A stretch of DNA of 64,000 nucleotides from Bacteroidetes bacterium HGW-Bacteroidetes-6 (GCA_002842495.1 PHDB01000022.1:6010-70009), one strand, 5' to 3'. Shown: positions 1 to 64,000, counted from the first letter of the stretch. Notes: generated from the letters alone by a model not told the origin. A program made the numbers and translations.

Positions 1-1638
1 TTTGGTCTTGGTACTCAAATGCAATGTTGGGAATAAAGTACCATATGTACGGTGCAGTTTATCGGGGAGAACAACCGAAATCATATCGAGACTGGCAAAT
101 TCGTATCGCAAACCAGCTTTATAGCTCAGAAACCCAAGGGTATCGCTGTATGTAGTATACAACGCTCCTGACACCGTCGTCTGATCGAGGTGATTTGAAA
201 ACAAGTCGACATACAAATACTGCTCCGAGCTAAAGTTGAAAGTATCGATTGGAGAATCTTCGATCGACGAAGAATACTCTAATTCGCCACCAACTTCAAG
301 AAAACGATTTTTACCAAGTGGATTTTCGTAGTTCAATTCGCCCGAAAGCCATGTCCCATCATTATTAGATACATCACGATAACGCAGATTTTCTTCGGTC
401 TGTACCGAAAAAAGTTTTTCAGTCGTACGAAGCGATTTCTGCTGATAATTACCTGCATAGCAGTCTAAAGTGAATTTGTGTCCTTCTTTCTTGAAACGAT
501 GCTCCAAACTTAAACCACCATAAAGATTACTTCCATCGCCATCGGATGATGCAGAATCGCTAAAAGCAAACAACTCTCCATCAGCCATGGTACGGGTTGA
601 AAAACCGGAATTGTGACTATTATTGTTACTGAAAGAACCCCCACCCCACAAATCGAAAGTATTGTTTTTGTTTATTTCCCATGTCAGACTCACATGTCCA
701 TAGGTCCATCCATATCCATATCCTCCAGCATCAGATCCGGTAAAACTATAGACAGTATCTCCATTATTAAGAACTACTCCGGAAGAATTCGAGCTGTATG
801 TATTTTCGAAACTCGATTTACTGATGTATGTATTGAAGCTGACTTTATCGTTACCTATCACAAATGAAGCCCATGGAGAGTATGTTATCTGCGTACTGCC
901 ATTGAAACCAAAGCTAAACAGTAAATTTCGCTTAATTTTTTCGCGGGTAATAATATTAATGATTCCGGCTGTTCCCTCCGCTCCATAACGTGCCGATGGA
1001 TTTGTAATCACTTCGATTCGCTCAATGGCATTGGCCGGAAGCTGCTGAAGAAACGATTTCAGTCCCTCTGCTTTAATACGGGATGGTTTATCGTTGAGCC
1101 AAATCTCGACGCCCGACACACCACGCAAAGTAATATTCCCTTCCATATCAACATATACTCCGGGTGCATTCTGTAGTGCATCGTTGGCTACTCCACCCTG
1201 CACACTTGGATCTTCGCTCACATTATACACTTTCTTTTCGCCATCGTACGAATACATAGGCTTTTGCCCGACAATGGTTACTTCGCCCAGATCCTGACTG
1301 GCCTTGGGAATGGCCAGAATGCCCATATTCATTTCTTTTTTATCGGTCTCAATCCAAACGGGCTTGAGTTGGGTTCCATAGCCCAAATACGAAATACGCA
1401 GAAAATAATTGCCCGAATCGGGAGCCATCAGTTCAAAAACTCCTTTATCGTCGGTGGTAGTTCCCGTAACGAACGATGAATCGCTCTGATTGAGCAAAGC
1501 CACATTGGCATAAGCCAGCGGTGTATACGCGCTACTATCCTGAAGTATTCCCTGAAGTTTGGTCTGAGCCTTTCCCACATTAATAAACAGAAAAATAACG
1601 CTGCAAAGCAGCAGCAATCGGGTCAAAAGTGTTTTCAT
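1..1638 (-). CDS. TonB-dependent receptor / outer-membrane beta-barrel protein (3' end runs off window)
   Basis: Manual translation from ATG 1638: signal peptide MKTLLTRLLLLCSVIFLFINVGKAQ, CarboxypepD-like domain (YANVALL..GTTTDDKGVF), plug motifs LQNAPGVYVD and IERIEVITNPSARYGAEGTAGIINII. No stop seen in the parts checked; absent from ORF track, consistent with running off the edge. Confidence 0.85.
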   Translation of the reverse strand, partial: MKTLLTRLLLLCSVIFLFINVGKAQTKLQGILQDSSAYTPLAYANVALLNQSDSSFVTGTTTDDKGVFELMAPDSGNYFLRISYLGYGTQLKPVWIETDKKEMNMGILAIPKASQDLGEVTIVGQKPMYSYDGEKKVYNVSEDPSVQGGVANDALQNAPGVYVDMEGNITLRGVSGVEIWLNDKPSRIKAEGLKSFLQQLPANAIERIEVITNPSARYGAEGTAGIINIITREKIKRNLLFSFGFNGSTQITYSPWASFVIGNDKVSFNTYISKSSFENTYSSNSSGVVLNNGDTVYSFTGSDAGGYGYGWTYGHVSLTWEINKNNTFDLWGGGSFSNNNSHNSGFSTRTMADGELFAFSDSASSDGDGSNLYGGLSLEHRFKKEGHKFTLDCYAGNYQQKSLRTTEKLFSVQTEENLRYRDVSNNDGTWLSGELNYENPLGKNRFLEVGGELEYSSSIEDSPIDTFNFSSEQYLYVDLFSNHLDQTTVSGALYTTYSDTLGFLSYKAGLRYEFASLDMISVVLPDKLHRTYGTLFPTLHLSTKTK

Positions 1639-1660
1639 ACCTGTACTTTATTACAATCTG

Positions 1661-1668
1661 CAAACTTA
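1661..1668 (-). promoter_or_regulatory. Bacteroidota sigma-A -7 element (TAAGTTTG) for the receptor gene
   Basis: Matches TAnnTTTG, 22 nt upstream of ATG 1638. Confidence 0.5.
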
Positions 1669-1825
1669 CAAATTGTAAAATTATTGTGTAATAAAAGTTG
1701 TTAAATATCATTTTTCTCAACCAATTATCAGCAAACTGATACATCTTCCAATGTACCAAAGCCATGCTGAGACCAAAATTTCATCAAAGAATGCTATCTC
1801 CTCATTCTTTCCCGGGATAAGTGAT

Positions 1826-1833
1826 TACCTTTG
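1826..1833 (+). promoter_or_regulatory. -7 promoter element (TACCTTTG) of the AraC gene
   Basis: Matches TAnnTTTG, 15 nt upstream of ATG 1849. Confidence 0.55.
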
Positions 1834-1848
1834 CAGTAAGAAAATATT

Positions 1849-2664
1849 ATGCAATTTCAGATAGTACAACCTACAGGGTTCCTGAAAAACTACATTAAGC
1901 ATTACTGCTTTATGGAGTCCGGTATTCACGATGGGAATATTATGGAAAGGGTTATCCCCACTGAAAATGTTCAACTCATGTTTCATTACAAAACCCCTTT
2001 TGTGGTATTTCATCCCAATGATGTAAAAATAAAACAGCCCAGATCAATTTTAAGTGGGTTAAACGATTCCTTTTCTGATGTTTCTACGAACGGAGAAACC
2101 GGAGTGGTTTTTATTGGCTTTTTCCCTACCGGCGCATGTCATTTCTTCAATTTTCCGCTTTCCGAAATTGAAAACCAAAGCGTTGACTTATCTGATATAT
2201 TTAGCGGAGAAATAAAACAAATTGAAGAAATGCTCTATTTTAAAGAAACCATAAAAGAAAAAGTTTCTGTTATTGAAAATTTTTTGCTAAAGCGGTTTTC
2301 TCCAATTCCGTCTTACGATAGTTTATTAATTCAGAAAGGTGTAGATATTATTAAAAGTTGCAAAGGACAGACTAATGCCATATCATTATCGGATAGTCTT
2401 GCTATAACTACAAAAACTCTTGAAAGAAAATTTTCTCAATATCTCGGAAAAACAACCAAACAGGTTATTAAACTGATACGTTTTCAGGAAGTATTACAGG
2501 ATTTCAGTAACAATAAAAACGTTAGCCTGACAGAGCGTGCATACAGAAACGGATATTTCGATCAGTCACACTTTATCAGAGATTTTAAAGCCTATTCGGG
2601 ATATACTCCTAAAGAGTTTGCTTCAAAATACCCGGATTTTAATATAAATGCTGATTATTGTTAA
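1849..2664 (+). CDS. AraC-family transcriptional regulator (DUF6597-type N-terminal domain)
   Basis: C-terminal AraC HTH signature (LERKFSQYLG...GYFDQSHFIRDFKAYSGYTP); N-terminal P..L..YI..Y...ERVIP pattern. Confidence 0.9.
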   Translation: MQFQIVQPTGFLKNYIKHYCFMESGIHDGNIMERVIPTENVQLMFHYKTPFVVFHPNDVKIKQPRSILSGLNDSFSDVSTNGETGVVFIGFFPTGACHFFNFPLSEIENQSVDLSDIFSGEIKQIEEMLYFKETIKEKVSVIENFLLKRFSPIPSYDSLLIQKGVDIIKSCKGQTNAISLSDSLAITTKTLERKFSQYLGKTTKQVIKLIRFQEVLQDFSNNKNVSLTERAYRNGYFDQSHFIRDFKAYSGYTPKEFASKYPDFNINADYC

Positions 2665-2682
2665 TTCTCAGCATTATTATTT

Positions 2683-2728
2683 TGTCTGTTTTTTACAATT
2701 TCAGCCCCTTGCTCTGAGAGTATTTTTG
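2683..2728 (+). promoter_or_regulatory. Putative AraC site (TGTCTGTTTTTTACAA) and -7 element (TATTTTTG) for the drrABC-like operon
   Basis: TAnnTTTG at 2721-2728. The TGTC-n-TTTTACAA box at 2683-2698 lies just after the AraC stop; operator role is inferred. Confidence 0.4.
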
Positions 2729-2753
2729 CCACATAATTAATAAGGCTGAAACC

Positions 2754-3521
2754 ATGGCGGCAGAAATTCAGATTTGTAACCTTTTCAAAAAATATCCCGA
2801 TGGTGCTGAAGCACTGAAAGGGGTGAGCCTCAAAATCAATAAAGGGCAGTTTTTTACTTTGCTCGGGCCTAACGGGGCCGGCAAATCTACCCTGGTCAAA
2901 ATAATGACAACATTGATTAACAAAGATTCCGGCAAGTTTTCCATAGGTGGTTTAAATCCGGAAGTGAACCCGGTCAATATTCAGAAAATCATTGGAGTTG
3001 CTTCGCAAGACAATGAAATTGACCCTATCGAGAAAGTAGAAAACTTACTTATTTTTCAAGCTGGGTTATTTGGATTATCAAAACCGGAAGCACGCAAACG
3101 GGCGAACGAACTAATTAATTTGTTTCAACTTTCCACAGAGAGAAACAAAAAAGCAAGCACTCTGTCGGGAGGCAATAAACGCAGGTTGCATTGCGCTCTT
3201 GCATTGGTACATCAGCCTCAAGTACTTTTTCTTGATGAGCCAACCGTTGGCATGGATCCGGTAGCAAGGGCAAACTTTTGGGAAACAATTACTCAAATGA
3301 ATAAATCGGAGGGTATAACGGTTTTTCTCACTACACAATATCTGGATGAAGCAGACAAACATGCTACTGAAATGGCCCTCATTGTGGCAGGAGAAATACG
3401 GTATTCCGGGACTATCATTGATTTCAAAAAAATGGTCAATCCCGATGGCGGGTTATCGCTTGATGACAGCTACCTGCAATATATAAAAGCATTAACAATT
3501 CAGGCTTCTTCAAAAAATTAA
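2754..3521 (+). CDS. ABC transporter ATP-binding protein, DrrA-like
   Basis: Walker A GPNGAGKS, signature LSGG, Walker B LFLDEPT, TTQYLDEAD typical of the DrrA subfamily. Confidence 0.9.
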   Translation: MAAEIQICNLFKKYPDGAEALKGVSLKINKGQFFTLLGPNGAGKSTLVKIMTTLINKDSGKFSIGGLNPEVNPVNIQKIIGVASQDNEIDPIEKVENLLIFQAGLFGLSKPEARKRANELINLFQLSTERNKKASTLSGGNKRRLHCALALVHQPQVLFLDEPTVGMDPVARANFWETITQMNKSEGITVFLTTQYLDEADKHATEMALIVAGEIRYSGTIIDFKKMVNPDGGLSLDDSYLQYIKALTIQASSKN

Positions 3522-3537
3522 GTAAAGAGGGGAAATT

Positions 3538-4299
3538 ATGAACACTGCAAATATTTTGTTGATTGAAAGAGGAATAATCAAGTTGGTAAAACAACCATCG
3601 GCACCGTTAATGGGTTTTGGCATGAGTTTGTTTTTTTTATTGGTATATAATGCGGGAATAGGCGGAATCGGTTCGCTGGAAGCATTCGGAAAGGGTGGAT
3701 ACTTGTCCTTTGTGTTTCCTATCACAATTATCTCGTTGGCAATGGGTTCTTCGGCGGGTGCAGGTCAAACACTCAATGCCGATATGCAATCGGGTTATTT
3801 CAGAAGATTATATTTAAGTCCTGTCCCCCGATGGATTTTAGTTTTAGCCCCCATGCTTGCCGATACAATTTCTTCCCTGTTTTTTACGATTCTGCTAATC
3901 GTAATTGGGGCCTTGTTTGGTGTAACATTCCAATTCGGATTAGCATCTGTTTTCGGCATACTGCTGTTGTCCTTTTTGTGGTCGCTTACTTTATGCGGGT
4001 TTTCTGTAGGAATAATGTTGCGTACCGGACAACATCAAAGTGCGGCAATAATAACGAACGCTGTTTTCCCATTGCTCTTCCTGAGTACGACATTTCTACC
4101 GAGAGAATTGATTACTGCCAAGTGGCTGTTAGCCGTATCGTGGGGAAATCCTGTAACATATATTCTCGAAGGCAACAGATATTTGCTGGGCGGGACTTCA
4201 TCTGCAGTTTTTTTCCACACAGGCATCATCATGTTTGCATTAACTGCTGTTGTTTCAGTTATTTTTGCTTTGTCAAGTGCTAAAAAAATCAGGATATAA
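3538..4299 (+). CDS. ABC-2 type permease, DrrB-like
   Basis: Six hydrophobic segments, D..SG..RRL..SP loop, FLSTTF.P, NP.TY motif; 16 nt after the ATPase. Confidence 0.85.
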   Translation: MNTANILLIERGIIKLVKQPSAPLMGFGMSLFFLLVYNAGIGGIGSLEAFGKGGYLSFVFPITIISLAMGSSAGAGQTLNADMQSGYFRRLYLSPVPRWILVLAPMLADTISSLFFTILLIVIGALFGVTFQFGLASVFGILLLSFLWSLTLCGFSVGIMLRTGQHQSAAIITNAVFPLLFLSTTFLPRELITAKWLLAVSWGNPVTYILEGNRYLLGGTSSAVFFHTGIIMFALTAVVSVIFALSSAKKIRI

Positions 4300-4302
4300 A
4301 TT

Positions 4303-6558
4303 ATGAACAGGAACAAAATAATCGTTAAGAACGCTCACACCAATAATCTTAAGAACATTGATATTGAAATACCAAAGCATAAATTGGTGGTGTTTACCGG
4401 TGTTTCGGGCTCAGGCAAATCGTCATTGCTTTTTGATACCATTTATACAGAAGCCCAGCGGCAATTGGTAGAAACCTTTTCCACATTTGCACGCACCCGG
4501 ATGCCGAAATTATCTCGCCCCGATGTGGACGATATACTCAATCTGTCAACGGCAATTGTTATTGACCAGAAACGAATGGGAAACAATTTGCGGAGTACGG
4601 TTGGAACAGCTACCGAAATAAACACTTATCTGCGCTTGCTTTATTCACGTATTGGCAAACCATTTATCGGACCTTCTTTTTATTTTTCGTTTAACCATCC
4701 CGAAGGCATGTGCCCACATTGCAACGGATTAGGGAAACAGATTAAAATTGACCTTGATTTATTTTTGGACAGGGAAAAGTCAGTCAGGGAAGGGGCCATA
4801 ACACATCCGCATTATAAAGTTGGGGGGTTCCTCTGGAAAGAATTGATTAGTTTAAATGTAATTGACGTTGATAAACCCATAAATGAATTTACGGCAGAAG
4901 AATTGCAACAGTTTTTGTATTCTGAACCCTTTGCGGTAAAAGGAGCAAAAGAAAAACTGGCTTATAACCGGAATTTCGAAGGAATTGCCCGTAAACTTGA
5001 AAAAGCGGTCACCACAAGGGCTGATGATGAAACAGCCGAAGAAGACAAGAATGCATACACGAAATATTTCAACTATCAGCTCTGTGAACAATGCGGCGGT
5101 ACCCGATTAAATGAACGGGCAAGAAGTGTTAAGCTAAACGAGCTTACCATTGCCGATGTATGCCATTTAGAACTGGTTGATGTTCTATCATTTTTACTAA
5201 ATATAAATGACGAAATCTCCAGGCCGATTTTGCGGAAAGCACAATTTTTGCTTCAACAGCTGGTTGAAATTGGAGTGGGCTATTTATCACTCGAACGTTC
5301 GGTAAGCACACTTTCCGGAGGTGAATCGCAACGGGTAAAAATGAGTAAGCAAATGGACTGCAACCTGGTAGACATGCTTTACGTTCTCGACGAACCTTCT
5401 ATCGGCTTGCATCCCCGGGATACAGAGAACCTGATGAATATCTTGTTTCGGTTAAAAGAAAAAGGAAATTCTGTTTTTGTGGTAGAACACGACCCTGACA
5501 TTATACGGGCTGCCGAATGGATAGTAGATATTGGCCCCAAAGCAGGTAAATATGGTGGGAATGTGATATATAACGGTGAACCCGACGGATTACAATATAC
5601 CGAAAGCATCACTGGTGTCTTTCTTCTGAAAAAGGATAAACCATCCTTTAAGCGAAAGACTGCAACTACATTTTTTGAGATCAAAAACGCAAGCGCCAAT
5701 AATCTTAAAAATGTATCGGTAAAAATCCCAAAGGGAGTATTAACCTGTGTTACCGGCGTTGCCGGAAGCGGCAAAAGCAGCTTGATACATGAGTGCTTTG
5801 CAAAACAACATCCCGATGCAATTGTTATAGACCAATCTCCCATTGGAAAATCATCAAGAGCAAATGCAGCAACATTTATAGGTGTTTTTGATTTAATACG
5901 GAAAGAATTTGCTACTGCAACCAATTCCGAAGCCTCATTGTTCAGTTTCAATTCAAAAGGAGCATGCCCAAAATGCAATGGTCAAGGGGTATTGACTTTT
6001 GAACTTCATTTCCTGGATTCCGTAAAAACAATTTGTGACGAATGCGAAGGAAAACGTTATCATTCCGATGTATTGGAACTAAAATTCCTGAATAAAAACA
6101 TTGCTGAAGTATTGGATATGACGGTAACTCAGGCCTCCGAATTTTTCATGGATCCGAAGATAAAAAAGCATCTGCACCTGCTCCAGGAAGTTGGTTTAGG
6201 ATATTTAAAATTAGGTCAATCACTTAGCACCTTGTCTGGTGGTGAAGCACAACGATTAAAAATTGCATCTGAATTGAAAAAAGAAGGCAATATTTACATT
6301 ATGGATGAACCAACAACCGGACTTCATATGTCTGACATCGACAATTTCCACAAAATCGTAAAAACATTGGTCAAAAACGATAATACTGTGATTATTATTG
6401 AGCACAACCTCGATATTATTAAATTTGCTGATTGGATAATCGACATGGGACCCGAAGGGGGTAAAAAAGGAGGAGAAGTTATGTTTCAGGGATTACCTGA
6501 AGATATGGTAAATTGCAAACAGTCTGTCACCGGAAAATATTTGAAAAAAATGATTTAA
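4303..6558 (+). CDS. Short UvrA-like ATPase (class II UvrA, DrrC/Ecm16/CmrX-like)
   Basis: Two ABC NBDs ([16 protein letters not shown]; LSGGE twice), Zn fingers CPHC/CEQC/CPKC/CDEC; only 751 aa, apparently lacking the UvrB-binding insertion. Confidence 0.85.
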
Positions 6559-6602
6559 TCCGCACAGATGTATCTTTGGGAAAACAAAAAGAAGAAAAAG
6601 TC

Positions 6603-7427
6603 ATGTTAAATGAAATAAGCCCGGGCATTTTCAACAACAAATATCTTCATTATCATGAAATTGACAAGGAAGATTTTTTGTTGTGCTACAGAGACAATCA
6701 GGTATTGTTAAAAAAATCGGGAGATGACTATGAAATTCCGAGAAAAAAAGATTTTGCCGACAGCATAGAATCGTCGGTTTATTTGTTCTCAATCAATTCC
6801 AATCGTTGTTTTGGGTTGATTGAGCCGCAAGTTAATATTGCTTCATCTGAATTTTATGATGTTTTTATTCTACGAAACCTGAAAGACAAAGAATTTGCAT
6901 GGATTGTGTCAGTAGGTCATCAATTAATAAACTGGCACCATAACAACAAATATTGTGGAAGATGCGGTTCTAAAACAGAATTAAAAAAGGATGAGAGAGC
7001 AGTTGTTTGCAGCAAATGCAATCTGGTAGTCTTTCCTGCAATAGCACCAGCCATTATTGTAGCCATCACGTGCAACAATAAGATATTGCTGGCTAAAGGA
7101 GCAAACTATAAAGGTGATTTTTATGCGCTCATTGCCGGTTATGTCGATGTCGGGGAATCAATCGAAGAAACAGTTGTAAGAGAAGTAAAAGAAGAAGTTG
7201 GATTGGATATTAAGAATCTGAAATATTACAAAAGTCAGCCCTGGCCCTACTCTGCTTCGCTTATGTTGGGTTTTACCGCCGAGGCCGACGACACCAGGGA
7301 AATAGTAATAGATAAAAAGGAAATCAAAGAAGCAGGCTGGTTCGAGAGAGGGAATCTGCCTCCTCATGCCTCCGGTGTAAGTATATCGGGTGATTTAATC
7401 GCTGCTTTTGAAAAAGGTCTTTTTTAA
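6603..7427 (+). CDS. nudC: NAD(H) diphosphatase / NAD-cap decapping Nudix hydrolase
   Basis: Zn ribbon CGRC..CSKC, Nudix box GESIEETVVREVKEEVG, SQPWPY motif; ATG 6603 preferred over the overlapping upstream start. Confidence 0.9.
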   Translation: MLNEISPGIFNNKYLHYHEIDKEDFLLCYRDNQVLLKKSGDDYEIPRKKDFADSIESSVYLFSINSNRCFGLIEPQVNIASSEFYDVFILRNLKDKEFAWIVSVGHQLINWHHNNKYCGRCGSKTELKKDERAVVCSKCNLVVFPAIAPAIIVAITCNNKILLAKGANYKGDFYALIAGYVDVGESIEETVVREVKEEVGLDIKNLKYYKSQPWPYSASLMLGFTAEADDTREIVIDKKEIKEAGWFERGNLPPHASGVSISGDLIAAFEKGLF

Positions 7428-7428
7428 T

Positions 7429-7560
7429 TCCATCATGGGAATCCTCATGCCATGGTGGATAGCTCCCCGGAGAGGCGGTGCTGTTGCGGTTTTTGTTGCA
7501 AAAGCGGATTATGAGGAAGCCCGGCAGATTGTTGCAGAATACGAAGCCAATCTGGAATAA
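7429..7560 (+). pseudogene. 5'-truncated remnant of a DUF2007 (putative signal-transducing) protein
   Basis: Frame reads SIMGILMPWWIAPRRGGAVAVFVAKADYEEARQIVAEYEANLE*, resembling the C-terminal half of Bacteroidota DUF2007 proteins; starts right after the nudC stop. Confidence 0.55.
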
Positions 7561-7727
7561 AGAACACACAGATTACGTAGCCAAAATGGTTAACATTATA
7601 AAACAATTATGGGAGGAAACGCAAAAAACATCTCCGATAATCACGCAGTTATATATTGAGCAGTAGTGCTATGCCGGCTGATATATACTATCAGCAGACA
7701 CCCGGGCATAAATCCCAAAATTCTCCT

Positions 7728-7764
7728 CATTTACGTCAATTTATCCGGTTTTGATATATTTGTG
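7728..7764 (+). promoter_or_regulatory. 37-bp upstream element, copy 1 (contains TATATTTG -7 box)
   Basis: CATTTACGTCAATTTATCCGGTTTTGATATATTTGTG, 32/37 identical to 8511-8547. Confidence 0.6.
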
Positions 7765-7842
7765 CGTGGATTGAAATATTAAATACTGTATTTTTACCAA
7801 AAACACATTCTCTGGGAATCATCGTAAAAACAGACATTAATC

Positions 7843-8430
7843 ATGATCAAAAAAAAGAATTTCATTGCAGTTTTGATCTGCATTATGCTCTTTTCAGGTT
7901 TTTCATCAACACTGGTCGGCGCTCAGAACCGGCTGCTTATCGTTGTAGATGTTCAGCGGGCGTTTTACGAAAACACACAACTGAAAGACCAGACTGACGA
8001 AATGGTCGGCAACATCAACCGGATCATCGAGCGGTTTGATCCTCAAAATGTCATCTATGTTAAAGCCGCCTCAAAAGTGCTTGAATTTTCGTTCCTGCAC
8101 ATCAGAGCTCTGACTGTGCCGGCTCCGGAAATCGACGACCGTCTGAAGATCGTCAGCTCAAATATTTTCACAAAAACCGAAGGCGATGCGTTCACGGTCG
8201 ATTCGTTAAACATGTATCTGACAAGCTGTAATGCTAAAGAAATTGTGCTGGTAGGACTGATGGCCGAGAAATGTATTTATGCCACTGCTTTGGGAGGATT
8301 GAAGAAAGGGTATGACATGTACATCGTACCCGAGGCTGTTATCGGACAGACACCGGAGAAAAAAGCAACAGCCATCGAAAAAATGACAAAAAAAGGGATC
8401 CGGTTGTTGTCAATGGATGAGGTTAAGTAA
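7843..8430 (+). CDS. Isochorismatase-family cysteine hydrolase with signal peptide
   Basis: LLIVVDVQ, K..GDAF and VGLMAEKCIYATA (Asp-Lys-Cys triad positions); hydrophobic N-terminus. Confidence 0.8.
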   Translation: MIKKKNFIAVLICIMLFSGFSSTLVGAQNRLLIVVDVQRAFYENTQLKDQTDEMVGNINRIIERFDPQNVIYVKAASKVLEFSFLHIRALTVPAPEIDDRLKIVSSNIFTKTEGDAFTVDSLNMYLTSCNAKEIVLVGLMAEKCIYATALGGLKKGYDMYIVPEAVIGQTPEKKATAIEKMTKKGIRLLSMDEVK

Positions 8431-8510
8431 ATCCGGAAAAAAGCGACACTTTCGTCGAGCTGAAACAAATCTAATCTCTAGCTTCGAAAAATAAATCCAT
8501 AAAAAACATC

Positions 8511-8547
8511 CATTTACGTCGATTTGACCCGTTTTGATATATTTATG
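8511..8547 (+). promoter_or_regulatory. 37-bp upstream element, copy 2
   Basis: CATTTACGTCGATTTGACCCGTTTTGATATATTTATG upstream of the M1 peptidase. Confidence 0.6.
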
Positions 8548-8635
8548 TTGTCCGGGCGGATTCAAATATCGCATTTTCAATAAAAAAACAAATACATTTA
8601 CTTCCTGAATCTGTTCCGGAATAAAAAACATACCT

Positions 8636-10531
8636 ATGAAAAAAGAAGTTCTGATTTTTTGTCTGACATTTTGCATCATGCTGCCTTTTTCTGGTTTTGC
8701 CCAGGAAAAACCCATTGTTTCGAGAGCACAGGCAAGGGCCTGCGAAAAACAAACCCGGCAGAAGGACGGAAATCCGGGAAAAAACTACTGGCAAAATTCC
8801 TCCGATTACTACATTCAGGCATCGGTAGACGTAAAAAACAAGATCATGAGCGGCCAGGAACGGATCGTATATTACAACAACAGTCCGGATTCGCTGAAAA
8901 CCATTGTGATCAGGCTGTATCAGGATCTTTACAAAAAAGGTGCAAACCGCAATTCCATTGTGGATGTAAACCCGCTTGATGTTACCGACGGTGTTCGCAT
9001 TGAATCGCTGAAAGTGAACGGAACATCCATGGATCTCAGTGAAGAAAGCAGTTCCGTGAAGCGAGCCGGAACATTGATGTATGTGTTCCTGAATAAAAAA
9101 CTGGCCCCACACGGAAAGCTCGAACTGCAGATCGCATGGAGTTTCGATTTTCCGCAACACACACTGATCCGCATGGGAACGATAGACAGCACCAGTCTGT
9201 TTGTAGGGCAATGGTATCCGCAGATTGCCGTGTACGACGACATTACAGGATGGGACACACGTTCCTACAACGGCATGGCAGAATTCTACAACGATTTCTG
9301 TAATTTTGAAGTGGAGATCACCGTGCCTGAAAAATTCATGGTATGGGCCACCGGCGAGCCGCAGAATCTGAACGAAATGCTGCAACCCCAATACTACGAT
9401 AAGTATAAAAAAGCATCCGTATCCGACGACATCACCCATGTGATAACAGAAGAAGATCTGAAAAGCGGTGCCGTTACCACATCAAAAACCACATGGAAGT
9501 ACAAAGCTTCCAATGTTCCTGATTTCGCCTTCGGTATCAGCGATCATTACCTGTGGGATGTAACGAGTGTTGTTGTTGACCAAAAGACCGGCCGTCGAAC
9601 CGTTGTCGGGGTTGCTTACAACACAAAAGCCCCACATTTTGACAAAGTAATTTCTATTGCACGGGAAACCGTTTGGTCTTTATCGGAAGAAATGCCGGGA
9701 ATTCCCTACCCCTATCCGTATCTGACGGTCTATAACGGCGATTTCGGCATGGAATATCCGATGATCACCAATGTGGGGGCAGACGAAGATTACGGCATGA
9801 CGGTGTATGCCAATTCGCATGAGATCGCCCACGCCTATTTCCCGTTTTATGTGGGAACCAACGAAACAGGCAACGGCTGGATCGACGAAGGGCTCACGGT
9901 TTACCTGCCCGAAAAAATGCAGAGCCATTTGTCGCCCGATCTGAACATCGGGGCCTACAACACAAGTGCGTTCCAACTCTACGCAGGCATCAACGGTGAA
10001 CCGCCTCTGATAACCCCGACCAACTACCTGAATCCCGACATTTATTTCTATATGAACTATGCCAAGGCAGAGCAGGCCTTGCGGATGCTCGATATGCAAC
10101 TGGGACACGATCTGTTCAAAAAATGCCTGCTGGCCTTCATGGACCGCTGGAAATACAAACATCCAACGCCACTCGACTATTTCAATACTTTCAACGATGT
10201 TGCAAAGCAAAATTTGAATTGGTTCTGGCAAGCTTGGTACTATCAGAATGGCGGTATTCCCGATCTGGCCATAATATCCGTAACCCAAAAAGACAAACAA
10301 CTGACTGTAACGGTAGAAAACAAAGGCGATCTGCCGCTCCCCGTCGAACTGAAGTTCTACAACGGTGAAAGACCGGCCGGAACCACCACAAAACCCGCTA
10401 CTGTGTGGCTAAACAATCAAACAAAAACCGAAATAACTTTTACCACCTCTGAAACAATTACCCGCATTGTATTGGGCAGCGACACCATTCCCGATGCAAA
10501 CGCAGCCGATAATATGTATGAAATGAGATAG
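8636..10531 (+). CDS. Secreted M1-family metallo-aminopeptidase
   Basis: Signal peptide; GMEYP exopeptidase motif; HEIAH followed by downstream E in WIDEG; YWQN/WYPQ motifs. Confidence 0.9.
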   Translation: MKKEVLIFCLTFCIMLPFSGFAQEKPIVSRAQARACEKQTRQKDGNPGKNYWQNSSDYYIQASVDVKNKIMSGQERIVYYNNSPDSLKTIVIRLYQDLYKKGANRNSIVDVNPLDVTDGVRIESLKVNGTSMDLSEESSSVKRAGTLMYVFLNKKLAPHGKLELQIAWSFDFPQHTLIRMGTIDSTSLFVGQWYPQIAVYDDITGWDTRSYNGMAEFYNDFCNFEVEITVPEKFMVWATGEPQNLNEMLQPQYYDKYKKASVSDDITHVITEEDLKSGAVTTSKTTWKYKASNVPDFAFGISDHYLWDVTSVVVDQKTGRRTVVGVAYNTKAPHFDKVISIARETVWSLSEEMPGIPYPYPYLTVYNGDFGMEYPMITNVGADEDYGMTVYANSHEIAHAYFPFYVGTNETGNGWIDEGLTVYLPEKMQSHLSPDLNIGAYNTSAFQLYAGINGEPPLITPTNYLNPDIYFYMNYAKAEQALRMLDMQLGHDLFKKCLLAFMDRWKYKHPTPLDYFNTFNDVAKQNLNWFWQAWYYQNGGIPDLAIISVTQKDKQLTVTVENKGDLPLPVELKFYNGERPAGTTTKPATVWLNNQTKTEITFTTSETITRIVLGSDTIPDANAADNMYEMR

Positions 10532-10654
10532 CAGACTGTTTATCAGGTGCATCACCCGTTCCCGTTGCAGAGTCCGCCTGCGGCGGGAATATTTTTTTCC
10601 GTAGTTTCGTTGCAGGTAAAAGCTGCAACGAGTAGAGGAAATGAGGCTACACCT

Positions 10655-11278
10655 TTACTTCCGCAACCACCCCAGAATCCGGTCATTTTCTATTTTCCAC
10701 TTCCCGTTCGCTTTTTTCAACGGATAGGTTGCCCTTGAACTCGCATAAGGTCCCGGATTCTGCTGAACAATCTCGATTTCGTTACTGCTTACTTTTGAAA
10801 TGATGGCCACGTGCCCGAACTTATTGAGCGAGGTACCGCTGTAAACCACCAGATCGTCAGGCCGGGGTTTTTGTTTGCTTGGATTTGTGTATTGAAATAA
10901 CCCCCGACACTTGTTTTTCTGCCCGTCCTTCAGTTTCGGATCGAAAAAGTCTTTCGCATGTCCGTAGCTGTCGGGCATTTTATGATGCAGATGCTCGTAG
11001 TAGTACCTTTTCACGAATTCAACACACTGGTATTTCTGCCCCAGATTGTAGCCATCGGGTGCCACATTGCGGCCCGAAACATGACTCACTTTGCCGTTGT
11101 AATACACATACACACCGTTAAAACTGTCAACCGGCTCACCGATAGTGTATTTCCTTTCGTTTATATTCAAATTCTTTTCAATGAACTTCTCGGGTTCCAC
11201 ATCGTTTTTTTTCAAAACAATGAAGGTCCCGACAAGTAACACAAAGAAAAATAGTATAACATATCTGCGGCGTTTCAT
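10655..11278 (-). CDS. CHAP-domain amidase/peptidase (Gsp-amidase-like), membrane-anchored
   Basis: YQCVEFVKRYY (catalytic Cys), FGHVAII (His), VQQN; N-terminal TM; TAACTTTG promoter box at 11301-11308. Confidence 0.85.
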   Translation of the reverse strand: MKRRRYVILFFFVLLVGTFIVLKKNDVEPEKFIEKNLNINERKYTIGEPVDSFNGVYVYYNGKVSHVSGRNVAPDGYNLGQKYQCVEFVKRYYYEHLHHKMPDSYGHAKDFFDPKLKDGQKNKCRGLFQYTNPSKQKPRPDDLVVYSGTSLNKFGHVAIISKVSSNEIEIVQQNPGPYASSRATYPLKKANGKWKIENDRILGWLRK

Positions 11279-11446
11279 CTTTCGGATTCTATCTTGGCAA
11301 CAAAGTTAATAATTGGCAGAATTTTTTGCAATATTGCTAAGGTTTGATCTTTCAGAAATCAGCTAAAAGATTGCTCAGCCTCAGTTTTTTGAAGAAAATG
11401 TGGCAAAACCAAAACAATCCTGCTATCTTTGAAAAAAAGTACATAC

Positions 11447-11968
11447 ATGTCACGTATCTTCGTTCTTAGCTACACCTTTATTACCGCCGCACTGGCCGGC
11501 TTCTTTACCATCATGCATATTCAGCCGGCACTTTTCTTTATGAATATCTTCACTACATCAAACGGAAGAGAATACTATGTGGCGCCTGTTTTTCTTCTCA
11601 GCTGGCTGCTCTTTTTGTTGCCCATTTTTGTCATCATGATTATAGCAAGGCTAATGCGACTTAAAGCCAACGACGAAATTCACCCAGGCCGCACAGGAAT
11701 TGCAATCACGCGCAAAAAAGCCTTTCAGAGTGCCATGGTGGCTATTCCCATTTTTATAAACGACGAAAAAGTGGGAATAATCGACAACGGCAAAACACGT
11801 TTTTTTGAAGTCCGATCTGGCTCAACAACCGTGAAGGTTGGCTCTGGGAAACAAACATCGGACGAGCAGCAAGTGATTCTTGCTTTAGGTGAGCAAGCCC
11901 GCTTTCAGATAGAGTACTCAACCGATGGTGTTAGAATAAAATGGGTATTGAGTCCATTAAATACTTAA
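11447..11968 (+). CDS. Hypothetical membrane protein (2 TM + small beta domain)
   Basis: Long ORF; ATG 11447 preferred because the TATCTTTG -7 box (11424-11431) overlaps the TTG start. Confidence 0.6.
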   Translation: MSRIFVLSYTFITAALAGFFTIMHIQPALFFMNIFTTSNGREYYVAPVFLLSWLLFLLPIFVIMIIARLMRLKANDEIHPGRTGIAITRKKAFQSAMVAIPIFINDEKVGIIDNGKTRFFEVRSGSTTVKVGSGKQTSDEQQVILALGEQARFQIEYSTDGVRIKWVLSPLNT

Positions 11969-12149
11969 CGTTATTTATCGATTTTGTACATTTGGCTTCG
12001 GAAAAAGAATCAATACAATCGGTGAAGTTACGTCTCTCAGCCTGCTCATCCATCGGTTACAAAAACAGGGATAAACTAAAGCAATTTCGCTGTAATATTT
12101 TGATTACAAATAGATAACAGGAATTAATTAATCATAAAACAGGTCAATT

Positions 12150-12902
12150 TTGAAAAATTATTTTGAAAAACAATTCGAGTTAAGATATTTCGAAATGAAT
12201 AAATTCGGAGAAGCTTCACCTACAACTCTATTAACCTTACTTGAAGAAACAGCCGCCGACCATTGCTATTCGATAAATCATAGTTTGTATGACCTCGAAA
12301 AGCAAAATATTGGATGGGTATTGCTTTCTGGAATTATGACAATGGATAGAAATCCCAATTATAAAGAAAAAATAACCATCCGAACATGGCTATCAAGTTA
12401 TTCTACAATTAAAGGATTTAGGGAAAATATAATTTATGGCGAAGATGGTGATATCATTGGCAAAGCAAAAGGTCAATGGCTTTTCTACGATATTTCGAGA
12501 AGAAGACCTGTTCGCATTTTCGATTCAATCAGAGAACAATGGTCGTTCTGCACCGAAGAATGCATAAATTACGACATCACCCAAAAGATAACTCCAATCC
12601 AATCGTCTGAACATGCTAAAGAATTTAAAATCAATCGATTCGACATCGACACCAATCAGCATGTCAACAATATTCGATATTTACAGTGGTTAATTGAGTC
12701 AATTCCCGAAGAAATAATTGACAATTACTATTTGTATTCTATCGATGGGCGATTTATTGCCGAAGCTCAATACGGAGACTCCATTGTTTCTTTAATAGAA
12801 AAGGATTGGAACGATTATTCATTTGTTCATACCATTAGGACTCTGAATGAGAACAAAGTTTGTGCAACGGCAAATACAATTTGGAAGAAAAGGATACAAT
12901 AG
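12150..12902 (+). CDS. Acyl-ACP thioesterase (double hot-dog)
   Basis: DIDTNQHVNNIRYLQW catalytic motif; N-terminal LRYFEM..EETAADH. Confidence 0.88.
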   Translation: MKNYFEKQFELRYFEMNKFGEASPTTLLTLLEETAADHCYSINHSLYDLEKQNIGWVLLSGIMTMDRNPNYKEKITIRTWLSSYSTIKGFRENIIYGEDGDIIGKAKGQWLFYDISRRRPVRIFDSIREQWSFCTEECINYDITQKITPIQSSEHAKEFKINRFDIDTNQHVNNIRYLQWLIESIPEEIIDNYYLYSIDGRFIAEAQYGDSIVSLIEKDWNDYSFVHTIRTLNENKVCATANTIWKKRIQ

Positions 12903-12911
12903 AACAAACGC

Positions 12912-13472
12912 ATGGAAGGCGGATTAAAAAAATACAACACCATTGGTTGCTGTGGAATCGACTGCGGTTTATGTCCCCGATTTTACACCAAAGGCGATTC
13001 GGTTTGCCCGGGCTGCGGCGGACCGGATTTCAAAGCGAAACATCCATCGTGTGGATTTGTTACATGCTGTGTAATCAAAAAAGGACTGGAAACCTGCGCC
13101 GATTGCTGCGAATATCCCTGCCCGCGATTTGATGCGGAAAAGAAGGGGCTTGACTCTTTTGTGACGCACAGAAAGGTATTTCCTAACCTCGAGGCGATCC
13201 GCACAAACGGCATGGATGCTTTTTTAGATCAACAAAAAACACGAATCGGAATATTAGTCGATTTTATTGACCACTGCGACGAGGGTCGATCAAAAAGTTT
13301 TTTTTGCATAAGCTGCGCGCTGTTGCCCGTTGACGTATTGCTGGAATGCCAACGTTTCATGGTTTCACTGAATGATCTGTCGGATCGGAAAGAAAAAAGC
13401 AGGCAACTCCGGAATCAAATAGAATCCGCAGCACAGAATATGAATATCAGCTTAAAACTTAACAAAAAATGA
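12912..13472 (+). CDS. DUF3795 Cys-rich protein
   Basis: CCGIDCGLCP..CPGC..C..CC..KGLETCADCCEYPC pattern. Confidence 0.75.
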   Translation: MEGGLKKYNTIGCCGIDCGLCPRFYTKGDSVCPGCGGPDFKAKHPSCGFVTCCVIKKGLETCADCCEYPCPRFDAEKKGLDSFVTHRKVFPNLEAIRTNGMDAFLDQQKTRIGILVDFIDHCDEGRSKSFFCISCALLPVDVLLECQRFMVSLNDLSDRKEKSRQLRNQIESAAQNMNISLKLNKK

Positions 13473-14536
13473 AAGCGGAAGACCTTGGATACAATGACAA
13501 ACTCGAAAGATCGAGAATCGAGAACAACCTGCAGGATTTTGAGATTGGCAGGGTGGTGGCGGAACACAAGGAACGCTACATTGTGCGGACCGAAAAAGGA
13601 GAGCTGGATGCGGAGATAACGGGTAACCTGCGCTTTTCGGCTGCCGGTCGCGAAGATTTTCCTGCTGTCGGCGACTGGGTTGCACTGGTGGCACACGAAG
13701 CAGATTTTGCATTGATCCACAAGATATTTCCACGGCTCTCCGTCATTAAACGGCAGGCCGTTGCTCAGGCGGGCGAAATACAGATCATAGCAGCCAATAT
13801 CGATTATGCTTTTCTTGTTCAGGCTGTCGACAGGGATTTCAACATCAACCGGCTCGAACGCTATCTGACCATCTGTCATGCATCGAAGGTCAGCCCGGTG
13901 ATCGTGCTTACCAAAACCGACCTGATTGATGAACAGCAACTTGCTGAAATACAGGAAAACATACAGAGCCGGATTGAGAATATGCCGGTCGTAGCTGTCA
14001 GCAATGAGACACAGGACGGCTACGAAGAGCTCCGGAAAATCATTGAAAAAGGAAAGACCTATTGCATGCTGGGTTCGTCGGGTGTCGGGAAATCGAGCCT
14101 GTCGAACAATCTCTGCGGGCGTAATATTATGAAAACTGATGCTATCAGCCGGAGCACCAACAAAGGACGACACGTCACCAGCCACCGGGAGCTTATCGTT
14201 CTTGAAAACGGTGGCATCCTGATCGATAATCCGGGCATGAGGGAAGTCGGCATTACCAACACCGATGGCGGATTAGAAACCACATTCGATAGAATTATAA
14301 CTCTTTCAGCAGAATGCCGATACAAAGACTGTACTCATACCCGCGAAGCCGGATGTGCGGTTACCGAAGCCGTAAACAGCGGAGAGATTAACCGGAGATC
14401 GTACGAGAATTACCTGAAAATGGTAAAAGAGGAAGAACATTTCGAATCTTCTGCTGCCGAAAGACGCAAAAAAGATAAGGATTTCGGGAAAATGCTAAAA
14501 AACTACAAAAAGGACATGAACAAAAAAAGGTACTGA
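13469..14536 (+). CDS. rsgA: Ribosome small subunit-dependent GTPase A (long accessory-type paralog)
   Basis: PAVGDWV, circularly permuted G motifs TKTD / GSSGVGKS / KGRHVT / DNPG, Zn site CRYKDCTH..AGC. Confidence 0.9.
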   Translation: MKAEDLGYNDKLERSRIENNLQDFEIGRVVAEHKERYIVRTEKGELDAEITGNLRFSAAGREDFPAVGDWVALVAHEADFALIHKIFPRLSVIKRQAVAQAGEIQIIAANIDYAFLVQAVDRDFNINRLERYLTICHASKVSPVIVLTKTDLIDEQQLAEIQENIQSRIENMPVVAVSNETQDGYEELRKIIEKGKTYCMLGSSGVGKSSLSNNLCGRNIMKTDAISRSTNKGRHVTSHRELIVLENGGILIDNPGMREVGITNTDGGLETTFDRIITLSAECRYKDCTHTREAGCAVTEAVNSGEINRRSYENYLKMVKEEEHFESSAAERRKKDKDFGKMLKNYKKDMNKKRY

Positions 14537-14598
14537 CCGCAGCAATCACAATAAAACTCCGTTCATTTCACATTACATTTTCAATAAGCCCTGCTAAG

Positions 14599-15087
14599 AT
14601 GAAACAGAAAATCACCATAAAACTCAACCTCACCGATACCGAAAAACAGAGACTCAGAGCCAGCAAGGTAAGCATATCCGGCATTCTGAATTTTGCCGTT
14701 GACGAACTTGAAGTGATGCTCGGCGTTTCCCCGGAACGGGCACGGGAAATCCATGCGCTGGCGGAATTTCAAACCATTCCGTCGGTCGGGATCCGCTTTG
14801 CGGAAGATCTCATTTTTATGGGATTTTATACCATCGAAGACCTGAAGGGTAAAGACGGCGCAAAACTGACCGACGAATACGAGCGAAAGAAAGGCTATTG
14901 GATCGATCCGTGTGTGGAAGACCAATTCCGGCTGGCTGTTTATTCTGCCCGCACGTCGGACCGGACCAAAAAATGGTGGGATTTCACGGAGGAGCGAAAA
15001 AAATACCGCTCGGAGAAAGGCTACCCGGCCTCACGCCCCCGGAAAGCGTGGCATGAAACATTAAAACAGGCGCACGAAGGGAAATAA
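14599..15087 (+). CDS. Helix-hairpin-helix protein (Cdd1 / pathogenicity-locus family)
   Basis: FQTIPSVGIRFAEDL HhH, DPCVED, terminal WW motif. Confidence 0.7.
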   Translation: MKQKITIKLNLTDTEKQRLRASKVSISGILNFAVDELEVMLGVSPERAREIHALAEFQTIPSVGIRFAEDLIFMGFYTIEDLKGKDGAKLTDEYERKKGYWIDPCVEDQFRLAVYSARTSDRTKKWWDFTEERKKYRSEKGYPASRPRKAWHETLKQAHEGK

Positions 15088-15136
15088 ACGCCCTAACTAA
15101 CATATCCTGCATGGTTTATTTCTGCAACAACGACAT

Positions 15137-16210
15137 CTATCGGATCCCGAACCACTTTTTTCTGTACCAAAACGCCAGATTCACGAGTGCAATCATTACA
15201 GGAACTTCAACCAGTGGTCCAATAACGGCTGCAAAGGCTTCGCCTGAATTCATTCCGAATATGGCTATGGCAACTGCAATAGCCAGTTCGAAATTGTTGC
15301 TGGCCGCCGTAAACGAAAGCGTAACCGATTGTTGGTATGTTGCACCAATGCGTTTGCTTATCCAAAACGACCCAACAAACATGATAACAAAATAAATAAG
15401 CAGCGGAATGGCAATCAAAACCACATCCATCGGGATTTTGACAATGTATTCTCCTTTTAATGAGAACATTACAATAATAGTGAAAAGCAGTGCAATTAGT
15501 GTGAGAGGACTGATTTTAGGAATAAATTTCGTGTGATACCATTCTTTACTTTTCACACGAATCAAAACAAAACGCGTCAGAAAACCCGCTAAGAACGGAA
15601 TTCCTAAATAAATAAACACGCTTTTGGCAATTTGCGCCATGGTTATATTTTCCACGATACTGTTGGTCGGAACACCAAACCAGCCGGGCATGACAGCGAT
15701 AAAGAAATAAGCATACGCCGAGAAAAACAACACCTGAAGAATGCTGTTGAATGCAACGAGTCCCGCAGCATATTGTGTATCGCCCTTCGCAAGCTCATTC
15801 CAGACAATGACCATTGCTATGCAACGGGCAAGTCCGATCATAATGATACCATACATGTATGGCAGATTCGCGTAGTTTTCGCCGGGAAATATTTTAATAA
15901 ATGCAATCGCCAGCGCAAACATGAGCAGCGGTCCGATGACCCAGTTCTGAATGAGCGAAAGCGACAGCACTTTTACATTGCGAAATACATCGCCGAGTTC
16001 TTCGTACTTCACTTTTGCCAGTGGCGGATACATCATGAGAATAAGTCCTATCGCCAGTGGAATGTTTGTCGTGCTGTCAGGTGAGGATTTAAGGGAATCC
16101 CAGAAATCTGCAACTCCGGGAAAGAAATATCCTGATAAAACACCAATGGCCATAGCCAGGAAAATCCACAAGGTGAGAAATCGGTCGAGGAATTTTAATC
16201 TTGTTTTCAT
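15137..16210 (-). CDS. acr3: ACR3-family arsenite efflux transporter
   Basis: [45 protein letters not shown]. Confidence 0.95.
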
Positions 16211-16220
16211 AAACTCAATA

Positions 16221-16296
16221 ATTTGAAAATTTGAAAGTGTGCTAATTTGAGAGTGAATACTTCTATTTGAAAATTTGAAAGTGTGCTGATTTGAGA
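16221..16296. repeat. Two 32-bp direct repeats built of 8-bp units (ATTTGAAA-type)
   Basis: ATTTGAAAATTTGAAAGTGTGCT(A/G)ATTTGAGA at 16221-16252 and 16265-16296. Confidence 0.9.
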
Positions 16297-16297
16297 A

Positions 16298-16660
16298 TTA
16301 TTTGCCTTGTAATTTTCTTTTTGAGGAAACAATAATTTTTGAAAGCAGTTTACTGATTTCAAGCAATTCATTGTCCAATTCTTCACTATATTCATACTTT
16401 TCGTTTTTCTTGCATATTGCAAACCAGAAAGCAGTTTCGTCAGCTTCTTTTGCAGCAATTTTCAATTTATGAATAAAGTCCGCGATGCTCTCAGCATTCT
16501 GAGCTTCCCATACATTTGCGCCAATGGAAGTGCCGGACTTGCAAATCTGACGCGCAATTACATATTGATGTTTATCTTCCATCCTTTGTGACAAATCCAG
16601 AACCTGCGATCCAAAATCAACAACTTTTTTGACGATCAAATTGTCTTTATCATTTCTCAT
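16298..16660 (-). CDS. Four-helix-bundle protein (23S rRNA-IVP / bAvd-like family)
   Basis: QICKSGTSIGANVWEAQNAESIADFIHKLKIAAKEADET signature. Confidence 0.9.
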   Translation of the reverse strand: MRNDKDNLIVKKVVDFGSQVLDLSQRMEDKHQYVIARQICKSGTSIGANVWEAQNAESIADFIHKLKIAAKEADETAFWFAICKKNEKYEYSEELDNELLEISKLLSKIIVSSKRKLQGK

Positions 16661-16685
16661 ATATAGATGTTTGGGGGGATTACAT

Positions 16686-16717
16686 TTTCAAATTCTCAAA
16701 TTACTAAATTTTCAAAT
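16686..16717. repeat. Four tandem 8-bp units (TTTCAAAT-type), inverted relative to 16221-16296
   Basis: TTTCAAAT TCTCAAAT TACTAAAT TTTCAAAT. Confidence 0.85.
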
Positions 16718-17541
16718 TAACCTCCGCAGCAGCAACACAAACTTTTACGCTTTTCGCCATAAACATTTACACTAAGGACTTTTGATCCTGTGGCTCTGAA
16801 CTCCGCAATCTCAGCCTCATTCATATAGTTTTTCAGAAGCTCGTCGCTGAGTTCAATAACTTTTTCCTTGTCGATTCTGATATTAATAAAATCAGCATCT
16901 TCGAGCATTTTCAGATAATCTGTTTTCAAACTGGCGCCGGCAACACAGCCTGCATATAATTCAGCAGCTTTCAGAATCGACTCCGGCAGCGGACCTGACA
17001 GAACAATATCAGACACGCTGAAATGTCCACCGGGTTTCAATACGCGGCTCATTTCGCGGAAAGCCGCCATTTTATCAGGTACAAGATTTAAAACACAATT
17101 ACTGATAATCACATCGGCTTTGTTTGACGTCACCGGCATTTTTTCAATTTGTCCAAGTCTGAACTGAACATTTCTGAAACCGAGTTTTTTAATATTCTCA
17201 TTGGCTTTGCCGACCATTGCCGGAGTCATGTCAATGCCAATGACCATACCCGTTTCGCCCACCAGCGAGCGCGCGACAAAACAATCATTGCCAGCGCCCG
17301 AACCAAGGTCAATAACGGTATCTCCTGCTTTGATGTGTGCAAATTCCGTCGGAATACCGCATCCCAGATTAAGATCTGCATCCGGATTATAGCCTTCCAG
17401 TTTTGTATAGTCGTCGCTGAAAATACTATACGTTGTAGCATCACCGCAATTGCAGCCACATCCGGATGATTCATTTACTATCGCGCTGTATTTCTCGCGA
17501 ACCAGCTCCGATAATTCTTCGTTTTTTTTATTGTTTTCCAT
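16717..17541 (-). CDS. arsM: Arsenite S-adenosylmethionine methyltransferase
   Basis: LGCGIP, DLGSGAGND, IISNCVLNL, YAGCVAGA conserved cysteines; ars context. Confidence 0.93.
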   Translation of the reverse strand: MENNKKNEELSELVREKYSAIVNESSGCGCNCGDATTYSIFSDDYTKLEGYNPDADLNLGCGIPTEFAHIKAGDTVIDLGSGAGNDCFVARSLVGETGMVIGIDMTPAMVGKANENIKKLGFRNVQFRLGQIEKMPVTSNKADVIISNCVLNLVPDKMAAFREMSRVLKPGGHFSVSDIVLSGPLPESILKAAELYAGCVAGASLKTDYLKMLEDADFINIRIDKEKVIELSDELLKNYMNEAEIAEFRATGSKVLSVNVYGEKRKSLCCCCGG

Positions 17542-17575
17542 GTTTTTTTCGTTACAAGCGTTACAGTGAACATTT

Positions 17576-17980
17576 TCAAATCATCAGATTTTCAAATTCG
17601 TACAAAATTTCATCACGAACTTTTCTATAGACAATCATCTTTTCTTCATCGGTTCCGATGGCATCTGCAGGATCTTCGAAACCAATATGTAAACGATTTT
17701 TTACATCGCCGGTAAACACAGGGCAAATTTCGCGGGCATTGTCGCAAACAGTAATCACATAATCGAATGATTGATTAACAAACACATTCACGTCTTTCGG
17801 GAATTGGCTGCTGATATCTATGCCGATTTCAGACATTGCTTTTACAGCAAATGGATTCACCTGCTTTTCGGGTCGTGTGCCTGCCGAGAATATTTCAGTT
17901 TCGGGGTGCATTTTCCGCATAATTCCTTCGGCCATTTGGCTGCGACATGTATTTCCTGTGCAAAGTATTAAGATTTTCAT
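17576..17980 (-). CDS. arsC: Thioredoxin-coupled arsenate reductase (LMW-PTP fold)
   Basis: CTGNTCRS P-loop, TVCD..C, FEDPA. Confidence 0.92.
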   Translation of the reverse strand: MKILILCTGNTCRSQMAEGIMRKMHPETEIFSAGTRPEKQVNPFAVKAMSEIGIDISSQFPKDVNVFVNQSFDYVITVCDNAREICPVFTGDVKNRLHIGFEDPADAIGTDEEKMIVYRKVRDEILYEFENLMI

Positions 17981-17994
17981 AGCTAATTGTTTTT

Positions 17995-19071
17995 CTATTT
18001 TCTAACCGCCTGCATCACTGCGGCAGTATCTAATTGTTCGAAATTGATGAAGTCACCTAAAAAATTGCCATTATCCATCACCACAATACGCGGTGGGTAG
18101 CTGGCCTTGTCGAGCAATGGAAAGAACTCTTCCGGAGGAATAATCTGATATGGAAAGCGGCCTCCACCAGCTGTAAAAAATCCAGAAACCTGATCCTCTT
18201 CGCCAAATGCCAGAACATAAACACCCGGCAAATCGGGATGACTCTGCTTCAGAAATTGCAATTGTTTAGATGCTGCTTCGCAATGATCGCAGTCGAGACT
18301 AAAAAGACAGACAATCTTTTTCCCGGCATTCAAGTCAACTGTTCCCACATTGAATTTGGTGTACTTGGTGAAAACTGAATTGACTTTCTTTCGTCCGGGC
18401 TTTTCCACGACAGACTTAATGTTTGGTTGCTCATTATCCGTTGTTTCAACTACTGCAACAGAAGTTGAATCGTCAACAACAGCAACTACGGTATCTGAAG
18501 CTGTTGTGGTTGAATCCGTAAAAAACACTTGCTCTTGTGTTTGACTTGAACAGCAACATTTGGGCTGGAAAAACATGAATATTGAGAGATAAACAGCAAC
18601 AAAAATGGCGAATGGAAATTCAATCCGGTCTTTTCCCTTCCGTTTTGTTTTCAGGAAAATGAAGACCAGCATTCCCATGGTGATAATATTTTTGAAAATA
18701 GCTTCGAGTGGTTTCATGGGAATAAGTTCGCCGAAGCAACCACAGCTCCCATTATTACCTGTGTTGTAGATAGTGATAGACAAATGAATGCAGAACGCCA
18801 GCAACAAAAAGAAAGTAGCAGGAAGAATGATGTTTTTCAGCAAATGATTTTGAAGAATTGCCAAACCCAAAAAAACTTCGAAAGCCACAATAGCTCGTGC
18901 AAGTAGCGGAGCAAAACACCAATTGGTAATTCCAAGGTCAACAATTTGTTTTTCAAAAACAAAAAGAGCAGAATTTACTGGGAAAAGCTTGCTGTAAGCG
19001 GAGAGCAGAAACAGTCCGCTAACCAATATTCGCAAAGCCCAAATTGTATTATTTTTCATTTTGTCGCTCAT
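17995..19071 (-). CDS. DoxX/MauE-like membrane protein fused to a thioredoxin-like domain
   Basis: N-terminal TMs with SCGCFG motif, KCCC, D-S/T linker, C-terminal CDHC; ATG 19071 sits just after the upstream stop. Confidence 0.7.
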   Translation of the reverse strand: MSDKMKNNTIWALRILVSGLFLLSAYSKLFPVNSALFVFEKQIVDLGITNWCFAPLLARAIVAFEVFLGLAILQNHLLKNIILPATFFLLLAFCIHLSITIYNTGNNGSCGCFGELIPMKPLEAIFKNIITMGMLVFIFLKTKRKGKDRIEFPFAIFVAVYLSIFMFFQPKCCCSSQTQEQVFFTDSTTTASDTVVAVVDDSTSVAVVETTDNEQPNIKSVVEKPGRKKVNSVFTKYTKFNVGTVDLNAGKKIVCLFSLDCDHCEAASKQLQFLKQSHPDLPGVYVLAFGEEDQVSGFFTAGGGRFPYQIIPPEEFFPLLDKASYPPRIVVMDNGNFLGDFINFEQLDTAAVMQAVRK

Positions 19072-19072
19072 A

Positions 19073-20029
19073 CTAAAGATTTGAATCTGATTGACACTCT
19101 TTTTTACTATACTGAAAACGAAAACCCATCTGGAATGCACATTTATTCCCTATTTGCTCACCCAAAAAATATCGGTATACCGGAAAATCAAAATTCGCAA
19201 AAAGAATCCGGTTGGGTCGAAAAGCATACTGAATCCACGGTTGAATAAACACAGAATAGCTGCCACTGCTTTCTACAACCTCCTCGTACTCACGCGTGTC
19301 CTTTCCTCTGAAATCGAAAACGCCAAACAATGAAACATTTACTTTAGGGAAAACTTTGCGCATGACTCCGGCATTGATTCTATAAAAAGGGCCATAGCGA
19401 TACACAAGATAATTTTTGTTGATTTCGCTGCTCAATTCCACCGATGCCTGCGATGCAAAACCCCATTGCTGATTGGCCGAAAGACGTTGAAAATATGCTG
19501 CCGCTGTCCATCGAAATGCACCGGCTGAAGGCTGCAGCGAAACTGGAATAGTGACTCCGTTGACTGATTGATGAAAAGCTCCTACTGGAATTTTTGTTCC
19601 AGCAGAAAAAGCAAGTTGAGTGACTGGTTTCATTTTCTTCAAAACCACAAATTTCGCATTAACCAACAAATCGCCAATGCCATTTGCACCAAGCTTAAAT
19701 GGAGAATTATTAATCAAAAGCAGCTGGCTTTTGTCATAAAAATATCCTGACTCGGCCGATATTGAAAAGCGATTTGTGAAACTATACGACAACCACAGAT
19801 TCTGATACAGAAAGCTGCTTTTCTGAATATATGGATTATCGACTTTGTTATCGTGTAAATAAAATTGATCGGAAATACTGTATTTGGCCGATGTTGAAAC
19901 CTGTAACAGGCCTTTGCTCAACGACGATTCAAAACCAGTTCCAGCAACAGGATTTCCTGCTGAACAGCATTGTGCCCCCATATTGGTATATGCAAAAGCA
20001 CAAAAAACAAACAGCACAAGCAATTTCAT
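19073..20029 (-). CDS. Putative outer-membrane beta-barrel transporter with N-terminal Cys-Cys
   Basis: Signal peptide then QCCSAGNP; alternating aromatic beta strands; GIGDL and K.P.G motifs of MetA-pathway-like barrels. Confidence 0.6.
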   Translation of the reverse strand: MKLLVLFVFCAFAYTNMGAQCCSAGNPVAGTGFESSLSKGLLQVSTSAKYSISDQFYLHDNKVDNPYIQKSSFLYQNLWLSYSFTNRFSISAESGYFYDKSQLLLINNSPFKLGANGIGDLLVNAKFVVLKKMKPVTQLAFSAGTKIPVGAFHQSVNGVTIPVSLQPSAGAFRWTAAAYFQRLSANQQWGFASQASVELSSEINKNYLVYRYGPFYRINAGVMRKVFPKVNVSLFGVFDFRGKDTREYEEVVESSGSYSVFIQPWIQYAFRPNRILFANFDFPVYRYFLGEQIGNKCAFQMGFRFQYSKKECQSDSNL

Positions 20030-20379
20030 CTCACACGAATCATTACAGTATCGGAAACTGTTCCATACTCATTACTCAATTCACATTCAATCACATTCAA
20101 ACCAACACAAGTAGGACAAGCCCAATAGCCAACAGTGTCGGCGCCAGCCCCAACAAGTGTTCCATGATTGGTATTCCAGTTATAATTGAGACCTTGTCCT
20201 CTCGAATAAACCTTAATACTAATTTGCTCCCAAACAACAATATCTCGGCTTGTAGGAACCAAACTGTCAATTGCAAGATTGTCAGAAGGATCTACCACAA
20301 CAGGTTCATCTTTTTTGCACGAAGCAACAAAAAGCGTCATCCCAAAAAGGAAAGTCAAAAGAAATCGACCTCGAATCAT
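20026..20379 (-). CDS. Small lipoprotein with PKD-like fold and CxxC
   Basis: Lipobox FVASC followed by KKDE; WACPTC motif; 4-nt overlaps with both neighbours. Confidence 0.65.
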   Translation of the reverse strand: MIRGRFLLTFLFGMTLFVASCKKDEPVVVDPSDNLAIDSLVPTSRDIVVWEQISIKVYSRGQGLNYNWNTNHGTLVGAGADTVGYWACPTCVGLNVIECELSNEYGTVSDTVMIRVR

Positions 20380-21122
20380 ATTGATGTATTGAGTTGCTTT
20401 TCAAAAATCAAAGATAAGGAATCGGCAGGATTATAGCCAACATGACGATAAAATTCTTGAGCTTTTGCATCGAGCAGCACCTGAGTAGGAATAAGATTAA
20501 TCTTGAAATAATCGGTAAGTGAATCGTTGTGGTGATCACGAACATCCACAAAAACCACATTCACTCTTTTAGGATATTGCTGACGCATCGAATCCATCAC
20601 CAGCTCCATCTTTTTGCACTCGACACAATTGGTCGATCCAAATTCAAGAAAAGTGATCAAAAAGCCTTTTCCGTTTTGAGAGTAATTAAATTCGCGGCTC
20701 ACACTATCGGCAATCGAAAACGGCTGCTTACTTGCTGCTTCATCGGTACCTGAATTCAAATAGCGCGAGAGGAAAAACAACAATGCTGCGGCAGCCAAAA
20801 CCGCCGGCCAACGAAACAGACTTTTACGAACCGGCTTCTTTTTCTTTTCTTCAACAGCGACAACCCGCTCATTTTCAGGCAAAATTGAATTGAATTTCAC
20901 AAACAGTTCTTCTTCCGAAAGTAGTTTTCCTCGCGAAATAGCTTCACCATTCACTTCAAGAATGGGTAAAAACAACAAGCTGTGCTCCGAAAACTCGTTG
21001 CTGTTGTCCGAAATTTCAACAATGGCTTCGGGAAAATATTTGTTTGCTACTGCCACCGAACGGTCGAACAACAGAACGGTTTTGGCAATTTTTGGTCCTA
21101 AAATGCGAATATGGAGATTCAT
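20376..21122 (-). CDS. Fusion of a degenerate small-thioredoxin (ArsE-like) domain, TM and a thioredoxin domain
   Basis: N-terminus IRILGP..P.L.VNG...RG lacks CxxC; TM segment; EFGSTNCVECKKM, IPTQ, RHVG. Confidence 0.7.
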   Translation of the reverse strand: MNLHIRILGPKIAKTVLLFDRSVAVANKYFPEAIVEISDNSNEFSEHSLLFLPILEVNGEAISRGKLLSEEELFVKFNSILPENERVVAVEEKKKKPVRKSLFRWPAVLAAAALLFFLSRYLNSGTDEAASKQPFSIADSVSREFNYSQNGKGFLITFLEFGSTNCVECKKMELVMDSMRQQYPKRVNVVFVDVRDHHNDSLTDYFKINLIPTQVLLDAKAQEFYRHVGYNPADSLSLIFEKQLNTSI

Positions 21123-21139
21123 TCAAATGCTTTTAGTTT

Positions 21140-21186
21140 TCAATTCCTCAAATATCATACTTTTTGAGGAATTGATTCCTCAAAAA
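21140..21186. repeat. Overlapping inverted repeats (A-A'-A) in the arsP/trx spacer
   Basis: TCAATTCCTCAAA(21140-52) pairs with TTTGAGGAATTGA(21163-75); TTTTTGAGGAAT(21161-72) pairs with ATTCCTCAAAAA(21175-86). Confidence 0.75.
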
Positions 21187-21193
21187 CACATTA

Positions 21194-22225
21194 TCAAAAC
21201 AAAAAATTAAACAAGAAGCCAACCAGCATAATCCCTATACCAACAACACCAATAAAAGTAAGAATGAGTGGCATACGAAGTACTTTTCGAAGGATAACCA
21301 TTTCGGGGAGCGAAAGACCAATAACCGACATCATAAAAGCCAGCGAAGTTCCCAGCGAAGCACCTTTTTCGATCAGCACCGAAACAACAGGAACAATTCC
21401 GGCTGCATTCGAGTAGAGTGGAATTCCTATCAGAATCGACAATGGCACCGAATACCATGCGTCTTTGCCCATGAGCGTTGCCATAAAATCTTCGGGAACA
21501 AAACCATGGGCGCCAGCTCCTACAGCAATTCCAATCGCAACATAAAGCCACACTTTTCCAACAATATCTTTAACGGCAATGAATCCAAACCGAATACGAT
21601 CGCTGAATTTCAATTTTTCTTCGCCTGCACCTACGCCGACTTTGGTTTCGTAGACCCATTTTTCGACCCATTTTTCGAGTTTCAGCAATCCAATAACCCA
21701 TCCGGCAAAAATGGCAATAAACAATCCTGTACTGATGTAAATGAGAGCCACTTTCCAGCCAAACATTCCATAAAGCAGCACCACGGCAACTTCGTTTATC
21801 ATTGGAGCTGCAATCAGAAATGAGAAGGTGACACCAAGTGGCACACCGGCTTCGACAAATCCGAGAAAAAGCGGAATGGCCGAGCAGGAACAAAACGGCG
21901 TTACAATTCCCAGTAGTGCTGCCAAAATGTTTCCAAAAATGCTTTTTTTGCCTCCAAGTGCTTTGCGGGTTCGTTCGGGAGTAAAAAAGGTCCGCACAAT
22001 TCCGACAAAGAAAATAATCAATGTCAGTAGCAACAGCACTTTAGGAAATTCAAAAACAAAAAACCAGATAGCTTCGGTCCAATGCTCCCCGCGGGTCATT
22101 TGCAATACATCGGCAATTAAATAATTGGTTAGAGGTTCCAGATTGACATACAACAAATACCAAACCGGCAACATGGCAAGCGGAGCAAGAATTTTGACCA
22201 GAGGTTTGCTAAAAAACTTTTTCAT
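21194..22225 (-). CDS. arsP: ArsP/DUF318 permease (organoarsenical efflux-like)
   Basis: TPFCSCSAIP, AAPMINE, GIPLYSN, LSLPE motifs. Confidence 0.85.
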   Translation of the reverse strand: MKKFFSKPLVKILAPLAMLPVWYLLYVNLEPLTNYLIADVLQMTRGEHWTEAIWFFVFEFPKVLLLLTLIIFFVGIVRTFFTPERTRKALGGKKSIFGNILAALLGIVTPFCSCSAIPLFLGFVEAGVPLGVTFSFLIAAPMINEVAVVLLYGMFGWKVALIYISTGLFIAIFAGWVIGLLKLEKWVEKWVYETKVGVGAGEEKLKFSDRIRFGFIAVKDIVGKVWLYVAIGIAVGAGAHGFVPEDFMATLMGKDAWYSVPLSILIGIPLYSNAAGIVPVVSVLIEKGASLGTSLAFMMSVIGLSLPEMVILRKVLRMPLILTFIGVVGIGIMLVGFLFNFLF

Positions 22226-22234
22226 AATCGCTCC

Positions 22235-22942
22235 TTAAAACCAAAACAACCAGATGTAATACAATCCAACCAAAATAAAAATCACAGCTGCAATGCGGCG
22301 AAACCATTTTTCGAATACCATTAACCGATTGTAGAATTTCCCAACGCCCGACACACTGAATGCCAGTAGCCAAGCTATGATAATGACAGGCAAACCAGTA
22401 GCAACAGCAAAAACGGGAGGCAACAAAAGTCCTTCAGGACTCGAAATGGTTAGTGGTATCAGCATCAAAAAATAAAAAACACCACTGGTTGGGCAAAAAG
22501 CAAGCGCGAAAATAATTCCAAGCACAAGTGCCCACCAGCCACTTCCGCCGGCAGCTTTCCGCTCAACTTTGTCTGACAGTCCCCCGCCCTTTCGGTTGAG
22601 GCGAAAGTGAATTATTCCAGTCATGAAAATCCCGATAACAATCAACAATGGTCCCAAAAAACGTTCGCCATACTGACTAAAGAGCTTTGCAATTTTAAAT
22701 GTACTTGCACCGTAGAAAATAATTACGCCAAGCCCGGTATAACTAATCAAGCGTCCAAGCGTGTAAAGCAATCCATTGTAAAATATCTTTCGCCTCGACG
22801 AAAGTTCGCGACTGATATAGCCAATAGCGGTAATATTGGTTGCCAGCGGACAAGGACTTATGGCTGTCATGAGCCCAAGTGCAAAAGCACTGAGTATTGG
22901 CATCTGGCTGTTATCAGCCCACGATTGGAGAAATTCAAACAT
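22235..22942 (-). CDS. arsG: ArsG-family (CcdA/DsbD-like) membrane protein
   Basis: AISPCPLATNITA and ALAFCP(TS) redox Cys pair; follows the arsF genes. Confidence 0.75.
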   Translation of the reverse strand: MFEFLQSWADNSQMPILSAFALGLMTAISPCPLATNITAIGYISRELSSRRKIFYNGLLYTLGRLISYTGLGVIIFYGASTFKIAKLFSQYGERFLGPLLIVIGIFMTGIIHFRLNRKGGGLSDKVERKAAGGSGWWALVLGIIFALAFCPTSGVFYFLMLIPLTISSPEGLLLPPVFAVATGLPVIIIAWLLAFSVSGVGKFYNRLMVFEKWFRRIAAVIFILVGLYYIWLFWF

Positions 22943-23012
22943 CCTTTTAAGTTCAAAAGTTTATAAAGCGAAAAAAAGCTGCGAAGCTCTTTTGTAGGAG
23001 ATGAATGATGGT

Positions 23013-23423
23013 TTATTGAAGCGAAAGCAGCTCATCAATTTTCTCGCGTAGTTTTTCAATAAAAAGTTCTTTTTTCCCAATTTTTGAAAAGGCCATATCG
23101 GTAATGTCAACAATCACCTCTTTGCCATCGGCAAGAATAGCTGTAAGAACCAATGTGCTTCCATAGGCTGAATATTTTTTTACCAAATCGGCATTTGCAT
23201 CAATCTCGCAATCAAACGATTTGAATACAACGATTCCGCTATCGAGTTGAGCTCGGTAAAATGTGTCGAGCGCTTCAATAGTAGTCTGCTCAATTTTTGT
23301 GCAAGTTTGACAGCGGTTTGTCATGTGAAAATCGTACACAAGCACTTTTGTAGTGTTGTTTTGCGCAATCGAGGCAAGCGACATCAGCAGCAATCCAGCA
23401 ATGAAAAATGTCTTTATTTTCAT
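23013..23423 (-). CDS. arsF: ArsF-family thioredoxin-like protein, secreted
   Basis: Signal peptide; FHMTNRCQTC..IE motif. Confidence 0.7.
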   Translation of the reverse strand: MKIKTFFIAGLLLMSLASIAQNNTTKVLVYDFHMTNRCQTCTKIEQTTIEALDTFYRAQLDSGIVVFKSFDCEIDANADLVKKYSAYGSTLVLTAILADGKEVIVDITDMAFSKIGKKELFIEKLREKIDELLSLQ

Positions 23424-23427
23424 GAGT

Positions 23428-23967
23428 TTATTGTTTTAAATCTTTAACAATCTGGTCTTTAATCATCTTTTCGAACTCGGTCTTCTTATTTTGTGCCATT
23501 TTGAATGCCGGAGCCGTTAAATCAGTAATACTTTCTTTCCCTTTGTAGTTCCGTGTTATGAACAAGGCCGTTCCAAAGGCTTCGTATTTTTCGCAAATGG
23601 CTTTGTTGGCATCATCGTCGGCATCAATTTCAGTCAATTTCACAGAACCAGAACGAGTTTCGGCTCCAAAGCTTTCTTTCAACACAGCATTCACACAATC
23701 GCCAATGGCTATGCAGGTCGGACAACGATGTGTGGCATGAAAAAACTGAATGGTAACTCGAGGACCTTCGGCAATTGACACTCCATTGTTGCTCAATCCC
23801 AGAGGATCGTCGGAACTATCAGCTACTATGGTATCAGTAGTAATTGAATCGGACACTTCGGTTTTTGTTGAATCGGTTTCAGAATTCGTATCGGGTTGTT
23901 TTCCGCTTCCACACGAAGCAAACAAAAATAACACACTGACAATCAATAAATAAAAGCTCTTTTTCAT
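23428..23967 (-). CDS. arsF: ArsF-family thioredoxin-like lipoprotein
   Basis: Lipobox FASC; D-S/T linker; FHATHRCPTC motif. Confidence 0.7.
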   Translation of the reverse strand: MKKSFYLLIVSVLFLFASCGSGKQPDTNSETDSTKTEVSDSITTDTIVADSSDDPLGLSNNGVSIAEGPRVTIQFFHATHRCPTCIAIGDCVNAVLKESFGAETRSGSVKLTEIDADDDANKAICEKYEAFGTALFITRNYKGKESITDLTAPAFKMAQNKKTEFEKMIKDQIVKDLKQ

Positions 23968-24287
23968 TTTTCAAATTTTAACAAATCATCAAACAGACTT
24001 TTCGCTTTCTCCCAATTTTCGGTATTGACACAATAACGAATTGTCGGGAGTTCAATTTCGCCCTGAATTAATCCAGCAAGTTTTAGTTCTTTAAGGTGTT
24101 GCGAAAGGGTTGAACGGGCAATGGGAATATCGCCGATCATTTCTCCACTTGTGCAACAACCAACACCATCGCAGCGGTTTTCGGAAAGCAATCGTTCCAT
24201 AATGTATACCCGCGCCGGATGACTAAGTGCCTTGGCGATTCGGGCCAGCTGAATCTGGCTTTCGGAAAAAGATTGGGTTTTTACCAC
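23964..24287 (-). CDS. arsR: ArsR/SmtB-family repressor
   Basis: KALSHPAR...STLSQHLKELK.AGLI..YC; Cys cluster RCDGVGCC. Confidence 0.9.
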   Translation of the reverse strand: MVKTQSFSESQIQLARIAKALSHPARVYIMERLLSENRCDGVGCCTSGEMIGDIPIARSTLSQHLKELKLAGLIQGEIELPTIRYCVNTENWEKAKSLFDDLLKFEK

Positions 24288-24527
24288 TTAAACCGCTTTT
24301 TGGATTATTTCTTTGATCTCACTTACCGACGGAACTCTGCCCGAAAGAACCACTTTCTCATCAATAACCAAGCCAGGCGTACGCATAATGCCGTAGCCCA
24401 TGATCTTTACAATATCTTCTTCTTTTACAACTTGGGCGTCAATGCTTAATTCTTCAACTGCCTGACGGGTAAGCTTTTCAAGTGTTTTGCAATTAGAACA
24501 ACCGGTTCCCAAAACTTTAATTTCCAT
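24288..24527 (-). CDS. Small redox-active disulfide protein (MTH895/ArsE-like thioredoxin)
   Basis: MEIKVLGTGCSNC...YGIMRTPGLVIDEKV..GRVP; true start ATG 24527. Confidence 0.85.
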   Translation of the reverse strand: MEIKVLGTGCSNCKTLEKLTRQAVEELSIDAQVVKEEDIVKIMGYGIMRTPGLVIDEKVVLSGRVPSVSEIKEIIQKAV

Positions 24528-24542
24528 AACTGTGTATTTTAT

Positions 24543-24592
24543 TATTTCGCAAAAATACGAAATATTTCTGTATTTCGTAAAAACACGAAATT
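24543..24592. promoter_or_regulatory. Two tandem palindromic operators (probable ArsR sites) overlapping the -7 box
   Basis: TATTTCGCAAAAATACGAAATA (24543-64) and TATTTCGTAAAAACACGAAATT (24571-92); minus-strand TATTTTTG lies inside the first. Confidence 0.7.
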
Positions 24593-24722
24593 TATTTTTA
24601 TCATAGAATTGATTCCAAATTGAAAAAACATCAAGTTGGAATAGTATGAACAAAAAATACAGTCTGCATCTCAAAAGCTGAAATACAGACTGTGAATTTA
24701 AAAACAACCAATCATTAATTTT

Positions 24723-27700
24723 CTATTCTTTTATCACTTTAAACATATGTGTTGCTCCATCTGTTTGGAGTTGAATAAAATAAACACCTGTGGTTTGCGA
24801 CGTCAAATCGAGCAACTGATGCTGAAAAATTCCTTCGTATTGCATTACAATTCGTCCGGTAACATCGGTAACAATCAGCTTCCCAATTATATAGCCGGAA
24901 GAGACAAAAAACACAGGTCCGGTTGTTGGGTTTGGCCACAAAACAATTTTTTCAGCTAAATCGGTCTCAAGTCCAACTGTTTGCTGGACATCAACATCGA
25001 AACTGCATTCGGAGAAGTTTCCATCGGCATCGGTGGCAGTCCAAACAATAGTTGTTGTACCCAATGGCAGCGAAACACCAGCAAGGCTACTGGTTGAATT
25101 GAAATCGTTTATTACCGATTGCAGATTGCAATTGTCGGTTGCCGACGAAGGATCAAATTCTGTTCCCACCACTGTGTAGCTTGTCTGTCCCTGAGGAATA
25201 TCGATTTGCTGATTTCCAATACAAACCAGTTCCGGGTCGCTTACATCAACCACCGATACATTGAAATTCGTTTCGGAATAATTGCCGGCATCGTCGGTAA
25301 CAGTAATCGTGATATTGTTTGTTGAACCAGAAACAGATGTTCCTGGTATTGGACTTTGAACAATCGAAGGACTTGCATCGCAATTGTCGGTAACTACAAC
25401 CAGTGTAGTGTAATCGGGCAAAGAAGCTTCGCACAAAAAATTGGCATCAACAAACTGATCGGGATGTGATGATATAATTACAGGATTATCGTTATCGGTT
25501 ATCAAGGCATTGAAGCTTACTTGCGAAGAATTGCCTCCATCGTCGGTTACGGTTAAAGTAACAGTGTTGCTACTTCCGGAAATTGTTGTCCCTGCAAGTG
25601 GCGATTGCGAAACAGCAAGAAACGGATCGCAATTATCGGTTGCAACTACAGTAGAAGTATAATCAGGCAAAACAGCTTCGCAATTGCTTGTGCTGATCAG
25701 ATTCACATCGTTGTGTACTGAAGTGATTACGGGATTTGTATTATCGACAATGGTTAGCAAAAAAGTTACTTCCGAATAATTACCAGCATCGTCGGTAGCG
25801 CGTAAATGAATGGTATTGGTGTGGCTCGAAATTGTTGCTCCAGCTAAAGGAGTTTGCGTAAATGTCAGATTTGCATCGCAATTGTCGGTTGCTACAATGG
25901 TTCCTGTATAATCGGGAACAATGGCAAAACAATTCATATCGGCATTCACTGTTTGATTGGGATGCGTCGAAGTAATGACCGGATTTGAAACATCTTCGAC
26001 CTCAATATTGAACGAAACTTCGGAATAATTGCCCGCATCGTCGGTAGCACGAAGTGTAACTGTATTTGTAGCTCCAGAAACTATTGTTCCGGCAACTGGA
26101 TTTTGGGTCACAGCAAGTGAAGCATCGCAATTGTCGCTTACAACGACACTTGCAGTATAATCGGGCAATGTTGCATTGCAAAGCGAGCCAGCTGAAATAA
26201 TCTGATCGGGATGCGACGAAGTAATGGTTGGATTGGAGTTATCTGCAACCTCAACATTAAACGAAACTTCGGAATAATTACCGGCATCGTCGGTTGCGCG
26301 GAGAGTGACTGTATTTGTTGAGCCCGAAACTGAAGTTCCCGATACCGGCAATTGTGAAATTGAAACACTGGCATCGCAATAGTCCGTTGCAACAACCGAG
26401 CTGGTGTAATCGGGCAGCAATGCACTACACGAAGCATTAGCATTAATCGTAGCATCAGGGTGTGTAGAAGTAATTGAAGGAGCAGTTAAATCGGCAACTT
26501 CAACATTGAACGACACCTGCGCCATATTTCCATCGTCGTCCGAAACAGATAGAGTAACCGTATTTATTGCCCCGGAAACAGTTGTTCCGACAACTGGCGA
26601 TTGGACAATGCTTAGTGTTGCATCGCAATTATCAGTTGCTTCAACTGAGCTGGTATAATCGGCAAGTGTTGCCTGACAAGAAGCATTTCCCGAAACGATC
26701 TGATTGCTATGCACTGATGAAATCACCGGATTGCTGTTGTCGACGACAGCAACATTGAACGACACCTGACTAAAATTGCCGGCATCGTCGGTGGCAGCAA
26801 GCACAACAGTATTTGTTGTGCCAGAAACAGATGTTCCTGCAAGTGGTGACTGGCTTATTGTGAGACTTATATCGCAGTTGTCGGTTGCAGTAACTGTTCC
26901 CGTATAATCGGGCAATGAAGCAGAACACGCAGCACCTGCATTAATCACCTGATTTGAATGAGTGGATGTAATGACCGGATTTTCAGTTTCAATCTGAATC
27001 TCAGCTGCATTGCTGGTATCGTTTCCCATCATATTTGAAACAACACAACGAAACAGATTATTGTTGAGTCCTGTTGCATTCGAAATTGATAAAACTGCAG
27101 TTTGTGTTCCTGAAAACGGAGCGACTTCGGTAAGATTGCTCCACAGAGTACCACCATTGGAGCTCTTTTGCCACTGATAAGAGGAAACACCCATCCCCGA
27201 GACAGAAAATTGTGTTGAACCAATCAAACATGCATTCAAAACGTCAATTGGTTGAGTGCTTACAGATGGTAGAATTTGTCCAAAAACATATGCTGCACCC
27301 GACGAAGAGCCATTTGCACTATATCCTTCAGCTCCAATTGCAGCTGTATTTCCATTTAATGCGACTGATTTTCCAAAAAATGCACCGCTAAGAGAAAGAG
27401 AAGAAAAGAATTTTGTTTTCTGCGACCATGTTCCTGCATTGTTTTCGAACAAATAGGCAGCTCCTCCATTCGAGACTGTATTGTCGTTCAAATGCGAGCC
27501 AACAAGAACAAAATTTCCAGAGATGCTTACAGAATAACCAAAATAATCGCTTGCAGCTGCATCTCCTGCCAGCAACTTGGTTGTTTGACTCCACGACGAG
27601 CCATTATCGTAGAATATATAAGCGGAGCCCGAGCTTGAGCCATTGTCGTCGTTACCGTAGGCTCCAATAGCAGCATAGCTTCCCGATATTGAAACCGAAT

Positions 27701-29645
27701 ATCCAAAATAGTCGGTTGAAGCAATATCCGATGCGGTCAGAATTATTTCTTCGGACCATGTTCCGGCATTGTTGTGAAAGATATAAGCCGACCCCGAGCT
27801 GGTTCCAACATCGCTATCGCCATAAGCACCTATTAGAATATCATCGCCCGAAATAGCAACAGAAGCTCCAAAGTAATCGTTGCCTGTTAAATCGGAAGCA
27901 ATCAATTTGGAGTCGAATTGCCAGGTCCCACTGTTGTTGTAATAAACATATGCAGAACCATTCGTGAAAGCATTTATTTTATCTCCTTTTGCTCCAATAA
28001 CAATATAGTTTCCTGAAATAGCTACTGAATAACCAAAGAAATCGCCGGCAGTTCCATCAGTAGGAACAAGCTTTGCGTATTGAGCCCAAACGCCTGCAGT
28101 TTTCTTAAAAATATAAACAGAGCCCGAGTTTACACCCATCGGGTCGTCGTTGGGTGAACCAACAACCGCATAATCGGCATCAATAGCAACCGATTGACCA
28201 AAATTATCGTCGGTTGCAGCATCCGAAGCATAGAAACGGCTTTTCCATTCCCACGCTGTTCCATTATCGGAATAAAACCACACCGAGCCGCAATTGGCTG
28301 CTGCGCCATCGTCGGCATATGCCCCTACAATGACATCAGTACCAGATATTGCAACCGAATTGCCAAAATTATCGTTTGCAGCACCAGGGCTTGGCAAAAC
28401 GCGGCTATTCTCGCCCCAATTATCAACTCCACCTTCGTTTTGCGAGTAGAATCCAGCAGAACCTGCGCTTGCACCATATTGAGAATCGCCATAAGCTCCG
28501 CAAATAACTTTATCGGATGAAATGCCTACGGAAAACCCAAAATAGAAATTATTTCCCCCAACCGCTGGCGTAATTTTTTTCTGCTCCAGCCACGAAGAGC
28601 CATTATTATAAAAAACATACGACGAGCCGCAACGCACACCTCCATCGCTTTCGTAGTAAGCCCCAACAACAGCATAGTTGGCATCGATTGAAACGCCAAT
28701 TCCGAAGTAGTCAGCTACTTCGCCATCCGAAGCAAGCAATTTGGCATCCTGTTGCCAGGTTCCTGCATTGTTTTTGAAAATATAAGCGGCTCCATCGTTG
28801 GCAACCACATTGTCTTTTTCGTTGGCCCCAACAATGGCAAAACCATTGGTCATTGCAACACTTTTTCCAAAATAGTCGTAGGCTGTTGCATCCAAAGCAT
28901 TGAGTTTAGCTGTCTGTGTCCAAGTTCCGGCAATGTTTTCGTAAATATATGCCGATCCCGAAGAAGCTCCCATGTCGCTTTCGTTCCAAGCTCCCGAAAT
29001 AATAAAATTCCCAGAAATATCAACCGATGTTCCGAAATAATCGCTTGCTGCGCCATCCGAGGCAGTAAGGATAGCTTGCTGAGTCCAGGTCCCCAAAATA
29101 TTCTGAAAAACGAATACCGACCCCGAGTTTGCTCCAACATTATCGTCGTTGCTGGCTCCAACAGCTATATATTCGCCTGAAATAGAAGCGGATACGCCAA
29201 AATTATCGGTTGCCTGACCGTTAGACGCATTAAGTTTAGCTACTTGTAACCAAATATCACCATAACGCTGAAACACATAGGCTGAACCTGAATTGTTGCC
29301 CAAATCGTCGTCCTGATTAGCTCCAACAACAACATATTCGCCCGAAATTGAAACAGATGTGCCAAAATTATCATCGGCCGAAGCATCCGAAGCTACCAGT
29401 TTCCCGGCCGTATTCCATTGGCCGTTCTCGAAGAAATAGATATATGCTGCTCCTGCGTTCGAGCCAGCCATATCGTCGAATTTCGAACCTACAATAGCCC
29501 AATTTCCATCAATGGAAACCGAAGCTCCAAAGTTATCGCCATCCGAATTGCCTACTGGCAGTAATTGTTGAATTTCCCCCGTGGGTTGTGCTGCCGCAGT
29601 TAATGAGCAGACTGCAAACACCAAAATTAAATAAATCGTTCTCAT
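24723..29645 (-). CDS. T9SS-secreted adhesin-like protein: 14 FG-GAP repeats, Ig domain, 8 HYR-like repeats, type A CTD
   Basis: Signal peptide from ATG 29645; repeated D.FG.SV.ISG...VGA; repeated P.I...H.Q..C...PDY...ATDNCD; C-terminal WPNPT...GVYFIQL...KVIKE. Confidence 0.88.
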   Translation of the reverse strand: MRTIYLILVFAVCSLTAAAQPTGEIQQLLPVGNSDGDNFGASVSIDGNWAIVGSKFDDMAGSNAGAAYIYFFENGQWNTAGKLVASDASADDNFGTSVSISGEYVVVGANQDDDLGNNSGSAYVFQRYGDIWLQVAKLNASNGQATDNFGVSASISGEYIAVGASNDDNVGANSGSVFVFQNILGTWTQQAILTASDGAASDYFGTSVDISGNFIISGAWNESDMGASSGSAYIYENIAGTWTQTAKLNALDATAYDYFGKSVAMTNGFAIVGANEKDNVVANDGAAYIFKNNAGTWQQDAKLLASDGEVADYFGIGVSIDANYAVVGAYYESDGGVRCGSSYVFYNNGSSWLEQKKITPAVGGNNFYFGFSVGISSDKVICGAYGDSQYGASAGSAGFYSQNEGGVDNWGENSRVLPSPGAANDNFGNSVAISGTDVIVGAYADDGAAANCGSVWFYSDNGTAWEWKSRFYASDAATDDNFGQSVAIDADYAVVGSPNDDPMGVNSGSVYIFKKTAGVWAQYAKLVPTDGTAGDFFGYSVAISGNYIVIGAKGDKINAFTNGSAYVYYNNSGTWQFDSKLIASDLTGNDYFGASVAISGDDILIGAYGDSDVGTSSGSAYIFHNNAGTWSEEIILTASDIASTDYFGYSVSISGSYAAIGAYGNDDNGSSSGSAYIFYDNGSSWSQTTKLLAGDAAASDYFGYSVSISGNFVLVGSHLNDNTVSNGGAAYLFENNAGTWSQKTKFFSSLSLSGAFFGKSVALNGNTAAIGAEGYSANGSSSGAAYVFGQILPSVSTQPIDVLNACLIGSTQFSVSGMGVSSYQWQKSSNGGTLWSNLTEVAPFSGTQTAVLSISNATGLNNNLFRCVVSNMMGNDTSNAAEIQIETENPVITSTHSNQVINAGAACSASLPDYTGTVTATDNCDISLTISQSPLAGTSVSGTTNTVVLAATDDAGNFSQVSFNVAVVDNSNPVISSVHSNQIVSGNASCQATLADYTSSVEATDNCDATLSIVQSPVVGTTVSGAINTVTLSVSDDDGNMAQVSFNVEVADLTAPSITSTHPDATINANASCSALLPDYTSSVVATDYCDASVSISQLPVSGTSVSGSTNTVTLRATDDAGNYSEVSFNVEVADNSNPTITSSHPDQIISAGSLCNATLPDYTASVVVSDNCDASLAVTQNPVAGTIVSGATNTVTLRATDDAGNYSEVSFNIEVEDVSNPVITSTHPNQTVNADMNCFAIVPDYTGTIVATDNCDANLTFTQTPLAGATISSHTNTIHLRATDDAGNYSEVTFLLTIVDNTNPVITSVHNDVNLISTSNCEAVLPDYTSTVVATDNCDPFLAVSQSPLAGTTISGSSNTVTLTVTDDGGNSSQVSFNALITDNDNPVIISSHPDQFVDANFLCEASLPDYTTLVVVTDNCDASPSIVQSPIPGTSVSGSTNNITITVTDDAGNYSETNFNVSVVDVSDPELVCIGNQQIDIPQGQTSYTVVGTEFDPSSATDNCNLQSVINDFNSTSSLAGVSLPLGTTTIVWTATDADGNFSECSFDVDVQQTVGLETDLAEKIVLWPNPTTGPVFFVSSGYIIGKLIVTDVTGRIVMQYEGIFQHQLLDLTSQTTGVYFIQLQTDGATHMFKVIKE

Positions 29646-29813
29646 TGCTGGTTTTTTGCTGCAATTTCGAGTAATAATGCAGCCGTTAATACACCAAATT
29701 GGTGAACCAAACAATTTTATGGGTAAGGCTATGCGAAGAGGTGGTGGAAATTATGACAGAATTGTCCTTTATATTTCGCACCAATGCAAAAAAATGCTTT
29801 GAAAGATTCGGTT

Positions 29814-30659
29814 TCACTCAAACCGCTTCAAATTTGCTTTCACAAAACCCCATTCTGGTGTTTGAATGTCATTGTCGCAATTCAAACTGTACCAGGGACT
29901 TAAATCGCTATTGTTGGGATTGATGAGTATTTGAATTTCCTGCGCAGGCATGTAACTTTGAGCAAGCATAAATACTTTTTCGCCGCTTGTTTCATCCACA
30001 GCCATATCAACAACTATTACGGCATGCCCGGGAGAACCGCCACGAATAAGCACATCTCCAATTTGCATGCTTTCCCAATCGGTTTTCACCAACCCTTTTT
30101 CGAGCGATAAGGTTCCGGCGTACATAAAAACGGTTTCGAGATAATTCCACAAATCGTCATGGGTATTCGATGCAGCTGTTTTGGAAACCCAACTGCAATT
30201 GTTGCCGTTTACGGCTACTCGTTTGCCGCTCATCCATTTCGAATAATCGGCTCTGAAACCACTCGTGAAGTTGAAATGTATTTCAGAATAAAGCTTACTT
30301 TCCCATAAATATTCTGCTCTTAGCCTGATAATAGCATCGGCGCACTGATGCAGGTTTTTTGTCCCGATAGGCAAATCGACCACAGCGCAATAAACACCCG
30401 ATGCTGGCTTTTCGCGACCATCGAACAACAAAGCATTGGTACCGTCGGGTTTAAGAGGGAGCTTTCGGAGCCAGGCGTCAAACGATTCCGATTCGGTGTC
30501 AATACGTTTATAGCCATCGGGAGGCAGAAACCGCTCCTCGATTGTTGCGCCCTGCTTGTTGATTGTATTGGAATTTACTTGATTGTTCGATTTGCTTTGC
30601 CCGCACGAGCTACATAAAAATGCAAAAAGCAGAATCGAAATTCCAGAAAATCTCACCAT
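29814..30659 (-). CDS. DUF4846-family lipoprotein
   Basis: Lipobox CSSC; QCADAIIRLRAEYL, GGSPGHAVIVVD, LAQSYMPAQ motifs. Confidence 0.75.
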   Translation of the reverse strand: MVRFSGISILLFAFLCSSCGQSKSNNQVNSNTINKQGATIEERFLPPDGYKRIDTESESFDAWLRKLPLKPDGTNALLFDGREKPASGVYCAVVDLPIGTKNLHQCADAIIRLRAEYLWESKLYSEIHFNFTSGFRADYSKWMSGKRVAVNGNNCSWVSKTAASNTHDDLWNYLETVFMYAGTLSLEKGLVKTDWESMQIGDVLIRGGSPGHAVIVVDMAVDETSGEKVFMLAQSYMPAQEIQILINPNNSDLSPWYSLNCDNDIQTPEWGFVKANLKRFE

Positions 30660-30662
30660 AAT

Positions 30663-31760
30663 CTATTTGTTTTCGCCGGGATAAAGCATGTGGTATGTAC
30701 ACACCAGTGGTCCGTCAAGACCTGGTTCATGTAAATGCATACCGTCGCCTCGACACCATTTCCAGAGGTCGCATTTGGCACAAACACCTTTTTTCATTGG
30801 CTTCCGGTCACGATACTCTTTGTATTTATTGTCCCAAACATCGAGAAAATTGTCTTTGTAAATATTTCCCTGAACATAACCACGGTTAATGTTGGGGCAG
30901 GCGCCAATGTCGCCATTGGCAAGAATTGAGCTTACGTGGATTCCGGCACGGCAGAAAAATACGCCATCGCGCACCAGACCTTCGTAATCGCCCAAAAAAC
31001 CATCGCAACCCGACGAAATACGAATCTGACCTTCGGCACGCGTTTTCAAAATATAATCGAATACCGAGCGAAAAGTGGCATCGTCGAGCATCAAATCGGG
31101 ATTGGTTGCAGCACGACCAATGGGATCGATGGTAAAAATTCGCCAACGTTTTACGCCCATGCCAAGCAAAAGTCTTTTCACCTCGTCGAGCTCACCAATG
31201 TTGCGATTGTTGACACAGGTAACCACATCGTAAACCATATCGGGTTCGTCGGCCAAAAGCTTTATTGCCGCAACTGCACGTTCGAACGAACCTTCACGTC
31301 CACGAAGCCAGTCGTGGTTGGCTTTCATCCCATCGAGACTGATTGTTGCTGAACGAAGTCCTGCATTGCGAAGCGAACGAAAACGTTCTGGTGTCATTGC
31401 ATAACCATTGCTTACCATTCCCCAGGGGAAACCCATGTTTTTGAGTTGATGGCCAACTTCTTCCAAATCTTTACGCACCAGCGGCTCACCACCCGAAACA
31501 ACAATCATCACCTTTCCCGGATTGTAGCGGGTTGCAACCTGTTTGCAGACACTCAGAAAATCGTCGGCAGGCATATCGGGAGCATTTTCAACAATTTTGC
31601 AATCACTACCACAATGCAAACACGCGATGTTGCAGCGCGAAGTGCATTCCCAGAAAAAATAATTCAGTTCGTGGAGTTTGGCCTGAACACGTACGTAGCG
31701 TGAGTGAATATTGAAAACCATTCGCTTTTTAAAACGAAAACGACGTCGCAGATTACTCAT
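30663..31760 (-). CDS. Radical SAM/SPASM peptide/protein maturase (rSAM/lipoprotein-system type)
   Basis: CNIACLHC, SGGEPL, SLDG..HD..RG; SPASM CRAG...GDIGACP and CAKC...WCRG. Confidence 0.9.
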   Translation of the reverse strand: MSNLRRRFRFKKRMVFNIHSRYVRVQAKLHELNYFFWECTSRCNIACLHCGSDCKIVENAPDMPADDFLSVCKQVATRYNPGKVMIVVSGGEPLVRKDLEEVGHQLKNMGFPWGMVSNGYAMTPERFRSLRNAGLRSATISLDGMKANHDWLRGREGSFERAVAAIKLLADEPDMVYDVVTCVNNRNIGELDEVKRLLLGMGVKRWRIFTIDPIGRAATNPDLMLDDATFRSVFDYILKTRAEGQIRISSGCDGFLGDYEGLVRDGVFFCRAGIHVSSILANGDIGACPNINRGYVQGNIYKDNFLDVWDNKYKEYRDRKPMKKGVCAKCDLWKWCRGDGMHLHEPGLDGPLVCTYHMLYPGENK

Positions 31761-31762
31761 AA

Positions 31763-32122
31763 TCAATTGTTTTCAGGATTTTGCACTCCATATTTTGTAG
31801 TATAATAATCAGGATCGTAGTTTGGAATGACCCCATAATCGGTAGCTGGAAGAGTGTTTGGATTGTAAACCGGCTTGAGAACTGGGCTGGTAACATGAGT
31901 TGTTGTACTTTGAGTTGAAGAAACTGGAGTTTCAACTTTCTCTTGAATTTTCACAAGACCCGACAGTTCTTTGGTATTGATTTTTTCTCCTGATTCGCTA
32001 TTCGAAACCGTTTTGCTGCACGACACCATCGAAATGCTACCGGCACTTAAAGCCGAAAGCAAGAATCGGAAAAGCCATGCTTTCCACCGGTCGATTTGCT
32101 GATTCAGGGGAGGATAACGCAT
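31763..32122 (-). CDS. rSAM-associated lipoprotein precursor 5 (2 YG cores)
   Basis: Lipobox-like SMVSC; TDYGV, TKYGV. Confidence 0.75.
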   Translation of the reverse strand: MRYPPLNQQIDRWKAWLFRFLLSALSAGSISMVSCSKTVSNSESGEKINTKELSGLVKIQEKVETPVSSTQSTTTHVTSPVLKPVYNPNTLPATDYGVIPNYDPDYYTTKYGVQNPENN

Positions 32123-32124
32123 GA

Positions 32125-32520
32125 CTAGCCATCGATAAAATCAACAGGAACTCCATATCGAGTCACAGGAACATCGTGTTCGTATGGCGGACCATACTTG
32201 GTTGGCGTTATGTTGTTATCAATCGGTACGCCATACTTGGTAACAGTAGTATGTTTTTGAACATTCATGATACTATCTTCGCGCACTTTTGCCAGCGAAT
32301 CGGCTTTAACTTTTGCAATACTGTCGTTGCGCACATTTTCAATCGAGTCGAGGCGTGCTTTTTCGTTCACCTGATTGATTGAATCTTGATTGACTTTTTG
32401 CTCTGTTTTATTACCACCCGAACATGCAGACAGAATACTTGCGATACCAATCGTTGCAAGAATATTGCGCAACAACCGTGCGTGCAGCGTCAAAAAGCGA
32501 TAGCGGATTTTATGGCTCAT
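32125..32520 (-). CDS. rSAM-associated lipoprotein precursor 4 (3 YG cores)
   Basis: Lipobox LSAC; TKYGV, TKYGP, TRYGV. Confidence 0.8.
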   Translation of the reverse strand: MSHKIRYRFLTLHARLLRNILATIGIASILSACSGGNKTEQKVNQDSINQVNEKARLDSIENVRNDSIAKVKADSLAKVREDSIMNVQKHTTVTKYGVPIDNNITPTKYGPPYEHDVPVTRYGVPVDFIDG

Positions 32521-32549
32521 GTCAAATTTATTTATTGTTTATTGAGAAC

Positions 32550-32557
32550 CAAAGGTA
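32550..32557 (-). promoter_or_regulatory. Internal -7 promoter element (TACCTTTG)
   Basis: Exact TAnnTTTG 29 nt upstream of ATG 32520. Confidence 0.5.
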
Positions 32558-32572
32558 GATTATTTTCTGCAA

Positions 32573-32884
32573 TTATTCCACACGAATTACACCATACATC
32601 AATTGTTCGTGAATAGTGTCGTATTCCGGATTGGGTCGTGGAACACCATATTCGCAAATAGTACCGGGATCAAAATAAGCGGGTTTAGAAGTATCGATTG
32701 GCAAGATAACAGTTGAGTCCGATGGATCGGGAATCACCGATGTGGAATCGGAAGGCTTTACATGAGTCTGATGCTTTGGAAATAAACAACCAGTTGCCAA
32801 AATAGGCAAGCTTAAAACAATGAGACAGTTGCGCAGCAATTTTGAGTAGAAACGCAGAAACTGGCTATTTGTTTTTTTTCTCAT
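32573..32884 (-). CDS. rSAM-associated lipoprotein precursor 3 (2 YG cores)
   Basis: Lipobox LATGC; CEYGV, LMYGV. Confidence 0.78.
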   Translation of the reverse strand: MRKKTNSQFLRFYSKLLRNCLIVLSLPILATGCLFPKHQTHVKPSDSTSVIPDPSDSTVILPIDTSKPAYFDPGTICEYGVPRPNPEYDTIHEQLMYGVIRVE

Positions 32885-32898
32885 CTTAATTGATTTAA

Positions 32899-33234
32899 TT
32901 ACTCGTATTCAGGTGCTTCGAATCTCATCTCCGGCACTTCTATCTGAATTGGAGTAGCAACTACGCCATAGCACGGCGTTACTTGAATGGGAGTTTCGTA
33001 AACCGGAACAATAGTGTCAACTTTAATTGCCGAAGTGGTATCGACCTGAATAATTTTAATTGTATCGTTGCTAACAATGGTCTGAGAGTCGGGTTCGGCC
33101 ATACAGGTGTTATTGGCAGGCTGATTCGAAACCTGGCAAGCCGATGCAATTACAGGCAAACTGAGCAAAACAATAAAACGTTGCAATAATGCAGCATACA
33201 TTTTTCGCACAGTGTTTTGTTTTCCTGTCAACAT
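32899..33234 (-). CDS. rSAM-associated lipoprotein precursor 2 (1 YG core)
   Basis: ATG 33234 lies 1 nt after the upstream stop; lipobox ASAC; PCYGV. Confidence 0.72.
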   Translation of the reverse strand: MLTGKQNTVRKMYAALLQRFIVLLSLPVIASACQVSNQPANNTCMAEPDSQTIVSNDTIKIIQVDTTSAIKVDTIVPVYETPIQVTPCYGVVATPIQIEVPEMRFEAPEYE

Positions 33235-33235
33235 C

Positions 33236-33646
33236 TTAAAAGTTTTGCGGAACACCATATTTGGTAAGAGTTGGGGTTTCTTCCACGGGAATATCAATAT
33301 CGTCATAAACAGGAACTACACCATATTCGCAAATTGGACCCGGATCGTTGTAAATTACAGGCGGCACATAAACAGGAATTGAGGTTTGTACTTTTGCCAA
33401 ACTATCTTCTTTTGCTTTTAACGCAATGGAATCGGCTTTTGCTTTAGCAATACTATCGGTTTTTGCAATTGAATCAAGCCGATGTGCTTCGTTCACTTTT
33501 TTTAGCGAGTCGTCGGTATTGCTTTGTTTTTGAGTATTTCCGGAGCCACACGAAGCTAAAATAGCCGAAAAGCTAATCATTGCGAGCATGTTGCGAAGAA
33601 TTCTGGCTCTGAGTCTGTAGATACGGCGCATCAGTCGGAAATCCAT
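33236..33646 (-). CDS. rSAM-associated lipoprotein precursor 1 (2 YG cores)
   Basis: Lipobox LASC; CEYGV, TKYGV. Confidence 0.8.
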   Translation of the reverse strand: MDFRLMRRIYRLRARILRNMLAMISFSAILASCGSGNTQKQSNTDDSLKKVNEAHRLDSIAKTDSIAKAKADSIALKAKEDSLAKVQTSIPVYVPPVIYNDPGPICEYGVVPVYDDIDIPVEETPTLTKYGVPQNF

Positions 33647-33768
33647 AATAATGATTTTTTTTAATTATGCAAGATAAGATGAAAAATGGAGAATAGTTCA
33701 CAAAAAATCTCGATTTCTTTTCTGACATCATGAACTACTTCGCCAAGAAGCTTGTCCAAATACAGACA

Positions 33769-33838
33769 GTCACTATGAACTCGATTCAACATCTCAGAAA
33801 AAGCAATATAATTAGATTCTGACCTACGTCAGAATGAC
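33769..33838. repeat. Degenerate REP-like palindromic element
   Basis: GTCA...GAAC at the 5' end; perfect hairpin ATTCTGAC-CTAC-GTCAGAAT (33816-35) ending in TGAC. Confidence 0.4.
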
Positions 33839-33844
33839 TTTTTA

Positions 33845-34354
33845 TTAAAGCAAAGATTGCTTCCTTATCGCATACACCACTTCGTCAAGCAATTCGTTAT
33901 TTTTAACAAGTGTTTTTTCGAATCGGGCTTCGACTGCAAAACCTGCTTTTTCGAGCACCCGATGCGAAGCTATATTACGCCCAAAGCAGCCAGCAAAAAT
34001 ACGATTTACACCAAACGTATCGAAACCATATTGCACCATTTGCTTCACAGCTTCGGTCATGATGCCTTTCCCCCAGTAAGGTTCGGCAAGCCAGTAGCCA
34101 ATTTCGGCATTGTTGCGTCGTACATCGAAATTGGGGAACACGCCAATGGAACCCACCGCTTCACCATCCACGTCGATGGCAAAAACCTGCAACGGATTGA
34201 ATTTGTTCATTTTGCGAACAAAATCTTTTGCGGCTTCGCGGGTGTAGGGATGCGGAAACATATCGGTCAGATTCATTGCCACAAGCGGATTGTTGGCATA
34301 TCTCACCAGGCTTTTAATATCACTGCGCTTCCAGGGGCGAAGGGTAAAGTTCAT
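33845..34354 (-). CDS. RimJ/RimL-type GNAT N-acetyltransferase
   Basis: EIGYWL.EPYWGKGIMTEA, NIASHRVLEKAGF; TACTTTTG box at 34376-83. Confidence 0.88.
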   Translation of the reverse strand: MNFTLRPWKRSDIKSLVRYANNPLVAMNLTDMFPHPYTREAAKDFVRKMNKFNPLQVFAIDVDGEAVGSIGVFPNFDVRRNNAEIGYWLAEPYWGKGIMTEAVKQMVQYGFDTFGVNRIFAGCFGRNIASHRVLEKAGFAVEARFEKTLVKNNELLDEVVYAIRKQSLL

Positions 34355-34859
34355 GTGCAATTAATTTTCGCAAGGCAAAAGTAAAAATATTACAGATACT
34401 CCGAAGTTTTTAGGACAAACGCATCAAAGTCGGATCAAAACAAATTTTGTGAACGAATCAATCACACATACCGGAATGTGTATGAATCTCTTTGAAAACA
34501 CACATCTGACCAGAGAAAACATGATACATTTTTAACTACTGTAACTACCTGAATCTGCATTTTATTTTTGCAGACACAACGTACTCCAAAAACCAGACTA
34601 TTCAAAAAACAGAGTTTTTGGGGAGAAAATTGATTATTTTTGTCATCCTGATCAGGTATGAATAAGGATTGAAAATGCACAAAGAAAATTCAAACGTGCA
34701 ATAAAAACGGACATACCCATGGGGGTTCAATATATTTACGGGATTTTTCTCCCGCAGACAAAGTTTTCACATGTCATGAAACACAACTCTGTAATCAGCA
34801 ATATTTTACACCTAACAGTTATTGTAACTTGAATTCAGTTTTAACTAAACTTAATTTGT

Positions 34860-35399
34860 ATGAAAACCAAAAAATTGAATCATTTGCCAATAATACTCGT
34901 TATTATAGCGGGATTTTACTCTTGCCGCACAATACCGAAAGATGTAGTGGCTGTTAAACCTTTTTATAAAGAAAGATATCTCGGTAAATGGTATGAGATT
35001 GCCAGAATAGATTTTAAATATGAAAAGGATTTGGATAACACCACTGCTGAATATTCCTTAAACAGTAACGGAATCATTAAAGTTGACAATCAGGGATATA
35101 ACACTAAAAAAGGACAATGGGAACAAGCAACTGGCAAAGCAAAGTTTGTTGGAGATGAAAACATAGCCATGCTTAAAGTCTCATTCTTTGGTCCATTTTA
35201 TTCGGGATATAATGTAATCGCAATTGATGATAACTACAAGTATGCTCTGGTTACTGGAGCGAGTCTAAATTATCTATGGATTCTATCACGCGAAACAAAT
35301 ATTCCTGATAGTATAAAAAATAAATATTTAAAGATTGCAGAAGGATTCGGTTATAATACCAACAACCTCTTATGGGTTAAACATGACAAACAGAAATAA
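34860..35399 (+). CDS. blc: Bacterial lipocalin lipoprotein
   Basis: Lipobox-like FYSC; YLGKWYEIAR, LKVSFFGPFY, YLWILSR. Confidence 0.9.
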   Translation: MKTKKLNHLPIILVIIAGFYSCRTIPKDVVAVKPFYKERYLGKWYEIARIDFKYEKDLDNTTAEYSLNSNGIIKVDNQGYNTKKGQWEQATGKAKFVGDENIAMLKVSFFGPFYSGYNVIAIDDNYKYALVTGASLNYLWILSRETNIPDSIKNKYLKIAEGFGYNTNNLLWVKHDKQK

Positions 35400-35522
35400 G
35401 GGCAGGCATAAGTAATTCAGAGGCTTTCGAAGCACAAAGGTATTGCCCTGAATATTGCCACTGCTCATGCAAAAAACACATAGTAGCTACCAAGACCATC
35501 CTGCGACAATAACAACAGAACA

Positions 35523-36335
35523 ATGATCAAAAAAGTATTACAGCGACAAAATGATAATGGCGGAAAATTCTGGTCAAGATCGGATGGTGACATCCATGCG
35601 CCTTTCGGTTTTTCGACTATTGATACTTTATCAGTACTTGGAGAGATTGGCTGTTCGATTAATAATAATTCACAGATTATCGATGCCATTGACTTTATAT
35701 TTTCATATCAGACACCAGAAGGATGCTTTAAATATTCACCTAAAAGCTCAAAACTACCATGTTTGACGGCTCGGATAGTTTCAGGACTAGGGAGGCTTGG
35801 CGTAAAAAATGATCCAAGGATTGAGAAATGCTATAAATGGATGCTTGACTCTCAATGGAATGATGGCGGTTGGAGATGTGCGACTGTAAAACTTGGAAAA
35901 TCACCTTTAACTGATGCAAGTAATCCGGGAACGACCTTGTATGTGTTGGATGCTTTTCGGTTCAGGAATAATTCTGCTGACGATTCCGATAAATTGAATA
36001 AAGGTGTTGATTTTTTATTACAACATTGGGAAATACGACAGCCGGTCGGACCATGTAATTTTGGAATTGGTTCTACTTTTATGAAAGTTGAGTACCCTTT
36101 TTTACGATACAATCTGTTTTACTATGTTTATGTATTGTCATTCTATGATACAGCGAAGAATGATAAAAGATTTCTGGATGCATATAACCAATTGAAGGTT
36201 AAAATAAAAAATGACAAGTTGATGCCGGAAAATCCGCATAAAGCATGGAATGAATTTGATTTTGCCAAAAAAGGACATATTAGTGAGATTGGAACAAAAC
36301 GTTGGTTAGAAATTAAAAAAAACATTGATAAATGA
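35523..36335 (+). CDS. Prenyltransferase/squalene-oxidase repeat protein of unknown function
   Basis: QW-type repeats RQNDNGG, YQTPEG, SQWNDGGWRC. Confidence 0.65.
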   Translation: MIKKVLQRQNDNGGKFWSRSDGDIHAPFGFSTIDTLSVLGEIGCSINNNSQIIDAIDFIFSYQTPEGCFKYSPKSSKLPCLTARIVSGLGRLGVKNDPRIEKCYKWMLDSQWNDGGWRCATVKLGKSPLTDASNPGTTLYVLDAFRFRNNSADDSDKLNKGVDFLLQHWEIRQPVGPCNFGIGSTFMKVEYPFLRYNLFYYVYVLSFYDTAKNDKRFLDAYNQLKVKIKNDKLMPENPHKAWNEFDFAKKGHISEIGTKRWLEIKKNIDK

Positions 36336-36459
36336 AAGAAACATTTATTAATAGAATAACTTTGCTTTGCCATCTTCCCTGATTTCCCAATAAATATGTC
36401 TAATTACAATGTAAAATCGTTATCTTTGGCTCAAATTCTAATCTCAAAAACAAAATACA

Positions 36460-37920
36460 ATGAGTCAGGACATCAAAAATCTGGAACCCAAAGAAGTTTG
36501 GACGTATTTTCATGAATTAACCCAAATTCCCCGCCCTTCAAAACACGAAGAAGCTATTCGCGCCTACATGGTCAATTTTGGCAAATCACTTGGCCTTGAG
36601 ACCATCGAAGATAAGGTAGGAAACGTGATCATTCGCAAACCAGCCACTCCAGGCATGGAAAACCGCAAAGGAATTGTTTTGCAGGGTCATCTCGATATGG
36701 TTCCTCAGAAAAACAGCGATAAAGTTTTCGATTTTCTGAAAGATCCGATTGAAGCTTTTGTTGATGGCGAATGGGTTACTGCAAATGGAACCACTCTTGG
36801 TGCCGACAATGGAATGGGTGTTGCCGCAGCTATGGCTGTTCTGGCTTCAAAAACCATCAAACACGGTCCCGTTGAAGCACTAATGACTATTGACGAAGAA
36901 ACAGGAATGACTGGTGCTTTTGGCCTGGAGTCCAACGTGCTGAAAGCTGATATTCTAATCAACCTCGATAGTGAAGACGAAGGCGAAATGTATGTTGGTT
37001 GTGCTGGTGGGATTGATGCCAACATCACAATGAATTACACAACCATGCCTGTTCCTGCCGGACACAAAGCTTATAAATTAAGCCTTACCGGCCTCAAAGG
37101 CGGACACAGCGGAATGGAGATCATTCTTGGCCGAGGCAATGCCAACAAACTCATGAACCGCTTTATCCAACATGCCGTTGAGAAACACGACATGATGGTT
37201 GCTTCTATTCACGGAGGATCGTTACGCAATGCTATTCCACGCGAATCGTTTGCAGTGGTAACCATTCCAGAAAACCGCATTACTGAATTTACAGAATGTG
37301 TAAAAAAAATGGACGGCATTTTCCACCACGAACTTTCGGCTGTTGAACCCGAATTCACATTTATTGCAACGCCTGAAGTCATGCCCGAATCGGTTATTGA
37401 CCCCCAAGTAATCTGGAAATTGGTTCGTGCTATTTACGCTTGTCCAAATGGAGTAATTCGCATGAGCGACGCCATGGAAAACCTGGTTGAAACTTCGAAT
37501 AACCTTGCCAGTATCGATACCGACAATGGAGTTATTTCCATTAAATGTCTGCTTCGCAGCTCGGTCGACAGTGCCAAAGAAGACCTTGGGTATGCAGTTT
37601 CTGCAGCATTTGAATTGGCTGATGCCAATGTAAATCTCGATGGCGGATATCCTGGCTGGAAACCCAACATGGACAGTGCTATTCTGAAAAGCTGTCGCGA
37701 AATGTATCAGGGCATGTATGGTAAGATTCCTGAAATTAAAGCTATCCATGCCGGACTCGAATGCGGTTTACTGGGTGCAGTATATCCCAATTGGGATATG
37801 ATTTCGTTTGGACCGACCATTCGCTATCCTCATAGCCCCGACGAGAAGGTGAATATTGCATCGGTACAGAAGTTCTACGATTTTCTGGTAAAAGTGCTTG
37901 AAAACGCACCTATGAAATAA
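36460..37920 (+). CDS. pepD: Aminoacyl-histidine dipeptidase (M20C)
   Basis: QGHLDMV, TTLGADNG, DEETGM, NLDSE, GGHSG, IHAGLECG; TATCTTTG box at 36421. Confidence 0.95.
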   Translation: MSQDIKNLEPKEVWTYFHELTQIPRPSKHEEAIRAYMVNFGKSLGLETIEDKVGNVIIRKPATPGMENRKGIVLQGHLDMVPQKNSDKVFDFLKDPIEAFVDGEWVTANGTTLGADNGMGVAAAMAVLASKTIKHGPVEALMTIDEETGMTGAFGLESNVLKADILINLDSEDEGEMYVGCAGGIDANITMNYTTMPVPAGHKAYKLSLTGLKGGHSGMEIILGRGNANKLMNRFIQHAVEKHDMMVASIHGGSLRNAIPRESFAVVTIPENRITEFTECVKKMDGIFHHELSAVEPEFTFIATPEVMPESVIDPQVIWKLVRAIYACPNGVIRMSDAMENLVETSNNLASIDTDNGVISIKCLLRSSVDSAKEDLGYAVSAAFELADANVNLDGGYPGWKPNMDSAILKSCREMYQGMYGKIPEIKAIHAGLECGLLGAVYPNWDMISFGPTIRYPHSPDEKVNIASVQKFYDFLVKVLENAPMK

Positions 37921-37955
37921 GCTGAGTGATTTATTCAGCCAATCAGGTAAAATTC

Positions 37956-37989
37956 AAAAAAGGCTTCGTTTAATCCGAAGCCTTTTTTT
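37956..37989. terminator. Bidirectional intrinsic terminator
   Basis: AAAAAAGGCTTCG-loop-CGAAGCCTTTTTTT between convergent genes. Confidence 0.85.
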
Positions 37990-38017
37990 GATTCTTTGCT
38001 GCCATAGTGAAGAAAAC

Positions 38018-38755
38018 TTAGTTCTTTTTTGCATCAAGCCAACGTGTGGCTTTCACCATGAATCGGGTAAAGAGATAAATGAATGTTCCGACACCAAGTC
38101 CAATCACCCATTCAATGTCGAGAAAAAGTTTTTCAGTATAAATAAGGTGCTTTAAAAAATTAATCAATGCAAATGAAAATATTGTAGCATAGAATCCATG
38201 GTATTCGCGGCGAATTACACTCTTGAGGTTAAACCTGCGTCCTGTCTTCACATATCCTGTAAGCTTCGGAAAAAAAGCTGGTGTTTTAGCAGCCCAATCG
38301 TCGAATTCGGTTCCGAATTTCTTTCCAATGAACATTTCCTCGGCAAACATAATTCGTTCGTAATACACCCAGAAAAAGAATACACCGAAAATAATAAATT
38401 CGACGCTACCTACATAAATAATCAGCCCAAGCCACATCAGAAAATTACCAAGATAGAGCGGATGCCTAACAAGGGAATATATGCCTGTTGAATTGAGCGA
38501 ATCGGCTACCTGACTGCCTGTGTTTCGGCCCGAGGTGCCTCGGGGGGCAAAACCAATAGCAATAGCACGAACAAGCATTCCAACAGCCGAAACAGCCAAA
38601 CAAATCAAGCTCCACCAATACTCTTGAAACGAAATCAGTTCATCGGTATCAAGCCAAATAGCCAAAATAGCAAAAACATATAAAACAACAGGAATATAGC
38701 TCCTGTACTTGAAAAAGCGATTACCACTCTTTTCAAATTCCCTGATTAGTGACAT
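38018..38755 (-). CDS. Isoprenylcysteine/PEMT-type membrane methyltransferase (LmtA-like)
   Basis: GTSGRNT, GIYSLVRHPLYLGN, YERI..AEE, TPAFFP. Confidence 0.75.
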   Translation of the reverse strand: MSLIREFEKSGNRFFKYRSYIPVVLYVFAILAIWLDTDELISFQEYWWSLICLAVSAVGMLVRAIAIGFAPRGTSGRNTGSQVADSLNSTGIYSLVRHPLYLGNFLMWLGLIIYVGSVEFIIFGVFFFWVYYERIMFAEEMFIGKKFGTEFDDWAAKTPAFFPKLTGYVKTGRRFNLKSVIRREYHGFYATIFSFALINFLKHLIYTEKLFLDIEWVIGLGVGTFIYLFTRFMVKATRWLDAKKN

Positions 38756-38773
38756 AGTTGGGTTTTAAGCAGA

Positions 38774-40119
<1,346 letters not shown>

Positions 40120-40150
40120 CAAAAGTATGAAAAATTCCGTTTGCCGGAAA

Positions 40151-40786
40151 TTATTTTTCCTCTTCGTCCTTAGCTTCAGGCTCGTCTGTTACAGGTTCAT
40201 CGGCAACTTCAGGAGCTTCTTCAACAGAAGTTTCCGGAGTTTCTTCAACCTGAGCAACAGGAGTTTCTTCAACCTCGGCTACAGGAGTCTCATCGGCTGC
40301 AGGAGCAGCTACTTCTTTAGCTTTTGGTTTGGCAACTGGGGCTGTAACTTCGTCGGTTTTCTTAACTTTCGAGCGGCGTGTACGACCTGTAGTTTTCTTA
40401 GCATCGGCATTGTTCGACAACATATTTTCGTTGTAATCAACAAGTTCCATCATGCACATATCCGCATTATCGCCAAGACGAGGAGCTGTTTTCAGAATAC
40501 GAGTGTAACCACCCGGACGGTCGGCCACTTTGTTCGAAATTTCGCGAAACAATTCTTTCACAGCTTCTTTATCTTGCAGATATTTGAAAGCAAGACGGCG
40601 ATTGTTCATTGTATCATCTTTCGAAAGTGTGATAACAGGTTCAACAAAGCCGCGCAAAGCTTTTGCTTTTTGCAGTGTAGTATTGATGCGCTTATGCATA
40701 ATAAGCGAGCAGGCCATGTTTGACAACATAGCTGCACGGTGAGCTGTTTTGCGGCCTAATTTATTGAAAGCGTTCTTGTGTCTCAT
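40151..40786 (-). CDS. rplQ: 50S ribosomal protein L17 with acidic C-terminal extension
   Basis: [17 protein letters not shown]. Confidence 0.97.
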
Positions 40787-40791
40787 CTCAA

Positions 40792-41784
40792 TTAATCCTT
40801 ATCGAGTTTATATTTTGCAACGTTCATTCCGAAATGCAGATTTTTCGATTTCACCAGCTCTTCGAGTTCAGCAAGCGATTTTTTCCCAAAATTTCTGAAT
40901 TTCAACAAATCATTTTTGTTGTAAGAAACCAGTTCGCCGAGGGTCTCTACATCAGCAGCTTTGAGGCAGTTGAGAGCCCTAACGCTGAGGTCCATATCTG
41001 AAAGTTTGGTTTTCAAAAGATGACGCATATGCAGATAATCTTCGTCGAAGTCATCAACAACAGTTTTCTCAGTTGTTTCGATATCGATTTTTTCGTCCGA
41101 AAAAAGCACAAAATGCTGAATGAGAATCGACGAAGCTTCTTTCAAAGCATCTTTCGGAACAATCGAACCATCGGTTTCAATTGTAAGGATGAGTTTCTCA
41201 TAATCAGTTTTCTGCTCAACACGATAGTTTTCGATATCGTAGTTCACGTTACGAATAGGAGTAAATATAGCATCCATCGGAACGTAACCAATGTTTTCGG
41301 CAGCTGGTTTGAGGTCTTCGGCAGCCACATATCCACGTCCACGTTCGATATTGAGTTCGAAGCTGAGTTTCACTGTGGGGTCGAGGTGACAAATCACCAA
41401 TTCAGGATTGAGCACCTGAAAACCTGAGAGGAATTTATTCAGATCTCCGGCAGTCACAACTTCCTGTCCCTGAAAAACAGCATTCACATGCTCCGAATTC
41501 AATTCGTCGATTTGTCGTTTCAGACAAACCTGTTTCAGGTTGAGGACAATATCAACCACGTCTTCTACAACACCATCGATGGTAGAGAATTCGTGAAGGA
41601 CGCCGTCGAATTTCACACCGGTGATAGCAAACCCTTCGAGCGACGACAGCAAGATTCGGCGCAATGAATTGCCGATAGTGATGCCGTAGCCTGGCTCCAG
41701 GGGTCTGAATTCAAATATGCCCTTGCGTTCGTCGGACTCTATCTGAACAACTTTATCCGGTTTCTGAAAACTTAAAATGGCCAT
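40792..41784 (-). CDS. rpoA: RNA polymerase alpha subunit
   Basis: [37 protein letters not shown]. Confidence 0.98.
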
Positions 41785-41802
41785 AATAACTATTAAAGGT
41801 TT

Positions 41803-42408
41803 TTATTTGCTGTACAATTCAACGATGAGCTGTTCCTTAATATTTTCAGGAATAGCCTCGCGTTCGGGATAGTTCAGGAATTTTCCTTCCATTTTCGAAC
41901 CGTCCCACTCGAGCCAACTGTACTGATTGCTATGTCCGGCAAGCGATTCGCTAACAACCTCAAGGTTTTTGCTTTTTTCGCGTACCATTACAACGTCGCC
42001 TGGGCGAAGAAGGAATGAAGGGATATTAACAATTGCACCGTTAACTTCAACATGTTTGTGGCTTACCAACTGACGTGCACCACTACGAGTAGGTGAAATT
42101 CCCAAACGATAAACAACATTGTCTAAGCGCGATTCAATAAGCTGAAGAAGATTTTCGCCAGTAACACCTTTTTTAGTGCTGGCCAGGTTAAACAATTTCT
42201 TAAACTGACGCTCAAGAATACCATAGGTATACTTAGCTTTTTGTTTCTCCATCAACTGAACGCCGTATTCAGAAACTTTTCTTCTACGTTTCGACTGCCC
42301 GTGTTGTCCGGGAGGATACTTTTTCTTTTCCAGATGCTTGTCGAATCCGTAAATTGGTTCCTGAAATTTACGGGCGATTTTCGATTTTGGTCCGATATAT
42401 CTTGCCAT
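41803..42408 (-). CDS. rpsD: 30S ribosomal protein S4
   Basis: [24 protein letters not shown]. Confidence 0.98.
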
Positions 42409-42431
42409 AATACTCTTTTTTCTTCAATTAA

Positions 42432-42821
42432 TTAAACCCTGCGGCGTTTTGGAGGACGGCAACCGTTATGAGGAATTGGTGTTACATCAACAATTTCTGT
42501 CACTTCAATACCTGCTCCGTGAATGCTGCGGATTGCACTTTCGCGACCCGATCCCGGACCTTTAACATACACCTTTACTTTGCGTAAACCTGCATCGAAC
42601 GCAACTTTAGCGCAATCTTCAGCTGCAATTTGTGCTGCATAAGGAGTGTTTTTCTTACTACCTCTGAAACCCATTTTACCGGCAGAAGACCATGAAATCA
42701 CCTGGCCTACCTCATTGGTGAGCGAAATGATAATATTGTTGAACGAAGCCCTAACGTAAGCGTTGCCGAAAGGTTCAACTTTCACCTTACGTTTCCTGAC
42801 CGTTTTCGTTTGTTTTGCCAT
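42432..42821 (-). CDS. rpsK: 30S ribosomal protein S11
   Basis: [22 protein letters not shown]. Confidence 0.98.
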
Positions 42822-42842
42822 ATTGATTTATTTCAATTGTTA

Positions 42843-43223
42843 TTAACCTTTAGGAGCCTTCTTCTTGTTAGCAACCGTTTTCTTCCTGCCCTTACGGGTA
42901 CGGGCATTATTCTTGGTGCTTTGTCCGCGAAGCGGCAATCCCAGACGGTGACGGATACCACGGTAACAACCGATGTCCATCAAACGTTTGATGTTCATCT
43001 GAACCTCGGAGCGCAATGCACCTTCGGTTTTGACGTCATCATTGATTACCTGACGGATAGCCGACAATTCATTATCATCCCAATCCTGTACCTTTTTATC
43101 AAAGCTGACTTCGGCCTTGGTCAAAATCATCTGAGCGGTGGAGCGGCCAATACCATAGATATAGGTGAGACCTATCTCGCCCCGCTTGTTTTTAGGTAAA
43201 TCGATTCCTGCAATACGTGCCAT
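42843..43223 (-). CDS. rpsM: 30S ribosomal protein S13
   Basis: [22 protein letters not shown]. Confidence 0.98.
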
Positions 43224-43247
43224 ATATCGTTTTTTTCAATTTCCGGT

Positions 43248-43364
43248 TTAACCCTGACGTTGTTTAAACTTGGGGTTTTTCTTGTTAATAATGTACACCC
43301 TGCCTTTGCGGCGAACGATTTTACAATCGGGTGTGCGTTTCTTCACTGAAGCTCTCACTTTCAT
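43248..43364 (-). CDS. rpmJ: 50S ribosomal protein L36 (below the ORF-track cut-off)
   Basis: Manual translation [38 protein letters not shown]. Confidence 0.95.
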
Positions 43365-43377
43365 AATGCTTTCCTTT

Positions 43378-43596
43378 TTATTTGTACCTGAACGTTATTC
43401 TGCCTTTGGTCAAATCGTAAGGCGAAATTTCCATACGAACTCTGTCGCCAGGCAGAATCTTGATGTAATGCATACGCATCTTACCTGAAATGTGGGCCAA
43501 TATTATATGCCCGTTTTCCAGTTCGACGCGGAACATTGCATTGCCTAAGCTTTCAATTACAGTTCCGTCTTGTTCAATTGCACCTTGTTTTGCCAT
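43378..43596 (-). CDS. infA: Translation initiation factor IF-1
   Basis: [23 protein letters not shown]. Confidence 0.98.
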
Positions 43597-43604
43597 ATTT
43601 TATT

Positions 43605-44381
43605 TTACTCTCGGTTTTCAATAAAGTCGTACGTCGATATCACTTCAGGTTTTCCTTTTTTAACAACCACCATGTGTTCAAAATGAGCACTGGGGCTGTG
43701 GTCGCGTGTTCTGATTGTCCATCCATCGTTTTCCTGAACCACCTTCCATGTTCCCGAATTAATCATCGGTTCTATACAAATGACCATGTTTTCAACCAGT
43801 GGCATTCCACGCCCACGTTTTCCATAATTCGGTACCTCAGGTTTCTCGTGCAAATGTCTTCCTATTCCATGTCCTACCAGATCGCGCACCACATGAAAGC
43901 CATTTCGTTCCACATGAAGTTGTACTGCATAACCAATATCGCCGACACAATTTCCCGGAATAGCTTCTGCAATCCCAAGTTCAAGCGATTCTCGGGTTAC
44001 ACGTACCAGATCGATTGTGCGTTTATCGGTTTCTCCAACAATAAACGTGTATGCATAATCGCCAAAATACCCATTTAAAACAGCACCGCAATCTACAGAA
44101 ACCACATCGCCATCCTTCACTACCCTGCTGCCCGGAATTCCGTGTACAACCTGATCGTTAATTGAGATACAAAGAGTAGCCGGAAATCCATTGTACCCTT
44201 TAAAAGCTGGAATTCCACCATGTGTGCGGATAAATTCCTCAGCAATCCGATCAAGGGTACGAGTTTCTACACCTGATTTCAGATGACGGGAAACCTCTCC
44301 CAAAGTTTTACCAACAAGCAAAGAACTCTCTTTCAGCAGCAGTATTTCTTCATCGGTTTTCTGCAGCATACCTACACTCAT
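43605..44381 (-). CDS. map: Methionine aminopeptidase type I
   Basis: VVHGIP, DCG..GD, GHGIG..HE, IEPMI, SAHFEH. Confidence 0.96.
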   Translation of the reverse strand: MSVGMLQKTDEEILLLKESSLLVGKTLGEVSRHLKSGVETRTLDRIAEEFIRTHGGIPAFKGYNGFPATLCISINDQVVHGIPGSRVVKDGDVVSVDCGAVLNGYFGDYAYTFIVGETDKRTIDLVRVTRESLELGIAEAIPGNCVGDIGYAVQLHVERNGFHVVRDLVGHGIGRHLHEKPEVPNYGKRGRGMPLVENMVICIEPMINSGTWKVVQENDGWTIRTRDHSPSAHFEHMVVVKKGKPEVISTYDFIENRE

Positions 44382-45746
44382 TTACATACCTCCCATTCCA
44401 GTGGTTGTACGTCCTTTGATACGTCCTGACTTTGTAAGACCATCATAATGACGCATCAGCAAATGGCTTTCGACCTGTTGTAAGGTATCGAGAACCACAC
44501 CCACAAGAATCAGCAGCGAAGTGCCCCCATAGAATTGGGCGAACTGGCTGTTTATTCCAAAAATACGAACCAAAGCCGGCATAACGGCAACAAAAGCAAG
44601 AAATATTGATCCCGGCAGCGTAATACGCGACATAACGGTATCGATAAATTCAGCAGTTCGTTTGCCTGGTTTAATGCCAGGGATAAAGCCTCCGTTCTTT
44701 TTAAGATCTTCGGCCATTTGATTCGGATTGATGGTTATAGCAGTATAGAAATATGTAAACAAAATAATCAAGATTGCAAAAGTAAGGTTGTACCAAAATC
44801 CATTGGGATTGGTCAATGCCGAAACAAATCCTGTCATTGTATCACTATCGGCAAAACCTGCCAGTGTAATGGGAAGGAACATCAAAGCCTGGGCAAAGAT
44901 AATCGGCATAACACCAGCTGCATTAACTTTCAGAGGAACATACTGACGAACTCCTCCATATTGTTTATTGCCAACAACACGTTTGGCATATTGTACAGGG
45001 ATTTTTCGAGTTCCTTGCACAAGAAGAATACTTACCACAATTACCAATATCAGCACAAGCAACTCTATGATAAACACCATTAGTCCTCCACCAGCAACCT
45101 CCATACGCGAAGTAAATTCGGCGACGAGAGCAAATGGTAAACGGGCAATAATACCAATCATAATAATAAGAGAAATTCCGTTGCCTATACCTTTATCAGT
45201 AATCCGCTCCCCAAGCCACATAACAAATAATGTACCGGCTGTGAGAATAACAGTTGATGATAAACGGAAAAGGAAAGGAATCTGCATCATTTCGGGATCG
45301 AATGGGAAAATACCACCGGCCGGAATTGTTGATCCAAGGTTAGCAATATAACCCTGTGCCTGAGCAGCTGTAATTATTACAGTGAGGTAACGGGTAATCT
45401 GATTAATTTTTTTACGGCCACTTTCACCCTCGCGTTGCAGACGCTGGAAGTAAGGCACAGCCATACCAAGCAACTGAACAACGATAGAAGCGGAAATATA
45501 GGGCATGATACCGAGTGCAAAAACCGACGCATTAGAAAATGCACCACCTGAGAACATATTGATAAGACCCAGGAGGCCATCTTGTCCCTGCGACTGAAGA
45601 GCGCCGAGAGCGTCGGGGTTGATACCCGGCAATACCACATATGACCCAAAACGATAGATAAGAATGATCAAAATGGTATAGAGGATTCTCTTTTTGAGAT
45701 CCTCAATTTTATTGATGTTCTTTATGGTATTGACGAAGCGACTCAT
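44382..45746 (-). CDS. secY: Preprotein translocase SecY
   Basis: LGIMPYISASI, GIGNGISLII, IPGIKPG, GGTSLLI. Confidence 0.98.
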   Translation of the reverse strand: MSRFVNTIKNINKIEDLKKRILYTILIILIYRFGSYVVLPGINPDALGALQSQGQDGLLGLINMFSGGAFSNASVFALGIMPYISASIVVQLLGMAVPYFQRLQREGESGRKKINQITRYLTVIITAAQAQGYIANLGSTIPAGGIFPFDPEMMQIPFLFRLSSTVILTAGTLFVMWLGERITDKGIGNGISLIIMIGIIARLPFALVAEFTSRMEVAGGGLMVFIIELLVLILVIVVSILLVQGTRKIPVQYAKRVVGNKQYGGVRQYVPLKVNAAGVMPIIFAQALMFLPITLAGFADSDTMTGFVSALTNPNGFWYNLTFAILIILFTYFYTAITINPNQMAEDLKKNGGFIPGIKPGKRTAEFIDTVMSRITLPGSIFLAFVAVMPALVRIFGINSQFAQFYGGTSLLILVGVVLDTLQQVESHLLMRHYDGLTKSGRIKGRTTTGMGGM

Positions 45747-45751
45747 TCAGG

Positions 45752-46198
45752 TTAGATTTTTGTTGCGTTACCACCTTTTTCTTCGATAGCTTTAACCGCA
45801 GATGATGAAAATGCGTGAGCTTTAACTTCAAGCTTGAGGGAGAGCACTCCACGACCGAGAATTTTCACCAAGTCGTTTTTAGATACCAACCCATGTGCAT
45901 GAAGCGTTTCGGGATCAATAGTCTGCAAATTGTGTTTTGCAGCTAATTCCTGAATTACATCAATATTCAAGGCGCGAAATTCAACACGATTGAAATTCTT
46001 GAAACCAAATTTGGGCACCCGGCGTTGTAAAGGCATCTGGCCTCCTTCGAAACCAATCTTACGGCTATAACCGCTGCGCGATTGAGCACCTTTATGTCCA
46101 CGTGTCGATGTGCCGCCGCGTCCCGAACCCTGGCCCCTGCCGATTCGTTTTTCGCTTTTGACTGATCCGTCTGCCGGTTTTAAATTACTTAAATCCAT
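45752..46198 (-). CDS. rplO: 50S ribosomal protein L15
   Basis: [18 protein letters not shown]; true start ATG 46198. Confidence 0.96.
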
Positions 46199-46211
46199 TT
46201 TCTTCAATTTT

Positions 46212-46328
46212 TTATGTGTGTTCAACACTGGAATGCATTTTGCCGAGTCCTAAAGCCGTTGCATTGAGACGCTGGTTTTTCGGACGATCAATAAGGCTTT
46301 TGATCAAAGTAACACGAATTTTTTTCAT
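46212..46328 (-). pseudogene. rpmD: 50S ribosomal protein L30, truncated to 38 aa
   Basis: [38 protein letters not shown] at the canonical rpsE-rplO position; about 20 C-terminal residues missing. Confidence 0.75.
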
Positions 46329-46339
46329 AGCTTCCAATA

Positions 46340-46858
46340 TTAACCGTTAAACACTTGTTCGATTGATATTCCTCTGAGATCGGCAACAGCGTAAGCATCT
46401 TTCAGATTCATGAGAGCGTTTACAGTTGCTTTAACAACGTTGTGGGGATTTGAGGAGCCTTTTGACTTGGCAAGCACGTTTTTAACACCAACACTCTCAA
46501 GAACAGCACGCATAGCACCACCAGCAATAACGCCAGTACCAGGAGCAGCTGGTTTCAAAAACACATTAGCTCCACCATATTTTCCTGCTTGTTCGTGAGG
46601 AAGAGTTCCGTTGAGAATTCTTACGCGAATCAGATTTTTCTTGGCATCTTCAATACCTTTAGAGATGGCCGAAGTAACTTCTTTGGCTTTTCCCAATCCG
46701 TATCCAACAACACCGTCTTCGTTTCCAACAACTACAATAGCTGAGAAACTGAAAGTACGACCGCCCTTGGTTACTTTGGTAACTCTTTGTATGCTTACGA
46801 GACGATCCTTGAATTCAATGTCGCTCGATTTTACTTTTTTTACGCTGATATTAGCCAT
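46340..46858 (-). CDS. rpsE: 30S ribosomal protein S5
   Basis: [18 protein letters not shown]. Confidence 0.98.
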
Positions 46859-46863
46859 ATTAC

Positions 46864-47226
46864 TCAGAATTTTAATCCACCTTCTCTGGCCGCTTCAGCC
46901 AAAGCTTTAACTCTACCATGATATTGATAACCATTGCGATCGAAAACAACAGACTGAACTCCGTTGTCTTTCGCCAAATCGGCAATTAATTTACCAACAA
47001 GCTTCGCTTTATCGGTTTTAGTTACCTTTTGATCGGCAACATCTTTCATACGCGAAGATGCTGAAAGCAATGTTTTTCCTGTTTTGTCGTCAATAAGCTG
47101 CACATAAATTTCTTTACAGCTACGGAAGACCGACATACGCGGACGCTCGGCATCGCCGTTCACAACCTTGCGAATGCGCATCTTAATGCGTTTTCTGCTG
47201 AATTCTTTTCTGCTTTTAATAGCCAT
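46864..47226 (-). CDS. rplR: 50S ribosomal protein L18
   Basis: [20 protein letters not shown]. Confidence 0.97.
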
Positions 47227-47240
47227 AACTACCTCTTTGT

Positions 47241-47798
47241 TTATTTGGACGCAGCAGCTTTACCGGCCTTGCGACGTAATACTTCTCCAACAAATTTAAC
47301 ACCTTTACCTTTGTATGGTTCAGGTTTTCTGAACGAACGAATCTTGCTGGCCACCTGACCAAGCAACTGTTTGTCGAACGATGTGAGAGTAATCAAAGGA
47401 GCTTTACCTTTTTCGGTAAGTGTTTCAACTTTAACCTCACCCGGAATCTCAAACAAAATGTTGTGTGAATGACCCAAACTCAAATCGAGCAACTGCCCGT
47501 TATTTGAACATTTGTAACCAACACCGATGAGTTCGAGTTTCGCTGTGAATCCTTCCGAAACACCCTGAACCATATTGGCCAGAAGAGAACGATAAAGACC
47601 ATGATAAGAACGAACTTGCTTTTCGTCGTTGATTCGCTCAATAGTCATTACATTGTTTTCGACATTCACTTTGATTTCAGGTGCAATCTGCTGCTTTAAT
47701 TCACCCTTGGGTCCTTTAACAGACACTAGATTTTCGGCAGAGATGTTCACCTGAACACCCGTTGGTATATCAATAATTTTCTTTCCGATCCTTGACAT
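47241..47798 (-). CDS. rplF: 50S ribosomal protein L6
   Basis: [19 protein letters not shown]. Confidence 0.98.
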
Positions 47799-47818
47799 TG
47801 GAATTCCTCCTGTTTAAA

Positions 47819-48217
47819 TTATGAAACGAAACAAACTACTTCGCCTCCAACATTTTCCTTCCTGGCCTGCTTGTCGGTCATCAAGCCTTTCGACGTACTG
47901 ATGATTGCAACACCAAGACCATTCATCACACGGGGAAGATCCTGAGCTGCAGAATATTTTCTGAGACCAGGACGGCTAACACGTTTAATGAGCGAAATAG
48001 CCGACTGCTTCGACGTTGGATGATATTTGAGGGCAATCTTCAATTTCTTAGGTATCATGTTTTCTTCAACCTTATAATTGAGGATGTAGCCGTTTTCGTG
48101 CAAAACTTTAGCCATCTCGACCAACATTTTGTTGGAAGGAACTTCCACAAGACGGTGGTTGGCTTTTATAGCGTTTCGAACGCGTGTCAGAAAATCTGCA
48201 ATGGGATCCGTTACCAT
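47819..48217 (-). CDS. rpsH: 30S ribosomal protein S8
   Basis: DPIADFLTR, SRPGLRKY, STSKG. Confidence 0.98.
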   Translation of the reverse strand: MVTDPIADFLTRVRNAIKANHRLVEVPSNKMLVEMAKVLHENGYILNYKVEENMIPKKLKIALKYHPTSKQSAISLIKRVSRPGLRKYSAAQDLPRVMNGLGVAIISTSKGLMTDKQARKENVGGEVVCFVS

Positions 48218-48235
48218 GCTATATTATTTTTAAAA

Positions 48236-48505
48236 TTACCAACTTGCTTTTTTTACTCCGGGGATTTCTCCATTGAGAGCCATCTGGCGGAAATTGATAC
48301 GCGAGATGCCAAACATACGCATGTAGCCTTTGGGTCTTCCTGTAAGCTTGCAACGATTGTGCAACCGAATGCGCGAAGCATTCTTAGGCAGCTTCTGCAA
48401 ACCGATATAATCGCCGGCTGCCTTCATTGCAGCTTTTTTCTCAGCGTATTTATCAACCATTTCCTGCCGCTTAACTTCGCGGGCTTTCATCGATTCTTTT
48501 GCCAT
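48236..48505 (-). CDS. rpsN: 30S ribosomal protein S14
   Basis: [17 protein letters not shown]. Confidence 0.98.
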
Positions 48506-48507
48506 AC

Positions 48508-49059
48508 CTAGTGTTTTTTGAATGGGAGACCAAATGCTTTCAACAATGCATGCGATTCTTTATCGGTTGGGGCAGATGTCACAAATGTGATATCCATACC
48601 GGTAATTTTATTGATTTTATCAATATTGATTTCCGGAAAGATAATTTGCTCAGTAACACCAAATGTGTAATTGCCACGTCCGTCAAAACCTTTATCATTA
48701 ATGCCTCTGAAGTCGCGAATACGAGGAACAGAAACAGAAATCAAACGATCAAGAAATTCGTACATGCGTTCTCCGCGAAGAGTTACACGAACCCCTACCT
48801 GATTGCCAATACGAACTTTAAAATTCGAAATATCTTTTCTCGATTTTGTAGGAACAGCTTTCTGACCTGTAATATTAGTCATCTCTTCAACTGCAAAATC
48901 AATCAGTTTTTTATCTGCAACGGCATCGCCAACGCCCTGATTCACTGATATTTTCAGCAAACGAGGAACCTGCATAACAGTACTGTACTGGAATTCTTCC
49001 ATCAAAGCAGGAACGATTTCCTTGAGGTACTTCTCTTTGAGTCGGGGAACGTATGTCAT
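48508..49059 (-). CDS. rplE: 50S ribosomal protein L5
   Basis: [22 protein letters not shown]. Confidence 0.98.
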
Positions 49060-49379
49060 TACTTAATCTCCTCCTTAGATTTTTTCGAATATCTTACTAT
49101 TGTTCCATCTTCTTTCACCTTGCGACCAACACGGGTAACATTACCAGCTTTGTCAACAAGCATCAGATTTGAAATATTGATGGAGGCTTCTTGTTTCACA
49201 ATACCGCCCTGGCTATTTTTTGCTGATGGTTTGGTATGCTTTGAAACCATGTTTACACCTTCAACAATAGCTCTGTATTTGTCGGGAAAAACTTCAAGCA
49301 CCCGACCTTCACTGCCGCGGTAGTTACCAGAAACAACCTTAACGTTGTCGCCTTTTTTGATTTTAATCTTTACATTCAT
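49059..49379 (-). CDS. rplX: 50S ribosomal protein L24
   Basis: [10 protein letters not shown] motif, VEGVN, GGIV..EA. Confidence 0.97.
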
Positions 49380-49390
49380 AGCTGCGAAAA

Positions 49391-49759
49391 TTAGAGTACC
49401 TCAGGGGCCAGTGAAACAATTTTCATGTACTGCTTGTCGCGCAACTCGCGAGGAACGGGTCCGAAAATACGGGTACCGCGCAACTCATCCGAAGCACTCA
49501 GCAACACCACTGCGTTGTCGTCGAAGCGGATATATGAACCGTCGGGACGACGGATTTCTTTTTTCGTGCGAACAACCACAGCCTTGGTTACAGTACCTTT
49601 TTTGATGTTTCCGCTGGGGATGGCTGATTTCACCGTTACGATGATTGTGTCGCCCACCGAAGCGTATCTACGCTTGGTGCCACCCAGTACCCGGATACAA
49701 AGCACTTCCTTGGCTCCGCTGTTGTCTGCTACGTTAAGTCTTGATTCCTGCTGTATCAT
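49391..49759 (-). CDS. rplN: 50S ribosomal protein L14
   Basis: [22 protein letters not shown]. Confidence 0.98.
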
Positions 49760-49761
49760 GG

Positions 49762-50022
49762 TTATTTTGCCTTTTCGATTATTTCAATGAGTCTCCAACG
49801 TTTGAGCTTGCTCAAAGGACGGGTCTCCATAATTGCAACCTTGTCGCCAATTTTGCATTCGTTTGCTTCATCGTGAGCCACAAATGTTGAGGTCTTCTTG
49901 ATAAACTTTCCATATTTTGGATGCTTCAGGCGACGTTCGACGAGAACAACAATAGATTTATCCATTTTATTACTGGTAACTATTCCTACTCTCTCTTTCC
50001 GTAAATTTCTTTCCATTTCCAT
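49762..50022 (-). CDS. rpsQ: 30S ribosomal protein S17
   Basis: [21 protein letters not shown]. Confidence 0.97.
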
Positions 50023-50033
50023 TATAGCTGAAA

Positions 50034-50231
50034 TTACTTGATTTCCAATTCACGATTGCGCAACTCGGTCATTATGCGCGCCACTGTCTTTTTCGTCAGA
50101 CCGATAACGCCGGGGTTGTCCAAGGGATTAACGGCATGGCTCATATGCAACTTTGCAAGCTGCTTTCTTTCCTCTACCAGTCGCTCCTTGAGCTCGTCGG
50201 TTGTCATTTCTTTTATTACTGCTGTCTTCAT
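50034..50231 (-). CDS. rpmC: 50S ribosomal protein L29
   Basis: Position between rplP and rpsQ; [16 protein letters not shown]. Confidence 0.93.
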
Positions 50232-50251
50232 AGCGATTCTGATTTAAAGGA

Positions 50252-50674
50252 CTATAGTTCGATAAAATCCCTGCGAACAATAAACTTGGTTTTCACCGGA
50301 AGTTTCTGCGCTGCAAGACGCAATGCTTCTTTGGCGACTTCGAGAGAAACCCCCTCGGCTTCGAACAAAATACGACCCGGAGCTACCGGAGCTACAAAAT
50401 ATTCGGGAGCACCTTTACCTTTACCCATACGAACTTCGTTTGGCTTTTTAGTAATAGGTTTGTCAGGGAATATGCGAATCCAGATTTGTCCTTCACGTTT
50501 CATATAACGAGTAACTGCCTGACGGGCTGCTTCTATTTGGCGACCAGTGAGCCAGGCTTCTTCCAGTGTCTTCAATCCGAAGGATCCGAATGCCAACTGA
50601 TGTCCACGCTGGGAAATCCCCTTGATGCAGTTTTTCTGTACTCTTCTGAATTTGGTTTTCTTTGGCTGTAACAT
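50252..50674 (-). CDS. rplP: 50S ribosomal protein L16
   Basis: MLQPK, RIFPDKP, RMGKGKG. Confidence 0.98.
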
Positions 50675-50686
50675 TGATCTTCAGTT

Positions 50687-51466
50687 TTATGAGTTGGCAC
50701 TATTCTTTTTTCCACCGCCACGATTGCGGTTGAAATTCTGATTACCTCCACCACGGTTGTTATTGTTGCCACCGCTGCGGCCGCCATCACGACGTTGTTT
50801 TTTGTCAGTACGGGGAGCTTCGATTCCATAGAAATCGGGCTTTCCGAACATTTCGCCTTTGCAAATCCAGACTTTGATTCCCAAACGACCATATGTAGTG
50901 TGAGCTTCCGATCTTGCATAGTCGATATCAGCACGCAATGTATGAAGTGGTGTACGTCCTTCTTTGTAATGTTCTGTACGGCTCATTTCGGCTCCACCGA
51001 TACGACCAGAAATAGACACTTTCATTCCTTCGGCACCCATACGCATTGTTGATGCAACAGATGTTTTGATGGCTTTTCTGTGCGACATGCGTCCTTCGAT
51101 CTGACGTGCAATATTGTTAGCTACAAGAACAGCTTCCATTTCGGGGCGTTTCACCTCTGAAATATTGATTTGTACTTCTTTCTGAGTCAATTTTTTGAGT
51201 TCTTCACGAAGTTCATCAACATCTTTACCTTTTTGTCCGATAATGAAACCGGGCTTTGCAGTATGAATGGTTACAGTAACAAGCTTCACGCTACGTTCGA
51301 TGAAGATTTTTGATACATTGGCTTTTGCCAGACGTACATTAAGATACTTACGAATCTTGTTGTCTTCTACCAGTTTTTCGCCAAAGGTTTTACCTCCGTA
51401 CCAAATGGAATCCCATCCGCGCGTAATTCCAAGTCTGTTGCCTATCGGGTTAGTTTTTTGTCCCAT
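50687..51466 (-). CDS. rpsC: 30S ribosomal protein S3
   Basis: [23 protein letters not shown]; G/N/R-rich tail. Confidence 0.98.
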
Positions 51467-51472
51467 TATATA

Positions 51473-51901
51473 CTATTCTTGTGATTCAACTTTGGATTGT
51501 TCTTCGAAACGGCTTCCGAGCTCAATTGTAACATGATTTGAGCGTTTGCGGATGCGGTGTGCACGTCCTTGCGGAGCGGGCTGAATACGCTTAAGCATTC
51601 TTGCACCATCAACACTAACACTTTTAACATACAATCCGGCATCCTCAATTCTTACTTTGTTGTCGGTTTTCTGCTGCCAGTTGTTAATGGCAGATGTCAA
51701 CAATTTATAGAGGTATTCCGATGAACCGTTTACAGTTGTCTTCAGCATAGCCAAAGCAATATCTGCATTTTTACCTTTCAACTGGCGTACAACAGGACGC
51801 ATCTTACGAGGCGACACAGGACATCCGGTCAATCGGGCTGTATATTGACTTTTCTTTGCTTCTTTGCGCTTTTCGGCACTTATCCTTTTTCTAGCTCCCA
51901 T
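51473..51901 (-). CDS. rplV: 50S ribosomal protein L22
   Basis: SPRKMR, PQGRAHRIRKRSNH. Confidence 0.97.
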   Translation of the reverse strand: MGARKRISAEKRKEAKKSQYTARLTGCPVSPRKMRPVVRQLKGKNADIALAMLKTTVNGSSEYLYKLLTSAINNWQQKTDNKVRIEDAGLYVKSVSVDGARMLKRIQPAPQGRAHRIRKRSNHVTIELGSRFEEQSKVESQE

Positions 51902-51920
51902 GACAATTACCTTTTAATGA

Positions 51921-52184
51921 TTATTTCTTACCAGCATGGCCACGGAAAATGCGTGTGGGCGAAAATTCTCCCAATTTATGCCCTACCATGTTTTCGGTTA
52001 CATACACAGGAACAAACTTTATCCCGTTGTGGACACCGATTGTTATACCGACAAAATCGGGTGTTATCATCGATGCGCGCGACCAGGTATTGATGGTGGT
52101 CTTTTTTCCGGATTCCTGTGCTTCGAGAACTCTTTTCTCAAGTTTATGGTGCACGAAAGGACCTTTTTTCAATGAGCGACTCAT
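51921..52184 (-). CDS. rpsS: 30S ribosomal protein S19
   Basis: [17 protein letters not shown]. Confidence 0.98.
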
Positions 52185-52196
52185 AGTGTATCCCTG

Positions 52197-53018
52197 TTAT
52201 TTTTTACGTCTTTCAATAATGAATTTATCGGAAGCTTTTTTCCCGCGGGTTTTATAACCCTTTGAAGGAACTCCCTTGCGTGTACGTGGGTGTCCACCCG
52301 TTGAACGACCTTCACCACCACCCATAGGGTGATCGACAGGGTTCATGGCTACACCACGGTTGCGAGGTCTGCGACCTTGCCAACGTGAACGACCAGCTTT
52401 CCCGCTAACCTCCAGGTTATGCTCCGGATTCGAAACAGAACCAACAGTTGCACGGCAGGTTTGAAGAATCAAACGTGTTTCGCCACTGGGCATCTTCAGT
52501 ACAGCATATTTACCGTCACGCGACAGCAACTGAGCGTAGGAACCTGCGCTGCGTGCAAGTTTTGCACCCTGACCAGGATTAAGCTCAATATTGTGAACTA
52601 CAGTTCCGAAAGGAATTTCGCTCAGGTACATTGTATTTCCGATTTCCGGAGCAACACCTCTACCTGCAACAAGTTCCTGACCAACCTGCAGTCCCTGCGG
52701 AGCAATAATATAGCGCTTTTCACCATCTTTATAAAACAACAATGCTATACGTGCACTGCGGTTTGGATCATATTCAATGGTTTGAACAATAGCTGGAATG
52801 CCTTCTTTATCCCTTTTGAAATCGATGATACGATACATCTTTTTATGACCACCGCCAATATAGCGCATGGTCATCTTGCCGGTTTGGTTTCTACCACCGG
52901 TTCTTTTCTTGGGAACTACCAGGCTTTTTTCCGGAGCCGTTGCCGTTATTTCATCGTACGAACTGATCAGCTTAAATCGTTGGCTGGGAGTCGTCGGTTT
53001 GTATTTTTTCAGTCCCAT
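52197..53018 (-). CDS. rplB: 50S ribosomal protein L2
   Basis: [24 protein letters not shown]. Confidence 0.98.
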
Positions 53019-53033
53019 CTCTGGTTTTTATAT

Positions 53034-53324
53034 TTAAACGTTACTGTAAAAGTCAATTTTTTCGCCTGCTTTTAGTGTGATGATGGCTTTTTTAAACGCG
53101 TTTGTGCGTCCACTCACCCATCCTCTACGGGTACCGCGAAACTTTCGTTTGCCCGCATATATCATGGTGTTAACTTCAACAACATGAACTCCGTATAAAG
53201 ACTCAACCGCCTCCTTAATCTGAATTTTGTTGGCTGTTTTATAAACAATAAAACCAAACTGATTCAGTTGCTCGTTCTTGGCTGTCATCTTTTCCGTTAC
53301 CAATGGTCTAATTAATACGTCCAT
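53034..53324 (-). CDS. rplW: 50S ribosomal protein L23
   Basis: P.VTEK, ANKIQIK, KKAIITL. Confidence 0.97.
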   Translation of the reverse strand: MDVLIRPLVTEKMTAKNEQLNQFGFIVYKTANKIQIKEAVESLYGVHVVEVNTMIYAGKRKFRGTRRGWVSGRTNAFKKAIITLKAGEKIDFYSNV

Positions 53325-53360
53325 TTTTTAACAATTTTAGTTCACTTCCTGAAGTCATTT

Positions 53361-53996
53361 TTATTCTTCACCCAAAAAAATCGAGTCCAATTTTGTCAAA
53401 CTTGCTTCCGAAATAAAGACAACCTGAGCATTCAAAATATCGTAAGTGTTTAATTTCGAAGCTGTTACCACCTTTACTTTCTTCAAATTTCGGGACGACA
53501 AATATACGTTATTATTTGAATCATCCAACACAAATAATGATTTTTTTTGTGTTAATTCAAAATTTTTCAGAATTTCGATGAAATTTTTAGTCTTAGGTTG
53601 TTCCATTTCAACGCCTTCAATAACTTTGATAGCATCTTCAACAACTTTGTAAGAAAGAGCACTCTTGCGGGCAAGAACTTTCACTTTCTTATTTACTTTA
53701 AAACCATAGTCGCGTGGGTGAGGACCAAAAGCACGAGCTCCACCATGAAGTAATGGCGATTTAACGTCGCCACGACGGGCTCCACCGGTTCCCTTCTGGC
53801 GGAATAGTTTACGTGTACTTCCACTCAGGTCGCTACGCTCCCTGCTATCGTGGGTTCCTTGACGCTGGTCGGCCAATATCCTTTTCACATCAAGATAGAT
53901 GGCATGATCGTTGGGCGTGATGGCGAAAATTTCGTCATTCAAAACAGCCGTTTTACTGCTGGCTTTGCCACTGGTGTTATATACTTTTACTTCCAT
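53361..53996 (-). CDS. rplD: 50S ribosomal protein L4
   Basis: [20 protein letters not shown]. Confidence 0.97.
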
Positions 53997-54616
53997 CTTT
54001 CTAAAATTACGTATGAACCATTAGCGCCGGCAACCGAACCTTTAATAAGAATAAGATTCTTTTCCGGCATTATTTTTACAATCTGGAGGTTAATCATTTT
54101 AACCCGCTGCGATCCATCGTGACCTGCCATGCGCATACCTTTAAACACACGACTGGGATAAGATGATGCTCCAATAGAACCTGGTGCACGTCCGCGGTTG
54201 TGCTGACCGTGAGTCGCGTCATTCACACCCCGGAAGCCATGACGTTTTACAACACCCTGAAAACCTTTTCCTTTTGAAGTTCCTACAACATCAATGAATT
54301 CACCTTCAATAAAAACATCAACTGTAACAAAGTCGCCCAACGATTTCTGGTGACCTTCCTCAAAACGAGAAAATTCGCGCAAAATACGTTTAGGTGATGT
54401 GCCGGCCTTCTCAAAATGGCCTTTCATAGCTTTCGATGTTCTTTTTTCTTTCTTGTCGTCGTAAGCAAGCTGTATGGCATCATAACCGTCAGTTTGCTTG
54501 GTCTTGACCTGAGTCACGACGCAAGGACCTGCTTCAATAACTGTGCATGGAATTATCTTTCCAGAGGCATCGTGAAAGCTGGTCATACCGATTTTTTTTC
54601 CAATTAAACCTGACAT
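53987..54616 (-). CDS. rplC: 50S ribosomal protein L3
   Basis: [30 protein letters not shown]. Confidence 0.98.
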
Positions 54617-54634
54617 GTTATCTTGTTTTAGTAA

Positions 54635-54943
54635 TTACACTTTGATCTCGATTTCCACACCACGTGGCAATTCGAGTTTCATCAACTCATCGATGGTCTT
54701 CGATTGCTGATTGTAGTAAATATCGATAAGACGCTTGTAGGTAAAAAGCTGGAATTGTTCGCGGGCTTTTTTGTTTACAAATGTCGATCGGTTTACGGTG
54801 AAAAACTTCTTGTCGGTTGGAAGCGGAATAGGTCCGTTCACAACAGCATTGGTAGCTTTCACAATCTTAACAATCTTCTCAGCAGATTTATCCACTAAGT
54901 AGTGATCGTACGATTTAAGCTTGATTCTGATTTTTTGACTCAC
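54635..54943 (-). CDS. rpsJ: 30S ribosomal protein S10
   Basis: GTG start at 54943: (M)[20 protein letters not shown]. Confidence 0.96.
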
Positions 54944-54974
54944 GGTATTGTACTTTTTGTTTGACAATTTCTTT

Positions 54975-57077
54975 TTAAAATGACACCTTGATGCCCTTCA
55001 TCCTGAAAATAATATCCTGGGCTAGCTCAGGAGGTGTTATATTGTAATGCGAAAATTCCATGCTCGACGTAGCCCTGCCCGAAGTAAGACTACGCAATGT
55101 TGTCACGTAACCAAATGTTTCTCCGAGAGGAATAACTGCTTTAACTGCACTTGCATTCATCACATTTTCAATTCCGGTAATTTCGCCTCTGCGACGATTA
55201 ATATCGCCTGTAACGTCGCCAACATACTCCTCGGGAGTTACCACTTCGAGTTTCATGATAGGTTCGAGCAGGTTGTTTTTTATTTTCCTAGAAGCTTCTT
55301 TGAAAGCAATGTTGCCACAAATTTCAAAAGCCAGTGTATCGCTATCGGCTTCGTGGGTAACTGCATCCAGCAACTCAACCTTTGCACAAAAAACAGGATA
55401 ACCAGCCATGACACCTGTTTCCATTGCTGATTTAATTCCTTTCTCAACTGCAGCTGCATGTTCTTTCGACAATATGCCCTGACGAACATTATTAACAAAC
55501 TGCAGCCCCTTTGCATTCACAGGAGCAGGGGAAACTTTGATTTCGATTTCGGCAAATTTTCCACGTCCGCCACTTTGCTTGCGATACGATTCGCGATGAA
55601 TGATAGTACCCGCAACAGCTTCGCGATATGCAACCTGCGGCTTTCCTAGTGTACATTCAACTTTCGACTCACGACGCAAACGATCTACAATAATATCGAG
55701 ATGAAGTTCGCCCATACCACTAATAATAGTCTGACCGGTTTCGTCATCAGCACGAACAGTGAAAGTAGGATCTTCTTCAGCCAGTTTTTGCAGGCTCGAA
55801 CCTAATTTATCAAGGTCGTTTTGAGTTTTAGGTTCAATAGCGATACTTACGACAGGTTCGGGAAACTGCATGGTTTCGAGCATCAACGGATTGCGCTCGT
55901 CGCACAAAGTATCGCCCGTTTTCACATTCCGCAATCCAATAATTGCTCCGATGTCGCCAGCTTCGAGAGTATCGACAGCATTCTGTTTGTTTGAATGCAT
56001 GCGAATAAGACGCGAAACCCGTTCTTTCTGTTCAGTAGAACTATTGTACACCATCATTCCACTCTGAAGCGAACCACTATAAACACGGGTAAATGCCAAA
56101 CGACCCACATAGGAATCGTTGACAATTTTAAATACCAAAGCGCAAAGTTTTCCTTCGGTTGTACAATGACGATTTTCTTTTTCGTCGTTTTTCGGGTTGA
56201 CTCCTACAACAGGAGCAATATCTAGTGGCGAAGGCAAGTATTGGACAATCCCATCAATAAGCTTCTGAACTCCCATGTTGTGGAAAGAAGAACCGCAGAA
56301 AACAGGAAAAGCCCTGCTTTCGAGCGTGGCTTTACGTAACTGGTTTAGGATTTCGCTTTCGGAGATAGAATCCGGATTTTCAATATACTTTTCGAAGAGT
56401 TCCGGATTTTCTTCAGCGGCACCTTCTATCAGTTTCAGCCTGTATTCCTCCACTATTTTAAGCATATGTTCCGGTACAGGAATTTCGGAATATTCTTTAC
56501 CCAAACTTTCCTGATCCCAAACATAAGCTTTGTTTTCAATCAAATCAACCAGACCGGTAAACTCATCTTCCTCAATAATAGGCACTTGTACAGGGATAGG
56601 ATTACCACCCAGCTTTTCAGCAATCTGTGTAACAACCCTGAAAAAATCGGCACCCTGACGATCCATCTTATTCACATAGCAAATGCGAGGCACTTTATAT
56701 TTGTTGGCCTGACGCCAAACGGTTTCGCTTTGCGGCTGAACGGCACCAACAGCACAAAATACTGCTACAGCACCATCGAGAACGCGAAGCGATCGCTCCA
56801 CTTCTACAGTGAAATCGACATGCCCCGGAGTGTCAATGATATTTACCTGATATTTCTGATCGTTCGAAACCCAATAAACAGTTGTGGCAGCTGAAGTAAT
56901 AGTAATTCCACGTTCCTGTTCCTGAATCATCCAATCCATGGTAGCAGTACCGTCATCCACTTCCCCAATTTCGTAATTGACTCCGGAATAATACAAAATG
57001 CGTTCTGTCGTCGTCGTCTTACCGGCGTCGATATGAGCCATAATGCCAATGTTCCTTATATGAGTCAATTCAGCCAC
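54975..57077 (-). CDS. fusA: Elongation factor G (str-operon copy, divergent domain IV)
   Basis: [37 protein letters not shown]; between rpsG and rpsJ. Confidence 0.95.
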
Positions 57078-57085
57078 GGTGTTCC

Positions 57086-57553
57086 TTAGAATCTGAAATG
57101 CGAAAAAGCCTTGTTGGCTTCTGCCATGCGGTGAATATCTTCTTTACGTTTGAAAGCCGAACCTTCTTCTTTGTAAGCAGCCATGATTTCGCCAGCCAGT
57201 TTTGAGGCCATTGATTTTTCATGACGTTTACGAGCGAAGCCGATAAGGTGCTTCATACCGATACTACTTTTACGTTCGGCTCTGATTTCTGAAGGAATCT
57301 GAAAAGTGGCACCACCAATGCGGCGGCTACGTACTTCAACCGAAGGTGTAACATTTTCAAGTGCCTTTTTGAACACTTCGAGTCCGTCTTCTTTGGTTTT
57401 TTCGGCTACTTGATCGATTGCATCATAAAAAATCTTGTAAGAACTGTTCTTTTTCCCACTATACATGAGATTGTTCACAAATTTTGTCACCAATTGGTCA
57501 CCGAATTTGGGATCAGGAAGAATAATTCTCTTTTTTGGTTTTGCTTTTCTCAT
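57086..57553 (-). CDS. rpsG: 30S ribosomal protein S7
   Basis: [23 protein letters not shown]. Confidence 0.98.
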
Positions 57554-57577
57554 ATCGTCGCGATATTATTATGAAAA

Positions 57578-57958
57578 TTAAGCTTTTTTCTTGGGTCGTT
57601 TAGCACCATATTTCGAACGGCGTTGGAGACGGCCTTCCACTCCTGCGGTATCGAGGGCTCCGCGTACAATGTGATAGCGAACACCAGGAAGATCTTTAAC
57701 TCTTCCCCCGCGAACCAACACAATGCTATGTTCCTGCAGATTATGACCTTCACCAGGAATATAGGCAGTAACTTCGAATCCATTGGTAAGCCTAACCCTG
57801 GCTACCTTGCGCATAGCCGAATTCGGCTTTTTGGGTGTGGTGGTATAAACCCTGGTACACACTCCTCGACGTTGCGGACACGATGTCAATGCTGGACTCT
57901 TGCTCTTGTACACAAGCTCCTTGCGTCCTTTACGAACCAATTGTTGTATTGTCGGCAT
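57578..57958 (-). CDS. rpsL: 30S ribosomal protein S12
   Basis: [20 protein letters not shown]. Confidence 0.99.
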
Positions 57959-58006
57959 ACTGTAACGTTTTGTTTACAATGTTTTACCCCTAATTTTTTG
58001 GGACTG

Positions 58007-58014
58007 CAAAGGTA
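58007..58014 (-). promoter_or_regulatory. -7 promoter element (TACCTTTG) of the str/S10 superoperon
   Basis: TAnnTTTG 48 nt upstream of the rpsL ATG. Confidence 0.65.
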
Positions 58015-58354
58015 GATAGTTTATTTTAAATAACCAACACTTTCTGAAAAATTATTTTAGATAGTCTTTTTCATCTATTTTTAAACATTTCTAATACCTT
58101 ATAATATATATACTTGGGAATAATTTTCACACAAAATATACCAACAGCAATGTTTTCAGGGAGCCTTTCACTATGGCCCTTATCAGCTTTAGAATTTCAA
58201 CAGTCCACACACAATAGATAAATAGCAGAACCATTTAAGTTTCCAATTGTAAAAGCCATCTCCACTACAAAAATATTAAACTACTGAAAAATAAGACTGC
58301 TCTAATAAAATTTACTTAGACAATGCAATACTCTGTCTCTACAGCACAAATTCT

Positions 58355-61300
58355 TTATCGTATCAGCATCATCTTGCCAAATTCCTTTGTGAAATACTGT
58401 CCTGCACTGGTCTTAATTTTATCCATCTGTTCACCATTAAGTTTCACAATAACACGATAGAGATAAACCCCATTGGCCAACTGATCGCCATATTCGTCGT
58501 GACCATCCCACGCATATTCGGTAATGTTGCGCCCAATATGGATTGGACCAAGCTCTGATTTATCGATTTCGCGAACCACCTTTCCAGTGATGGTCATAAT
58601 TTGAATTTTAAAATAGTCGGGTACTTCGGATCCTGTAAGTGTAAACACAAAATGGGTTTGGGTGCTGAAGGGATTGGGCCAGTTGAGAACATCAGTAATA
58701 GCTGGTGTATTGATGACCTCAAAATTTATCTGATAGTCAATACTTCCACTTTCATTGCCGGTCTTGTCACGCGCCTGAACCATGAGCATATATTTTCCGT
58801 CGGATAAATTCGAAGCCGGATATTCAATTCGCGCTGTATTATTTTGTGTCGACGAAGCTGGATAAAAATGCATTTGTTCGGTACTACCTACATTGAAATA
58901 AATCCGTTCGAGTTCTGTGGCTCCTGGGCGTTGCAAATAGACCCTAAATGCAGTGGTGTCATCCAGCATCAAATAGCGGTTTTCATCTTTAAGCAATACT
59001 TCAATATTGGGGTTGGCACTCACAATGTCGCCATCAAGAATATGAACGCCATCGAAAGTTACATCAAGCATTGGATTGATTCGATCCTTATCTACTAAAA
59101 ATCTAATTTCAGCTATATTGTTGAAGTGGTATTGCTCAAGCTGGTCGTACAAACCTGTAGCCGTATCAACCGGATTGAATTCAACCCAAATACTATTGAT
59201 TCCGGCATAGCCTTGAGTCGAAAATGCCACCGAATCAACAATCACATCGCCAACCGGATGCAACCGCAGTTTTTTTCGGGCTAATTGATGAATATTTCTG
59301 TCGTTATCGATAAGCCAGTATGCCACCGAAAGGCTATCGGGAAAATCAACTGGTCCTACATTTCGTGTTGCAATGGCAAAACGCACTGTTTCACCTTCCT
59401 GAACAGTATCATTGTAAAATGTATAATACGAAACAGGATCGATAGCCGTTTCAGGAATGGGCTCATACAGAACCTGCCAGCGCTCGAGTTGGGCGGGTGT
59501 GCGCAAACTGTCGTCGCTAACGCGAAGGTGTAGTTTCAGATACGGATAAACCGACGCATCGATTCGCGAAGACAAATTAAGAATATCAAGCGAATCGATT
59601 ACCGGTGGCAAATCACTAATTACAGTATCGGCAGAGCCATCGGCTTTAATACCAACAACATCGAGTCTCACAGAATCGGTCCACAACCCAGGTTCATAAC
59701 TCTTTACACGCCAATGCAAACTTCCCCACTCCGATGCAGGTCCAACAACAGTCGATTCCATATACCCTTCGCGCCAATTCGTTGTAATAGGATACTGAGC
59801 ACTAATGATACTATTGATGTTTGCACCAACCCTTTCATCAGCCAACATGGGTTGCCCTTTGCGTCCAAAAATAATATAGGGCATATTATTCGGCACAGTA
59901 CGTATAAGATTGGATCCAATACTTTCGAAAGCCTGATACAAAGCCTCAGGATAATTCTCTGCGTTGTGATTTCGATGGCTAAAAGCCAAAACATAATAAC
60001 CATCAGGAATTGAATCAATAAAATCAGTCATTCGCGTGAACCAGGGCTCTCCATTGGTGAAAAAATCAAAGTCGTAATAAGCGTAAGTTCTGCAATTTAA
60101 TGCATAGGATGGACCATAGCCATCACCATCAGGATCTGCATTCATCCATGGGGCTATACTAAGTGTATCAAAAACGGCAAACTTCATCCCATCACCATTG
60201 TAGTTGGTACACGACCACTGACCTTTTAGAATATTATCAATTTTATACCATTCTTCGGACCACTGAATATAAGGGTAGTATCCCGTTTGTACGCTGATGC
60301 TTACAATACTATTGATAAATTCCAGAATACGGGAAGGCTTATTATAACTCACATACTGAAAGTTGTCGTTTTTATACTGAAAAAAATGTGCCTGACCCCA
60401 ACCACGTTTTCCGGTAATGTATTGAAATGAACTTTCACGCCAGTTGCTGGTAGCTGTTGAGCTTACTCGCCAGAAATAAACAGTTGAATCAGGTAAGGTA
60501 AGCATTGAGTAAGGCAAGGCCCATTCAACTATTCCGCCTGTTTGCACTATAGGCAAACTTTGTTGCATAAACGGGCTATTGAAAGCATCAGTTGTATCGA
60601 TTTGAAAAATGTATGTTCCCATTGCAGCCATGGCATAACCTGTACTTGCAACCAACGTAACAAAAGTATCCGGAATCACAGCATATTCATAAGGATACAC
60701 CGGATTTACGTCGTTTGAAATAATAAACAAAGTCGCACTGGAAATATTATTGGTTTCAACGGTCTCGGAAACGGCATCAAATGCATCGATGGTAGCTGTA
60801 AAAGTATTGAGACCAACCCCATTTAGTGGTTCAACCGGAAGAGTGAACACGATAGTATCGGCAAAGCATGGAGAGGGAATATACTTCTGATATATTTCGG
60901 TTGACTGATTGGGAAAAGTTCTTGAAAGCTCTAATACAACAGAATCGGATACGGCCATACCTATATTTGAAGTAATCACTTTTACGTCAAAAGAGTCCAG
61001 TTCATTTGTAACATTAATCGGGTCGAAATAAATACTCCCAGCCAAAATCACAAAATCGGGTTGAGGAAAACCACCCAATCGAAGAACAGGGTCACCATGA
61101 AGTGTCATTTCTAGCAACACTTCACGCAACGAATTATCCATCCCCGTATATTGAACCGTTTTAATTGTTTGCTGAATAATATACCCTATCCGTTCATTAT
61201 AATTTCTGCGTGCTATTCTTCCCACTAGTTCCGAACTATACGAATTGAGTGAAGGAGCCAACGATTTGGTAATTGAACCAATATAACCAATAGTTCCCTT

Positions 61301-63421
61301 ATTCTCAATCAGTACAAATGCTTCCGATGAACTCACGGTTGGTTGATACAAATCGCCAGCAAAACACGAATTGGCAATCAGAAACGGATAGCGTTGGTAG
61401 TTGCTGTAATCGGCCGGATTGTCGATACTGATATCGAACCCAATACCCGCTCCATGTCCAAAGAAATTAAGAATAGCAACACCATTGTTGATCAAATCTT
61501 TCAATTCGTCACTGGTATTCTGCTGAATAGGAGCCGAAGATGTTTTTGTAAATGTAGTAACATCTGCCCCAAAATAAGGGCCCATCAAGGTGTCGGCATA
61601 ATTATCCAGAAAGCTAAGTAGATATTGAGCTTCCGAATAAGTTGACCCTCCGGCAAAATGCAGTACTTTCTTCATCCAAGCTTTTGCAAGTGGATCAGAA
61701 GGATCGTACGGTTGATTTTGTTCATACTCAAAATCCTGTATTTTGGTTAGATATATTGAAATATCGTTTGAAACACGTGCCGCCAGACGCCCGGTTGGAA
61801 TAGCCGGCATAATTGTTCCATCACTCAATCCGGCCGTAAACATTATATCGGAAGGCGGATTCCCAAACGATGGCACCAAGGTTAGAGTGTTGTATGTTGT
61901 ACTGAACCTGTAATTATACGGACTATCGCCAGCACGGTAGCCTTTCCCCATTAAAAACAATCCATGAATTGTATCGGCAAATTCGCCAAGAGCATAGTTT
62001 GCAAAATGCCTGATTCCCATAGGATGTTTATTGATTCCGTAGCTAAATTGGTCATAGAGCATATCAACATCGGCCACAACAACATTGTATCCAGTTGCTT
62101 CGCGATATGCAGCATAATCGTTTGCTTTCTGAATCAATGTTTTGTGAGTTACAATTATATAATCCACATCATCATAAACTGGGTCACTATAATCGATAAA
62201 TTTCGCAAGATTCGCAACATCTTAGTTCACCGGACGTAATGTCGTGACTGCTTTTACCGAGCTTTCCGACACAAGAAAACATTTTTTCTGAGTACCAGTA
62301 TTGGGGACCAGAAAACGAACAGAAGTTCCCGAACGCAAAGTAAGAATTCGTTTGTGATTGGTATTGTCATAAACCAACACACTGTCGGTTACGGGCGAAC
62401 CCAGATTTGATAATGTAAAATACGCTTTCAATACCGCTCCATCGTTGGCTTCAAACGAAATAGACGTCGCATTTCCCAAATCGATAGAGTGAGGATATTC
62501 AATATCGATATAGCTTAGAGCAACTCGGTCGGCATTGCTCCCCAAATCGTTGGGCATAGTAAAAACAAACTGTGTTCCCGAAGAAGTAAGTTGCGATGGA
62601 TTTACACTAAATGACAGATGAAGCGGAATATAGCCATTGAAAGTTGTGTCGAAATTGAGACCTGCTCCAGTCATTAAAACATGGTGATCCGGAGAAAGCC
62701 CTGCATAATCGGAAGCGCCAACAAGATGCATCTCCAGCTTTGCGGGTGGCCCTGCATTGTAAGGACTATAAGTATAAACGCTACGAGTATAGGGTCCCGG
62801 ATCCCAGGTATCATTAGGATCGAATGCCCTATCAAACCAACCTTCTGTGTTAGAATATTCGGGAACAGTAACTCCATAGTCGTCGGTCTCTCCTGCAAAA
62901 TACGTTGAATAATAATTCATTCTCGCAGTATACCAGAAATAGGTCTCGGCAGTATAGCCTGTGAAATTCTTATCGGTCTCGGGTGTAAGTCGTCTGTTTG
63001 TAATAGATGAATTCCATGTTAAAAAATACACCAGTGTATCGTTAAAAAGACTCAGTTCGGGATTGGGTTGATCGGTATTATTTGCATACATACATGTATC
63101 AAACCAACCATTATTGTGTTCCGCATAAAACTCGATATAATCGCTTGTCCCAAAAACACCATCGCTTTCCCCATTAATGTAAATATACTGTTCCTCACCT
63201 TTGGCAAAAATTTGAATGCGCCGCGGATCGATTGATGAAAGTGGAATTCCTGAAGCAACCAGTGTAGCGTACGAAATTCGATAAACACCATCCTGCGAAA
63301 CAGGAAAACGATAGTACTGTTGTGAAAAATTGATCCACTCATTTCCATAGGTTTGAGCAGAACCATTTCCCCACACGAACAGGGATAGAATCAATGGCAA
63401 AAAACGGCATATGTTCCTCAT
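58355..63421 (-). pseudogene. PorU-like (PorU2-type) C25 cysteine peptidase/T9SS sortase, interrupted by one in-frame TAA
   Basis: ORFs 62222-63427 and 58355-62167 share a frame: LRPVN*DVANLAKFIDYSDPVYDDVDYIIVTH; signal peptide, C25 motifs FFGHG and ANSC, C-terminal WPNPFS...NGVYLY CTD. Confidence 0.75.
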
Positions 63422-63427
63422 AGGCAA

Positions 63428-64000
63428 TTACAAACTTGCATTATTTACTATATGATTGATATTCAACTTAAGCGAAAACACATGCGAATACAGTGCAACA
63501 CTCACATCGCCCAAATCGGTCATTGCGTAATCGATTGAAAGGATATTTTTAATATTGATGCCGATACCCATATTGGGTTGAAGAGTTGTCACTTTTTTTC
63601 CATCAAAATTGGTTTCTTGCTGAATATTACCAATTCCGCCACGCAAATAGGCGAAACTCTTGTAGCCAAGTTCAAAACCAAAATGTGGATCAACGCTTAT
63701 TGGATCAGATTTTATAAGCACATTGCGTTTCCCATCAAAAGTAACATCGAGACCAACTTCGGGATAAATGTTGAAACTTTTTGATATTGTGAATGTACGA
63801 CCTGCGCCCAACAACAATCTTGGCAATGTAAGTTCAAGACTATTCTCAGGAATTTCGTTGCCGGTAAGTGTAAATATTTCGCGGGTACGATCGTCGAGCG
63901 TAAACGACCAAGCATTGAAAGTTGAAGTCACATCACGCAAAACAGCTCCAAATTTCCAGTCTTTCGTTGTGTATTGCGCCCCAGCATCGAGACCAAAGCC
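63428..64000 (-). CDS. PorV-like T9SS outer-membrane barrel (5' part outside window)
   Basis: RDVTSTFNAW, LPRLLLG, FDGKRN, DPHFG.E, LRGG, IDYA.TD, YSHVFSL; directly upstream of the porU-like gene. Confidence 0.75.
   Translation of the reverse strand, partial: GFGLDAGAQYTTKDWKFGAVLRDVTSTFNAWSFTLDDRTREIFTLTGNEIPENSLELTLPRLLLGAGRTFTISKSFNIYPEVGLDVTFDGKRNVLIKSDPISVDPHFGFELGYKSFAYLRGGIGNIQQETNFDGKKVTTLQPNMGIGINIKNILSIDYAMTDLGDVSVALYSHVFSLKLNINHIVNNASL

Follow-up and report, generated by a model that had tools for sequence, protein, structure and literature searches.

Five YG-motif lipoprotein precursors beside a TIGR04133 radical SAM enzyme: a candidate lipid-anchored, spliceotide-like locus in a Bacteroidetes genome

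What might a radical SAM/SPASM enzyme do to five small lipoproteins that are encoded directly upstream of it and that repeat the same Tyr-Gly motif? The question is raised by positions 30663-33646 of a 64,000-nucleotide stretch of DNA from Bacteroidetes bacterium HGW-Bacteroidetes-6, which is the whole stretch analysed and is called the window here. An earlier note on this DNA had read the locus as a candidate new system in which the enzyme modifies the peptide backbone at the Tyr-Gly sites of membrane-tethered peptides. Below, the genes, the motif and the relatives of the enzyme are considered in turn before the possible reactions are weighed.

The locus and its five precursor genes

Five co-oriented open reading frames of 103-136 aa, all on the minus strand, are packed upstream of the radical SAM gene with gaps of 1-52 nt. 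Precursor A (33236..33646, 136 aa) has a long basic N-region, the lipobox LASC (Cys33) and a helical linker of DSIAK-like repeats, and carries the sites E-Y-G-V (nt 33317-33328) and K-Y-G-V (nt 33251-33262), both of which are kept in its ortholog in the closest relative (locus L001). Precursor B (32899..33234, 111 aa; lipobox ASAC, Cys33) carries a single site, C-Y-G-V (nt 32962-32973), which reads Y-S in the L001 ortholog and Y-G in that of L002. Its start was placed at the ATG at 33234, 1 nt past the stop of A, because the signal peptide then resembles those of the other precursors; an alternative start at 33306 gives a 135-aa form that overlaps A. In precursor C (32573..32884, 103 aa; lipobox ATGC, Cys33) the sites are E-Y-G-V (nt 32642-32653) and M-Y-G-V (nt 32588-32599), and across an alignment of six orthologs (23-83% identity), whose linkers diverge, Cys33 and the two Y-G-V triplets do not change. 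Precursor D (32125..32520, 131 aa; lipobox LSAC, Cys33, DSI-repeat linker) contains K-Y-G-V (nt 32227-32238), K-Y-G-P (nt 32188-32199) and R-Y-G-V (nt 32149-32160); a site of a D-like gene in L007 reads Y-S. Precursor E (31763..32122, 119 aa; lipobox MVSC, Cys35) ends the array with D-Y-G-V (nt 31829-31840) and K-Y-G-V (nt 31784-31795).

A lipobox-like x-x-[GAS]-C thus occurs in all five frames, and by its basic N-region, hydrophobic region and lipobox Cys each of A-E is classed as a lipoprotein-type precursor, the lipobox and signal-peptide calls being made by pattern matching only. No Pfam or NCBIfam model matched any of the five. By eye, no acidic residues directly follow the Cys of the window's lipoproteins, so that surface display is not indicated. 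The five frames and their ten motifs are present exactly as the earlier note had listed them, as is the radical SAM gene 2 nt past the last frame, with its CxxxCxxC and SPASM cysteines.

Recurrence of the YG motif in related loci

The ten x-Y-G-(V/P) motifs amount to 10 YG per 600 residues. When each protein was shuffled 20000 times the mean was 1.06 YG and the maximum 7, and no shuffle (0/20000) reached 10; in the long ORFs of this genome YG occurs 2.6 times and YG-[VPTAQSG]-P 0.04 times per 1000 aa. The residue before Tyr in A-E is K, R, E, D, M or C, with Lys or Arg at five of the ten sites. Across 122 unique sites from related loci, where the selection of sites itself fixes Y and G and the flank preferences are the real motif, position -2 is mostly T44, C18 or A17, position -1 varies (K53, M20, E14, C6, Y5, D5, R5), position +2 is V52 or P18 with A, G and S also occurring, and position +3 is P79. 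No conserved reactive partner residue was found around YG in these 122 sites, as -1, +2 and +4 all vary, and this fits a reaction of the backbone at x-Y-G. The earlier statement that YG is the only motif shared by all five precursors apart from the signal peptide was too strict: the signal peptide's N-region, long and basic, is conserved as well. In the closest relative the copy of B has YS in place of YG.

A same-strand YG protein with a signal peptide adjoins the enzyme in 38 of 40 related loci, from Bacteroidales, Clostridium and Myxococcota, and the adjacency extends across three phyla (four with a Treponema plasmid). These counts were corrected by reading, as the signal-peptide heuristic, which found 37 loci, gave false matches (for example L038, L021 6242 and L014 1749) and missed precursor E as well as L023 and L028, the latter two being added. 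The partner lies downstream of the enzyme in L022, L025 and L037, and the two partnerless loci, L038 and L040, end at a contig edge; among the other ORFs of the related loci 14/943 fit the partner pattern. YG sites are conserved in many of these loci, in line with the earlier reading, with some Y-S exceptions. Arrays of 3-7 partner genes were found in 11 of the 40, which makes the five-gene, multi-core layout recurrent and not, as had been supposed, the unusual part of the locus. In the 40 loci no peptidase or exporter gene accompanies the system in a conserved way, and neither does the gene of another candidate substrate. The flanking GNAT and DUF4846 genes were considered as members and rejected, being present in 3/40 and 2/40 loci, respectively.

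The earlier note had named a Bacteroidota gene pair, TIGR04133 (rSAM_w_lipo) and TIGR04134 (lipo_with_rSAM), both of them "hypothetical equivalog" models of NCBIfam without assigned function. The enzyme does belong to TIGR04133 and TIGR04134 ("radical SAM-associated putative lipoprotein") does exist, but A-E are not members of the latter, with no match even at E <= 10 (cut-off 39.8 bits). It is the partners in distant loci that score 78-88 bits; behind their lipobox they show the YG motif too, right where the mature protein is predicted to begin (A-C-Y-G, A-Q-Y-G). A-E differ from them in lacking the beta-rich domain of TIGR04134, in being multi-site and arrayed in five genes, and in having long linkers that set the YG sites close to the C-terminus. 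One TIGR04134 member (56.2 bits) is encoded elsewhere in this genome, on contig C16, and YG-bearing candidates far from the enzyme are seen on contigs C78 and C16. A literature search found no mention of TIGR04133 and nothing that ties spliceases to lipoproteins or to Bacteroidota.

The enzyme and its relatives

The enzyme is encoded at 30663..31760 on the minus strand and has 365 aa when started at the ATG at 31760, 2 nt past the TGA of E; an upstream TTG at 31766 gives 367 aa. It is a member of TIGR04133 (488.1 bits, E 1.3e-146, cut-off 425; profile positions 1-345 of 350), and a genome-wide profile search found this family in single copy. Pfam Radical_SAM (72.6 bits) and SPASM (35 bits) also match, the CxxxCxxC cysteines are C45, C49 and C52, directly followed by G-S, and no RRE or PqqD domain was found in the enzyme. 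TIGR04103 is here taken to be the same family as IPR026482. The family model of PlpX is IPR026482 (PMC11002830). Against TIGR04103 the enzyme scores 125.7 bits, far under the cut-off of 725, and this is no closer than its scores with AhbD (129.6), TIGR04053 (129.3) and TIGR04347 (126.5); the score with MftC (108.9 bits) is of the same order. The profile placement proposed in the earlier note therefore assigns the enzyme to TIGR04133 and leaves it well outside TIGR04103. A search of solved structures gave generic radical SAM matches only (BlsE, SkfB, PqqE, BtrN, MoaA) and no splicease.

A closer relation appears from searches and trees. In tblastn against plasmids the best specifically named match outside TIGR04133 was a Nostoc "nif11-class peptide radical SAM maturase 3" (129 bits), matches to MftC, GDL and TIGR04053 enzymes being at most 109 bits. 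This Nostoc gene, annotated as a member of PlpX's NCBIfam family (TIGR04103), stands in for PlpX in the comparisons made here; it sits between a 71-aa ORF and a Nif11 precursor that ends in L-Y-G-L-P-P and so resembles the Y-G-[VP]-P of the present loci. In maximum-likelihood trees TIGR04133 is sister to a clade of the Nostoc enzyme, GDL/DUF1843-associated enzymes and those of Tropicibacter and Agathobacter, with support of 99/98 (28 rows, few outgroups) that weakens to 82/73 (31 rows) once more outgroups, AhbD/NirJ-like ones included, are present, in a sampling that holds one TIGR04103 sequence, 12 outgroups and several long branches, and that is without the 27 pairs which Scott et al. 2022 reportedly characterised. 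The enzyme clade lies beside the clade with the single TIGR04103 sequence, not inside it, and is separated by a long stem (0.76-1.05). G-S directly past the third cluster Cys is common to all rows of the two clades (19/19) and occurs in 0/12 outgroup rows. Of the SPASM motif CX2CX5CX3C, TIGR04133 lacks the fourth Cys throughout and has an invariant His344 nearby instead, whereas the PlpX-like clade retains this Cys; the environment of the auxiliary cluster therefore differs between the two.

Neighbours of the sister-clade enzymes carry x-Y-G in four of five cases: L-Y-G in Nostoc, P-Y-G in the DUF1843 proteins of Azospirillum and Aureibacter, and M-Y-G in an unannotated ORF of Agathobacter. 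No small YG ORF was found beside the Tropicibacter enzyme. The GDL-motif/DUF1843 maturases (TIGR03913) in this clade resemble the present system in having small partners, with P-Y-G near the N-terminus, but these are cytoplasmic-looking helical proteins without signal peptides, and the enzymes have 474-516 aa with C-terminal extensions. MftC and PqqE are radical SAM/SPASM peptide maturases, and hence of the same enzyme class, that modify a Tyr of a small, ribosomally made peptide; both trees place them outside the group of TIGR04133 and PlpX-like enzymes, and they need PqqD-type chaperones and recognise other substrate motifs.

According to published work, PlpX-type enzymes cut tyramine out at XYG, and an invariant Tyr-Gly behind a free preceding residue is the hallmark of their substrates (PMC11414181; PMC9811515). 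Splicing causes a mass loss of 135.06 Da (C8H9NO) and spliced peptides inhibit Ser/Cys proteases, and the DYG site of RcsA is unmodified, so that not all YG are spliced in the known systems (PMC11626197). The binary systems are described as working without a Y protein and binding a leader helix, with AlphaFold2 placing XYG in the active centre (PMC11414181). Spliceotide systems (PlpX/PlpY with PlpA; the binary RhaX/RhaA) and the present locus are alike in having a radical SAM/SPASM enzyme, in common C-G-S and sister-clade relationship, in substrates with one or several x-Y-G sites and variable x and, for the binary ones, in dispensing with a separate RRE protein and using a leader helix, a role that is predicted here. 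They differ in that the precursors here have Sec/lipoprotein signal peptides and no Nif11 or NHLP leader, that genes for a Y protein, a leader peptidase or an exporter are missing, and that the product, by a chemistry assigned through analogy, would remain lipid-anchored.

Proposed maturation and its alternatives

A model of the complex of the enzyme with precursor C gave an ipSAE of 0.80 (median of three runs), and the best control 0.02. That value was reached by 58/80 solved complexes and 2/110 mismatched pairs, a rough calibration since the model was run with alignments made for this analysis. At least 70% of contacts are common to the runs, with a partner pLDDT no lower than 51. In the model, precursor residues 7-24, in the N-region of the signal peptide, contact enzyme residues 13-31, so that the N-terminal helix of the enzyme is predicted to bind the signal peptide. 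Residues 80-82 (G-V-P of the first site) contact enzyme residues 89, 118, 139, 141, 178-180, 207 and 268-269, which adjoin the invariant G92-G93-E94-P95, N120, S143-D145 and W208-R209 and the nearly invariant D180; the first YG is accordingly predicted to lie in the active-site barrel. A leader profile made from 17 partner N-termini, B not among them, picked A, B, C and D alone out of the full ORF set of the genome (E 3e-14 to 3e-5, with B at 3e-5; next match 0.096). Precursor E and the remote C78 lipoprotein were not found by this profile, and its specificity is partly circular as three of the 17 sequences come from the window itself.

The nearest sampled relatives of the enzyme perform tyramine excision, and the locus is therefore probably a lipid-anchored version of that chemistry. 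We lean, by a small degree, towards tyramine splicing by the TIGR04133 enzyme at the x-Y-G sites of all five precursors before Sec export, the type of reaction being suggested by relatedness and motif. The locus would then be a two-component maturation system in which the cytoplasmic, RRE-less enzyme docks its own N-terminal helix on the conserved, basic, amphipathic and long N-region of the signal peptide, which would serve as leader, and the Y-G site is predicted to enter the barrel. By analogy with PlpX-type spliceases a tyramine equivalent would be excised, leaving an alpha-keto-beta-amino amide that keeps the side chain (K, R, E, D, M or C) of the residue before the Tyr. Sec export, lipidation at Cys33/35 and cutting by signal peptidase II may follow, and the last step would remove the leader too. 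The products would be lipid-anchored, mostly unfolded peptides with up to ten electrophilic ketoamides. It is tempting to speculate that they are envelope-tethered protease inhibitors, directed at Lys/Arg specificities at five of the ten sites; that they form a displayed combinatorial inhibitor library is pure conjecture.

The same enzyme may instead act on YG with another chemistry, such as a Tyr crosslink or three-residue cyclophane (Y-G-V/P), a C-alpha or C-beta modification, epimerisation, or cleavage of the Tyr C-alpha-C-beta bond. Linkage and docking are equally compatible with this and fix no reaction type, and the long stem of TIGR04133, its missing fourth SPASM Cys and profile scores to the Tyr-modifying MftC and other SPASM families of the same order as that to TIGR04103 all leave room for it. 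Such a chemistry is nevertheless unlikely, although it deserves to be taken seriously: no side-chain partner for a crosslink is conserved, A, G, S or P at +2 are poor or impossible C-beta acceptors, the nearest sampled relatives adjoin x-Y-G peptides, and splicease substrates are marked, in the papers that describe them, by an invariant Tyr-Gly whose preceding residue is free (PMC11414181; PMC9811515). The splicease-like reading of the earlier note gains indirect backing from the motif, the sister clade and the modelled YG in the barrel, with the enzyme far under the TIGR04103 cut-off.

It is improbable that Y-G-x-P serves these envelope proteins as a motif for structure, sorting or binding, with the substrate of the enzyme elsewhere and the lipoproteins as merely functionally linked neighbours. 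YG candidates remote from the enzyme would be explained in this way, as would YG at the predicted mature N-terminus of TIGR04134-type partners, where a sorting signal could lie; against it stand the adjacency in 38 of 40 loci, the model that seats YG in the barrel, the lack of another conserved candidate substrate gene, and the action of sister-clade enzymes on peptides of the same motif (PMC11414181). That the ORFs are not real genes, or that the motif count reflects chance or composition, is extremely improbable given the shuffles, the tight co-oriented packing and the orthologs with conserved leader, lipobox Cys and YG sites in many loci, even though none of the five matches a Pfam or NCBIfam model.

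Generalising from tyramine splicing, one may tentatively propose, while leaning somewhat against it, that signal peptides of the Sec/lipoprotein kind also serve as RiPP leaders: a cytoplasmic splicease-type enzyme would dock on the extended N-region and install ketoamide (beta-amino acid) residues, and signal peptidase II would act as leader peptidase. Envelope peptides and proteins both backbone-spliced and lipid-anchored would here be seen for the first time, made by MAG lineages that have multi-gene arrays and also by gut Bacteroides and Parabacteroides, the latter two with a single site at the extreme N-terminus of a mature lipoprotein or type IX secretion system (T9SS) cargo protein. If tyramine splicing holds, ribosomal formation of beta-amino acids and ketoamides would extend from secreted RiPPs to membrane-anchored envelope proteins, a radical SAM maturase would be linked to general secretion and the lipoprotein pathway, where the signal peptide would take the part of the leader and signal peptidase II that of its protease, and the arrays, in which Tyr is preceded by K, R, E, D, M and C, would be a naturally occurring collection of electrophilic warheads on a tether. 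The novelty could be smaller than it seems, as Scott et al. 2022 are said to have screened rSAM/SPASM neighbourhoods for YG enrichment. TIGR04133/TIGR04134, a gene pair so far without a function, would also gain one, and as the pair is present in Bacteroides thetaiotaomicron and in Parabacteroides distasonis the proposal would be testable in a genetically tractable gut commensal.

Precursor array and adjoining radical SAM enzyme

The radical SAM/SPASM gene (rSAM; 30663–31760, minus strand) encodes 365 aa and begins with an ATG at 31760, 2 nt past the stop codon of the last of five small lipoprotein precursor genes on the same strand. These are A (33646–33236, 136 aa), B (ATG at 33234, 1 nt past the stop of A; most likely 111 aa, 135 aa in the ORF listing), C (32884–32573, 103 aa), D (32520–32125, 131 aa) and E (32122–31763, 119 aa). 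All of them (5/5) combine a basic N-region with a hydrophobic stretch and an x-x-[GAS]-C resembling a lipobox, the Cys being residue 33 in A–D and residue 35 in E. ORF listing and sequence thus bear out the co-oriented lipobox ORFs and the 2-nt gap to the enzyme described in the earlier note. Its ten x-Y-G-(V/P) motifs were likewise all recovered: A–E hold 10 YG in 600 residues, while 20000 per-protein shuffles averaged 1.06 and reached 7 at most, and long ORFs of the same genome have a background of 2.6 YG per 1000 aa. The linkers of A (33380–33500) and D (32250–32370), on the minus strand, consist of D-S-I-A-K-like repeats of about 8–9 residues each and probably form an amphipathic helix. 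Similar helical spacers occur in partner lipoproteins of five related loci in other genomes (L003, L004, L014, L017, and L034); a role for those in A and D is a matter of speculation.

The enzyme belongs to TIGR04133 ("rSAM_w_lipo"), with 488.1 bits against a cut-off of 425, and the next families scored far lower (AhbD 129.6, TIGR04053 129.3, TIGR04347 126.5 and TIGR04103, which we take to be the same as IPR026482, 125.7 bits). It matches Radical_SAM and SPASM in Pfam, its cluster motif is C45/C49/C52, and it is the single TIGR04133 gene of the genome (4.04 Mb, 140 contigs). The roughly 35 residues ahead of the cluster motif leave no room for an RRE/PqqD domain. Among 26 TIGR04133 sequences the SPASM motif, in the stretch of rSAM residues 329–344, reads C-x2-C-x5-C, lacking the usual fourth Cys, and His344, six residues beyond, is invariant. 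TIGR04133 and TIGR04134 ("radical SAM-associated putative lipoprotein") are an already-known NCBIfam pair, both "hypothetical equivalog" entries without functional name as of release 20.0. The earlier note had invoked this pair, which holds for the enzyme but not for A–E: 0/5 match TIGR04134 even at E <= 10, and 0/5 match any Pfam or NCBIfam model. TIGR04134 does match partners in more distant loci, at 78–88 bits (cut-off 39.8). Members of both families scoring above the cut-offs are present in Bacteroides thetaiotaomicron.

The array is flanked directly upstream by a GNAT acetyltransferase gene (33845–34360, minus strand; Acetyltransf_3, 114.5 bits), and a DUF4846 lipoprotein gene (29814–30659, minus strand; 342.9 bits) lies directly downstream of the array and enzyme. 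Synteny of these genes is limited to the nearest relatives (GNAT in 3/40 related loci, DUF4846 in 2/40), which rules them out as members of the system. Further downstream, a 1663-aa ORF (24723–29714, minus strand) shows by eye many D-N-F-G-x-S-V-x-I-S-G-type repeats, then about ten repeats with D-N-C-D, each of roughly 80 aa, and a C-terminal tail resembling type IX secretion system (T9SS) cargo.

Partner genes and Y-G sites in related loci

The gene adjacency is conserved across phyla. Bacteroidales account for most of the 40 related loci compared; two are from Clostridium and one is from Myxococcota. In 38 of the 40, one or more neighbours on the same strand combine a signal peptide with YG, as called from ORFs read by eye together with a heuristic for these two traits. 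The two loci without a partner (L038 and L040) lie at a contig edge that cuts off all but the 3′ end of the enzyme gene. Just 14 of 943 other ORFs in the 40 loci have the signal peptide and YG pattern. Partners are usually upstream of the enzyme gene and are downstream in L022, L025, and L037. The five-gene, multi-core layout, which the earlier note considered unusual, turned out to be recurrent, as arrays of at least three partner genes were found in 11/40 loci: three genes in L007, L018, and L029, four in L015 and L016, five in L001 and L014, six in L002 and L017, seven in L004, and at least three in L003. Other loci (L005–L013) have a single partner, a small lipoprotein in which K-Y-G-[PV]-P is repeated two or three times, and still others have a TIGR04134-type partner with YG closely after the lipobox Cys; in some of the latter this Cys is itself the residue preceding Tyr (A-C-Y-G). 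A Petrimonas genome that contains L021 also has a second TIGR04133-like paralog of 354 aa (L066, G003:C3).

The Y-G sites are conserved. The consensus of 122 unique sites is [T/C/A]-[K/M/E/...]-Y-G-[V/P/T]-P-[P/V]-[A/D]-[D/Y]-[Y/F], with P at +3 in 79; the residue preceding Tyr varies freely, and no conserved reactive side chain flanks YG among these sites. In six orthologs of precursor C (23–83% identity) the invariant positions are M1, Cys33, P68, Y70, and both Y-G-V triplets. Strict YG has two exceptions. The ortholog of B in the closest relative (L001, 965–1279), whose enzyme is 95% identical to the rSAM, reads C-Y-S-V, and a D-like gene (L007, 4307–4642) reads K-Y-S-V; these sites are either decayed or a tolerated variant.

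Relationship to the spliceases

PlpX-type rSAM/SPASM spliceases are described as cutting out a tyramine equivalent at XYG to give an alpha-keto-beta-amino amide; type I systems require a small Y protein, binary systems do without it and have a leader helix instead, and AlphaFold2 places the substrate XYG in the active centre (PMC11414181; PMC9811515; PMC11626197). Splicing is reported to give a mass loss of 135.06 Da, with a DYG site left unmodified, and to yield protease inhibition (PMC11626197). PlpX is listed as a member of IPR026482 (PMC11002830).

In tblastn searches against plasmids the matches of the rSAM outside TIGR04133 included enzymes of Agathobacter (152 bits) and Aureibacter (120 bits) and a Nostoc "nif11-class peptide radical SAM maturase 3" (129 bits), with MftC, GDL-motif, and TIGR04053 matches at 109 bits or less. 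The Nostoc locus is laid out as expected for type I: the enzyme gene stands between a 71-aa ORF and the gene of a Nif11 precursor with L-Y-G-L-P-P at its end. Maximum-likelihood trees placed the TIGR04133 clade as sister to a PlpX-like clade of Agathobacter, Nostoc, Tropicibacter, GDL/TIGR03913, and Aureibacter enzymes. Support for the joint group was 99/98 in a tree of 28 rows with 5 outgroups and fell to 82/73 in one of 31 rows that included 12 other SPASM enzymes, among them AhbD/NirJ-like ones, and left out the TIGR04133 rows L004, L012, L016, L019, and L026. A G-S after the third cluster Cys is present in 19/19 rows of both clades and 0/12 outgroups, and both clades likewise have the stretch G-[FY]-x-G-x-Y-E, whereas the fourth Cys of CX2CX5CX3C is kept in the PlpX-like clade and absent in TIGR04133.

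Neighbours in the sister clade also carry x-Y-G, which suggests that the joint group inherited its association with Y-G substrates from a common ancestor. P-Y-G occurs in the DUF1843 proteins of Azospirillum and Aureibacter. On an Agathobacter rectalis plasmid, the rSAM/SPASM gene whose product falls in the PlpX-like clade has just upstream of it a small ORF that lacks annotation and ends in V-M-Y-G-T-G-V-R-M (L053, ~2704–2916, plus strand), and an MFS transporter gene follows. We regard this locus as a candidate for a system of the splicease type in a gut Firmicute. Around the Tropicibacter enzyme, small ORFs with YG were not seen. A literature search, outside which Scott et al. (2022, Chem 8:2659) lies, found nothing tying spliceases to lipoproteins or Bacteroidota. 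According to a review, that study looked for YG-rich neighbours of 3418 rSAM/SPASM enzymes; these turned up in 189 genera, and 27 pairs were confirmed (PMC10849128). It may already have covered the TIGR04133 family.

Predicted docking, proposed reaction, and remote candidates

The long N-region of the precursors is conserved. A profile of 17 partner N-termini, from which B was left out, picked out A, B, C, and D and nothing else when run against every ORF in the genome, the best match after these having E 0.096; it missed precursor E and a lipoprotein on contig C78 (see below). The specificity of the leader-like N-region therefore exceeds that of an ordinary lipoprotein signal peptide. In a complex model of the rSAM (26-row alignment) with precursor C (6-row alignment), the confident contacts form two sets. 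Residues 7–24 of C (N-region and start of the hydrophobic region) contact rSAM residues 13–31, a conserved N-terminal helix. Residues 80–82 (G-V-P, first site) contact rSAM residues 89, 118, 139, 141, 178–180, 207, and 268–269, which adjoin in sequence the invariant G92-G93-E94-P95, N120, S143-D145, and W208-R209 and the nearly invariant D180. Contact agreement between runs was at least 70% and partner pLDDT at least 51. The median score of the three runs, 0.80, against 0.02 for the best of three controls, lies at a mark reached by 58/80 solved complexes and 2/110 mismatched pairs, counts that are approximate as own alignments were supplied, and for enzyme–substrate pairs such prediction is rated rarely informative. 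The model is support for, not proof of, binding of precursor C by the rSAM.

The enzyme stands beside the PlpX-like clade, and spliceases are, as far as we have seen, the only biochemically studied members of the joint group; we lean towards splicing at the Y-G sites of A–E. Some other reaction at the same sites, a type of event that the complex model does not distinguish, is rather unlikely, if the most serious of the alternatives. That rSAM and A–E have no enzyme–substrate relation at all is improbable; that the array is an artefact is barely credible beside its counterparts in other genomes. The model predicts that the rSAM docks the precursor by helix-helix contact and that YG enters its barrel. 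If splicing is correct, tyramine excision would leave a ketoamide ahead of Sec export, followed by lipidation and removal of the leader by signal peptidase II. It is tempting to speculate that the products serve as tethered protease inhibitors.

Two further YG proteins are encoded on other contigs of the genome. One, a lipoprotein of 90 aa (G000:C78:25440–25712, plus strand; L051, 4941–5213), has the K-Y-G-[P/V/A]-P site three times and belongs to the type found as single partners in L005–L013. It is encoded among housekeeping genes, away from any rSAM gene, and is likely a remote substrate of the rSAM. A TIGR04134-type protein of 268 aa (56.2 bits; G000:C16, L048, 1824–1018, minus strand) has a predicted signal-peptidase-I site with Q-Y-G-A-P immediately after it and a beta-rich domain, and its C-terminus resembles, by eye, a T9SS sorting domain (CTD). 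Proteins resembling it are also found inside L015 and L017.
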